Origin: Bugula neritina
Lineage: Eukaryota > Animalia > Bryozoa
Direction: 5' to 3'
Assembly: GCA_964035545.1 (NCBI GenBank)
Contig: OZ037773.1
Span: 7,841,751-7,905,750 of the forward strand
DNA: 64,000 nucleotides
Made by a program: the position numbers and the translations under genes. A model generated the notes under the pieces. The model ran no database searches and had not been told where the DNA came from. It was given only the letters and a program-made list of their open reading frames with translations. Below are positions 1 through 64,000 of the stretch, piece by piece. Positions within the stretch are counted from its first letter, which is position 1, and every line of letters begins with the position of its first letter.

Positions 1-11
1 ATAACTTGTAG

Positions 12-746
12 ACTGTAAGAATCTGGACTTCTCATCTCCAACAGCTAATCTTCCCAACTCAGTTCTCGATGCTCAGACACCACGAAGACACGGCAAGGAA
101 AATTCCTGTACTCCGAAACCTGTGGCACTTGATTGGCTGAGCCAGTTGAGTAAAGGTGAGTTATGATTGGTTGTTGAGTGAACGAGAGCTGTCATTGGCT
201 GAGCCAGTTGGGTATAGAATTTGATTGGTTGCAAGTCGTGTGAATTGTGACTACATGCTATTTGGTTTTAGATAAAGTAGAGAAATTCAACAGCTCCTCA
301 CCACAGCCCATTTCTTCTGCTGCTACTCCTTCACGAGCCAAGACTAAGGCGAGCGCAGCTAAAGTATGGAAATATACATCTCATCATTTTCATGATTTGT
401 CTTTTCACCTATCGGAACACAGCTTCACTGTAGAAATTGTCTTCATTACAAGCCGACATGCTGTTTTTAAATTTTCATTTCCTTCCTACATAAAAGCAGT
501 AAAATAAGCATATCATATATAAACATGTCCGCCTGGTAACCTTGGTAGCTACAAAGCTCTTATCAGTTCCTACTATTTGGACACTGTAATGTTCGGCTAC
601 ACCCACCCCACCCGCATAATATCTAGTGTTTTATTTCGTAGACTCCGACCAATAAGAAGAAAGTATCACAGACACTGCTGAAATATTTCAGTCCTACAGC
701 GCGTATGCCTTCTACCAGTGACTCTAAACACCCGACTAGTGACTAG
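12..746 (+). CDS. DTL: Last three coding exons (12-155, 272-363, 642-746) of a probable denticleless/Cdt2 homolog; gene starts before the window
   Basis: GT-AG exons in compatible phases give ...DFSSPTANLPNSVLD...ALDWLSQLSK...VSQTLLKYFSP...*. SPTxNLPN and DWL motifs plus a terminal PIP-box-like LxxYF resemble the Cdt2 tail. AATAAA at ~779. WD40 region not in window. Confidence 0.6.
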
Positions 747-1610
747 TGACTGGTAACTAGTGACTACTAACAACTAGTAATAAAATCAAATGTGTAATTC
801 CTGCAGTTGATGAAAGAAAGTCTACAAGCTGTACCAGTATTCCCTCTTGACTGTGCAAACTTTATAGAGTACATGATATATATATGAAACTATTTTTATA
901 TTGTTTGTCTGCATGTTACATACTTCTCCAATATACTGGATAGCCTTACCGTTTCTTCAATGATCATATTTTTGTTTAATGCGGTGGACTTTTTGACACT
1001 TACTCTGTGCATTGTAGACATTCACTTATTTTAGAGAAAATTCTATTTATTTTTGTAATGATCAGGTTTTATGTTTTCTGCAATATTGTGGCAAGTTTTA
1101 ACACGAAATAAAATATGTTGTGTTAATTTACATTTGGTGTATTTTCAAACGATTTAAGTTTCTGTTCATAACCAATAGGTAACACAACTCATAATATGAT
1201 ATATCAAGCGTATAGCAGTTTATCTAAAACTCTGTTAGTGCAGGATGAACATACTTTTAATTTTAGTTTAGATTTGAAACAGAGGCAACAATGTTAATCA
1301 ACTGGCAGTATTATTATTAGAAGTAAATGTGGCTGTATTTATTCTTCTTAAAACTGAATATTCCAAATTTTAGCCCTCCCATGATTCAGGTTATATATCT
1401 CGTACATATTCTTTATGTTTATATACATGTGCGCACATGTAGTGTTATATAGGTGTAATAATGTACATATAATATATACACATCACCATGTCTATGATAT
1501 ATATTATTTAGCATACATACTTTTAACCTACATATTAGAATTGTCTATTATTACAGTTGGAATTGCCTTATTTTACCCAGATTGATATATTAGATACATA
1601 TGTTATTATG

Positions 1611-4600
1611 TATATGTGACCAGTCGCGACAAAACCGGGGATGTGGCGGCGTTTATAAAGTGTAGTAAATGAAGGTTTAATTTGGAAATACTTAAATTTG
1701 AAATTAATTTCCAATTTTTAGATTTTGAACTTTTCTAATACAAAAAAATCCAAGGATTTCAAAAATCATACTTTCGTAGGCATTTGATGATTCCTTCAGC
1801 TCTAAAATTGCATTTAAAGTTGGTAACTAAGGCTTTCAATTTTTTAAATGATGAAAAAATTGCGAAGTTATCAATTAAAGAAAGAAGACAATTTTAGTTA
1901 TTTTTATAGCGTGAGATCTTGCAAATTGTCTTTTTATCAAATAAATTTAGCTTACACCTCTTTCTTCGTATTGTCAGAAGCATCGTATTTAAGATCAAAG
2001 GCTAGTTTTAGTTTTTCATCGGGTTCCATCCGAAGTTAGCTTTTAAGTTACTGAGCTGTTTTGCCCTTTTGGTGATAAATGCTGAACTTAATCTTTATCT
2101 TTAGCGTTCAAGCTTGAAAATCACAACAATACTGGTAATTATACTCAAAACAATCATTTACGCTGCTAACTTAGAATTGTTGCCAAGATTATTTGTAGTT
2201 ATCAATTTATTAATATTTATACCATCACTAGGACTAGGAGTATGTCTTAGAGTTAGTCTATTCTATTCTATTTCTATACTAGTAACTATTTAAATGACTC
2301 TCACTATGACTCAAGTTTGAGGTACGGTTACTCATAATGATAATCATAATGAATATCATTCATGATTTACTGATACTGGTATTTGGTAGTAAAACCAAAT
2401 GTAGCTCATTAATATTAATAGTATAAGTAATTAATATATATAAATTCACTATTTGAGTCTGACTCTGAGTTTCGCCTTTGCTCTTAAAACTTGATACTCA
2501 TACTGATAGCTATAGTATTATATTTATTGATTTATTCTATAGTTGATTTTTCAATTTACATTGGACTTGCTCTTAGTAACTTTTAGCCTCTGTCTTAGAT
2601 TTTGTCAATACGGTTACTGATTACTATTACTATTAACATTAGGCATACTAGTCAAACTACCGGTTTCTTTTGTGATTTTTAAATTAGCTCAAAGTTTGAT
2701 TTAAAATATAATGATAAAATCTTTATCACATTATGCAGGCTTACAGTTACTGTCAAAACTCAATTGATAATTATATTTATATTGATAAAAGCATCACCTA
2801 TAACCAAATGGAAATGATAAATGTGACTAAATGTAAATGAGTATAATGATGGAATATTAATGCGAGTTCATGATGATTCTATAGTTGACTGACTTAGTTT
2901 TTCAGTAAGTTACTTTTAGTATTATTTAGTAAGTAGTAACACTAACTGAATGCATAAATAGTCTAAACTTTTTAATTTTATTATAAGATGAGCAAAAATT
3001 TATTCATATTTTAAAGTAATTTATTGAATTCAAATTGATTTTATAGTAAATGTCTTTAATAGATTCAATTGCACTTAGCTAGCTTTTTTACTCAATTAAA
3101 TGCCTGAGTGGTTAATAGTTATCGAAAGACATTGCTTCAAAATTGCCAATTGCAGATATGCTAGATATTCAAGTGTATAATGTGTAATTTTACTGATAAT
3201 ACTATGTTAATATAGAATAATCGGATATTCTGTACGTTTTAGAAAGTGGACTTGCGAGGGCATTAGAGTGAAGACTTATATCTACACAACTCTACTACCT
3301 ATCAATCTAATACTTCTAATGTAGACACACTGAATTTTGGCTTGCAAGGTTATGGCTTCTGCTTATTTCATTCATAAAAAGGTTTGCAGCCTTTTAATGA
3401 TGTGCTTGAAAATTATCAAGAATTTTTTTAATTTAAATTGTTCTGTTTAATTCAATAAATTTAAACGTTGATGAAATGCAGGATCACAATTAACTGCTGC
3501 CATAATAGTACCACAAGAGTGTTTAGCCAACTAAATTTTTATAATATAACTGGGTATAATTTCTAATCAAGCTACGGTTTCCTTTTTTTATCTAAAAAAA
3601 GTCAACATTGTACTTCCAGCTTTGGAATAGACAATAAGTGGGTAGATTGGCAGGATGGATGTCAAGTAGCAGCATCTATAATTGCTAGAAAATCAGCTGA
3701 TGATAGTGATGAAGCTTTTGCCACATACATGATGTTATGTGTCCATACTCCGTAAACTCATATTATGAAGACCAAGGAAGTAGAAAGATGAAAAGTGCCT
3801 TTTTTGCAAAAACCATAGAAGCGACCTTATTTTCTTTTCTTGATAAGAGTTAATTCAAGCATAATAGTTGTATCGAGGCTGGATTTTTTACTGCATTTAA
3901 TTGGTTTTTTAAAATAATGTATTTGATGTTTTAAATGTGAATATTAATGCCTAATAAAACTCAAAAGTTCTGTTAGCTGATTTTATGTTTATATTTTCAA
4001 CATCTCAGCCAAATCAATTGCTAAATTTAGTTGCCGTTAGAGATTATAAAGATATTTATGAATAAATCTCGCATGATCTCATAATAGTAAAATAATTTTC
4101 TCATAAGTGTTCTACTCATTAAGCAAAAATTATGAAACAGCACAGCTCAATAGCTGCAGTTTGATATATTACATAATATATTAGAGGAAAGGGAGATATT
4201 CAATGTATAAGAGGAAGCAGCTGCCATTTTGTTTTATAAGACTTCCTGCTGACTTGGATGCCTAATTTAAATATCTCAACACACAAACTTGCTAAAACAT
4301 TCTCTTCTTTGCTGGAATTGTTAAACCTTTCAACCATTGAACAAAGTAAAAAGCGAATTGACAAATAAATTAGACAAAAAGTTTGGCGGCCATATTTGAC
4401 CTAATTTTATGTTGAGACAGCATGAAATTTAGTTCAACAGAAAGCCCAAACTTTCACAATTATTTTGATACCAAATTTGTCACTATTCCTATTATACAAA
4501 GACCCGTTGCTAAGGCTTGTAAATTGTAAACAAACAATTCTCAACTTATTCTAGAGTTGCCAACTTTAAATGCGATTTTCTCGAAACAGTAAGTTAGAAA

Positions 4601-4771
4601 TTCTAAAAACGTTAAAGTTTTTAAATGCTGATATCTCGAGTTCTATTTATGCTAGAGACTTCAAATAAAGTGCAAAATGTTTGAAAAAGTCAGCTCTATC
4701 AATTCATAATAATAACTAAGTTTTCAACATTTTATATACATCCCTTGTTTTGTGGTGCCAGGTCACATATA
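1611..4771. mobile_element. Degenerate TIR DNA transposon (~3.2 kb), superfamily unassigned
   Basis: Imperfect terminal inverted repeats tatatgtgaccagtcgcgacaaaaccggggatgt / acatcccttgttttgtggtgccaggtcacatata; a second inverted match at ~1804-1828 vs ~4554-4578; TA at both ends; no intact ORF. Confidence 0.7.
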
Positions 4772-5008
4772 ATGCTAAGTGTTGTTCCATGCCACTACCC
4801 TTTATTATATATACTGTAGTTTGAATTATTTTGTGCCCAAAAAGAACGTAATTGTGATCTTTTTTAATAATATTTATTTTTAAATGCTAGATTTTATCAT
4901 TCTATGCCATCACAGTAGATGCCTTCTATTTGTCAGCATTCACTGCAGACTAAGCTAATAGGTCAGCGGACTTGATGTTGGTACGGTAATGAGATACTGG
5001 TGGGGTTA

Positions 5009-9119
<4,111 letters not shown>

Positions 9120-9534
9120 CTATCCTTGATGAGCTTTCTTCCCCTACATTATGAAGGATACTGTACTGTCTAGAAATATGACTGAGAGATGAGCATAAGC
9201 GAAAATTTCAGCGCAACTCTATTTCAAAGCATATCATGTTGAAAATTGTGCAGACTTATTATCATCTAACATAAATGCTAATATGTAAATGAGTACGTTA
9301 AGTCACAAACTGCTATAATACTATTGTTAAGTGTTACTCCAAATACATATGGTCCTAGTTTAGCTAGTTGAAAATGTAGGCAGCACTGCGAGCTTAACTT
9401 TTTATTTGTATAATAAATTTAAAACTGGAAATATTCGACATTTATCACAGATATTGACATTGTTTTAAGCCATTCACAGTTAGTTTAAGGTCATTACTTT
9501 CCAGATTCAAGCACTGCTTTATGTTATATATAAA

Positions 9535-11965
9535 CGGTTTCCAGGGGATAGCTCGAACAGTTTTTGTCTCACATTAACAAATTTTACATGAAAAGATAGC
9601 TCTTGCATTCCTCTTTCATATACTTTTTTAATTTTTCAATAAAAAATTTTCTGAGAAAGTTGTTGCATAATAAGTAAAATTTTATACCCTCCATGTTCCA
9701 CTGCTGTAGCACAGGGGATTCATTTTATAAAGTCTAAAAGTTAAACTTGACATTCCTTGATATGTTTTCTCTAATATACTTTCTTTGTTTTTTGAAATTC
9801 TGTTTATGCTCTTCACAATTTGGTAAAAACATACACCATTTTGCAAGTTTCACTGCAATTTTCTAAATTCTTCATATGGTGGTTCTAGCTACGCTCCTGT
9901 GACTAATTATAACATTCCTAGTACGTTTGCCGCTCTGCGCTATCACAATAACATATAGTACCCTCTCGCACAAATTGGCAATCTATTGGATTTCTGCCAA
10001 GATAATGTTCCCTGTTTTACATTAGCACTTAGCTGAATCATCTCACTATGTTACAATAATATATTGAAAATGCCTTAGCACAACATAATTCTTTGTTTGG
10101 CAGAGTTAATTTCAGCTAAATCACTTCACTTTGCAGTCTTGTCAGTAAAGGTCTGTCTATAGCACAGCAGGTGTACTTTCAGTTTCTCTAATTCACATAT
10201 GATTATTTTAAGTACATTGTATTCTATAAGATCAATTTAAGGTTTAGTCCAGCGTTCAGTATCTAATTATTATGCATGTATGTTGTCTTACTGTTGAACA
10301 AAAGTTAAAAAAAAAACTTTACACTTATAGCCATATTTATTATACATGCGTAGGATTTGCATAAATTGACAAAAAAAATTGCAACAAAACAGGGTTAAAC
10401 CACGACCAACCAACTCGTCGCTGACGCCTCTAACCGCTGGACCACGCAGTCATCGTTAATGAGACGCGCACTATATGAGTTACTATCATTACATAAATAT
10501 TTCGCGCGCAAACGGGTTATAATTATTAGGCTGTCAATTCATGTTGATAGCAGTCAACTGTTGCAATAGTCTCGGGTTACTAGCAAAGCTAATGGTTTTG
10601 AACAAATAACCCAAAAGTTTAAAAATAAGTAGCTTGCGTATTACTAGCTACAAAAACAGGTCTGAAATAGACTGGTGAAGCAAGCTCTTATTGTAGAGTT
10701 TGCAGATGTGCTCTAAAATAAAACTTAAACTGTATGCTATTACATAAGTATTTGTATGCGAGAGATAAATGGACATTACTGAGTTTCTGGAAAACAACAT
10801 ACTTGAAGTTAACTTTGACAATGGTGTGTTATTTTCATCATAGCTAGCCTATAGCATAAATCTCTAATCATATGAATCTTTATGAAGCCCACAGCTCATG
10901 TAAGGGTGGCAATGTAATTTGAAATGAACAGTTATGTTGCTGCATTGTGTCTTAGGTATATTAGAGAGCAGAATTTGGTTTTAATAGCCTACCCCAACGG
11001 CATTCTACAATGCAGCTTATATGCTGGCAGTTGTAATAAGTACTGCCAATAGCAAGGTTACTATCACTGCTAGCTCTGTGCAGTATGTAACCTCTTGAAT
11101 AATTGCGCCAATTTTAAACTCTTGGAAGTTGGCCAAGTTATCATATCGCAGCCAGCCACCGGAGACAAAGCATCAGAGCTATTCATATAATATTATACTG
11201 ACGCACTTGGTAGCAGAGTGGCTAATCTAATATAGTTCATAGTTCAACACCCTTTACTTTGGGAATACAGCCTCTTTTTTTAGGTTTATCTTACAAAGCA
11301 TGAAAATATCTAAACTGATATTCTGATAATTTAGAGGTACATTTTGAAAACTAGGTTAATTGCACTTGTTTGCACAACAACAATAATAAAATAGATATTA
11401 TGCAGTATAATAAAAACACACATAATACTATATAATATATTATAATGATAATAATATAATATTATAAGTACCATTACTGCATTTTATAAATCACATGGTT
11501 GCCAAAAAAATGTATCACAAATTTTGTAATTATACATCAAAAATAGAACTAGCTAGGCAGCAGGTTAGAATAGAGTAAATTTTTAAAACATGAAATCATG
11601 ATTTGACTATTGTTTTATTTAGGCCAACCAACCTAGGAATACAAGATTGGGTTTTAGCTGACAGTTTATAACATTTAGCTTTTGAGCCAGCAGCACTGGC
11701 ACTTGTGAAGTATAGGCAAAGTTAGTGAAGCGAGACTAACAAGCACTCAAATACAAGGCATATTGAGACACAATAACAAGTCAGGAGCGTATAAATTGAA
11801 AAGAATGTGGAAGGGGGACTATGTTTTTCAACAAGCTATAACTTAAACATGAATTGGCTTTTGAAAAAAATAAAAAAGTATATTGGAGAACATAAATTTC
11901 TTTATCTTTTCATATTTTTTTTGTTCCTGTGACATTCAACCTGTTCGAGCTATCAGTGGAACATT
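9535..11965. mobile_element. Degenerate non-autonomous TIR DNA element (~2.4 kb)
   Basis: ttccaggggatagctcgaacagtttttgtctcaca (~9539) is inverted relative to tgtgacattcaacctgttcgagctatcagtggaac (~11928); patchy inverted similarity continues ~140 bp inward. No ORF. Confidence 0.6.
10380..10452 (-). mobile_element. Possible tRNA-derived SINE head nested in the TIR element
   Basis: Minus strand A-box-like TGGTCCAGCGG and degenerate B-box GGTTTAACCC; no full cloverleaf. Confidence 0.35.
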
Positions 11966-14035
11966 GTTCATATAGAACATAAAGCACCTGGCAAAGAGCC
12001 AGAAAATGAAAAGTATGACCTTAAACCAACTGTGTTAGGCTACATAAGAGCACGGAGAAGTGAATTTAGGTTTTTCAACTTAGAGGCATGGCTAGTGAAG
12101 TGTCACAAAGAGCAGATCTCATTGAGTTATTGCAGCAACTAGTCAGTAGCATATGAGGTGAAGGTCACCTTATCATGTCTAGAACAAGTTACTACTGACG
12201 ATCCTGAAGTTGTCTTTCCTGGAACAGTATTCATGATCTTCGAATTTCTAATACATAACAAACTACAAACTAACATACAAATTAAGAAACGTACAGATCA
12301 ACAGATTTTGGAATTTTGGTTTGATTTTTTATATATCTACAGATAGAAACAAGTTATTATTTACAGTTGATTACATTTATTATGCAAATTATAGGTTGCA
12401 ATTAATGTGTTCAACTCATTTTACATATCAATAATCCATGTGAAATGGTGGTTCTCAAGCAATAATTTGTTTACACCTTCTCCAGGTTGGAGCATTGTAT
12501 CGGTTTGTGCTAGTGTGTGGTTGAATGATATACTTTAACTACTAGCCAACTTGGCAACAGGTTTTCAAGTTTATTTACTCTCAAATCGTACCGTAGAAAA
12601 ATGGGAAAAAATAGAAATTGTATCAGTAAGTAGTAACAATATAAATCAAAAGTCAGAGAAACACCATGAACATCACAGAACCAAACAAATTGACATAATC
12701 TATTATAATTCTAATAAAACTTACAATATTGATGCATAGATAAACTTCTTAGCCATCACAATGCCAAAACCGATAGTCTATTCTCACAAAGAGTGTAAAT
12801 ATTGGAGTCTAACTGTGTGCTAGTATAATGCTAAAAATGCTCCTCTCTGGCGGTTTGTTTATGACACACTGACTCATGCAGTACAGTGAATTATAGCACT
12901 AGCCCTGCCAGCTAATAATAGCTTTGGTGAAAGCTTTAAAGCCTGAAAGCTTTAATGATTGGCGGCCTGCCAATACAAGCATCAAATGAAACCTTTCATA
13001 GTTCAATAGAAATTCTTTGCATGCTCTGTAGTTGCAAAACATAATTACAACTTTTGAGTATTAGCTGAACGTTTTATGCCATGCTTCCAAGAATATAAGA
13101 GTGGACAACTCTAGTAAAAATTCCCAAAAATAAGCTTTCTTCGACTACTCTCAGTAGGTAAACATGGTCCTTTAGGGTAAACTGTAAGTTGGTTATCAAA
13201 TTACTAAATGGTATCGATATATTAGAACCCTGGTGATGGACTAGATGCTCTATTTTCAGAGTTAGAAAAAAAAGAGTAAAAGGATAAATAAAAATGTTTT
13301 TATTTCATAAAATAGTGTATTTTATTTGGTAAATTATAGAATAACACCCAATAAGCACATAATGACAAAAATAACTATTGTGTAAATCATAAGCTAACTA
13401 GAATTAATAATGATAATAGAATATCAATATTGAAAAAAAATTTTTAATCTCAGAGCAACTAGGTTCTCCCGCAACACCAACTTAGGAATAGATAAGGAAG
13501 CCTTACTATGTGTGTGTATAAAGCTATGTCAAGGTCATGATAGAAACAAGAAATTTGTATTTCGAATACTTTAAGCCTAAAAAAGTAATTCACATTTTCA
13601 CTCAATATACTAATGTTCTACAAATTCTGTAATTTTACAAAATCTTCGCAACTAAATTGATGGTTTAGTAACCAGGAAAGTACAGGAGAATGGTGTGATA
13701 ACTCCCTTGTGTAGTTTGTGTTGTGTAAGAAAGATGATATAATATTATGTTTTCGTTCAAATGGTGAAGACTGCAGTAAAAGGAAATATCCGTGATAGAA
13801 AAAATACAAAAAAAACAATAAATATGATAATAATATAAAACAATACCATAGACGAGTTTCAGCTACTATACATAAGTTGACCGCAAAGCATTGACTGACT
13901 GGAAAGCATCATAAGATATCAATTGAATAAATGCCACAAAACCTTAGAATATTAACTAACTGATTAAATAAACGACTATCCTCCCTCCATCAAGTTGTAC
14001 ATAATAAATCATCGACAAAATAGTAGCTGAATGTC

Positions 14036-17000
14036 AACTTAAATCACTAAACTCTAGCTCCACACCATCTGCATCAATAACTTCTTCATTTTCTTTGTGA
14101 CCAGTGGAGCTTAAAGGAACGTCTAAAATACATTTACAAAACTCCAGTGACTTGTAAAGAATGAAAGGTAAGTTAAAACCTTGCAAGAAATTGTAATAGA
14201 AATAATTCTAATTGGTTAACAGGAAAAATCAATAAAATTGAATAAATTTCAGGTAACAGTAACTATTCATGATATATTCTATTGAAGCAAATGGGAAACT
14301 GGACATTCAAAAACTCTGGGGAAATTCATCAAAAACTGGATTTCAAAAGGAAACTTCTATTTGCATTGAATTATAAATATACTTTACATTCTAGTGAAAT
14401 TTATTGAAAATAAAAGCTTTAGGAAAGTAAATTTAACCTAAAGAGATTATATTATCTCCCCTGACATACAGCCGTGCCTCCTCATCTGTATTTACTTTAC
14501 AATTATTTGGTATTATCCGAGTCTACCTCAAGTCCTCAACCCCAGTCAAGGGGTCCTCAATTTCCACCGTGATTTACAGCACAGTTTATCTTAATTTCCA
14601 TACAACGTTTTCTGAATTTGAATATTTTTAATAAACCACAAACTTGTCTGAAGCAAAGTGCGACAAAAAAAAATGCATTTAACCTACACAGGTTTTAGAA
14701 TATAGCTCAAGTTTTCAAAAAGATGAACCAGAGGTTGTTGAAAGACTCAAGGATTAAATGTTATTTCAGTCTCACGAAAAGTTTGTAAAACTATAAATAC
14801 TCTTCTCTTGAAAATTGCCTGGTGGCAATCGTAAGCCCACAATAACCCAAGTGCAGGTAAAAGTTGTACACCGTAGCCCAAATACCATACTTAGTTATAC
14901 ATATACAGCAAGTATATAACACACGCACCCACCCATCACACACATGTTAAAGTTAAAAGGCTATGAAGCTGTGTGAGAGAAGCATTAGACAAGCCATGCA
15001 CCACCTATGTGCTTGCGTTAAAGGGAATACTAATGACTAGTGTTAGGGATGGGGAGACAATCTGCAATATATTTCACACAACACTGCAACTACTGAATTG
15101 GTTAGTATTTGTATACCTCTGGAAGTACCAGCATAGCCCTGTAAGTACACATTTTATACTTTACCATAAAACGCTAACATTATATTCCGAGTAGCTCCAT
15201 AATAACATCATAACAATCACTAGGTCCCCAGAGACATCATAACAATAACCAGGTCCCCAGTGACATTATAACAATCATCTGCTCCCTAGTGACATCAATT
15301 ATTAGAATGATCCCAAAATCCCCAAGCTAAGAAGGATAGTCCAGTACTTTAGGTTAGTAGCAATGCTTTGAAAAAATGCCAAGAAAAGAAAAAGCACTTT
15401 CAGCTTTTACAGTTTTGTGCAACTTTGACAGTCTAGGAGAGAGCCTCATTATAACACCCAGTTGCAATCCAAGGGGAATAAATTTAGCAGATAATAAATC
15501 GATAGAAGATGTACTAGTGTGTCCAGCCATCTAGTATATTTTACAGACAATTTAAATGCTTACTAAAATTTTTGAAATATTAGTATTAGAGTTCACATAA
15601 TATCACTTATATTTGGAGCGAAGCTAGCAGACTATGCGAGCTGTCTGTGGTGATTGGCTGATGGAGCAGAGCCATGATTGGCTGACGGTAGAAGAGCAGA
15701 GCCATGATTGGCTGATGGTGGAAGAGCAGAGCCATGATTGGCTGATGGTGGAAGAGCAGAGCCATGATTGGCTGATGGTGGAGCACTAGATGAACTAACC
15801 TGCTCAGTTTCAATGGCTGGAGGAATATCGCTGCTGATTGATGGACCGGCAGCCACGAGCCCCAAACCTCTGTGTGTCTCTGTGAACAGTTGACTGCAAA
15901 TAAAGCAGAGACATGGTGAGACTATACCAACCAGTCACATGGTGAGACTATACCAACCAGTCACATGGTGATACTATACCAACCAGTCACATGGTGATAC
16001 TATACCAACCAGTCACATGGTGAGACTATACCAACCAGTCACATGGTGATACTATACCAACCAGACACATGGTGATACTATATCAACCAGACACATGGTG
16101 AGACTATATGAGACAATTAAGTAACAATGAGGAGAGTGGGTACGTACAAGTTCTCTTCACTCTCCTCATCAGAAGAACAGGAAGTGAGGTCTCTCTCGGC
16201 AGACTGGTGTCCGAACATGTTAGGGAAAGGCTGTACTGGCTGCTTTTTGAACACTGATTCACCATCCCCTGTACAGTACAGTATCACAATCTATATGTTC
16301 ATTATTGATAAAATACCATAGCTAATTTATTTATTTATATATAATAACCAATGTATTCACAGTACTCAAGAATTACATTCTGAAGTTAACTGATGTCACC
16401 ATATAAACAGGCTGCCCACTCACCGGCTTGTCCACTCTCGGCTGCCGTTATCACCGGTGCTGTCTCGCTGTATGGTGGTGGTGCCCCGTCATCCAGTGGA
16501 GGTCCTACCTACAAACAGCAGATGAAGGCGTAGTAAAGGCAGCAACAGCGTGTCTTGCTGCCGACATACAATTATCTGAGGTAACAATCAAGTAAGTTAT
16601 GTAGGTAAGTAACTGTGTAGATGTGTAGGCAAGTAACTGTGTAGTTGTGTAAGTAACCAAGTAAGTGGGTAAGTAAATAACTAAGTAGTGTATATGTGTG
16701 TAAGTAACTAAGTAGATGTGTATGTAAATAAACGTGCTATGTGGGTAAGTATGTAAGTAGCTAGCTAGGTAAGTAACTAAGTAAGTATGCTATGTATGGT
16801 GAGTGAGTTACTACTTAGGTATGTAGGTGTGAAAGTAACCCAGTAAGTGTGTATGTAGATAAGTAACCAAGTACATAGGTGTGTAAGTGTGTAAGTGGGT
16901 AAGTAGTGACTCACATAGATAGAACTGCTGCAGCTGACGTAAGATGAGCTGGTAGTAGCCGTAGTGGATTCTTTGCCCTTCCCAGAATACATTGAGACTT

Positions 17001-20000
17001 TGGCAGCGATATGGTGACTGGACACGGCGGCAGCACCTTCACTGCTTGATCTGCAGTTTACAAGTGACAGAGAAATGTACCCCATAGCAGCTCAGCATAG
17101 TCAGCTGATGAGGGGTTTCTGGTAATTATAATGCAGGAAGGTTATCACGATAGAATTATGATTATACACAAGTAATAACCTCTAATCTGTTTAAAATGAG
17201 GTGCAGTCATGGAGAAATTCAGAAAAGCCTGCGTTCTAGATTAGAAACGTAGTATAAGAAATTATGTTTTCGTGAAAATTTCAACCCGCGCCCCAAACCA
17301 AAATTTATTAAGACTTTTAAAGAACTTGGGCAATCTCAATTTCTCCACTACTGCTCCTAAATATCTATAATACAATAAATTAGCAAGAAAAAGTAGGACT
17401 AGAGGAACTAGAGAGCTTACTGCGTGGGATCCAATGTGCTGGAAGAATCAGAGCTGAGACGGCTTTCAGCGCCCCTTACCGACACCGTAGGTGGATCTGG
17501 GATAATATCCGGCTTGCCTTTATTTAATAGCGCACCTTCTGAAAGAGTGAGAGGGGAGACAATCTATATTCACAAACACTACAGTCTGGAAAGATTAGCT
17601 CAGCCAGAAAAGAAAAGTAGCTCTACACTCGTATCTGAACAAGAGGCTGGTAGAGATACACACAGATTTTGCAATCAGTATTTACCATTCTCTACGACAT
17701 CTGCATTCTCCTCCGTAGCGACAGCACTAGCGCTGACGGCTGCCTCGGGCACAGATCGTTGTCGACTAGCGGATTTTTTCTTGGAAGGAGATCTGATAGC
17801 TGAAACAGTAGCAGAAGGATAGAGGAAACTAGAGCCAGGTAGAGAAGAAACACACTATGGTGCACGCAGCAGAGCAAAGGGTGGCACAGCAAGTGAAAGA
17901 GTGAAAATATCATCCAAGTGTCATCTTAGTTTAGCAGGTGAGAAGGAAAGAGAAATTAAGTGCTGAGATGAACTTCTGCAATAACCTCGAAATACCCATG
18001 AGTTGGTTAATAAAACTTGCACTGCAAACTGGAGGCACTATATGAAGAGTTGGAAAGTACTATATATAAAATAGACAGCTAATTAGAAATATATTATGTA
18101 TTTAGAGTTTAATGAAACGTAGAAAAGCAATTTTCAAATGATGAAATCAGTAGAGTTAGTTAAAACCAACTAGCATAGCTCCAAGGAAAAAAGTGGAAAA
18201 ATAAAGAACTACTATCACTTATCACTTTAGGTTAATTGTAGAAAATCAGCAAGTAGAGAAGAAAATCTGTTAGACACCTGACTGAGTCACAAACCTGACT
18301 GACTAACTATTTCATGACCAAACGCCAAAAGATTAGATTTAACTATAATATCATGATTAAAATACATCAACATGTGTTTGTATATAACAATGTTAAAAAT
18401 TCATTGGAATGGACAACCCAAGTGCAAGATAACCATTACTGACCAAAGGGCAATGTTGAAAATTATTATTTGGACATTATTTCTAATTGCCATCTTCCAG
18501 TCATATATTCCCTATATGCAATAATTCTACATCGAATCTAGCCTATGGTTATACAAGTATGTTATACTACTCACAACACTAACCATTAACATAAGCTGTA
18601 GCAGTCTTTGAGACACAAAATACAACCACATGGAGGGAGATTGTACAGTGTATTAAAATACCACTATACAACTCACGCCATTGTATTCAGTACCAGTATA
18701 AATACATTTTATTATGCATCGCCTCACATTTAAAACATTAATAAGCGAATATATTTTTGACTAGCTTATTTTTCTAACATTGTTGACAAGGAAATTTAAA
18801 TTTATTCCTATGGCAGAGGTTTCAACCAGTGAGCTTATCAAATTTACCCACAATTTCTCAAGTCTTCAAAACAGGAAACTAACATTGCAAAGCGATTCAA
18901 GGCATGATTTCAATGTTGAAGTTGAAGATTTGACAGTTTTGTGATGAACAGATGAAAGTGAGTTGTGAGTGTTAGAAAGCTGGTGCTTAAAGCAGTTAGA
19001 AACTTCTCTACAGCTACAACAACAGAGTTGCAGGTTTTGAACAAAGGTATACCTGTAGCCGTAGCGTTGTTCTGAGTGTGCAAAATGGCCGGCAGCTTTT
19101 TAATCTGATGAACTAAACAAAATATCACGAGACTTTAGCAATGAGGACAACATCATATGTTAGGTTCTAAGTTACCACATCCAATAACAGCTCAATAAAT
19201 GATGGTGATTTAATAATTATTGGTAGTTCAGTAATTGATGCTAGTTCAATAGTTGTTAGTAGTTCAATAATTAGCATTTGTTCAACAATATTGTCAAGGA
19301 TTGAGTGAAATATAGATGATTTTCAAGCATCTTAATAAGAGTAAACATTTTATTTACACTCCGAGACAACTTAAAAAAATACAAAATTAAGGCCAATTCC
19401 TCGTAGAATAAAAAATATTTGTCTAAGATAAAATTATATTTACTGATAGGAAAAGGTAAGAAACTGTATGAAAACAGAGTACTTATGGCTATGTTTATCA
19501 GACCACCTCCTATTACATCGACAGATACAATTCTAGGGTTTAGAAACCAAAACTTAATAATGCAAATATTTCCAGAGAGTTCAAAGCAGGTTTAGTGATT
19601 GAAAAGTCGAATTACTATCCAGTTTTCCTGGTTGAATAATAACACAATGTTTTCTTAAAGACAATTACAATTCGTTTAGAAACTTGATGAAAATGCTTTC
19701 ACAACTGAGGTATAACCAAACATAGGTTGGGGAAAGCAGGACATATTTCTACCAACTGAAACTACACAGGGTGAGAAAAGAACCATCGATTAATCAAGTG
19801 AGTGTCATGTCACATAGAGCAAACTACAATCAGAGTTCTAGTCAACTTAGAAATGAAATAAATTGATTAGGTGACACCCATGCGAGTTAGCAAAACCAGA
19901 TTAAATTTGAAATGAATAGAGTTAGCCAGAGTAGCTCAAGGAATCTACACATACGTTGACATGTAGTTCAGCAAGCTGACGCTGAGATTTCTTTCTTACT

Positions 20001-23000
20001 TGAACCATAAACCTGAATGAAACACACCTCTAAGCAGTGATAACAGCTTCCATGAGTTGTTACTCAACTAGATTCAAGTGTGTGATAAGCGAGAAAAGGG
20101 GAAACCCTTCACACAGAAAAACTATCCCAAAAACATACTGTACGGCAGAGAGAAGCTATGAGTGACAGTTAGTTGGTAAGCCCTTTGGGACACACAGCAA
20201 ACAACTTCCACTCCATTTTTCTGAAGTTATTGAATTAAATTTTTTTTTGAAGAAAAAGTGAAAAATAATTTCAACTCAATAAAACTTGGAGAACTTGGCG
20301 TTTTTCAAGGATGTTACATAGACAATAAAAAAGACTGAAACTTTAAAGAAATTTGGTTTAATTTCTAGAAATATTTGAATTTTAAAGATCTTTGCAGAAC
20401 TGTTAACATTTGTTCCCGTTATAAAGTTCCACAACACAATATTTCAGCACGTATTTCACACTCTATCATTTTTAAGCCATCACGCCTGAAAAGACAACTC
20501 TAAATAACTTAGCAGAAAATATTTCCTGAAAGTTGTTTACTGATGGCAACTAACATGTGTAACTGAGCTCAGCAATGACACCAAGCGCCAAGTGCTCCTT
20601 GGTGAGTGGGTGTCAGCCAGGGTGTGGCAATCAGCAACAAGTAGCAGCATGTCAACAAGATTCCATTGATTAGCACCTGATGGTAAGTCATTAGCAACTA
20701 GCAACTGGCAACTAGCAACATACAAACATCTACTGGCAATTGACAACCGATAAGCGGTTGGCGGCTAGAATCAGACATTACCGTATGATTACAATGTATA
20801 GAAACGTGGTAATGTATGTTAGCTGATGAAAAAGCGACGTTAAATCATAATTGATAAAGTGGTTAGACCACAACATGCATGACAGACACCCTACTCTGGT
20901 GTATTCTAGAATTTACCGACAGAAACGGCGTGCACCGCCTTCCTGAATCTAGCGTTGGCGCCGGCACCTCTAGGATTTTCCACTGCGTTGGGAATACAAA
21001 CACAAATATAGGTATTTCAGGAAGGGCACATAACTCCCTGTTATTGATGTAAACAGTGAATACATACTTCGCTTCAGGATGGAAAATGAGTTACAGGGAG
21101 CTGCAGTGACGTAGAAAAGCAAACTGGAGTTATAAGAATAATATATGTATATTATATGCATATATCATATATATTATATTATATACATATATCATATATA
21201 TGTATATTATATGCATATATATTATATTATATGCATATATCATATATATTATATTATATGCATATATCATATTATATATTATATTATATGCATATATCAT
21301 ATATATTATGCGCATACTAGCATATAACCTAAGTTCCCCGTAACAAGAGAGGATATCTACTGAAGGTACTAGCTACACCCTGAAACTGGCGCATAAACAC
21401 CCAGCAGTTTACTTACGAGAATCCACTTTCTTAAAAACTTCCTTTTCAAAGAATGTTTGAAATCTCTGTGCATAGAAACTGGGCCGGTGAACTGAAATGG
21501 CGTCCCCATCATAGACGATACTCTTGAAGCCGTGTTCCAGCTTCTTCTTTAGCCTGTAGCTTTGTAGGATGTCGATTATTCCAACATATAGTAGGAGTCG
21601 CTCCCCCTTCACATTCCGGGCTGGAATACCACCCGGACTGAAACATGACATCACAGTGTTAGGACGTATACTAGAAGATGACATCACAGTGTTAGGACGT
21701 ATACTATAAGATGACATCACAGTGTTAGGACGTATACTAGAAGATGACATCACAGTGTTAGGACGTATACTAGAAGATGACATCACAGTGTTAGGACGTA
21801 TACTATAAGATGACATCACAGTGTTAGGACGTATACTAGAAGATGACATCACAGTGTTAGGACGTATACTAGAAGAGAAGCTTAGAACTGCTTTCAGTAG
21901 TGAAAACTATCGGATGATAACATCAATTCCTACTCTAGCTTAATCTCAATGAAATGATGATTGAAACGATCACAATTGCTGATGACATCACTGAAACAAC
22001 TGATGACATCACCACACACTTACGGCACGTCTACGTCATCAGAATCTGCAGGCTCGGCCACCACTGCCTGAATGGACTCTAGAGCTGTGGAAAAGTTCTG
22101 CAACCTGTACTTGGTGGAGCGCCCTCTAGTGATGGGTCCCGGAGTGGCGACATTGCCTTCAGCTCCGGCAGCCGCCCCTCCAACGGCAGCGGGAGCTGCA
22201 CCTGCAAGAGAGACTGGGATCTTCACAGAGTAGCATTATACAGTAGAGAGTTCCTTCATTGTATAGAAAGTAATGGAGGAGAAATAGCATAAAGCTAGTT
22301 TGCAAAATGTGACATGAAAGGAAACAACTTCACATAAACTACTTGACTGTTTAGCTGCAAGAAGTTTGAGTAGCAGAAGTTCCTAAAAAGCTGAGAACTC
22401 CGACTAGAAAGGTTTATCAGTGAACATAACTAGCTGCTATTTATAAGTGTTTGTGATAACGGCAGCAACCACTAGATTACTTACAGAGGGAGAGCCAATA
22501 CTTAACTATAAGATAAATAACAGAGTACACATTGATGTAAGACAAGTGTATGAGAATAATAAAAACTGCTAGAACATTCTAAAACCTCCTTGAGATAAGT
22601 AGGTTAGACAGGAAGCAGATTGGGAAACCCAACACCGATTTAATATGTGAAATAAAAGACATGTAACTGCAACAACTGCTCACATCAGCCCAACAACTGA
22701 TGACATCAGCCCAACAACTGATGACATCAGCCCAACAACTGCTCACATCAGCCCAACAACTGATGACATCAGCCCAACAACTGCTCACATCAGCCCAACA
22801 ACTGATGACATCAGCCCAACAACTGCTCACATCAGCCCAACAACTGATGACATCAGCCCAACAACTGATGACATCATCTATCAACCAATGACCCGGTGTT
22901 CTTACTTGCTGTGGAGGTGCTGGGTTGTTCTGCTGCCTGTGGTGTGGTGGCTGTAGAGTCAGCTTGCCGATGACTGTCCTCTAGCTGACGACGTTTCATC

Positions 23001-25138
23001 TCGTCAACATTGTAGACTGAGAGCAGGAGACTGTAGTCCATGATCTTGAAACTTTCCAGCACCTAGTAGAGTGTTTATATTATATAGTATAGTGTATAGT
23101 ATAGTGTATAGTATAGTGTAGTATAGTATGGTGCAGTGTACAGTGTAGTATAATACAGTATAACGTAGTACGGTATAACGTAGCACAGTAGAGTATACTA
23201 CCAACACATATTATATTATACATAAAACTCACTCTCACATCTCTCTTCATGGTCTTCAGTAACGCCTCATAGGTGTCTGATTCCAGCAATATGCCATCCG
23301 AATTTCTCTCCTTGAAATCCAAATCTTTGAATGTTGGACTAGATTTGGCCAGTTCGTGCCTGGATGCTTTTCTCTTGTGCGAGGAACCTTTAAGATCGTA
23401 TTTCTCACACTTTCTGATAGCCTTCGGTAAAAGGTTGTTCATCACACACAGTCTAATATTCTTTCCTCCAGTCTATAAACAAGTCGTAGAGCTGTCTAAG
23501 TTAAAAATATGTTGACTAAATAAACTCATACGCTATTCTTGTTCAGAGAGTGTGTAGTGATGGAGTTTAATAGCACAACCAAATGCACCACAAATTTTGT
23601 GGTTATAAATTTAGCTGATAAACCTTATAATTCAGCAAATACTACCTGAAGACAATAAAGCCCGTAAAATTTTGGTAACAACGTCCGTGGATTCTGGTTT
23701 AAATTCTACAATGAAAAAAGAATATTCCAGAATGTAATATGAGCAGACAGGTTAAACTACGGGTACCGAAGTTACAAGTCATGGTATAGATTTATATACA
23801 GAGTAATAAAATACAAGTAGCTCCACTGTATAGCTTGTGGTTCAGTAACTATGTAGGTAGGTGAGGGTGGAAATAGAATGAGAAATATTGAAATATGTTA
23901 ACCATATACACAGCAGAAAATGCTACATATGGATGTGAATGACTTCCATCAAAATCAGTTCCATGTAATATACAGAAATAATATAATATACTCACCATGT
24001 AATACCCAGGCAGAAGCTTCTGTAGAAAGTCTGCTTCTTTGTGTTGAACAGTTTTAATGATAAATTCGTCGTCTTCAGTGATAAAAAATACACTACCACT
24101 AGCACCAGGGTTGGACAACTCTAATAGAGGTAGACTAGTCAATGATATCTGTAACATGAATATATTATGAGTATCTGTAACATGAATATATTATGAGTAT
24201 CTGTAACATGAATATATTATGAGTATCTGTAACATGAATATATTATGAATATCTGTAACATGAATATATTATGAGTATCTGTAACATGAATATATTATGA
24301 ATATCTGTAATATGATTATATTATGAGTATATGTAACATGAATATATTATGAGTATCTGTAGCATGAATATATTATGTGTATCTGTAACATGATTATATT
24401 ATGAGTATCTGTAACATGAATATATTATGAATATCTGTAACATGAATATATTATGAGTATCTGTAACATGAATATATTATGAATATCTGTAACATGAATA
24501 TATTATGAGTATCTGTAACATGAATAGATTATGCGTATCTGTAACATGAATAGATGAATAGACATGGGTAACATAAATAAATAGCAGTATCTTAGAGTGT
24601 GCCTACAAACCAATAGCATGTTAGTGCACCACAGCAAAGCCTTGAAAATTTATATTATATATAAGTTTCCCAATTCATAACTCTATTTCAATATATTATG
24701 CTAATTTCATTTATTTAATACATGCTTCTTGTCATATTGTAATATATTATGCTTCTTGTCATATTGTGATATATGCCGCTTGCAATATAATGTAATAACA
24801 AACTATTAAAGTATTACAGCTCAAGAATCAATAAAACAGAATTTGGTGATACTCCAGAATATGAGAATAAACTACTTTTCAAAGGTTATATAAAAAGTAC
24901 TACTACAGTGTTACTAACTACACTATTTGGAGTTGTCTAATCTCCATATTATTATAACCTCAACTTACAAGGAAGTCATCTGTTTGGATTCCAAAGATTT
25001 CCCTGAAGTATCTGAAGGCAATGGGAGCATAAGTCTTGAATTTGAACTCGCCGACTCTGTGAGCAGGTGTTAGGTTACTCCCATTCCTACAGAAATATTC
25101 TTACTTTGAGCTGCAATACAACTACTACTACAACAACA

Positions 25139-25185
<47 letters not shown>

Positions 25186-25588
25186 AACTACTACTACTAC
25201 TACTAGTACTACTACTATGACTACTACTACTACTACTACTATAACTACTACTACTACTACTAGTACTACTATTACTGCTACTACTACTATGACTACTACT
25301 ACTACTACTGCTGCTGCTACTACTACTTCTACTGCTGCTGCTGCTACTGCTGCTACTACTACAACTACTACTACTACTACTAGTACTACTACTACAGCTA
25401 TTACTACTACTGCTGCTGCTACTACTACTACTACTAGTAGTAGTACTACTACTACTACTAGTACTACTACTACTACTAGTACTACTACTACTAGTACCAC
25501 TAATACTACTGCTACTACTAATACTACAATTACTAATACCACCGCTACTACCACCACCACTACTACTGCTACTGCTGCTACTACTACA

Positions 25589-25674
<86 letters not shown>

Positions 25675-25709
25675 CACTACTACTACTACTACTACTATTA
25701 CTACTACTA

Positions 25710-25758
<49 letters not shown>

Positions 25759-28024
25759 TACTACTACTACTGCCTGGATATAACTACGTACTCTGGAAAG
25801 TGCACAGTTTCAACTACACTGAAATCTTGCATGAGGACATCTCTGGTAGGTTTGGAGGTGAGACTACCAACGCTGTTACCAATACCCAGCTGTATAGCTT
25901 TCATCAGATCAGTCGTAGCTTTCTGAAAGACATGAAAAGACGAATCCTTGATGGTAATGCAATGCCGGGAATACTACATTTGCTTCTAGTAAAAAGTTAA
26001 AACTAACAAGAGAAATAAAATTAAATTAGGGGAAGAATACAGTTAATTTCCGAGAGATGTGACTAAAACAAGGGCGAAATTAGAATAAAGAATAAATAAA
26101 CAATTTTATAAACAACTTCCTTTGAAGTTTTATTCTAAATAATAGGCATGTTACAGAGCTAGATTGTATACCTAGAAAGGCACTCATTTCAGAGACCTAA
26201 ACACAACTATCTGGGAAAGCCGTACACTGTGAAATACAAGTTATATAGGTGATAGGCAAAGGAAGACAACCTTCTTGTAGGTGACTTGCCCGGTCGTCTC
26301 GTCTACCCGTCTGTGCCCTATCTTCTTTTCTTTATTGCTTCCATCCAGATTGAGGGTAGCCATGGCGAGGGCAACAGCTGGAGGAGTTTTCTGCCCTGTG
26401 CTAGAATGGAGGAATGTGTTGGTGCTGTCTTGAGAGGCCATCCTCAACTGTTAAAAGAAATCAGGCTAGGAATCACAGGCTAAGGTGTAACCAGTCACTA
26501 GCAATAAAACATCACATCGTATTTATTTATCAATCGCTGAATGCAGTTCATCAGATATGATAGCCCAGTAACCTTTAACTTTATATAATGAGGATGAATA
26601 ATTAAGGATGACTTATACAAGCTGACTGTACGATAGTTGTGGGAGGAGCTAACCAATTTAGCTCCTCCCACCTCCTGTCTACTACATAATGTTAGGTTTA
26701 GATTACAGGAACAGCTCAATCCATTTCTAATACTGCACGACTATTGTTTAGAGCATAAAGTAGAGATTTTGTAATTATATAGTAACTGTACTGATTGATT
26801 TTTATGACCGTAGAAGCTAATAATATTAAGTAGTGCTAACGCACTGATATCTAGTGAAGAGCAATGATGTCCACTCAAGTGCGTGGGCTCAGTGATGTAA
26901 CGTGTGAACACAGCAAGTGATGCAGTTCAAAGTTTGATAGCCTCATGATAGTGTAGCCAACAAACCATATGTACTGTTGAGTCAGTGAGTGTATATACAC
27001 TGGTTATTGGCTATACTATACTATACTATATTGGCTATGGGGAAGTTAGATATAGATGTGGGGAGCTTATTTGTGAAACTGAACATTCTGCTGGTACATT
27101 CATTCTCCAACCATACAAACACAGACTAAATATTAAAGTCTGCACATTTGAGTAGATACAGAGTAGATACAGAGTAGATACAGAGTACATACAGAGTATA
27201 TACAGAGCATACACAGAGTACATACAGAGTATACACAGAGTACATACAGAGTACATACAGAGTACATACAGAGCATACACAGAGTACATACAGAGTACAT
27301 ACAGAGTATACACAGAGTACATACAGAGTACATACAGAGTATACACAGAGTACATACAGAGTACATACAGAGTAGATACAGAGTATACACAGAGTACATA
27401 CAGAGTATACACAGAGTACATACAGAGTACACACAGAGTATATACAGAGTATACACAGGGTATACACAAAGTACACACATAGTACATAAAGAAAGCATAT
27501 ACTTACATCTAAAGGAGCTGGTTTTTTCACATAGTGATTGCCGTCTGGCTCTATAAATATTCAAAGCAAATATTCAGATAAAACACATGCCATAAGGCAG
27601 TTCTTATTACAGGTAATTCGATATGCTTAAATACCTATAGACAAGACTTAAATCCTCAGAGCATTTTTATACATAAGCACCTACAATGCTCCTTTACTCC
27701 CACATCATAAGGCTAACCAAATCTCATTTACTTAAAGCTGCTTAAGAATTCGCATATAAAAGATTTCAAGTCTCGTTCTAACAGCCTTTTGAGAAGATGT
27801 ATTTTATATTTCATCATTATACTTTTATTTATGCTACACTGTTTCCGCACATCGAACTGCCGCAAACTAACTGAAAAATTGCTTGAAAAAAATCCATGAA
27901 CTATTGTCACGAAATGCTCATAAACCTAATCCATTAAAACTCTTCTAAAAAAACAAGTGCTAAACTCACTCTGGGGCGTTGAAGCCGATTGGCTGCTCGA
28001 GGGAGCAGCAACGCTGGCTGACAT
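14036..28024 (-). CDS. PIP5K1: Type I phosphatidylinositol 4-phosphate 5-kinase, multi-exon; 3' exons and stop uncertain (stop at ~15632 or ~14036)
   Basis: Exons encode [14 protein letters not shown] (26447-26271), [15 protein letters not shown] (25922-25792), [14 protein letters not shown] (25086-24969), [18 protein letters not shown] (~24148-23996), [52 protein letters not shown] (21637-~21415). Probable ATG at 28024. Confidence 0.95.
15651..15785 (-). repeat. 30-bp tandem repeat (~4.5 copies) in a putative PIP5K1 3' exon
   Basis: Unit gattggctgatggtggaagagcagagccat; reads as [10 protein letters not shown] repeats in ORF 15632..15865. Confidence 0.85.
15912..16107. repeat. 26-bp intronic minisatellite (~7.5 copies)
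   Basis: Unit catggtgagactataccaaccagtca. Confidence 0.95.
21644..21875. repeat. 33-bp minisatellite (7 copies) abutting a PIP5K1 splice acceptor
   Basis: Unit gatgacatcacagtgttaggacgtatactagaa. Confidence 0.95.
22671..22878. repeat. 21-bp intronic minisatellite (~10 copies, two variants)
   Basis: Units tgatgacatcagcccaacaac and tgctcacatcagcccaacaac. Confidence 0.95.
24146..24553. repeat. 26-bp minisatellite (~16 copies) that includes the PIP5K1 splice acceptor
   Basis: Unit tatctgtaacatgaatatattatgag. Confidence 0.95.
25116..25775. repeat. Imperfect (ACT)n microsatellite filling most of a PIP5K1 intron
   Basis: Lies between the exons bounded by 25792 and 25086. Confidence 0.95.
27151..27485. 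repeat. 12-bp intronic minisatellite
   Basis: Variants of agtacatacaga. Confidence 0.9.
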
Positions 28025-30159
28025 GATCACCTAGCTGAGGTGTGGCTACGCTGTCTTCATTCTTCTTCACCAAAGGGACCCCAGCTGTAAATGTGCTAAA
28101 CTAAACCTTGTGTGCAACTGCATATGAATGATTACAGTGAATTATGATAGTACCATGAACTGAATTAAACTGAAGTTTTAAATAACTAAGAGTTACAAAA
28201 CGTTTTGCCTCATGCTTGGTGATAAAATATTATAATATTTTTATCTTTAGGAAGATGAATCATTACCAATATTTTTAAGTTTTACTTTTTAAATGATAAG
28301 TATCGGTATTATTTTACTGGTACTTGACTTTGGGTTTAGCTCAAACTTTTCGCCAAGCTGGAGCTCATATTTAATGATTTATATTTCATTATTTGTATTT
28401 TATTTATTTTGAAATTTATGTTTATTTTTTCATTTTATATTAACAATAACAATATATTATAATTATTATCTAAGTACTACTATCACTATCATCATTATGA
28501 TAACATTATTAGTATTATTATATTTATTGTATTAGTCTATCACTATTATTACTCAGTATCAGTAAATGTAATACTAATAGCATTACTAACACAGCAACAC
28601 TAATCGTAATAATAATACTAAAAGTAATAGTAAAACTAGTACTAGTACAGTACTACTACTACTAGTACTACTAGTACTAGTTGTAATACTACGTCTACTA
28701 CTACTACTAGTACTTATATTTATAATACTAATACTAAGAGTTACTGCTAGCGTACCACTAACACTACAAGTACTTTAACTTTCAGCCTAAGTCAGAGTAG
28801 TCAACTTTACCTTCAAGTTTGAGTTTCAGTTCGTCCTTTAAGTTTACAATTTTTTACAGTAAAATTTTTAGTTTTTACTTTTACTTTTAGTAATTTTAAA
28901 GCAGTATTTTTTACACAAATAGAAATAAATTTAAATTATTTATGACCATATTATGAATAACAAATATACGTACTAAAATCAAATGTAGAGCAACATAAAT
29001 GAACAAATGTATTATTAATTCAGCTTATAAACATTATCATTATGATTGAAATAGAGACTCAGACTGATAGCCGACTTCAAGATCCATACCGGAACTAGAA
29101 CATATTATGCCATCGGAAGAATAGTTGCGGCAAGAACAATTAGAGTAGACAACTCGCTTTCCACATAGCCAGGCAGCCTGTCCCTAGAAAACTCCTGTAA
29201 TGCGCCGTATGTTATTCAGATGAATTTAAGAAGACAACTTCCTAGTACTATAATGTATAAGCTGTTTAGGCTTGTAGAGTTTTATTAACTTGTGTTTTTA
29301 AATCAAGCTAAGTAGACTAATACAAAAGAAACTATTGATGTAAACATGTGTATTCAACGACAAAATTTGTCTATTGTTAATCTGAGCAAACTGCTGATTT
29401 ATCTGTAGGTATTCTAATATATTCTTTTATATTTAATGTATCTTATGCTTACACATAAATTATAATAGTATCTATATAGTTGTAGCTGTTTGCAGTAATT
29501 CTGAGAGTCAGTGCGCAAGTTTACGAGATAGCAGGTAAAACTATCTAATGATGGAAAAAAGCTGGCCATCTGTTACTATGACTATTAAATTATAGTGTAC
29601 ATATATAGCGCATTTTACACTGCAGCGTTATTGTATTGTGTCTAAGTGCAATATGCCAGTACTGCGTAATATTTTGTTCACCTGAAGTTATTACCACTTT
29701 CTTTTATGATTAAAGTCTGTAAGTGATTAGTGATTGTATGCATGAACAATCTGCTTTTGAATAAAGATTTTATTATAATATAATATGATATAGAGCATAT
29801 GATATAGCTCCTAGTAAGATATATTTAGCCATTTACTGTTTGAGAGAAAAACACTTGAAGTTTTGAACGAATAAAATTAAAAAATTTTTTTAAAGATTTT
29901 CCGAGTTTTCAATAAACTAATACAATTATTTTAACAATAGTCAATATAACGTTAATCATTGGGCAAATATAACATTAATTTTAATATTTATCTCAATGAC
30001 ACTAAAAATGAAAACTGCCTATAGCTGAAACAATTGATAACTTGGAATTTTAAGAGTCAATTGACAGTTCTCATATAGGTAATGGTTTCTACCCTTGACA
30101 TTGGTAAACTACTTCTAAGTAAAAAACTGTGCCTTGCTGCCTTGCCATTATTTGCCGAG

Positions 30160-33100
30160 TTATTTAGATACAGAGCTGCGAACAGGGATAAGCGATCTTT
30201 GCTTTTGGGAATAGATTTTCTTCTTTAAGGGTGCGAGAGAACCAGCTGATGTCACTAGTCTCGGTATTTTAGATTTCTTCATTGAACTAGCACCACCTAC
30301 AGCAGCATAGAAATAAATAAAGTCATTTTAATTTATATATTATATCTTAGCAGACCAACAAACTTTTATGAACGTAGTGTAAAATACAATTTTAATATTT
30401 TTTAATTGTACTTAATGCGAAGTGGTAAGAATAAAGTTTTTGGTTAAATTGCGATCAAAATTTACAGGGATAATATTTCTATATTTTATTCTATACATGG
30501 TCATGAGCAAGAATATTGCAACTTGTTCTAATGAACTACTAAGTAACGGAACATGTACAGCAGGCATTATCAGTAAACTCCGATTTATCGGATATATTCA
30601 GCTCACTATCAAGTAATGCTAATATTTAGCTGTATAATAGTCCTATCAACTCACCAACTCTTCTCATACAGGAGCAGGATACATCAGTTTCACTAGAACA
30701 CAGGCTAAGCTGGAGTTGTCTTCTGATTTGATAATCAGTTCTTATTTTTCTCTCATTATCCTTTGGAAAATAAAAACTTGGGAGTTATACTTTTTTTGAG
30801 TAACAATAAATTTTTACCACAAAGTTTTTATATTTTGCAGTTGAACCTTGAAGACCAGAACTTTTAATGTTTGCATGACAGTATTAGCCAAATTTTGAGC
30901 AAAAATATTCACAAAAAATTGTATAATTAAATTAAATTACTCAAATTTGCCAAAATTTAAAACATACTATCTGTTTCCTTATAAAATATATAAATATTTT
31001 ATGTCGATTATATCAACTTACCTCAAAAGAATCTACAGAAGATGTTTCCCATCTGTCATCTTGAGTATCTAGGTCAACTTGTAAATCTTTATTATCACCT
31101 CTTGGTACTCTTGAGCCAATCATATCAGCTGAACTACTTTTTGCTGAAACCTTATTCAAAAATGAATCTGTCCAGGAGGCAAGTTCAGCCATAGACTTTA
31201 TTGCTGCATCCAATACATCGTTTTTGGAAAGACTTTCATAAGTTGTTGGTATATCAACTTCCCATTCTTCTTCCTCTATCGTTGCCAATGTATGGATGTA
31301 TAATCTGTCATATTCTACTGAATCTTGTTCATCTTCTTCAGTAGCTCTGATGTCTTCAATTACTGAACCCTGATTGAGTTTAAACAACTTTTTTGTTGCA
31401 TTTGTAACAATATTATTGATTATTGCATTGACAAAAGTTCTTGTCTTTAATTCCTCAAGATTGGCTCTAGCTTGAGAAAGTTTCTGGGCACTCATAGCGA
31501 ATTTCAGATCAATCTCATCATTAGCTGGTGCTGCCTTCATCTCAGAGATTGCTGTTGTTGACGTTGAGTTGTTGTTCTCAACATTATCAGGAGTCCTTGC
31601 TTCTTTGTTTATTATGGGTTTCTTGTTGTGAGCCATAGAAGGAACTTGAGAGTCTTTAATTTCTACCTCCTTGTCTACTGATGTAGTAATTGTGCTCAAG
31701 GAGACAGTAGGGTTCACGAAGTCGTCATGGCTGTCTCCTGACCTAGTTCCTGTGGCGGACACACTAGTGTAGCTCGAATCTGTGTGAGAATTCTTATCCT
31801 GGATAGCTCTCTGCTTAAAAAACTGGTCGAGACAGGAAAGCGTTGTCATATTTCGGTTTCTTCGCTTGTTTTTCGCCTTTGTGCTGCTGGTTGTTGACGC
31901 TGGAATTGGTGGCCCTTGACCTTGAGATGTTGGGTAGCAGATTGCTTTTAAAAGACACTTGTCACTCTGAAAATGGATATCCTCTGGGGCTGTTAGATTC
32001 TTCTGGCCTTGATCATTTGAGTTGACTGGGTTAGGTGTTGGCTGGCTGTCTTTAATGACGGAGCCCAAGTTGCGTTTAAACAACTTTTTTGTTGCATCTG
32101 TAACAATATTGTTTATTATTTCATTGACAAACGCTCTTTTCTTTAACTCCTCGACATTGGTTTGAGCTTGAAAAAGTTTCTCTGCACTCTTAGTGACTTT
32201 CAGTTCAGTGTCATCATTAGCTGGTGCTGCCTTCATCTCATGGATTGTTGTTGTTGACTTTGAGTTGTTGATCTCAATATTATCAGAAGCCTTAGCCTCT
32301 TTTTCCATCATGGGTGTCTCTTTTCCGGCCATAGAAGAAAGTTGAAGGTTTTTAACTCCTACCTCCTTGTCTACTGATGTAGTAATTGTGGTTAAGGAGA
32401 CACTAGGGTTTACGGAGTCGTCATCGCTGTCTTCTGACTTAGTTCCTGTGACTGACACACTTGTGTAGCTCGAATCTGTACGGGCATTTTCATCTTGGGA
32501 AGCTCTCTGCTTAAAAAACTGGTCGAGACAGGAAAGCGCTGTCATATTTCGGTCTCTTCGTTTGCTTCTCGCCTTCCTGCTGCTGGTTGTTGATGCTGGA
32601 ACCGGTGGCCCTTGAGATGTTGAGGTGCCAACTGCTTTTGGTTGACACTTGTCACTCTGAAAATGAACATCTTCTGAGGTTTTCAGATCCTTCTGGCCTC
32701 CGTCATTTGAGTTGACTGGTTTAGTGGCTAAAATTAAACATATTACTTTTATTCTCAAAAATTTTATTCAATATTTTTATTTAAAGCAAAACAACTATCA
32801 TGAAAATGCTTGATTTAAATCTAAACATTAAAATTTTTAAAAGGCATCTTTATTTATAATTGTTTAATAAAAATGCTTACTTTGAATGCCAGTGGTTTGG
32901 AAATCTAAAACAACATCTGTCTGAGTGTTTCCGTCTTGAGTAGAAGAGACCCTGGTTTGAGTTTTCCCATCCTGAGTATATTGCACACTGGTTTCTGTGT
33001 TTTTATTCGCAGTAGATATGACAACTCCTTGACTGCCAACTTCACGGGTCTCATTTCTACTTTTTTGACTTGAAGCATCACATACCACTTTGCTGTTTGT

Positions 33101-33890
33101 TTGAATGGCTATTCCACAAGTTTCCTTCACCACTGTTTGTGTGAAAGCTGTTGCAGTCTTTATGGATGGCTTTTCTTTTGTGAGATTGACATCAGCTAAA
33201 AAGAAGGAAAACTTTCAATGAGTAAAAAACATCTGTGTGCATGAACACGCTCTCCAAAATAAAAAAAATGAAACACATCTTTGCATAGACCTTTTGCTCA
33301 GCCACATTTTTGATTATCACTTTTCCAAGTATTTTTCTTGTATAATTTTTAAATTTTCAACAATAATATACTTTATTAATGAGAGAGTTAGATGCAAAGG
33401 CCTCTTACACTTAATTTTTTACCATCTCATGCAATTATTGTGTTATATTATGTTGTACTATGTAACTAATAATGTCAGAATATGATATAACAATACAAAT
33501 TAATTTAATAACGCATCATGTTATTATTATAATATTATAATATACCGTCATATTACTGCAACAGATAAATATCACATGACACTTATTATATTGCATCAAA
33601 TTATCTTATATTATACTGCATGATATTGCATTACATTATATTATATTACATCTATATTCACTAAATTATAATATATTACAATAATATGTTATACTAATTT
33701 AAAACACACAGAAGAACTCACTCTGACACCCAGTATGAGTTCTTATTGGGCAGGAAGTCTCAGTGCTACGAGATGAAATCCCAGAAACTTTTGGATTGGA
33801 GTTGTCTGACACTTTCTGTTTCCGTCTTTTGACAGTCACCATTATTAGAGCCACAATGGTAAGAAACAGGATCTCTCTGATATAAGCCAT
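30160..33890 (-). CDS. Orphan ~810-aa disordered protein, copy 1: N-terminal hydrophobic anchor, TQT-motif array, ~230-aa internal duplication, two SxIP motifs
   Basis: Five phase-compatible exons (33890-~33722, ~33195-32881, ~32727-31022, ~30760-30655, 30296-30160). Frame and splice sites are preserved in the paralog. Confidence 0.75.
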
Positions 33891-35082
33891 TCTGAAATAT
33901 GAAATTAGCTGAAAATTTCTATTTGTGTAGAGAAAAGGGGAATGTTTTTGCTGGATCAAACTTTGCTTCTGGAAAAAAGCACTTTTTTATAAAGCTCGTT
34001 AAAATAAATTGTTCCAACTTTTGTAAGTGAAATCCACTTATATAGCCTAATAAAAAAAATGTTGCAAGTTATAAAAGATAAATGATTCACCACCTTCTTT
34101 ACTACCTTAGTTTCTTTAAAAGGAGGTAATTGTTTAGAGCATAGCCAGACATGGTTTAGTAGGAATTTATTCTCCACTTACCCATCTAACTGGAGATAAT
34201 CTATGGCAGTATTAGCCTGTGAGACTGACTTTAGGATTAGCCTGAGACAATAACTCCAACATACTGCAAGGTTATACATTAGATTATATATTGAAACCTT
34301 CTTCTTAACATACATATGCTATCTGACTATATTAAACATGCATTAATATAGAAACTTATGACTGCAAGGAAATATCACAACAATCTATCACAAACTCATA
34401 ACCCTTCATTCAACTCTAACTAATATTATTCAATAATGTATTGGTATTACTAGCAACATCAGGGAATAACATTCATAAAACTGAGTAGTTTAACACCGGA
34501 TAATTCAAATAAACATTGGCAGACAGTGTGATAACTCACCTAGGTTTAGAAAAAAATTTGTAAAAACAAAACAGAAACTAGAAAATTTACCTTCCAATGT
34601 ATTTGGAATATGTGGAGGTTCAACGTCATAACTAAAAATTACCAAATAAAAATGTAGACAATATGCTTTCATAAATATTAAATTAAAAAAGACTGCATTG
34701 TTTTTATAACTAATTCATATCATAATTTTGGAGCATCCTATTTTACACCTATTTAATGTATAAAGCCATGCAACCTGTGAAATAATTGAGTCCGACAATA
34801 TTGCATCAGAATAGTATCTGCTTTTGTTAAAAAGTTGTAAAAAGTTATAGCTTAAATAGTTAAATTTACTTACAAATATCCTATAAACCTTTGCAGAACT
34901 GACTCGGGTTTCTCAACACGGAAACATTTATCTGTAATTATAACATAAAGGCATTTAATAATTTAAGTTATGGTAAAAGCTTTTAGTTTCTCATATGCAT
35001 AGCATGTGCTATAAATAGAATTCTAGAAATGGTCAGACTGCATGCTACACTCTCTCAATTTGTGCATAAATAATATATATAT

Positions 35083-35540
35083 TATATATTTAGTATTGCT
35101 ACTTCATACTCTATTGGATATAACAAACTTATTTACTCAAATGACTACAAATTTGCTTTGCGTAGTATGAACTTTGCCTATCAGGTCGTTATGGTCGGGT
35201 GATTTTGTTTTGGAATTTATAATGTTTGTGTATTGCTACGCGGGTTTCTTCGCAATTGGCGTCTCCTAAATGCGCAAGCAAAAATTGTCCTTTGTGCTTG
35301 CGTGCCAGCAAGTGCATTGCGTAATCCTAAAACAACCGGAGTTATTCTCCCTCAACATGCAGGACATTTTGCTTGCGGATTGAGGAGACGCCAATTTAGA
35401 AACTCGCGTAGCAATACACAAACAGTATAAATTCCCTAACAAAATCGCTCGACCATACTACACGAAACAAATAATTTGCAGTCATTTAAATGAGTAAATA
35501 AGTTTATTAACTCCAATATAGTATCAATACTAAATATAAA
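35083..35540. mobile_element. Foldback/MITE-like element with ~200-bp imperfect inverted arms (copy 1)
   Basis: tgtttgtgtattgctacgcg..ggcgtctcctaaatgcgcaagcaaaa is inverted relative to ttttgcttgcggattgaggagacgcc..cgcgtagcaatacacaaaca. Confidence 0.7.
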
Positions 35541-36739
35541 TACTCTATCTTTTCGAAATATTGAATTCTCTTAATTCAGTTTTTAATCATAGAAACTATA
35601 TAATATACTTTACATAATACAGTTGTCACTCAATAGCTCTTAGCTATGGGATAGATTAGTACTAGAATAAATATTTAAAAATACTGCAGATACACTCATT
35701 GACTATTGCTACTGAAGTTAGTATTATATTAACATGCTTCACACAGCAAGTCTTTACCACAAACCTGCAGAATCATACTTTGTAACAATAACAGTTATAA
35801 ACTATGGCAAGTATAATAACCAACAAAAGTAAATCCTAACTATATAGTCTTTATAATGAGAACTCGACTGAAAATACCTGCTTGCTGAGATGAGTCAGTG
35901 CATATGTCACTCACATTAGTAAATATAAATTACTATAATAATATGATGACTACGACCCATCTACCTTGGATAACATTAGAATATGTTGTAGTTGTTTAAC
36001 GTTGTAGTATAATGAAAATATAGCTTACCCAATTCTTCAAGGTTTAGTATGCTGTTCAAAATACAGAACAGGTGAGTTAATAATACAGAGAAATCCATAT
36101 TAATATTACATTTAAATCAATATAATCATAGCAATACAGTACAAGTTAAGATAAAATCTTCTAGCTGTGTACACAAATATGCTGCAAGTGAAGTGGGCAA
36201 CAATGGTTTTTAGAATCAACATTGAGTTTAAGTTATTTACGTTCATCTTCAACAATCATATTATATTCATATATTAGAATTATTATAGAAATATTTGATA
36301 GCATAAAACTTATATATTAATTTAAATTTTTAGCTGTAATGCCTAGTTAAATAATATTTTATTGAACAAATTCATATATTTTTACATAGCAATATTTTTA
36401 TCACACATGCGGCCATGAATATTTGAATGTTAGCCGATTGCTGGGCAATTTATTTGCCAAATACTTACTAAAAGCATAATATCATTATATATAGCAAAGG
36501 GAAATTTCAAAATTTTATTGCACATTTCAAAATTATCTATTTATGAAAATTAGAATTAGAAATTATAAGGAATTACAATAAATATATAGACTTCTTTGAG
36601 TTTTTATAAATATATCTTATTGGAAAACTTCATTCTATCGCCTGCTCTATTAAATACAACAAATTTAATTGTTAAGGTAAGAATTAGTGTTTTAACTGAT
36701 AGGCTACCTGTACAACTTTATGTGCCTCCTGTTTCATTC

Positions 36740-36870
36740 TAATGAGTAGACAACCCCTGAAACGACTGCCGAACATATAGATTGAGATATAATGCTCTCA
36801 CTTTATGCTCGGCAAAGGCATTCTTTTGCTGAGCCTCCTATCCATGGCTACAAATTAAAGCTGTTTAGAT
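36740..36870 (+). mobile_element. Degenerate fragment of the 272-bp hammerhead repeat family
   Basis: ctaatga-gtagacaacccct-gaaac...agattgagatataatgctctca...ccatggctacaaattaaagctg aligns to the reverse complement of the unit junction around 7050-7180. Confidence 0.65.
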
Positions 36871-37029
36871 CTAAGCAAGACAAAAGTGCTTTAGAATGAA
36901 TCCTCTAATCTATCCTGCAAGTATTTCTATCATTACTGAGATACCATATAGCTTACTTTTCAGCTTGATAACCAAAAGCTATAGCCAAATACAAATATAT
37001 TATTTCTTAATTTCACCCTTAAAGTATCC

Positions 37030-38978
37030 AATAAGACACTGCCTCTATGTTCTCCACAGGGGAAACAACCAAGTGCAATCACAAGCAGGAACATGTAGAT
37101 CTGGTGGCAATAAGAATGGAAGAGTAGGGGTCGGGCGGTTGTTTTACCCATGGGGTGTGAAATTAGATATTAGGAACCCAGGCAAGTTACTAGTTACTGA
37201 TGAATTCAACAATGCACTGAGATCTGTAGATTTAGAGACAGGAGAACTAAACATGGTGACAAAATCTAACCTCAAGAATCCAAGAGGACTGCTCTGGGCT
37301 AACCAAGAGTTGCTGGTAGCTAATATGGCTGGCTACATTTCTCAGGTAAGTTGGTCTGACAAAGGGGTTGTTACCAGCAAAGTGGTAGCTGGCTCTACGA
37401 CGCCTGGTAACTTATACTATAGAAAAGCTGAGGAGGTTCAATTTACTTATCCACATGAAATTACCAGCGTGGGAAATAATCAATACATTGTTGCTAACTA
37501 TGGACGGAATATACTCAGCTCCTTAGATCTTAGCAAGCTAGTAGTTGGGCCTGTTTGCTTCAGAGGAGAAAAAATTTGTGGGGAAAACAGTTCATTTCCG
37601 ATGGGCCCTTGTCATTGTTGAGAGTAAGAAAAGACCTGTATGTCGGCATATATAAAAACATTTACAAGTTGAAAGGTGAGCGAACTGTGAATTCCATAAC
37701 ACTAACAAACCACAGGTTATTTTAATTAATCTAGATTATTGAGCGTAATTGTTTCTGCAAGCTTACAAATATATTTAGTATTTTCTAAAAATATTTACAT
37801 CTTGAAATGTCCACAGGTTTTCTGAAATATTATTAGAAAAAGCTGAGGATGCAGTTTTACATAAATATTTATTGCTTCATATTATCCTTTCTTTAACTTA
37901 AGAAAATACTAAAAGTATTTATAAACAAATGCTTCTGATGCATGCAACATCTGCTCATATAATATTGTGTTGGTTAGACGTGGTGCTGCCAGAAAGTAAT
38001 CTGCTGGAAGAATGCTTTGATAATAATGTGACGGCCATCTTGCCACCTGGTCAGAGTAGAGTCAAAGTACAGTTTGATTGTAACTCTATAGCTTTACCTG
38101 AAGGAGTGTACTAGATGACATGCAGAGTTGGGTTAAAGTCCTGTGTCTACTATGTCACTGTGAAAAGTAAGTACTAGAAGTAAACAACTCACAGAAAACA
38201 GTAAAAAGTAAATAGTTTTGGTTGTTTAAAATTTTTCTTTTTTGCTGATAATACAAGAGCACTTTGTTTTTAGAACCTCCAATAATAAAAAGGCTGTCAT
38301 TTAAAGCTGATTATGCTGTGACATGCAGTATTTTAAACAACAACAGCACCAGAACTCTGCTCTAGCCTGTTTTGTCTCAAATGAAAGACCAGCTAAAGAA
38401 CTTTTGTGGGCAAGGTCTGTCTGTTATTTAGAAATGCAAAACGAATGGAGCATAAAAGTATTTTTAATCCTGCGTCTAGTTAGTGATTGTCGAGTCTGTA
38501 AAAGGTTTTGTAATTTCTTAATGTTTATAGATTGTACTATAATGTCCCTCAGTATAAAACCATTCTATGACTGTACCAATGATATCCTGACCGTCCATTG
38601 GCCAACTGATGATCTGTACACTGCCACCACTTTGGAACTTCCTCAAGTGTTGCATGATTCACTCAGTAAAAAGCTAGCTCGTCCAGAATTTGCCAGATAT
38701 TCTGAGATCTTTGTTGCGCTTCACAATCCACCGTAAGTTGGAATGGCTTCAACTACACTCAGGTTCTCTAAGTAATATAAAAGAAAGTACATATATTAAA
38801 CTATAAACAGCTTTCAAGGGTAGCACATATCTAATTTGCTGACACGTTATAAACTGTTGCTTACAGAATAGTAGCTGCAAAGAAGAACTCGAAAGGAGAA
38901 GCCATGTCGGTAGTTTTAATCACATCCTGTACTGATGAGACTCAGCTTTATGATGCTATCAGAGATGCTTGCAACTAG
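37030..38978 (+). pseudogene. 5'-truncated NHL-like beta-propeller paralog with Cys-containing downstream exons
   Basis: Similar to the 8397-7556 exon (VGPVCF; DLYVG...IYKL.G at the same donor position). 1-nt frameshift at ~37607; in-frame TAG at 38112-38114; further exons ~38531-38731 and ~38866-38978. Confidence 0.75.
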
Positions 38979-40404
38979 ATGCTTGCCCAATCAACAGCAA
39001 GGGTACAAGTACTTGGACTGTAAACCAATAAGCAGCAAGGATGCAAGTACTTGGATTGTGAACCAATCAGCAACCTATATGCAATAGTTTTGACTGCACA
39101 GATTTGACTGAAACTGACTGACTTAATGTCAATGAAAAGTCTTTAATTTATTATGTTAAATGATTGGTTGCAGATTTGACTAAAATAAATGATTATATTA
39201 TATTGAAAACATATTCGTATTGGGTGTTTAACAACTTTGTGTGAGATTTTATAGAAATTGTGCTCTATTTGTTTTGACACATCATAGCAAAGGGAACTTG
39301 TAATGTGTGTTGTGCATGTGTTAAATTGTTTAGACAAAGAACCAGAACTTTATTTTTAATTCCCGAAAATTTAACTATTTTGTTACAAATGGTATAATAT
39401 TCAACAGCTTGATTTGTAAACTTTACGCATGTACGTGAGCGAGGTCTAAATGAATTCCGCAATCATATTTTATGTTAATATGCAAAATTATATGTATACT
39501 GTTTGTTGATGGCTACTGAAATTATAGTGAAGAATACATGCACAATAAATAATGAAAAATAGCAATCTTGTAAACATGTGATTAAGCTCATCTGGTGCTG
39601 ATGAATTACACAGTGATATCTTCTGTGTAATAGGAAAACCAGCTGAAGAAGAAAGAAAAATAATAGTTTAAGATGAGTTTATTCATGCTTTTCGAGGCAC
39701 TCATAAACATATAATATAGTGTGCTGCTTCAAGCCTCATTCAAGATAAAACATTTACACCTGTCACAAATTCTGAGTGTACATATATCTATAGACCTACC
39801 AGGTTTTTCCTAATGATTATACAGGAATGTTCATAAATATTCTAGACTAATCAAAGAGATGGGTCATTGTTCATTGTTACTATTTTGGTTAGTCATGTTA
39901 ACTACTGCCCAGCAATGTAAACAAGGTATTGCGCAATAATTGCGAAATAACCATGGAAATTCCAATGTTTTGTTTTGTTTTGATTTTCTATAAATAGTAT
40001 TGGCATGTGGGGAATGTTTTCTACTAGAATCTTCTGTACTGGAATGCTTGAGAATATTCTAGAGCTTTTTGTTTACTATAAATACTGAGGCAGTTGTGTT
40101 TACAGTTCAGTTTATTCTCGCAGTTCCTTTTTATAAGTTCATTCTTGGAGTTCACTCTTATAAGTTCATCTGTGCATATCTTACTGAAGAAATAAAGTCT
40201 ACTCTATTTACTCTCAACTGGATTAGCAAGCTGTATGCTACTTGTCTCTATACTTCTGACTACCAGACTTTTCGAACTCGTCACACTGCTACCAACAGTT
40301 TTGTGACAATTGGGGGCTGCTCCGGGAAGTCTCAGTCGCACACAGGGAAGTTATTAGTTACAACGTGAGTATACACAGGATTAATTAACGGTTGTTGAGA
40401 CATT

Positions 40405-43400
40405 ATGGCGTTGTTGGAGAGAGTGACACAGATGGGTAAAGATCTTGGACTGGTGGATGACAAGCTCGTAGCTTTTGTTGAAAAGAACCTACCCATTGTT
40501 GCTGCACAAGAAGAAAAAGAAAAGGACCGAGAGGAAAAAGAAAAGGACCGAGAGGAGCGGAGATTAGAGCGTGAGGCGGAAAGGATCAGGCAAGAAAATG
40601 AGAAAGCCTTAATGGAGATGAAGATAAAAGCTGATCAGGAGGCAATGGCATTCAAGGTTAAAGCTGATCAGGAGGCAATGGCACTCAAGGTTAAAGCTGA
40701 CCAGGAGGCAGAAGAGAGAAGACAACGACATGAATTAGATATGGAAAAGCTGAAAGCTGACACAAGTTTGGAGCACTCAAGACATGAGAGCACCAGGTTA
40801 GAAATAGCTAACAAACCAAAACCAAAAATACCATTCTTTGATGAGAAGGTGGACGAAATGGATAGCTATTTAGAGCGGTTCGAGTGGGTTGCCGAAGGAT
40901 GTAACTGGGACAAGGGAGATTGGCCCTACCATCTCAGTCAGTACCTAAGGGGTACAGCAACAGAAGCTTACATCCGGTTATCACCTACCGACCGTAGAGA
41001 TTATAAAAAAGTCAAAGAAGCCTTGTTGGAGCGCTTTAACTTGACTCAAGAGGGCTACAAAAAAAAGCTCAGAGAGGCAGAAGCTTACGAGGATGAAACT
41101 CCTGCCCAACTATTCACTAGGATAGAAACTTATGTGCACAAGTGGGTAGAACTTTCAGGGGGCATGGACATAGCCAAACTAGTGGCGACTGAACAATTTA
41201 TATCATCATGCCCAGACGACCTAGCTGTGCATTTAAAGCAAAGTTCCTACAACAGCAGTGAGGATATGTGTGATGCAGCGTCACTGTTCTTGCACGCTCG
41301 TGGAAGGAAACTAGCAAAGACAAAGAAAACTAATACAAAAAGGATGGAAAACGCGCCTGCCGATAGCATGGATGCTGAACAAGGAAGTAAAAGCGATGGT
41401 GCATGCTTCATCTGCAAAGATAAGTCGCACATTGCTCGTAACTGCCCACGGCAAGGGAAGAAGCACTGTTCACATTGCAAGATGAACAACCACAATACTT
41501 CAGACTGCAGAAAGTATGGTGGGAGGTTAGTGCATGCTGCTGCTGCAATAGCGACTACTCAGAATAAGACTGTGGTCACAGATCCAGGAATCTCATCTAA
41601 AGTGGAAGAACCTACGGAAATCACAGTTAATGGTAAAAAGTTTATCAACGCTGCTGTCTGCAAGAATGGACCTAAATTCAAAGATGGGGGCACAGCGATA
41701 TTTGATGCGGAAGTTAATGGCCAACGAGCTACTGTAATGCGCGACACCGGCTGTGGTTGCATTGTAGTCAATGCAAAGTATGTGCAACCTCAACACTTAA
41801 CTGGAGAATCAGTTTATCTGAAGATGGCTGATGCAAGTGTTAAGGAGGCTCAGTGGGCACTTATCTCAGTGCGCTCACCATTTTACAATGGAGTCGTCAA
41901 AGCTGCAGTAATGGACAAGACGATTTGTGACCTGCTTATTGGGAATGTGGATGGAGCGAGATCAGCTGACCAGCCGCTGGAAAACTGGAAGGACTGCGCC
42001 GTAACCACAAGAGCTCAGGCTGTCAAGGAAAAGTCAGGAGACAAACCACTGAAGATTGATTCAAATACTAACCCATTAAGTATAGGGAAAGATGAAATAG
42101 CCAGACTGCAGAGGGATGACCCCACATTGGAACGTTTCTTCGATGCAAAAGAAGTGAAGGAGAAAAAGGGATGCACCACTAGGTTTGTGGTGAGGAACAA
42201 GATTCTGTACCGTGAGTACACCGACTCGAAGCCTGTCAGTGTAAAACCTGTTAAACAACTCATGGTACCCAGTTCACTGAGGAAGGAAGTTCTACAGAAA
42301 GCTCATGACTGCATAATGAGCGGACACCTAGGAGTAAAGAAAACCACTGATAGAGTGCTTTCCAACTTCTTCTGGCCAGGACTAAACGGAGATGTCGTAC
42401 GTTTCTGTCAATCATGTGACATTTGCCAGAAGACAGTGAAAAAAGGCTCAGTCATGAAAGTTCCAGTACAGGAAACTCCACTAATTGACACCCCATTCAA
42501 GAGATGTGCAATAGACCTAGTCGGACCAATTAACCCTCCAAGTGAGAAAGGACACCGCTACATCCTAACTTTAGTTGACTATGCTACAAGATACCCTGAA
42601 GCTACACCATTGAAGAACATTGACTCAGCTACTGTAGCTGAAGCGCTGCTTGACATATACAGTCGTGTTGGGATACCAGAGGAGGTGATAAGCGACCAAG
42701 GAACTCAATTCGTCTCGGATTACATGAAAGAGTTTACCAGATTACTTGACATGCGACAACTTCCTACTTCACCATACCATGCAATGGCCAATGGACTTGT
42801 GGAAAAGTTCAACGGAACCCTCAAGAGTATGTTAAAAAAGTTGTGTGCTAAAGAACCAAGACAGTGGCATCGGTTCATCAATGCAGCTCTATTTGCATAT
42901 AGAGAAGTCCCACAGGAATCAACAGGCTTCGCCCCATTCGAGTTACTCTATGGAAGAACTGTGCGTGGACCAATGTACATCCTGCGACAACTTTGGACAA
43001 AAGAAGACACTGCCGATGAAGTCAAGACCTGCTATCAACATGTTTTTGAATTGAGAGAGCGTTTAGATGACATGATGGAGATGGCACTAGCTTCGCTAAA
43101 AGACAGTCAAAAAAGATACAAACACTATTTTGATAAGAAAGCTAAGCAGAGAGACTTCAAACCTGGTGACAAAGTGCTCATTCTTCTACCTACGGATGGA
43201 AATAAATTGCTGATGCATTGGCAAGGACCATTCAATATTGAGGAGAAAGTCAGACTGAATGACTACATTATCAACATCAGAGGGAAGAGGAGAACATACC
43301 ATGCCAACATGCTGAAGAAACATTTTGAGCGGGAGACACCTACTGACTCTATGACTGTTGGAGCTGTGATGACTCTAGATGCTGCTGGTGCTGGAATTAT

Positions 43401-43548
43401 TGATCACGATAAGGAAAGAGAAGAATGCCAAAATGATTTGTTGGATCTGTACAGTAAGAAACAGCAGAGTGATGAGATGGGCTATGTATTTACAGAACTT
43501 CAGAATAAAGGTGGAGTCAATCAAAGGAAAGGACAATGTTGGAGCTGA
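40405..43548 (+). CDS. Gag-protease-integrase polyprotein (1047 aa), no RT
   Basis: Coiled-coil Gag; two CX2CX4HX4C knuckles; protease RDTG; integrase HHCC, IDLVGP/SDQG/NGLVE and WQGPF. No YxDD RT domain. Confidence 0.95.
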   Translation: MALLERVTQMGKDLGLVDDKLVAFVEKNLPIVAAQEEKEKDREEKEKDREERRLEREAERIRQENEKALMEMKIKADQEAMAFKVKADQEAMALKVKADQEAEERRQRHELDMEKLKADTSLEHSRHESTRLEIANKPKPKIPFFDEKVDEMDSYLERFEWVAEGCNWDKGDWPYHLSQYLRGTATEAYIRLSPTDRRDYKKVKEALLERFNLTQEGYKKKLREAEAYEDETPAQLFTRIETYVHKWVELSGGMDIAKLVATEQFISSCPDDLAVHLKQSSYNSSEDMCDAASLFLHARGRKLAKTKKTNTKRMENAPADSMDAEQGSKSDGACFICKDKSHIARNCPRQGKKHCSHCKMNNHNTSDCRKYGGRLVHAAAAIATTQNKTVVTDPGISSKVEEPTEITVNGKKFINAAVCKNGPKFKDGGTAIFDAEVNGQRATVMRDTGCGCIVVNAKYVQPQHLTGESVYLKMADASVKEAQWALISVRSPFYNGVVKAAVMDKTICDLLIGNVDGARSADQPLENWKDCAVTTRAQAVKEKSGDKPLKIDSNTNPLSIGKDEIARLQRDDPTLERFFDAKEVKEKKGCTTRFVVRNKILYREYTDSKPVSVKPVKQLMVPSSLRKEVLQKAHDCIMSGHLGVKKTTDRVLSNFFWPGLNGDVVRFCQSCDICQKTVKKGSVMKVPVQETPLIDTPFKRCAIDLVGPINPPSEKGHRYILTLVDYATRYPEATPLKNIDSATVAEALLDIYSRVGIPEEVISDQGTQFVSDYMKEFTRLLDMRQLPTSPYHAMANGLVEKFNGTLKSMLKKLCAKEPRQWHRFINAALFAYREVPQESTGFAPFELLYGRTVRGPMYILRQLWTKEDTADEVKTCYQHVFELRERLDDMMEMALASLKDSQKRYKHYFDKKAKQRDFKPGDKVLILLPTDGNKLLMHWQGPFNIEEKVRLNDYIINIRGKRRTYHANMLKKHFERETPTDSMTVGAVMTLDAAGAGIIDHDKEREECQNDLLDLYSKKQQSDEMGYVFTELQNKGGVNQRKGQCWS

Positions 43549-43579
43549 TTATCTAAGCCGAATTGACTCAGAATTTTAA
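43450..43579 (+). pseudogene. Out-of-frame RNase H C-terminal remnant
   Basis: NSRVMRWAMYLQNFRIKVESIKGKDNVGADYLSR in ORF 43379..43579, the typical end of Ty3/Gypsy RNase H. Confidence 0.85.
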
Positions 43580-44920
43580 GTAGTTAGGAGAAATGATCAA
43601 GATAATTTCTCTTAGAATGGGGGGTTGTCACAAATTCTGAGTGTACATATATCTATAGACCTACCAGGTTTTTCCTAATGATTATACAGGAATGTTCATA
43701 AATATTCTAGACTAATCAAAGAGATGGGTCATTGTTCATTGTTACTATTTTGGTTAGTCATGTTAACTACTGCCCAGCAATGTAAACAAGGTATTGCGCA
43801 ATAATTGCGAAATAACCATGGAAATTCCAATGTTTTGTTTTGTTTTGATTTTCTATAAATAGTATTGGCATGTGGGGAATGTTTTCTACTAGAATCTTCT
43901 GTACTGGAATGCTTGAGAATATTCTAGAGCTTTTTGTTTACTATAAATACTGAGGCAGTTGTGTTTACAGTTCAGTTTATTCTCGCAGTTCCTTTTTATA
44001 AGTTCATTCTTGGAGTTCACTCTTATAAGTTCATCTGTGCATATCTTACTGAAGAAATAAAGTCTACTCTATTTACTCTCAACTGGATTAGCAAGCTGTA
44101 TGCTACTTGTCTCTATACTTCTGACTACCAGACTTTTCGAACTCGTCACACTGCTACCAACAGTTTTGTGACAACACCTACGGCATATACTAGCTGCAAC
44201 TGCAACAAGAACAAAAGGTAAAGTGTGTTCTATTATATATAAATATAAACATTTGGAAATTTATGATTTTTTATTAGGAATAATTAAGCAAGCAAAGCAG
44301 TTTAGCAACTCAATTTTATTTTTTAACTAATGGCCTACAATCAATTTATTTGTGTTGATATAAAATAAAAGCTCCTTGTTTTTTAATATAAATGCAATTG
44401 CAAAGTAACATTATTTAGGTAAATTAATTCACATAAAAATGTTTTTGAAAAGAATTGATGATTGCAAACTTGTGCTATATACTCACGGAATTTATAAATA
44501 TGCAAATAAACCATTTGAGTCATAGCTTAAAGCAGCACCACCTTTATGATGGAACCTTTCTTTTACCATTCATCAGACCTTTTAGTGCATTCATTAGTAA
44601 ATCACAAGTTGTTAAATTTTATTATTTTAATGCACTTTTCTTGGTGACCAAAAAAGTAGAATTTTAATAGCTCCAGATAGCTGTAATTTAAAAGGTGTTC
44701 AATCTTAGAGTTTGCACTGTTTTACTATTAAAATTCCCAACTGCGGGAATTTTGTCTGCATGGTGCTTTAGCTGTTTACTAATTTAAATACTTATATAAA
44801 AACACAAATATCTGAAAAGTTCTTATTGAGGTCTCACTTTACTTCATCTAAGCCACCCATACAGCTTAATGCTCTTTCGAATCACATAACTATTTCACAA
44901 TTCTATAATTTTATTTACAG

Positions 44921-47900
44921 ATGGAAATCCTCACAAGAAAAAGTGCAGCCTTTTCAACTTATTTGCATATCTTCTATGGTTTAATAATATCAGCTGCAGG
45001 AATTATCTTGTGTCCTGGGAACTACACATCCGAATCAACACCTACTAGCGGTAAGAAACTTAGGCAAAGTTGCACTGCTGTACCAGCCAGCACCAATATA
45101 TGTTCCAAAATATTCCTGAATAAGTTGTATATGAATTTAAATTATAGTTCACAGACTAAAACTAGGAGACTTCAGTATAGTAGCTGGTATGGGAGACAGC
45201 CTTACCACAGGTACTGGAGCTGAAGCTAAGAATTTTCTAGATACCCTGGTGGAATACAGAGGTCGATCATTTAGGTATTTCAAAAACATTTATTAACATT
45301 CGCTAAATCAAGGCCATTTGTTTGATAGCATCCTAAATTATTAGCATTCTATATATAGTTCAGAACTAACCAGATAACATGTCTATAAGCCACGCTATCT
45401 TCTGAAGCATATTATTATTCATATTAGTCATATACACTCTTTTTGTAGTACTGGAGGGGATATGAAATACCATAAAGGTGTTACTACATTTTCAAGTAAG
45501 CAAAGAAATTTGGCCAAAACATTTTTACATACAAAACTTGCAGCTGCGTAATAACACCTATATGATTTATATATTATCAATATTTCAATACAGATATCCT
45601 CAGAGTGTTTAATCCTAATATTCATGGATTTTCCATGGGAGCCGGAAATTCCAACTCTATTTTTGCTGGCCTGAACATTGGACAGTTTGGTGCATCTGCC
45701 AAGTATGTTAGAAAAATATTATTTATATTTTGCTAAGCTTTTTAAGGATGATAAATAACATATATTATTTATCATGCTTGTACCTTTCACACCTATGCAG
45801 GTTGTAAGCTGTGATAGATATTGGATACTATACAAAGAATTACTAGTACTAAAAATATCTATAGACGTAGACAAGAAGTGGTTTGTGTAAAGTTCTAACA
45901 TGTATAAAATTGTTTTTGTATAAAATCACAAAATTCAAAAGCTTGCATAAATTAATAATATTGTTTGGTGCAATTTGCTATACGCTAAGTTTATTTTATT
46001 ATCACAACAGATAAAAATTTTTGTTATATTTTTTTGATAAAAGTCAAAAATACAGTTCAAAACTTCATTCTACTGCTTTCTATAAATTTGAAATATTTGG
46101 GCATCAATTTTTTGTTGAGTTTACAGCCAAAGTCAAACTATGTATTATTTGAATTAGCACTTTTAGAGGAAATTGCCAAGTGAAGATATTTTTTACTTTA
46201 AATTTTATTCTTAGAGATATGCTGGCACAAGCCCGCTTGTTAGTGCAAAGAATCAAAGATAATGTGTGGATGGATATTGACAACGACTGGAAAGTAGTTA
46301 CAATACTTGTTGGAACGAATGACATGTGTAAATCTTGCCAAGATAAGGTTAGTAATAAAATACAAGGTAAGTTCTATAGTTCAGACTAATTTACATATTA
46401 TATTATGTAACAGACTTTAGAGCACAGCTGAATATATGCGAATATTTTTCTAATATATTACTAAAAAGCTCATGCAAGTTTATAGTTACTATCTCCGTGA
46501 GAAACTCCCAATGGAAAGGGTGTTTTTAAAGAGGGCTAAGGACTTATGTATCTTACAAAGGTTATTTCTAAATTATGATTTGTGCTACAAATATTCTTAC
46601 TAGTTCATATTTGGCATAAATCTGTAGCTATAACAAAGTTAGTGCAGGATGTTTTTGTTAAACAAGTCTTTTAATTTAAGATAATAGTTGTATAAATAAC
46701 AGAAAAATATTATTTAAATAAAAAACTGTATTCACCTGTCTAGACTCTAGTAGAAAAACACAAATTGAATATTTTAATGAAAATATTTTAATATTTTAAT
46801 AAAATTTTATTTGAGTAAAGTGGCTATTTCTTTCCATAATTTTAGAAAAAGTATTCAGTTGAAAATTACGTAAAGAATATAAAGGCAGCTCTTGACTATC
46901 TACACGCCAACTTACCAAGAACCTTGGTCAACTTTGTAGAGATGTATGGAATAGGGAAGGTTAGGGATATGGTTCGATCTCACTCAAGGTGTGAGCGCAA
47001 CCTCAGGTAAAGTTTGATAAGGTAACCATTAAACTGTTTGCGTATTCTATATACTGTTTTTATTTTGTTGTTTTGCTTGGTTTGTTTTTATCTTCTACAG
47101 CTAAATGTACAAGTATCATCATTTAAAATCAGTAATTATCAGAGCAACAACAATTTTAGCACCAAGCATGCTGGGCTAAAGACATACAGCTTTACCTGCA
47201 TCATTATGATTATGTTACCTGCACCATTGTGATTATTTTAAAGTTTGATAAGCATAATTTTATTGTAACTATTGCCATGTTTAGTACTAAAGTTTTGATT
47301 CTACTGGCAATACTTTGCGTATAGCAGGTAACTATGCTCTTTAGAATATTAAGATAGTGTTAGCAAGGGTACTGTTATTGTAACGTGATGATGTGCTATA
47401 GACTTTAAGAAAAAAACTTAAAAAACTGTTCTCTTTTCAAAATAAATATTCCAGCATATAATTAGTTCTTGGCGTCTTTTTTGTTTATTGCAGTCATGTT
47501 AATATCTAATTTGTAAGCATCAATTTCACATTATACAGTGTATATCAGACATGCACATATAATATGCTTTGTTGATATTGCATAAAATGGCATAAAATTT
47601 CTCCATACTTTGATATATTATAAGCCATTCACAGGCTTTGATTGATGACAAGCCATGCAATCTTAATGAGTCACAATGAATACAAAAATTCATGTTTTCT
47701 CACATATGCAAATTAAAATATTATGCATTTAAAAATTAGTAAATACTAAAATGATTCAAAATTTACTTGGTTGTATAAGTAATAGCTAATAACACATAAA
47801 ATGTTGGCATATTCCATCTGAGCTCTTAGTAATATAAATTTATTCCCCCTCCTCTCTCTAGACTGCACTACTGTCCCTGTGTGACTAAATCAGATGTAAC

Positions 47901-49340
47901 AGAGTTGGATACTCTGACTAAGAGTTATGCAGATGCTGTCCAGAGACTGGTTAGTAACGGCAGGTATGATACGAAGAAGGACTTCACAGTTGTTATTCAG
48001 CCCTTCCTTAGAGATATGACTGCCCCAAAGTTTAGAGTGAGTTTCACAATCACCACTGGGCTAGATGGCTGTGTAATGCTTTATTATCCACAGGTCTTGT
48101 GTCAGCTGTTATTGCATTGTGTTTTACAGTTAGATTAGTGCAGTTTGCAGTTTTTTATAAATAAATAAAATATTTGTTTATTTTAAAATTTATCCTGTGC
48201 AAGCTAACAAAAATTATTGCCTAATTTCTATTAATAGAATTGCATTATATACATATAAATAGAATCAGATTGAATGATTTTTGAAAGTTTTTACTACGTG
48301 GTAGTATAATTTTTCATGCACAACAAACTAATATATTATATGCAAAATGTTTTAGAATAACACCCCTGATGCAACATATTTTGCACCGGACTGTGTGCAC
48401 TGGAGCAGTAAAGGTCACAATGTGATGGGTATAGCTCTCTGGAACACTATGGTAGGCGTAGTTAAAGTGACTCTCAGCCAATAAAATTATTAGACTATTA
48501 GAAAGGCAATAGTTATGACATTAGAATAAACCCATTATTGTCTTTCTTTTATAGTAAAGTGCCACAATTTAAATTTTTAGAGAATGAAAAAAATTTAAAT
48601 TGATGCTTGTCTTTTGCATTTTGAACTAAATATCTTTTAATTAAAATCTATCAGTCCACATTTCTGATATGCTGCCAATAATAACATAAAATACTAGCAG
48701 CAGGTATGACAACTCCTCAAGTCATGAACTAAAAGAGCTTATTTGACTCATATTCACCTGATAGCTATTTCTATCATTTCAACATTTTATTACAGCTGCA
48801 CAAAGTAGGAGAAAAGCAGGAGTATGTCAATATTCATGACCAACCAAAATGTCCATATGTAAGTGAATCTTTTTATCAATATTGCTATGTAGTTTAAGTT
48901 TATGTTATAAAATGTTGTTCTACCCATAGATATTAGAAAAAAAAAACAGTAAGCAAAATTTGAAAAGAATCTTTTTAGTGAAACGTACTCAAATATAAAC
49001 GTTAGCCAGCGGAAACATGCAAATATACAGGAGGGAGTAACTGCTGTATATTGACAGATGTTTTACTACATACAGTGTGTTTATATGATGCTTAGAACTT
49101 TTGTTAGAACTTTAAGTATACATGAATATGTGGTAATTATAGCAGAAGCTCAAAATGTCTAATTTTTAATTTTAGACCAAGTTCATACCAACCAGACTCA
49201 ACATCAGTGACGGCACTGTTGCCATCCTCAAACCTAAGCATACTGGAAGTCACAACAAAAACAACAGCAGCTCACAGGGATTGCATCACCAATCAGTAAT
49301 ATTGTTAGTGCTGTGTGTTTTCAACATGATTTTTGGCTAA
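44921..49340 (+). CDS. Phospholipase B1-like GDSL/SGNH lipase, single domain, signal peptide and hydrophobic C-tail
   Basis: About ten exons: PTSVHRLK.GD..VAGMGDSLTTG, EYRGRSF, WKVVTILVGTND, YDTKKDFTVVIQPF, YFAPDCVHWSSKGH (DxxH), ending SVILLVLCVFNMIFG* at 49340. Confidence 0.9.
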
Positions 49341-50628
49341 GTATACTGCATGACTGTCAGAAGCGAGTCTTCATATTGTAAATGCATATAGTGTAGCTTT
49401 GATTACAAACATGTATATGTGTTTTGAGAATCAGAGTGAAACTTTTAACCAATCAGGAACCATAAAGTGAAAAAGCTACAGTATTTTGTTTAAATTATAT
49501 GAGGGAATCAATTGCAAAGCTGGGATCAGTAACTTTAAAAACTGTGATAGGTTTTTGTTTCTAATGAATAATTTATTACAGCTCTCAAACAGATATACAG
49601 TCATTTACTGGTGAAACTAAGAGAAGCAAAAATATTACAGAATTTCAGCTGGTTTTAAAAGAATCTGATAATCTAATAAACAAAAAAATATTCCAAAATA
49701 ATTATTCACTCAATCCTCAGGTAGAACAAATAGATGTAACACTTATTTCATGAGCAAGAGAAATATAATAATAAAAGAGGATAGAGGATTCAGAGAGTTA
49801 TAGCATTTGTTTACAGTCCATACTCTTCTTTTTTATATTACGCAGATCTATAGAGATTTTTCTTAGGACAGAAATTTTAAAAGCTAGGTTGTCATTTACT
49901 GTTTAAAAAGCACAATTGAATGTAAATAAAATTATAAATTTTTTTCAGATTTTTTTGAATTTCAGTAAATACTAATAAAATAATATTATTTCTACAATAT
50001 CACAATAGCAGGATATATCATAGCTTATACTATATAGTTTCAAAAAAAAATATATAGTAATGCTACACTTGATTAATTTTTTTTTGGAGATTTGATTTTT
50101 TTATAAATAGAAACAAGTAATTGTAAATTGAATATTTAGTCATTCATTACATGGAGCAAAAGATATTTTTTATCAATATAAACGAGGTGAATGCAGCTTA
50201 CTCATGAAAGACCCACACTGTTTGAAAATGTTAATAGTTTATGATATAATTCTTTTTATATTTTAGTTCTGGGCATCTAGAGATCTTGCTAAAAAAAGAA
50301 AGGCTAAAATTTTGTCACTTAGTGTTTAAAAAACATAATTGAATAAATGAAATTTAATTTTTTTTAAGATTTTTAGATTTTTTTAAACTTAGAACATCAC
50401 CACTACAAAGTTACTATTGTCAGTTTTCAAATTTAGCAATATTTCTAATGTTGATCTCAATTTAACACTGAGAATAGAAACTGCCATATATATGTGAAAA
50501 AATTAATAATTTGAAATTTTAAGAGTCAATTGACAGTTCTCATATAGGTAATGGTTTCTACCCTTGACATTGGTAAACCACTTTTATGTAAAGAATTATG
50601 CCTTGCTGCCTTGCCATTATTTGTCGAG

Positions 50629-53600
50629 TTATTTAGATACAGAGCTGCAAACAGGGATAAGCGATCTTCGCTTTTGAGGATAAATTTTCTTCTTTAAGGG
50701 TGCGAGAGAACCAGCTGATGTCACTAGTCTCGGTATTTTAGATTTCTTCATTGAGTGAGCACCACCTACAGCAGCATAGAAATAAATAAAGTTATTAGAT
50801 TACATAATATATCTTAGCAGACCAATGAAATTTTATGAATTATTTGCAAAATACAATTCTAATATATTTCAAGATGTGAAGTGGTAAGAATAAAGTTTTT
50901 TGGGTAAATTGCAATCAAAAAGCACAGGGATGGTATCTCTTTATTCGATTCTATACATAGTCATGAGCAAGAATATTGCAACTTGTTCTAATGAACTACT
51001 AAAGTTGCGTTTATACCTCTGCTGAAAAAAGTACCGAGTTTAAGTTAATAACGCTTTTCCGGGTACCCCTTTATAGTCAAACTTAAACTCGTTGAAATCA
51101 TATTGATGCGGTTGCTCACTTTCTGAAATTGAAATCGTGAAGGTATAAACGCTACTTAAGTAACAGTACATGTACAGCAAGTATTACCAGTAAACTCCAA
51201 TTTATCAGATACATTCAGCTCATTATCAAGTGATGCTAATATTTAGCTGTAGGATACTAGTACTATCTACTCACCAACTCTTCTCATACAGGAGCAAGAT
51301 ACATCAGTTTCACTGGAACACAGGCTAAGCTGGAGTTGTCTTCTGATTTGATAATCAGTTCTTATTTTTCTCTCATTATCCTTTAAAAAATCAAAACTTG
51401 GGAGTTATACTATTTTTGAGTAACAATAAATTTTTACCACAAAGTTTTTACATTTTGCAGTGAACCTTGAAGACCAGAACTTTTAATGTTTGTATGACAG
51501 TCTTAGCCAAATTTTGGGCAAAAATATTCACAAAAAATTGTATAATTAAGTTAAATTACTCAAATTTGCCAAAATTTAAAACATACTATCTGTTTCCTTA
51601 TAAAATATAAAAATAGTTTCATGTCGATTATATCAACTTACCTCAAAAGAATCTACAGAAGATGTTTCCCATCTGTCATCTTGAGTATCTAGGTCAACTT
51701 GTAAATCGTTATTATCACCTCTTGGTACTCTTGAGCCAATCATATTAGCTGAACTACTTTTTGCTGAAACCTTATTCAAAAATGAATCTGTCCAGGAGGC
51801 AAGTTCAGCCATAGACTTCATTGCTTCATCCAATACATCGTTTTTGGAAAGACTTTCATAAGTTGTTGGTATATCAACTTCCCATTCTTCTTCCTCTATC
51901 GTTGGCAATGTATGGATGTATAATCTGTCATATTCTACTGAATCTTGTTCATCTTCTTCAGTAGCTCTGATGTTTTCATTTGCTGAAGCCAGATTAGATT
52001 TAAACAACTTTTTTGTTGCATTTGTAACAATATCATCGATTATTTCACTAACAAAAGTTCTTGTCTTTAATTCCTCAAGATTGGCTCTAGCTTGAGAAAG
52101 TTTCTGGGCACTCATAGCGAATTTCAGATCAATCTCATCATTAGCTGGTGCTGCCTTCATCTCAGAGATTGCTGTTGTTGACTTTGAGTTGTTGTTCTCA
52201 ACATTATTAGGAGCCTTAGCTTCTTTTTCTATCATGGGTGTTTCTTTTCCAGCCATAGAAGGAACTTGAAGGTTTTTAACTTCTACCTTCTTGTCTAATG
52301 ATGTAGCATTTGTGGTTACGGAGTCATCATGGCTGTCTCCTGACTTAGTTCCTGTGACTGACACACTCGTGTAGCTCGAATCTGTATGATAATTTTCATC
52401 TTGGGAGGCTCTTTGCTTAAAAAACTGGTCGAGACAGGAAAGCGTTGTCATATTTCGGTTTCTTCGCTTGTTTTTCGCCTTTGTGCTGCTGGTTGTTGAC
52501 GCTGGAATCGGTGGCCCTTGACCTTGAGATGTTGGGTAGCAGATTGCTTTCAATAGACACTTGTCACTCTGAAATTGGATATTCTCTGGGGCTGTTAGAT
52601 TCTTCTGGCATTGATCATTTGAGTTGACTGGGTTAGGTGTTGGCTGGGTGTCTTTAATGACGGAGCCCAAGTTACGTTTGAACAACTTTTTTGTTGCATC
52701 TGTAACAATATTGTTTATTACTTCATTGACAAGAGCTCTTTTCTTTAACTCCTCGACATTGGTTTGAGCTTGAAAAAGTTTCTCTGCACTCTTAGTGACT
52801 TTCAGCTCAGTGTCATCATTAGCTGGTGCTGCCTTCATCTCAGAGATTGCTGTTGTTGACTTTGAGTTGTTGATCTCAATACTATCAGAAGCCTTAGCCT
52901 CTTTTTCCATCATGGGTGTCTCTTTTCCGGCCATAGAAGGAACTTGAAGGTTTTTAACTTCTACCTCCTTGTCTACTGATGTAGTAATTGTGGTTAAGGA
53001 GACACTAGGGTTTACGGAGTCATCATGGCTGTCTCCTGACTTAGTTCCTGTGACTGACACACTTGTGTAGCTTGAATCTGTATGAGAATTTACATCCTGG
53101 GAAGTTCTCTCCTTGAAAAACTGGTCGAGACAGGAAAGCGCTGTCATATTTCGGTCTCTTCGTTTGCTTCTCGCCTTTCTGCTGCTGGTTGTTGGCGCTG
53201 GAATCGGTGGCCCTTGAGATGTTGAGTTGCCGACGGTTTTTGATTGACACTTGTCACTCTGAAAATGAACATCATCTGAGGTTTTCAGATTCTGCTGGCC
53301 TCCGTCATTTGAGTTGACTGGGTTAGTGGCTAAAGTTAAACATATATTAATTTTATTCTAGTAATTTTATTCAATTTTTTTTATTTAAAGCAAAACAACT
53401 ATCATGAAAATGCTTGAATTTGAATCTAAACATTAATTTTTTTAAAAGGCATCTTTATCTATAATTGTTTAATGAAAATGCTTACTTTGAATGCCAGTGG
53501 TTTGGAAATCTGAAACAACATCTGTCTGGGTATTTCCGTCTTGAGTAGAAGAGACCCTGGTTTGAGTTTTCCCATCCTGAGTATATTGCACACTGGTTTG

Positions 53601-54452
53601 CGTGTTTCCATTAGCAGTGGATATGACAACTCCTTGACTGCCAACTTCACGGGTCTCATTTCCACTTCTTTGACTTGAAGCATCACAAACCGCTTTGCTG
53701 TTTGTTTGAACAGCTATTCCACAAGTTTTCTTCACCACTGTTTGTGTGAAAGCTGTTGCAGTCTTTATGGATGGCTTTTCTCTTGTGAGATTGACATCAG
53801 CTAAAAAGTAGAAAAACTTTCAATGAGTACAAAACATCTGTGTGCATGAAACAAATCTTTGCATAGACCTTTTGCTCAGCCACAATTTTGATTATCACTT
53901 TTCTAAGTATTTTTCTCGTATAATTTTTAAATTTTCAACAATAGTATATTTTATTAATGAGAAAGTTAGATGCAAAGGCTTCTTATACCAAATTTTTACA
54001 ATCTCGTGAAATTATTAGGTTATGTTTTGTTACACTATGCAACTAATAATGTTAGAATATGATATATACAAATTAATTATTTTTATCACACATTATATTA
54101 TTACTATAGTATTATAATATATCATCATATTACTACAACACATAAATACCACATGTGACATAGAATATTACATCAAATTATTTTATATAATACTGTATGG
54201 TACTGCATTACATTATATTATATTATATTCAAATTAATTATATCACATTATGTTATACTAATTTACAACACATATTAACTCACTCTGACACCCAGTATGA
54301 GTTCTTAGTGGGCAGGAAGTCTCAGTGCTACGAGATAACACCACAGACACTTTTGGATTGGAGTTGTCTGACATTTTCTGTTTACGTCTTTTGACAGTCA
54401 CCATTATTAGAGCCACAATGGTAAGAAACAGGATCTCTCTGATATAAGACAT
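50629..54452 (-). CDS. Orphan anchored TQT/SxIP protein, copy 2
   Basis: Same five-exon structure and open frame; MSYIREILFLTIVALIMVTVKRRK start; KSKIPRL and RSLIPV retained. Confidence 0.75.
51003..51156. mobile_element. 154-bp PIF/Harbinger (Tourist-like) MITE
   Basis: TIRs AGTTGCGTTTATACCT / AGGTATAAACGCTACT (one mismatch); TAA TSD; paralogous empty site ctacTAAgt at ~30536-30544. Confidence 0.9.
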
Positions 54453-55642
54453 TCTGAAATATAAAGCTGATAATTTGTATTTGTGTAGAGAAAAGGAGAG
54501 TGTTTTTGTTGGGTCAAACGTTGCTTCTGAAAAAAGTATTTTTCTTTAAAACTTGCTAAAATAATTGTTCCAACTTTTTCGAGTTACATCCGATTTTACA
54601 ATAAACAAAAATATTGCAAGCTACAAGATAAATAGTTTAGCATCTTTTTGACTACTTTAGTTTCTTTAAAAGGAGGTAATTGTTTAGAGCATAACCAGAT
54701 ATGGTTTAGTAGAAATTTATTCTCCACTTACCCATCTAACTGGAGATAATCTATGGCAGTATTAGCCTGTGAGCCTGTTTTTAGGATTAGCCTGAGACAA
54801 TAACTCCAACATACTGCAAGGTTATACATCAGATTATAGATTAAAACCTGCACATGCTAGCTGAGTATAAATTAGACCGGCATTAGTATAGAAATTCGTG
54901 ACTGCAAGGAAATATCACAAAAATCTATCACAGACTCATAACCCTTCATTCAACTCTAACTAATATTATGCAATAATGTATTGGTATTACTAGCAACATC
55001 AGAGAATAACATTCATAAAACTAAGTTAGTTTAACACAGGATAATTCAAATAAACATTGGCAGACAGTGTGATAACTCATGTGGGTTTAGAAAAAAAATT
55101 GTAAAAACAAAACAGAAACTAGAAAATTTACCTTCCAATGCATTTGGAATATGTGGAGGTTCAACATCATAACTAAAAATTACCAAATAAAAAATGTAGA
55201 CAATATGCTTTCATAAATATTAAATTAAAAAAGACTGCGTTGTTTTTATAACCAATTTACATCATAATTTTGGAGCATCCTATTTTACACCTATTTAATA
55301 TATAAAACCATGCAACCTGTGAAATAATTGAGTCCTACAATATTGCATCAGAATAGTATCTGCTTTTGTTAAAAAGTTGTAAAAAATTATAGCTGATGCC
55401 AATGTACACATATTTATAGTTAAATTTACTTACAAATATCCTATAAACCTTTGCAGAACTGACTTGGGTTTCTCAACACGGAAACATTTATCTGTAATTA
55501 TAACATAAAGGCATTAATAGTTTAAGTTATGGTAAAAGCTTTCAGTTTCTCATATGCATAGAATGTGCTATAAATAGAATTCTAGAAATGGACAAACTGC
55601 ATGTTACACTCTCTTAACTTGTGCATAAATAATGTATATATT

Positions 55643-56130
55643 ATATATTTAGTATTGATACTTCATACTATATCGAATATAACAAACTTATTTACTCATT
55701 TAAAATTATGACTACAAATTTGCTTCGCGTAGTATGAACCTTGCCCATCAGGTCGTTATGGTCGGGTGATTTTGTTTTAGAATTTATATTGTTTGTGTAT
55801 TGCTACGCGAGTTTCTCCGTAATGAGCGTCTCCTAAATGCGCAAGCAAAAATATTTCTTTTGTGCTTACGCGTGCTAATAAGTGCTTCACGTAACCTTAC
55901 AACAACTGGAGTTATCCTCCCCCAACATGCGTGACATTTTGCTTGCGCATTTAGGAGACGCCAATTAAGAATATCGCGTAGCAATACACAAACAAAATAA
56001 ATTCCCAAACAAAATCACCCGACCATAACGACCTTTTGATAGTAGTTTATACTACACGAAACAAATAATTTGCAGTTATTTAAATGAGTAAATAAGTTTA
56101 TTATATCCAATATATTATTAATACTAAATA
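55643..56130. mobile_element. Foldback/MITE-like element (copy 2)
   Basis: Paralog of 35083-35540 with long inverted arms. Confidence 0.7.
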
Positions 56131-56902
56131 TAAATACTCTATCTTTTCGAAATGTTGAGTTCTCTTAATTCAGTTTTTTATCATAGAAACTATATATACT
56201 TTACATAATATAGTTGTGACTCAATAGCTCTTAGCTATGCTATAGATTAGTACTAGCATAAATATTTAAAAATACTGCAGATACACTCATTGACCATTGC
56301 TACTGAAATTAGTATTATATTAACATGCTTCACACAGCAAGTCTTTACCACAAGCCTGCAGAATCATACTTTATAACAGTAGCAGTTATAAACTATGGCA
56401 AGTATAATAACCAACAAAAGTAAATCCTAACTATATAGTCTTTATAATGAGAACTAGACTGAAAATACCTGCTTGCTGAGATGAGTCAGTGCATATGTCA
56501 CTCACATTAATAAATATAAATTACTATAATAATATTATGATGACTATACGACACATCTACGTTGAATAGCATTAGAATATATTGTAGTTGTTTAACGTTG
56601 TAGTATAATGAAAATATAGCTTACCCAATTCTTCAAGGTTTAGTATGCTGTTCAAAATACAGAACAGATGAGTTAATAATACAGAGAAATCCATATTAAT
56701 ATTACATTTACATCAATATAATCATAGCAATACAGTACAAGTTAAGATAAAATCTTCTAGCTGTGTACACAAATATGCTGCAAGTGAAGTGGGCAACAAT
56801 GGTTTTTAGAATCAACATTGAGTTTAAGTTATTTACGTTCATCTTCAACAATCATATTATATTCATATATATAAATTGTTGTAGAAATATTATATTGTAG
56901 AA

Positions 56903-56980
56903 ATATATATAAAATATAATTTATACAATAATAAATTATATATATAATTTATTATTGTATAAATTATATTTTATATATAT
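56903..56980. repeat. Perfect 78-bp AT-rich palindrome
   Basis: Arm atatatataaaatataatttatacaataataaattatat followed directly by its reverse complement; centre at 56941/56942. Confidence 0.9.
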
Positions 56981-58024
56981 ATTTTATTATATATATATAT
57001 ATTTTTTTTTTATTATTATATAAAATATTTTTATCAAGTTAATAATTGTTTACCTTATTTAAAATTTGGACACAAGGCCAATTATATAATTGCATCATTT
57101 CACAGTCCACTTTCTTTAAAGTCAAATGTAATTATATAAAATAAAAAAGTAAAGCATTAAGAGAGAAAAGAGACAGTGCAAGAAATTGCCCATCAGGCAA
57201 GCAATGTTCTATATTTTCAAATTGTTGAAAAAAGTGTTTACTTTAATTCGCTGAGCACTAAAATGTTTTAATGGTGATGCCAGCCAGGCCTATTGAATTT
57301 TAAAGAGCTTGAAGTAACACTAGTAATTATTTTAGCCATGAAAATAATAGCATTGCAAAATTCATACATTAAATGCTGTTGGTTCATATTTGACTACCCA
57401 AGCTGAGTCTTCTAGCTGCATGAGTATCTCCCTGTACATTCATACAGGCTTTAGCTTTATAATAGCTTCTTTGTGACTTTATTTTACAAGAAAGAAAGTT
57501 TAGGCAAGTATGTTTATTTGTATAAAACTAAAAAAATGCAAAAACAATTTTGTAGTGACATATTGTTGTTCATACATGTAATTATCAGCTTTTCTCTTGT
57601 GCTTATGTAATTGAGTTTATAAACTATAGAGCTTATAGCAGTAGCATATTATACCTATTATAGTTAGAATCAGAAATGAATAATTCAAGGATGGGCAACT
57701 CCAAGGGCTCACTTAAAATTTGAATTGTTCGTGAGTAACATCTCATATATAACTTATATCTCAACTGCATTTTAGCAATAATTAGCACCATATAGCATTA
57801 AATATTAAGTTTAACTTATATAGTTTGCTGAGAGTTGAAAACAAAAAACATATCATTTTAGCTTTCGGAAACATTAAACAATATTAGATTAGATTCATGG
57901 CAAGGTATATGATAAAAGTTAAAATGCGATAATATGTTCAATATCAATAGAATTATAAACCAATTATGATACACTTCAACTCAAGGAGCTTATGGCATAA
58001 GGAGGTAGGAGATAGTGTCCTTTA

Positions 58025-60377
58025 TCATTCAACACCAGGATGATTAGCGCCAGAATCATCAACACGAGCGTCAACACGAGCGTCAACACGAATATCAACA
58101 CGGATAAGAACTCTTATCCTGATTCTAATCCTGGGCCATCTTATACGTCTTTTCACAATCTCTACAAAGAATCTCACATAGTTATGCAGGCTGTCAAAAT
58201 ACTGGAACAAAATAGAATATTAAAATATGTGTGTTGTTACAAACTTTATTGCACAGTGATGTGATGCATAATAAGGGTCAACATCTATATATGCTTTAAG
58301 AAACTGATTTGTTTGTTTACAATGTTTTCGATTATAGTTTTTCAAACAAATAAAGGATAAGAAAGAAATAATCCAGTTACAGCTTTTTGTAAAGCAATTT
58401 CCCATTTTATTTTGCACAACAAAACACCAAGTATAGTCTGAGTACAATACAAGTTTGTGTTCATTTAAAGCTCACTCATACGTACGTAATTTCTTATGCT
58501 AGAATTTCTTATCAGTTCTTGAGAAGAAAACCTCAAAATTTATTGTGCATATTTCAGTAAAAAAATGTTTTATAATTTCAGCTACTTTACTAAAAAATGT
58601 GCAACTTCAACTCAACTTAGTATGAATAGAGTGCTGAATTTACCACGTGATAAATTCTATTCTTAAACAAAATGCATATAAGATTTCTTTGACACGTGCA
58701 GTATACCACAATAACTTTAGAGAACAAATTATGTATGCCACATAACTTTATAATACTAAATAAGGAAAGAACTTCTTACCATGACCAGAGTTTGCTGTCC
58801 GCTGACCAATAGTTATCCACTGATAGCCATTGAAGCAGAAGGACTCGGCCTCAGCTGATATGAAACTGGTATCAGAGACCTTCCCAGGATGCAGTCACAG
58901 AGGTGAGGTGAGAATCTGCTGTCACTTTGACCTGCTGACCTTTGAAATGCCTTCTGAGTAGTTGACTATCGGCAGCAGAGAGTGTAGACGGTAGGAGGTA
59001 GCAGATACCAGTGGTAGTGTCTTTGGTTATGTGTAGTCCCTAAACATATATTATATAGAGGTATAAATACTAGCATTGTTTAATTACTTCCTATGAGAGT
59101 GAAGCATACCAATACAAATCTTTTTTAAAAAATATTTTTGCCTTTTTGGATGTTTTCAATTAACAAATATATTATTAAAATCACAGAACATTATTTATTT
59201 TTTTGATAAAAAGCTTCCATGCAATTTTAACAAAATACCTAAAAATTATATTTTTTAAAACCTGAATTTTACAGTATGTGTCAGGCACAGTATATGTATG
59301 CATATGCTAATCTACTAAATGATTAAATTTGTTTTTTAATACTTGTAAATTAAAATTTTGATTCCTTTATTATGTTTCTTTACAATAAAAAGTAGGCACT
59401 ACATTTACGAAACATATTTCCTTAGAATATTTTTCACAAATGATGCAAAAAAATTATTTTGGCATAAATTCAATGACATCATTTTATTATAACTCTAAAG
59501 TTATAATAAAACAAATGAGATGTAGGTAAATGATTATAGCCATGCATAGTATTTAATAACGTGAAATTATTTTATCCATGCAGATGCCTAGTCTGAATTA
59601 CTCAGTCCTTGAGTAATGATAAATTTACCTTTCCATAATCTTCCAGATCAAAACCTCCATCTTTAGTAGTTAAAACCGCAACATTTTCTTTACTGTTGTA
59701 TGCAAGCTGTACATCAGGTTTGTTGGCCTGCAATTACGAAACTGTTAGGTTTTAGAAAAATAAATTGCTAGATTGGAATAATTCATAAACATTGATCAGC
59801 CTAAAACTGAAAGTGTATATATAATACAATGACGAATTTATATGATATAACATAAAATACATATAACATGGCATGCAGTATAATGACATAATATAAAATG
59901 TATCTAATATAATGACTAAACCAAGAATTTATAATAAAAGTATTATGCTAACAACTATGGGAGCAGCCATGGTCTAGGGGTTAGAGCATCCAGTCATAAT
60001 TACTCCTGTGCCACATCTGAATAAGTCCTTAGCCCGTTTTAACAAAAAACCCTTTCATCAGGGTTTCTCACAGGGATAGTAACTATAAACTTGCGTGAGT
60101 TTATTATAGGCTAACAACTAGAACAGTAATTTAAACAACAATTAAATGCTGTAGACTGGTCAGGAGAATTAGCTTAAATTTGTATGATTTTACTCACCAC
60201 ATGAATTGTCTCCCCATAGTCTGGAGGTCCTGTCAGTTTCTGAGTACAACCAGCTATAGGATTTAAGGCTGTGTATATAATGACACCTACAGTAGCTGTC
60301 AGTAGAACTGCCAGTACGAGAGTAATCATAGCAAGCACCTGCCATCTGCCTGTCACTTTAGATTTATATTCTTCATG
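58025..60377 (-). CDS. BRICHOS-domain-like type II membrane precursor with C-terminal Arg-rich peptide; frameshifted at ~58895 in this assembly, start codon unresolved
   Basis: Exons 60377-60198 (TM VLAMITLVLAVLLTATVGVIIYTAL), 59727-59629 (..EDYGK), 59039-58780 (GLHITKDTTTGICYL ... KVSDTSFISAEAESFC..W), 58161-58025 (EIVKR-RIRWPRIRIRIRV...). The Asp/Cys/Cys pattern fits BRICHOS. Confidence 0.65.
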
Positions 60378-63300
60378 CTAAATCAACATAATTGTTTTTA
60401 AACTATAGCTAAGTCCTCAACTGCAGCAAGATGTATTCAAAACTATAGTTTTAGTATACTAATTGCAGTGCCAATGTAAAAGCTTCTTTAGTCTGGTAGA
60501 TGTTTTTATACCGTAGGCAACTCCTTGTACAACTGTACTAAAATTTATATAAATAAAAACATATTTAAATTTTGAAATATAATAACTTTATTTATAAACC
60601 ACACATCTCTACCACTAGTATAGTTTGGTTTGATGTTTGTTTGAGCTATCTTATTCAATAATTAAAATGGGTCTGGTTTGATGGTTCTATATGTAGCAAC
60701 TCTAGATTAAAGCTTTTGTGTTGCTAGTTCGGGAGTTACCTCCCTAAGAATAAAATTGCACATTTTTTTGTAGTATATAGACTTTATATGTGCAATCTAT
60801 CTAATGATACTATATATAAAGAAAAAAATTTGCGCCAATAATAAAAGTCGTTACAATAATAAAACCAAACAGATGTTAATAACAAAAACCTGTGATTGTT
60901 TGCTGTGCTTGTTATTCTGATAACCAATGTACAAAGTCATAGAATAATACTAATAAATACTACTATTTTAAAATAATTTTTAAATTAATAAGGCTCAAAT
61001 AGATTAGAAAGTTTAAAAACAAAAATTCCTAGTTTCTTCAAATTTCAAGCATGAAATTTTTGTAGCTTTGTTCAAATTCTCAATAATCCTTGTATAGTGA
61101 CCTTGAAAATATTATTTTACAAAAATTAGTCAAATATAATACAATTGGAATATTGTAATTCCTATTTTTCAGAAATATTATTTAATGTTAGGTTACTTAC
61201 TTTACTGCAGCTGTTTAGCTGTTTTATGGTTTCCTGATATCTACTATTGTGCAATCAAATCTGAAGAATACTGTGGGTGCTGTTAAAAATTCTACTTATT
61301 TTATAGTTGTTATTTTGGCAAAGTTTCAAAGATCTTGATGACTTTAAAGATAACTGACAGATTCAATAGATGGTGCAAAGCTCAGCCAATCAGGGATGTT
61401 TACCAACTTTAAAATCACGCCATTATAACTTTTATGAACATCTCCAAGCTCAATTAAAAAAGAGCATGCTTGTAAAAATAGTTGCACACCTTTTGCTACC
61501 GTGCATTATTTCATTTCATATCTTATATTTATGAGTTTTGAAATAATCTTTTTTTCAAAGTCTCTACATTAAATGTTACAAAATTATTATTAAAATTTGC
61601 ATGTCTGCCAAAAGAATAGCTGCATGATAGAATTTCACCACAGCTCCAGCTGTTGCTGCATAACATTCTTTATAGTTTTATGGTGAATGAGTTGGTTTCC
61701 TGACAGTTGAGACCTGGAGAGAACTAAAGTTTTCGTCTGACTCTAATTGGCTAAATTTCACATGACTTGATATTTGCATCTAATGTGCTTGACAGTTTAT
61801 GATTATGATATAGGGTTACTGGGTAGTTAAAAAGAACTAGTATTGTAAACATATATTATTACAACACTTATAGGCTGTGGTACAATTGTAGTATGTATAG
61901 CTGGCATATTCCAGGGTTGCCTATATGTGCATAGATGGTGTTCACTGTATTTGACTATTTATATGTTTTGCTCAATACAAAGCATTATTTAACTTGAAAA
62001 TATTCAGCCCGTATGGTAACTTTAAATACATGGCAACCAACCATTAGATTTGATAATAGTTTCATGAATTTGCCTAATGGAACTATGGAACCTGCATGCT
62101 ATAAAGAAAAGGCTAACCCTGAACTATTAGCTAAAAATCATAACAGAGGCATTGTATTTCAAGACTTTAGCAGCTTACAACAATGCATGTCACTAACTAA
62201 ACATTATCTATTAACTGCCATCTTGTTTTGCCTAAACTTATTGCCAAAAATCAATGAGGCAAGCTCATCGAAGCACTAAAACTTGTATATGAGTTAGATT
62301 GGTGTATAGTATGTATATATTGTATTGTTTACTAGTTAATTATATTCCTAATATTGAAGTTGAATTGGTGTATCATTTATAACAATTTTTACATAAAAAT
62401 GCATGTAGTAAAAATTTTAGCATACCTTTGCAATATCTCTAATGTTTAAACTTACAGCAAAAAGTTGATTTGACTGAATTCATTTTAAGTTGGACATGCT
62501 ACTCAACATGTTAAATTGATAATTATAACTATCATTGGTGTCATCAAAAAGCCTATATTAAACTATAGTGATATAGTATATCTGCAAATCATAATGCATA
62601 TTCATTGATTATAGATTAACATTAATTTTTATCTACAACAATATTGCTAATCTAGACCATAGGTTTCTTTGTCTCTCTATTACTGCACACGCTTCACGCT
62701 CTCACAATTTTGATGGATAGGTCATACCAACATTTTTTGTTGTGTGGAAAGCTTTGGGTACAACTGTTAGACAGTATAAATGAAAGTATTAGACAGTAAT
62801 CCAGTGCATTTCAAATATTATGCTAAAAAGTTTTTTCAATATTTTGTCAATGTGTGCAAGGTTCTTTTGGAGTTTATAATTGATAGAGGCTTAAAAATAT
62901 TTCAAGCAGTCTAATCAGATATTTACATTTTAATAAGTGTTTGTTGCTCAACCCTATGAGGAAATGACAATAACCAGACCACCCCATTGAGTAGACAGAA
63001 GTGGTAGCCACATGGAAGTGCAAATAGCTGCTAAATCTGTTAAGCAGTTGGTTATCTCTGGTCAACTAACAAAATGCTAAATAGGTAACTTAGTGCAATA
63101 TTGGTTAAACTCATGTTGTTCTCTGTTATACTGTGAGAACCTACATGTTTATGATAACTTTAACATTTGTAAAAGTTTATATTTTGTTAAAAGAAGGTTG
63201 ATCGGGTGCACTGACACATGAAGCCTTTGTCTAACACTTTCAACAAATCTCATAAGTGTTGATGTATAATACAAAGAGAAATCTGAAATGTGTAACATTC

Positions 63301-64000
63301 TTAGTTTCTTAAAGCTCCATTTGTAAGCTTGTAAGCTCCAAAAGTTTTTCACTTTTCTTTTATACTAAAGTTTAAGCTGATTTGTTTATATAGTTGATTA
63401 CGGGCTTGTCGATACAGAATTAAGCTTTAAGAAAGTTTATTCAAAGTACTAAAAAATTTGAATATATATAAATGAAGTAAACAATTTTCTACATTGCATC
63501 ATACTTCAGAAAACGTTACCATCTAAGAACTTTAAGTGTCGCGGCATATGTTTGCTAGCAATCAGATCTTTAATAAACTGAAACATGCAAATTTATGTAC
63601 AATTTGCACTGCCAAACCTGTTGATGTATGTCCTAGCAATTATACTATTAGATATTAGGTAAATGTAGCTGTACTGAATTAGTTATGCTTATTTAATTTT
63701 GCTCAAAGCAACTGTTGGATTATTATAGTTAATGGAAGCATAATTAATTACTAAGAATGTAGCAATATGATATCATGAAAAGTAATTATTGTTTACTAAG
63801 ATAGCATAATATATATTTTCAGTGCTATCATCTCCTATAGCAACAATTTGCACAGAGTTTGCATTTCTTATTTCTTATTTAGATGATATAGATATAATAA
63901 ATAAAAGTTTACATCGTATATAACTCTAGTTTATATGCATTTTGTAACAAGGAAAAGTCAAGAGAGTTAAAAATGTATAAAACATAAAAATTTACTTGCT

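Follow-up and report, generated by a model that had tools for sequence, protein, structure and literature searches.

The window (the whole stretch of 64,000 nucleotides that was analysed) carries, on the minus strand of 58025-60377, a gene of four exons with canonical splice sites (Table 1). Re-reading of the sequence, together with TRF, placed the exons, the motifs, the K-R site, the Arg-rich tail and the 12-bp array exactly where the preliminary description had put them, and bore out the layout of a BRICHOS-type precursor that it had proposed, with a signal anchor, a linker, a BRICHOS-like domain, a dibasic site and a short, beta-prone, Cys-free cationic peptide. Exon 1 is bounded by an AG acceptor (60378-60379) and a GT donor (60196-60197) and encodes a hydrophobic anchor of about 23 residues; exon 3 contains the motifs GICYLLP and DTSFISAEAESFCFNGYQW. 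The E-I-V-K-R site arises across the 58780/58161 junction and is directly followed by the 40-residue tail, which has no Cys, 10 Arg and a net charge of +4, and whose 180-degree hydrophobic moment exceeds that of shuffled sequences (p ~0.002; for the cargo peptides, p ~0.001-0.002). Exon 4 is present once in its own 216-Mb genome and is still open, without signs of decay. The interspersed repeat in intron 1 reached a summed contig depth of up to ~670,000, against ~125 in its flanks; a tRNA was considered for this repeat and ruled out.

Table 1. Features of the disabled precursor gene and its surroundings (L017 and L018, B. neritina loci; P0064, annotated B. neritina protein).
Feature	Position	Strand	Remarks
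TATA-like box GGTATAAAAACA	60501..60512	-	putative promoter element; retained upstream of the deletion; same motif upstream of exon 0 in B. neritina L017 copy B
Deletion junction (178 bp)	60483..60484	-	5' UTR, exon 0 and start of intron 0 gone
Exon 1: short basic cytoplasmic stretch and signal-anchor helix (..GRWQVLAMITLVLAVLLTATVGVIIYTAL..)	60198..60377	-	matches exon 1 of intact P0064 and L018 copy 2
High-copy interspersed repeat in intron 1, outside the gene product	59955..60104	.	contig depth
Exon 2: linker and start of BRICHOS-like domain (..GGFDLEDYGK), with candidate conserved Asp	59629..59727	-	0 amino-acid differences from exon 2 of L018 copy 2
Exon 3: BRICHOS-like domain core; first Cys in GICY, second in SFCFNGYQW	58780..59039	-	frame-broken, 260 nt
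Exon 4: E-I-V-K-R dibasic site, 40-codon Cys-free Arg-rich tail (58028-58147), stop TGA (58025-58027)	58025..58161	-	frame and stop common to L018 copy 2
12-bp tandem array, (RVDx) units	58059..58102	-	TRF: period 12, 3.7 copies, 90% matches

The spliced-exon protein described earlier stands as far as its exons and motifs are concerned, but its exon 3 is interrupted. This exon is 262 nt long in intact relatives and lacks in the window the dinucleotide TG between 58891 and 58892 (ACTG--CATCC in the window versus ACTGTGCATCC or ACTGTACATCC in relatives). The upstream frame reads ..SHLTSVTASWEGL (..TASWEGL) and ends at a stop codon at 58872-58874, six codons past the lesion; the downstream half, HPGKVSDTSF.., is in a different frame. 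A "frame-corrected protein" had been named only in passing in the preliminary description. The lesion was compared with six intact copies (both paralogs on contig C3 of the same genome, the C2 paralog and three B. neritina copies), five of which read TGTG or TGTA at this spot; for the C2 paralog (L004), a more distant relative, continuity was judged from the protein alone. Over 57914-58888 and 58862-59653 the assembly agrees with contigs from a genomic DNA run without differences or gaps, at an even depth of ~125 across the introns, and a consensus error is therefore excluded for the frameshift. This run, the sole public one containing the stretch, possibly derives from the same sample as the assembly and is therefore uninformative on other alleles. 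In the interval separating the in-frame stop upstream from the downstream frame, the sequence has no AG acceptor, so that no simple alternative acceptor restores the exon 3 frame. The premature stop precedes the last exon junction (58780) by 92 nt. Stop codons more than 50-55 nt ahead of that junction generally subject a transcript to nonsense-mediated decay, so the mRNA of the window copy would be a candidate for it.

A second lesion removed the start of the gene. At 60483/60484 the counterpart of L017 13088-13265 is absent, with both flanks aligning at 87-91% identity. The deleted exon 0 is a small first exon with the start codon (MDxKDLK), which reads MDGKGLK in L017 copy B; the annotated B. 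neritina protein P0064 starts with MDSKDLK and continues HEENKS..., and in both C3 paralogs and the B. neritina loci an exon 0 that ends at a GT donor precedes exon 1 by ~210-230 bp. A search of window positions 60380-64000 for an MDxKD exon found none. Nor does the ATG at 60376 serve as the start that had been assigned to it, as it opens, in another frame, an ORF of only seven codons (MKNINLK-stop). The in-frame TAG ahead of exon 1 was considered as a nonsense mutation and rejected, since the relatives start in the upstream exon 0 and P0064 shows the exon 1 splice acceptor at this very place. Two B. neritina models, P0063 and P0030, begin at an internal Met of exon 1 (window 60329), so the loss of exon 0 alone is perhaps not disabling; after this loss, three upstream ATGs lie ahead of the internal Met.

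An intact ortholog was identified on B. neritina contig VXIV02002239.1 (locus L018), where two copies lie in tandem. Colinearity of copy 2 with the window extends both upstream (window 64000-62919) and downstream (58046-55202). Its five exons are all open and bounded by canonical splice sites, and its stop codon is that of the window; the NCBI model at this locus, P0030, is mis-spliced into the adjoining gene and reads exon 2 of copy 2 identically. Exon 4 of copy 2 encodes E-L-V-K-R and then RIRWFSRIRIRIRILIRVDIHVNHPRVE. The cargo of this ortholog comprises 28 residues, begins with RIRW, continues with Arg and Ile in alternation, contains a single RVD unit, and has a net charge of +6; V-K-R-R precedes the cargo in both the window (+4) and the ortholog (+6), and the alternating Arg/Ile strand is conserved between them. 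Relative to copy 2, exon 4 of the window is short of 3 nt and carries 39 additional nt in frame, which correspond exactly to the tandem array, and both B. neritina copies show a 39-nt in-frame gap opposite it. Since the array is absent from the ortholog, the RVDx units represent a lineage-specific expansion: judged by this alignment, the 12-bp unit of the RADA-like array multiplied recently, in frame and in the manner of a microsatellite. The (RVDx)4 pattern noted at the outset is thus present (3.7 units) but unconserved.

Nei-Gojobori dN/dS between the window and L018 copy 2, estimated from small counts, was 0.35 for exons 1-3 and 0.2 for the shared codons of exon 4. These ratios show purifying selection and, as far as codon comparisons can tell, indicate that it acted across most of the divergence and was followed by a recent loss on the branch leading to the window. 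Contig C3 of the same genome carries two intact paralogs, each of five exons, that encode a 17-residue cargo of alternating Ile, Thr and Lys. Over the aligned blocks, mostly non-coding, the window and the B. neritina draft share ~83-91% identity, and the taxon of the window therefore differs from that of the draft. Four frame-breaking 1-nt gaps in L017 (exons 1, 3 and 4) were left out of the pseudogene evidence, since they sit at doubled bases and may be errors of the draft assembly.

A HMMER search with a profile of the exon 3 translations retrieved 29 proteins. The closest relatives are B. neritina proteins (KAF6016716 and KAF6026626, plus EB796_015074 and EB796_003392 by word search), and the farther ones are "uncharacterized proteins" of ~250 residues from Watersipora subatra; these matches assign the window to a bugulid bryozoan. 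Large multi-stretch matches (P0005, P0015, P0026 and P0028) proved to be LRR/NACHT, prealbumin-like or unassigned proteins and were rejected as spurious, and a word-index profile search returned family members only, with no bridge to canonical BRICHOS proteins. All full-length members have a TM anchor, a linker, the conserved domain, a K-R site and a short C-terminal cargo; the window exons, like P0064, P0063, P0006 and P0010, show the BRICHOS precursor architecture of a TM or signal segment, a linker, the domain and a presumably aggregation-prone C-terminal segment. Together, these sequence comparisons support the view that the window gene belongs to a real, selected bryozoan gene family.

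The cargo differs completely between family members. It is Cys-rich, aromatic and acidic in the Watersipora homologs, a 17-mer ending in a V/I run with a net charge of -1 in P0063, and a 17-mer of the type xIKWPKI(K/T)ITI(T/K)ITI.. in P0064 and the C3 paralogs, while the C2 paralog, with two candidate last exons, has mixed-charge D/E/K alternating strands. The net charge of the cargo of other paralogs ranges from -1 to +5, and the Ile, Val or Thr content of the measured Bugula cargo peptides from 29 to 65%. A dibasic site followed by a cationic peptide is accordingly a property of this ortholog group and not of the whole family, and since other members have non-cationic cargo (net charge -1 to +2), an antimicrobial role is not family-wide.

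The domain itself is probable as a divergent BRICHOS lineage, and we hold this with considerable confidence. Pfam PF04089, the HMM that the preliminary description had put forward as a check, has a gathering score of 25 bits, and every score obtained lay under it. Neither the exon pieces of the window nor the translated exon 3 of the C3 and C2 paralogs matched BRICHOS, because single exons are too short for this profile, and the full-length relatives scored 12-21 bits (P0004 20.8, E 4.6e-4; P0021 18.6; P0008 17.2; P0063 14.6). A six-frame PF04089 scan of the genome left these loci unmatched and gave one unrelated weak match. PDB sequence searches, with a single sequence or a profile, returned nothing, as did Foldseek of the AF2 model against the PDB, and the VIA-wide fold search was swamped by the TM helix. 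These results would fit an unrelated bryozoan-specific fold that shares a few motifs with BRICHOS, which we nevertheless regard as very unlikely. BRICHOS was the only recurrent Pfam family, recovered in five of the 28 members scanned, with P0004 giving the best E value, and the relatives align over positions 9-86 of the 91 of the profile (9-84 for P0063); moreover, very low sequence conservation is normal for BRICHOS (PMC9627735). UniRef names P0063 and P0064 "BRICHOS domain-containing protein".

BRICHOS or ITM2 also came first in independent searches by features and by shape. In the ESM feature search with exon 3, the top match was a BRICHOS cluster (score 0.89, taken as a lead only), the best ten family-bearing neighbours share its family or clan, and the first five listed carry PF04089; the P0064 model, searched by shape in the Atlas, gave two ITM2/BRICHOS clusters as its top matches (TM 0.46-0.47 over 144 residues). 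The AF2 models of P0006 and P0064 were poor overall, with a mean pLDDT of 56 and 60 and values of 72-90 in the core blocks. Their predicted elements run beta-beta-alpha-beta-alpha-beta, a strand holding the first Cys and helix 2 the second; the cargo had a pLDDT of ~35, so its docking on the domain is unreadable. This element order is the one described for BRICHOS (PMC10182729). In the BRICHOS fold two helices flank a central beta-sheet, and the domain conserves one Asp close to its start and two Cys whose disulfide ties the sheet to helix 2 (PMC10182729, PMC9627735). In the bryozoan proteins, the candidate Asp lies in FDLEDYGK, for which Watersipora has VDDF or FDDL; G-x-C-Y contains the first Cys and x-C-x-x-G-Y-Q-W the second, which is invariant in alignment A3 and nearly so in A4. 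The architecture and the placement of the two Cys fit BRICHOS, and the Asp and a Cys-Cys disulfide would be equivalent to those of canonical domains.

Taking these data together, we consider it likely that the window contains a recently disabled member of a bryozoan precursor family, present as a single copy in its own genome and either a pseudogene or a null allele in the assembled haplotype. With the start exon deleted and the 2-nt deletion ending the frame in mid-domain, the Arg-rich tail and the (RVDx) array are most likely untranslated and no peptide is made. Normal translation being blocked in this way, the proposal that the window copy is a source of the peptide no longer holds. We give little credence to the opposite reading, in which the gene is functional and makes a 40-residue (RVDx)4 peptide, the frameshift being an error or confined to one allele and translation starting at the internal Met at 60329. 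The open exon 4, the conserved KR site and stop codon, a dN/dS below 1, the retained TATA-like box and the models P0063 and P0030, which start at the same internal Met, are all in keeping with a functional gene. However, the 2-nt loss is also present in the DNA-run contigs, at a depth of ~125, with no contig differing by an indel there; no AG acceptor could rescue the frame; the internal Met has three ATGs ahead of it; and the premature stop, 92 nt from the last junction, would make the mRNA liable to nonsense-mediated decay. An intact allele in the population is possible, the DNA run being perhaps that of the assembly sample.

A more serious rival, since the cargo of other members is uncharged or acidic, accepts the family as real but holds that its peptides are not antimicrobial: they would be aggregation-prone beta segments with roles as self-assembling structural or adhesive material, in signalling or merely as a BRICHOS client region, and the Arg-rich cargo just one variant. 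This fits a cargo that is hypervariable and not always cationic (-1 in P0063, mixed charge in C2, and acidic, aromatic and Cys-rich in Watersipora), with a beta-prone composition as the common trait (29-65% Ile, Val or Thr in Bugula), and BRICHOS proteins generally have an amyloid-prone region whose function varies (PMC10182729). Conversely, the ortholog pair is strongly cationic (+4 and +6) and amphipathic and is close to (IRIK)2-type synthetic antimicrobials (PMC4330034) and to HfBRI-20/-23, and preproalvinellacin, too, is reported to join a rapidly changing cargo to a conserved pro-domain (PMC5431198). On balance, we consider a family of non-antimicrobial peptides unlikely, although clearly less so than a functional window gene.

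The disabled copy in the window would then derive from a five-exon form encoding a type II precursor with a short cytoplasmic N-terminus, a signal-anchor helix, a linker and a divergent BRICHOS-like domain, ending in a K-R(-R) site and a short Cys-free peptide that strictly alternates Arg with Ile/Val. By analogy with Bri2 and arenicin, this precursor would be inserted co-translationally as a type II protein. Its lumenal BRICHOS domain might, as proposed for Bri2 and the polychaete peptides, shield the beta-prone peptide from aggregation, or the cell from membrane damage, during secretion. A furin-like convertase would cut at K-R(-R), and the freed cationic amphipathic beta-strand could, as in the analogous systems, act on microbial membranes. 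A broader idea, which we put forward as improbable, is that these are undescribed, fast-evolving bryozoan BRICHOS precursors whose released Cys-free cargo, with its two-residue periodicity (Arg/Ile, Ile/Thr/Lys, or D/E/K with Ile/Val), provides natural counterparts of designed beta-sheet antimicrobials and self-assemblers, each with its own anti-amyloid chaperone, and with (RVDx)n peptides perhaps coming from intact alleles.

In the searched literature, BRICHOS together with bryozoans or Bugula appeared only in passing mentions in reviews. A Cys-free BRICHOS cargo, which the preliminary description had presented as unusual, is outdated as a novelty, because HfBRI-20/-23 and HfBRI-28 of the polychaete Heteromastus filiformis, reported in 2023, are already Cys-free (PMC10745061). 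What is new is the phylum, Bryozoa, and the strict two-residue periodicity of the cargo. The value of this locus is mainly corrective, in that its striking RADA-like repeat is unconserved and belongs to a disabled copy; templates for synthesis would be better taken from the C3 paralogs or from the intact ortholog of B. neritina than from the 40-mer of the window. Should the intact relatives prove to be expressed and processed as proposed, bryozoans would be added to the polychaetes as animals that deliver host-defence or self-assembling peptides by means of BRICHOS, and the strictly alternating Arg/Ile and Ile/Thr cargos would offer natural test cases for how BRICHOS handles extreme beta-formers.

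Compared with known systems, the resemblance to designed peptides is one of pattern only. The RVDx array, in a disabled gene and represented by one unit in the ortholog, differs in this from RADA16, with which its RVDI/RVDA units share a plus-hydrophobe-minus-hydrophobe order; likewise, RIRIRIR[VI]LIRV shows the cationic/beta-branched alternation of (IRIK)2-NH2 and other IK8-type antimicrobials (PMC4330034). ITM2B/Bri2, from which furin releases Bri23, has no detectable sequence similarity to the bryozoan proteins, which are shorter (~186-250 residues), and Bri23 is not a cationic alternating peptide; the two nevertheless share a type II topology, a linker, a BRICHOS domain and a convertase site before a short beta-prone peptide, and ITM2 clusters are the best shape matches of the bryozoan model. 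The polychaete precursors (arenicin, alvinellacin, capitellacin, nicomicin and HfBRI) differ in that the bryozoan domain is below the Pfam threshold, the predicted window and ortholog cargo strictly alternates Arg and Ile before a short acidic/His tail, and the window copy is broken. Within this group, five HfBRI precursors are membrane-anchored, and HfBRI-20/-23 are amphiphilic beta peptides that their authors likened to (VR)n repeats (PMC10745061). Like the bryozoan family, the polychaete precursors combine an N-terminal anchor, a BRICHOS pro-domain, a Lys/Arg-Arg site and a short cationic peptide, and in both the cargo is far more variable than the pro-domain that precedes it.

The genome from which the window comes carries two paralogs in tandem on contig C3, both intact, with five exons and canonical splice sites. 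Their cargo, C-terminal to I-V-K-R, is RIKWPKITITIKITIRF in L020 and RIKWPKIKITITITIRF in L016; both peptides lack Cys and alternate Thr/Lys with Ile. The orthologs of this pair in the B. neritina draft are two 209-residue genes, also in tandem (P0064, L019).

The more distant paralog on contig C2 has two candidate last exons in succession, each preceded by a pyrimidine tract and AG, with the products VKR-KADVTIEIKLIIKK and EKR-KADVSIEIKIVVKF. Since each encodes KR and a cargo of its own, the two may represent a duplication of the cargo exon or alternative versions of it. A long minisatellite lies in intron 2 of this paralog, and an inverted partial copy lies nearby. The exon 3 fragments on contig C5, dispersed across 250 kb, contain stop codons in all seven cases and look like decayed or repeat-carried copies.

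Coordinates of paralogs, fragments, draft loci and the intron 1 repeat
Feature	Location	Description
Paralog L020	G000:C3:22515159-22517546	five exons, intact
Paralog L016	G000:C3:22521236-22523364	five exons, intact
C2 paralog	G000:C2:29414049-29416622 (L014 8049-8225; L004 2101-2154 and 2329-2382)	more distant
L005	~8 kb from C2 paralog	partial copy, inverted orientation
L006-L012	G000:C5:8.13-8.37 Mb, both strands	exon 3 first-half fragments, n=7, degenerate
L018	16512-18779 (GCA_010799875.2)	locus of mis-spliced NCBI models
L017	6001-9254 (GCA_010799875.2)	locus of mis-spliced NCBI models
Interspersed repeat	window 59955-60104, intron 1	~150 bp, very high copy number

Over the intron 1 repeat, summed contig depth reached ~670,000, versus ~125 nearby; a tRNA identity was ruled out. 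Block coordinates make intron 1 of the window ~200 bp longer across the repeat than that of L018 copy 2, the intact B. neritina ortholog, and the repeat was therefore probably inserted in the window copy. Window positions 34076-36403 and 54626-56970 both match, at 84-90%, one and the same B. neritina segment, L018 19731-22083, on the downstream side of the gene; this points to a segmental duplication inside the window.

Splicing is wrong in the NCBI models EB796_015075 (P0030), EB796_024973 (P0003) and EB796_024972 (P0065), which leave out the first half of exon 3, lack the cargo exon, or are fused to the neighbouring gene. At L017, exons 1, 3 and 4 show 1-nt gaps at doubled bases and a second copy is without exons 2-3, defects that may represent draft errors or a decayed haplotype.

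Homologs in Watersipora subatra (P0006, P0047, P0010 and P0048, ~250 residues, and P0046, 481 residues) have the TM-domain-KR layout in common with the Bugula relatives, and their cargo is 45-58 residues long, Cys-rich, and aromatic or acidic. The single model P0046 holds two TM-domain-KR-cargo units, and would be either a gene-model fusion or a genuine tandem precursor.
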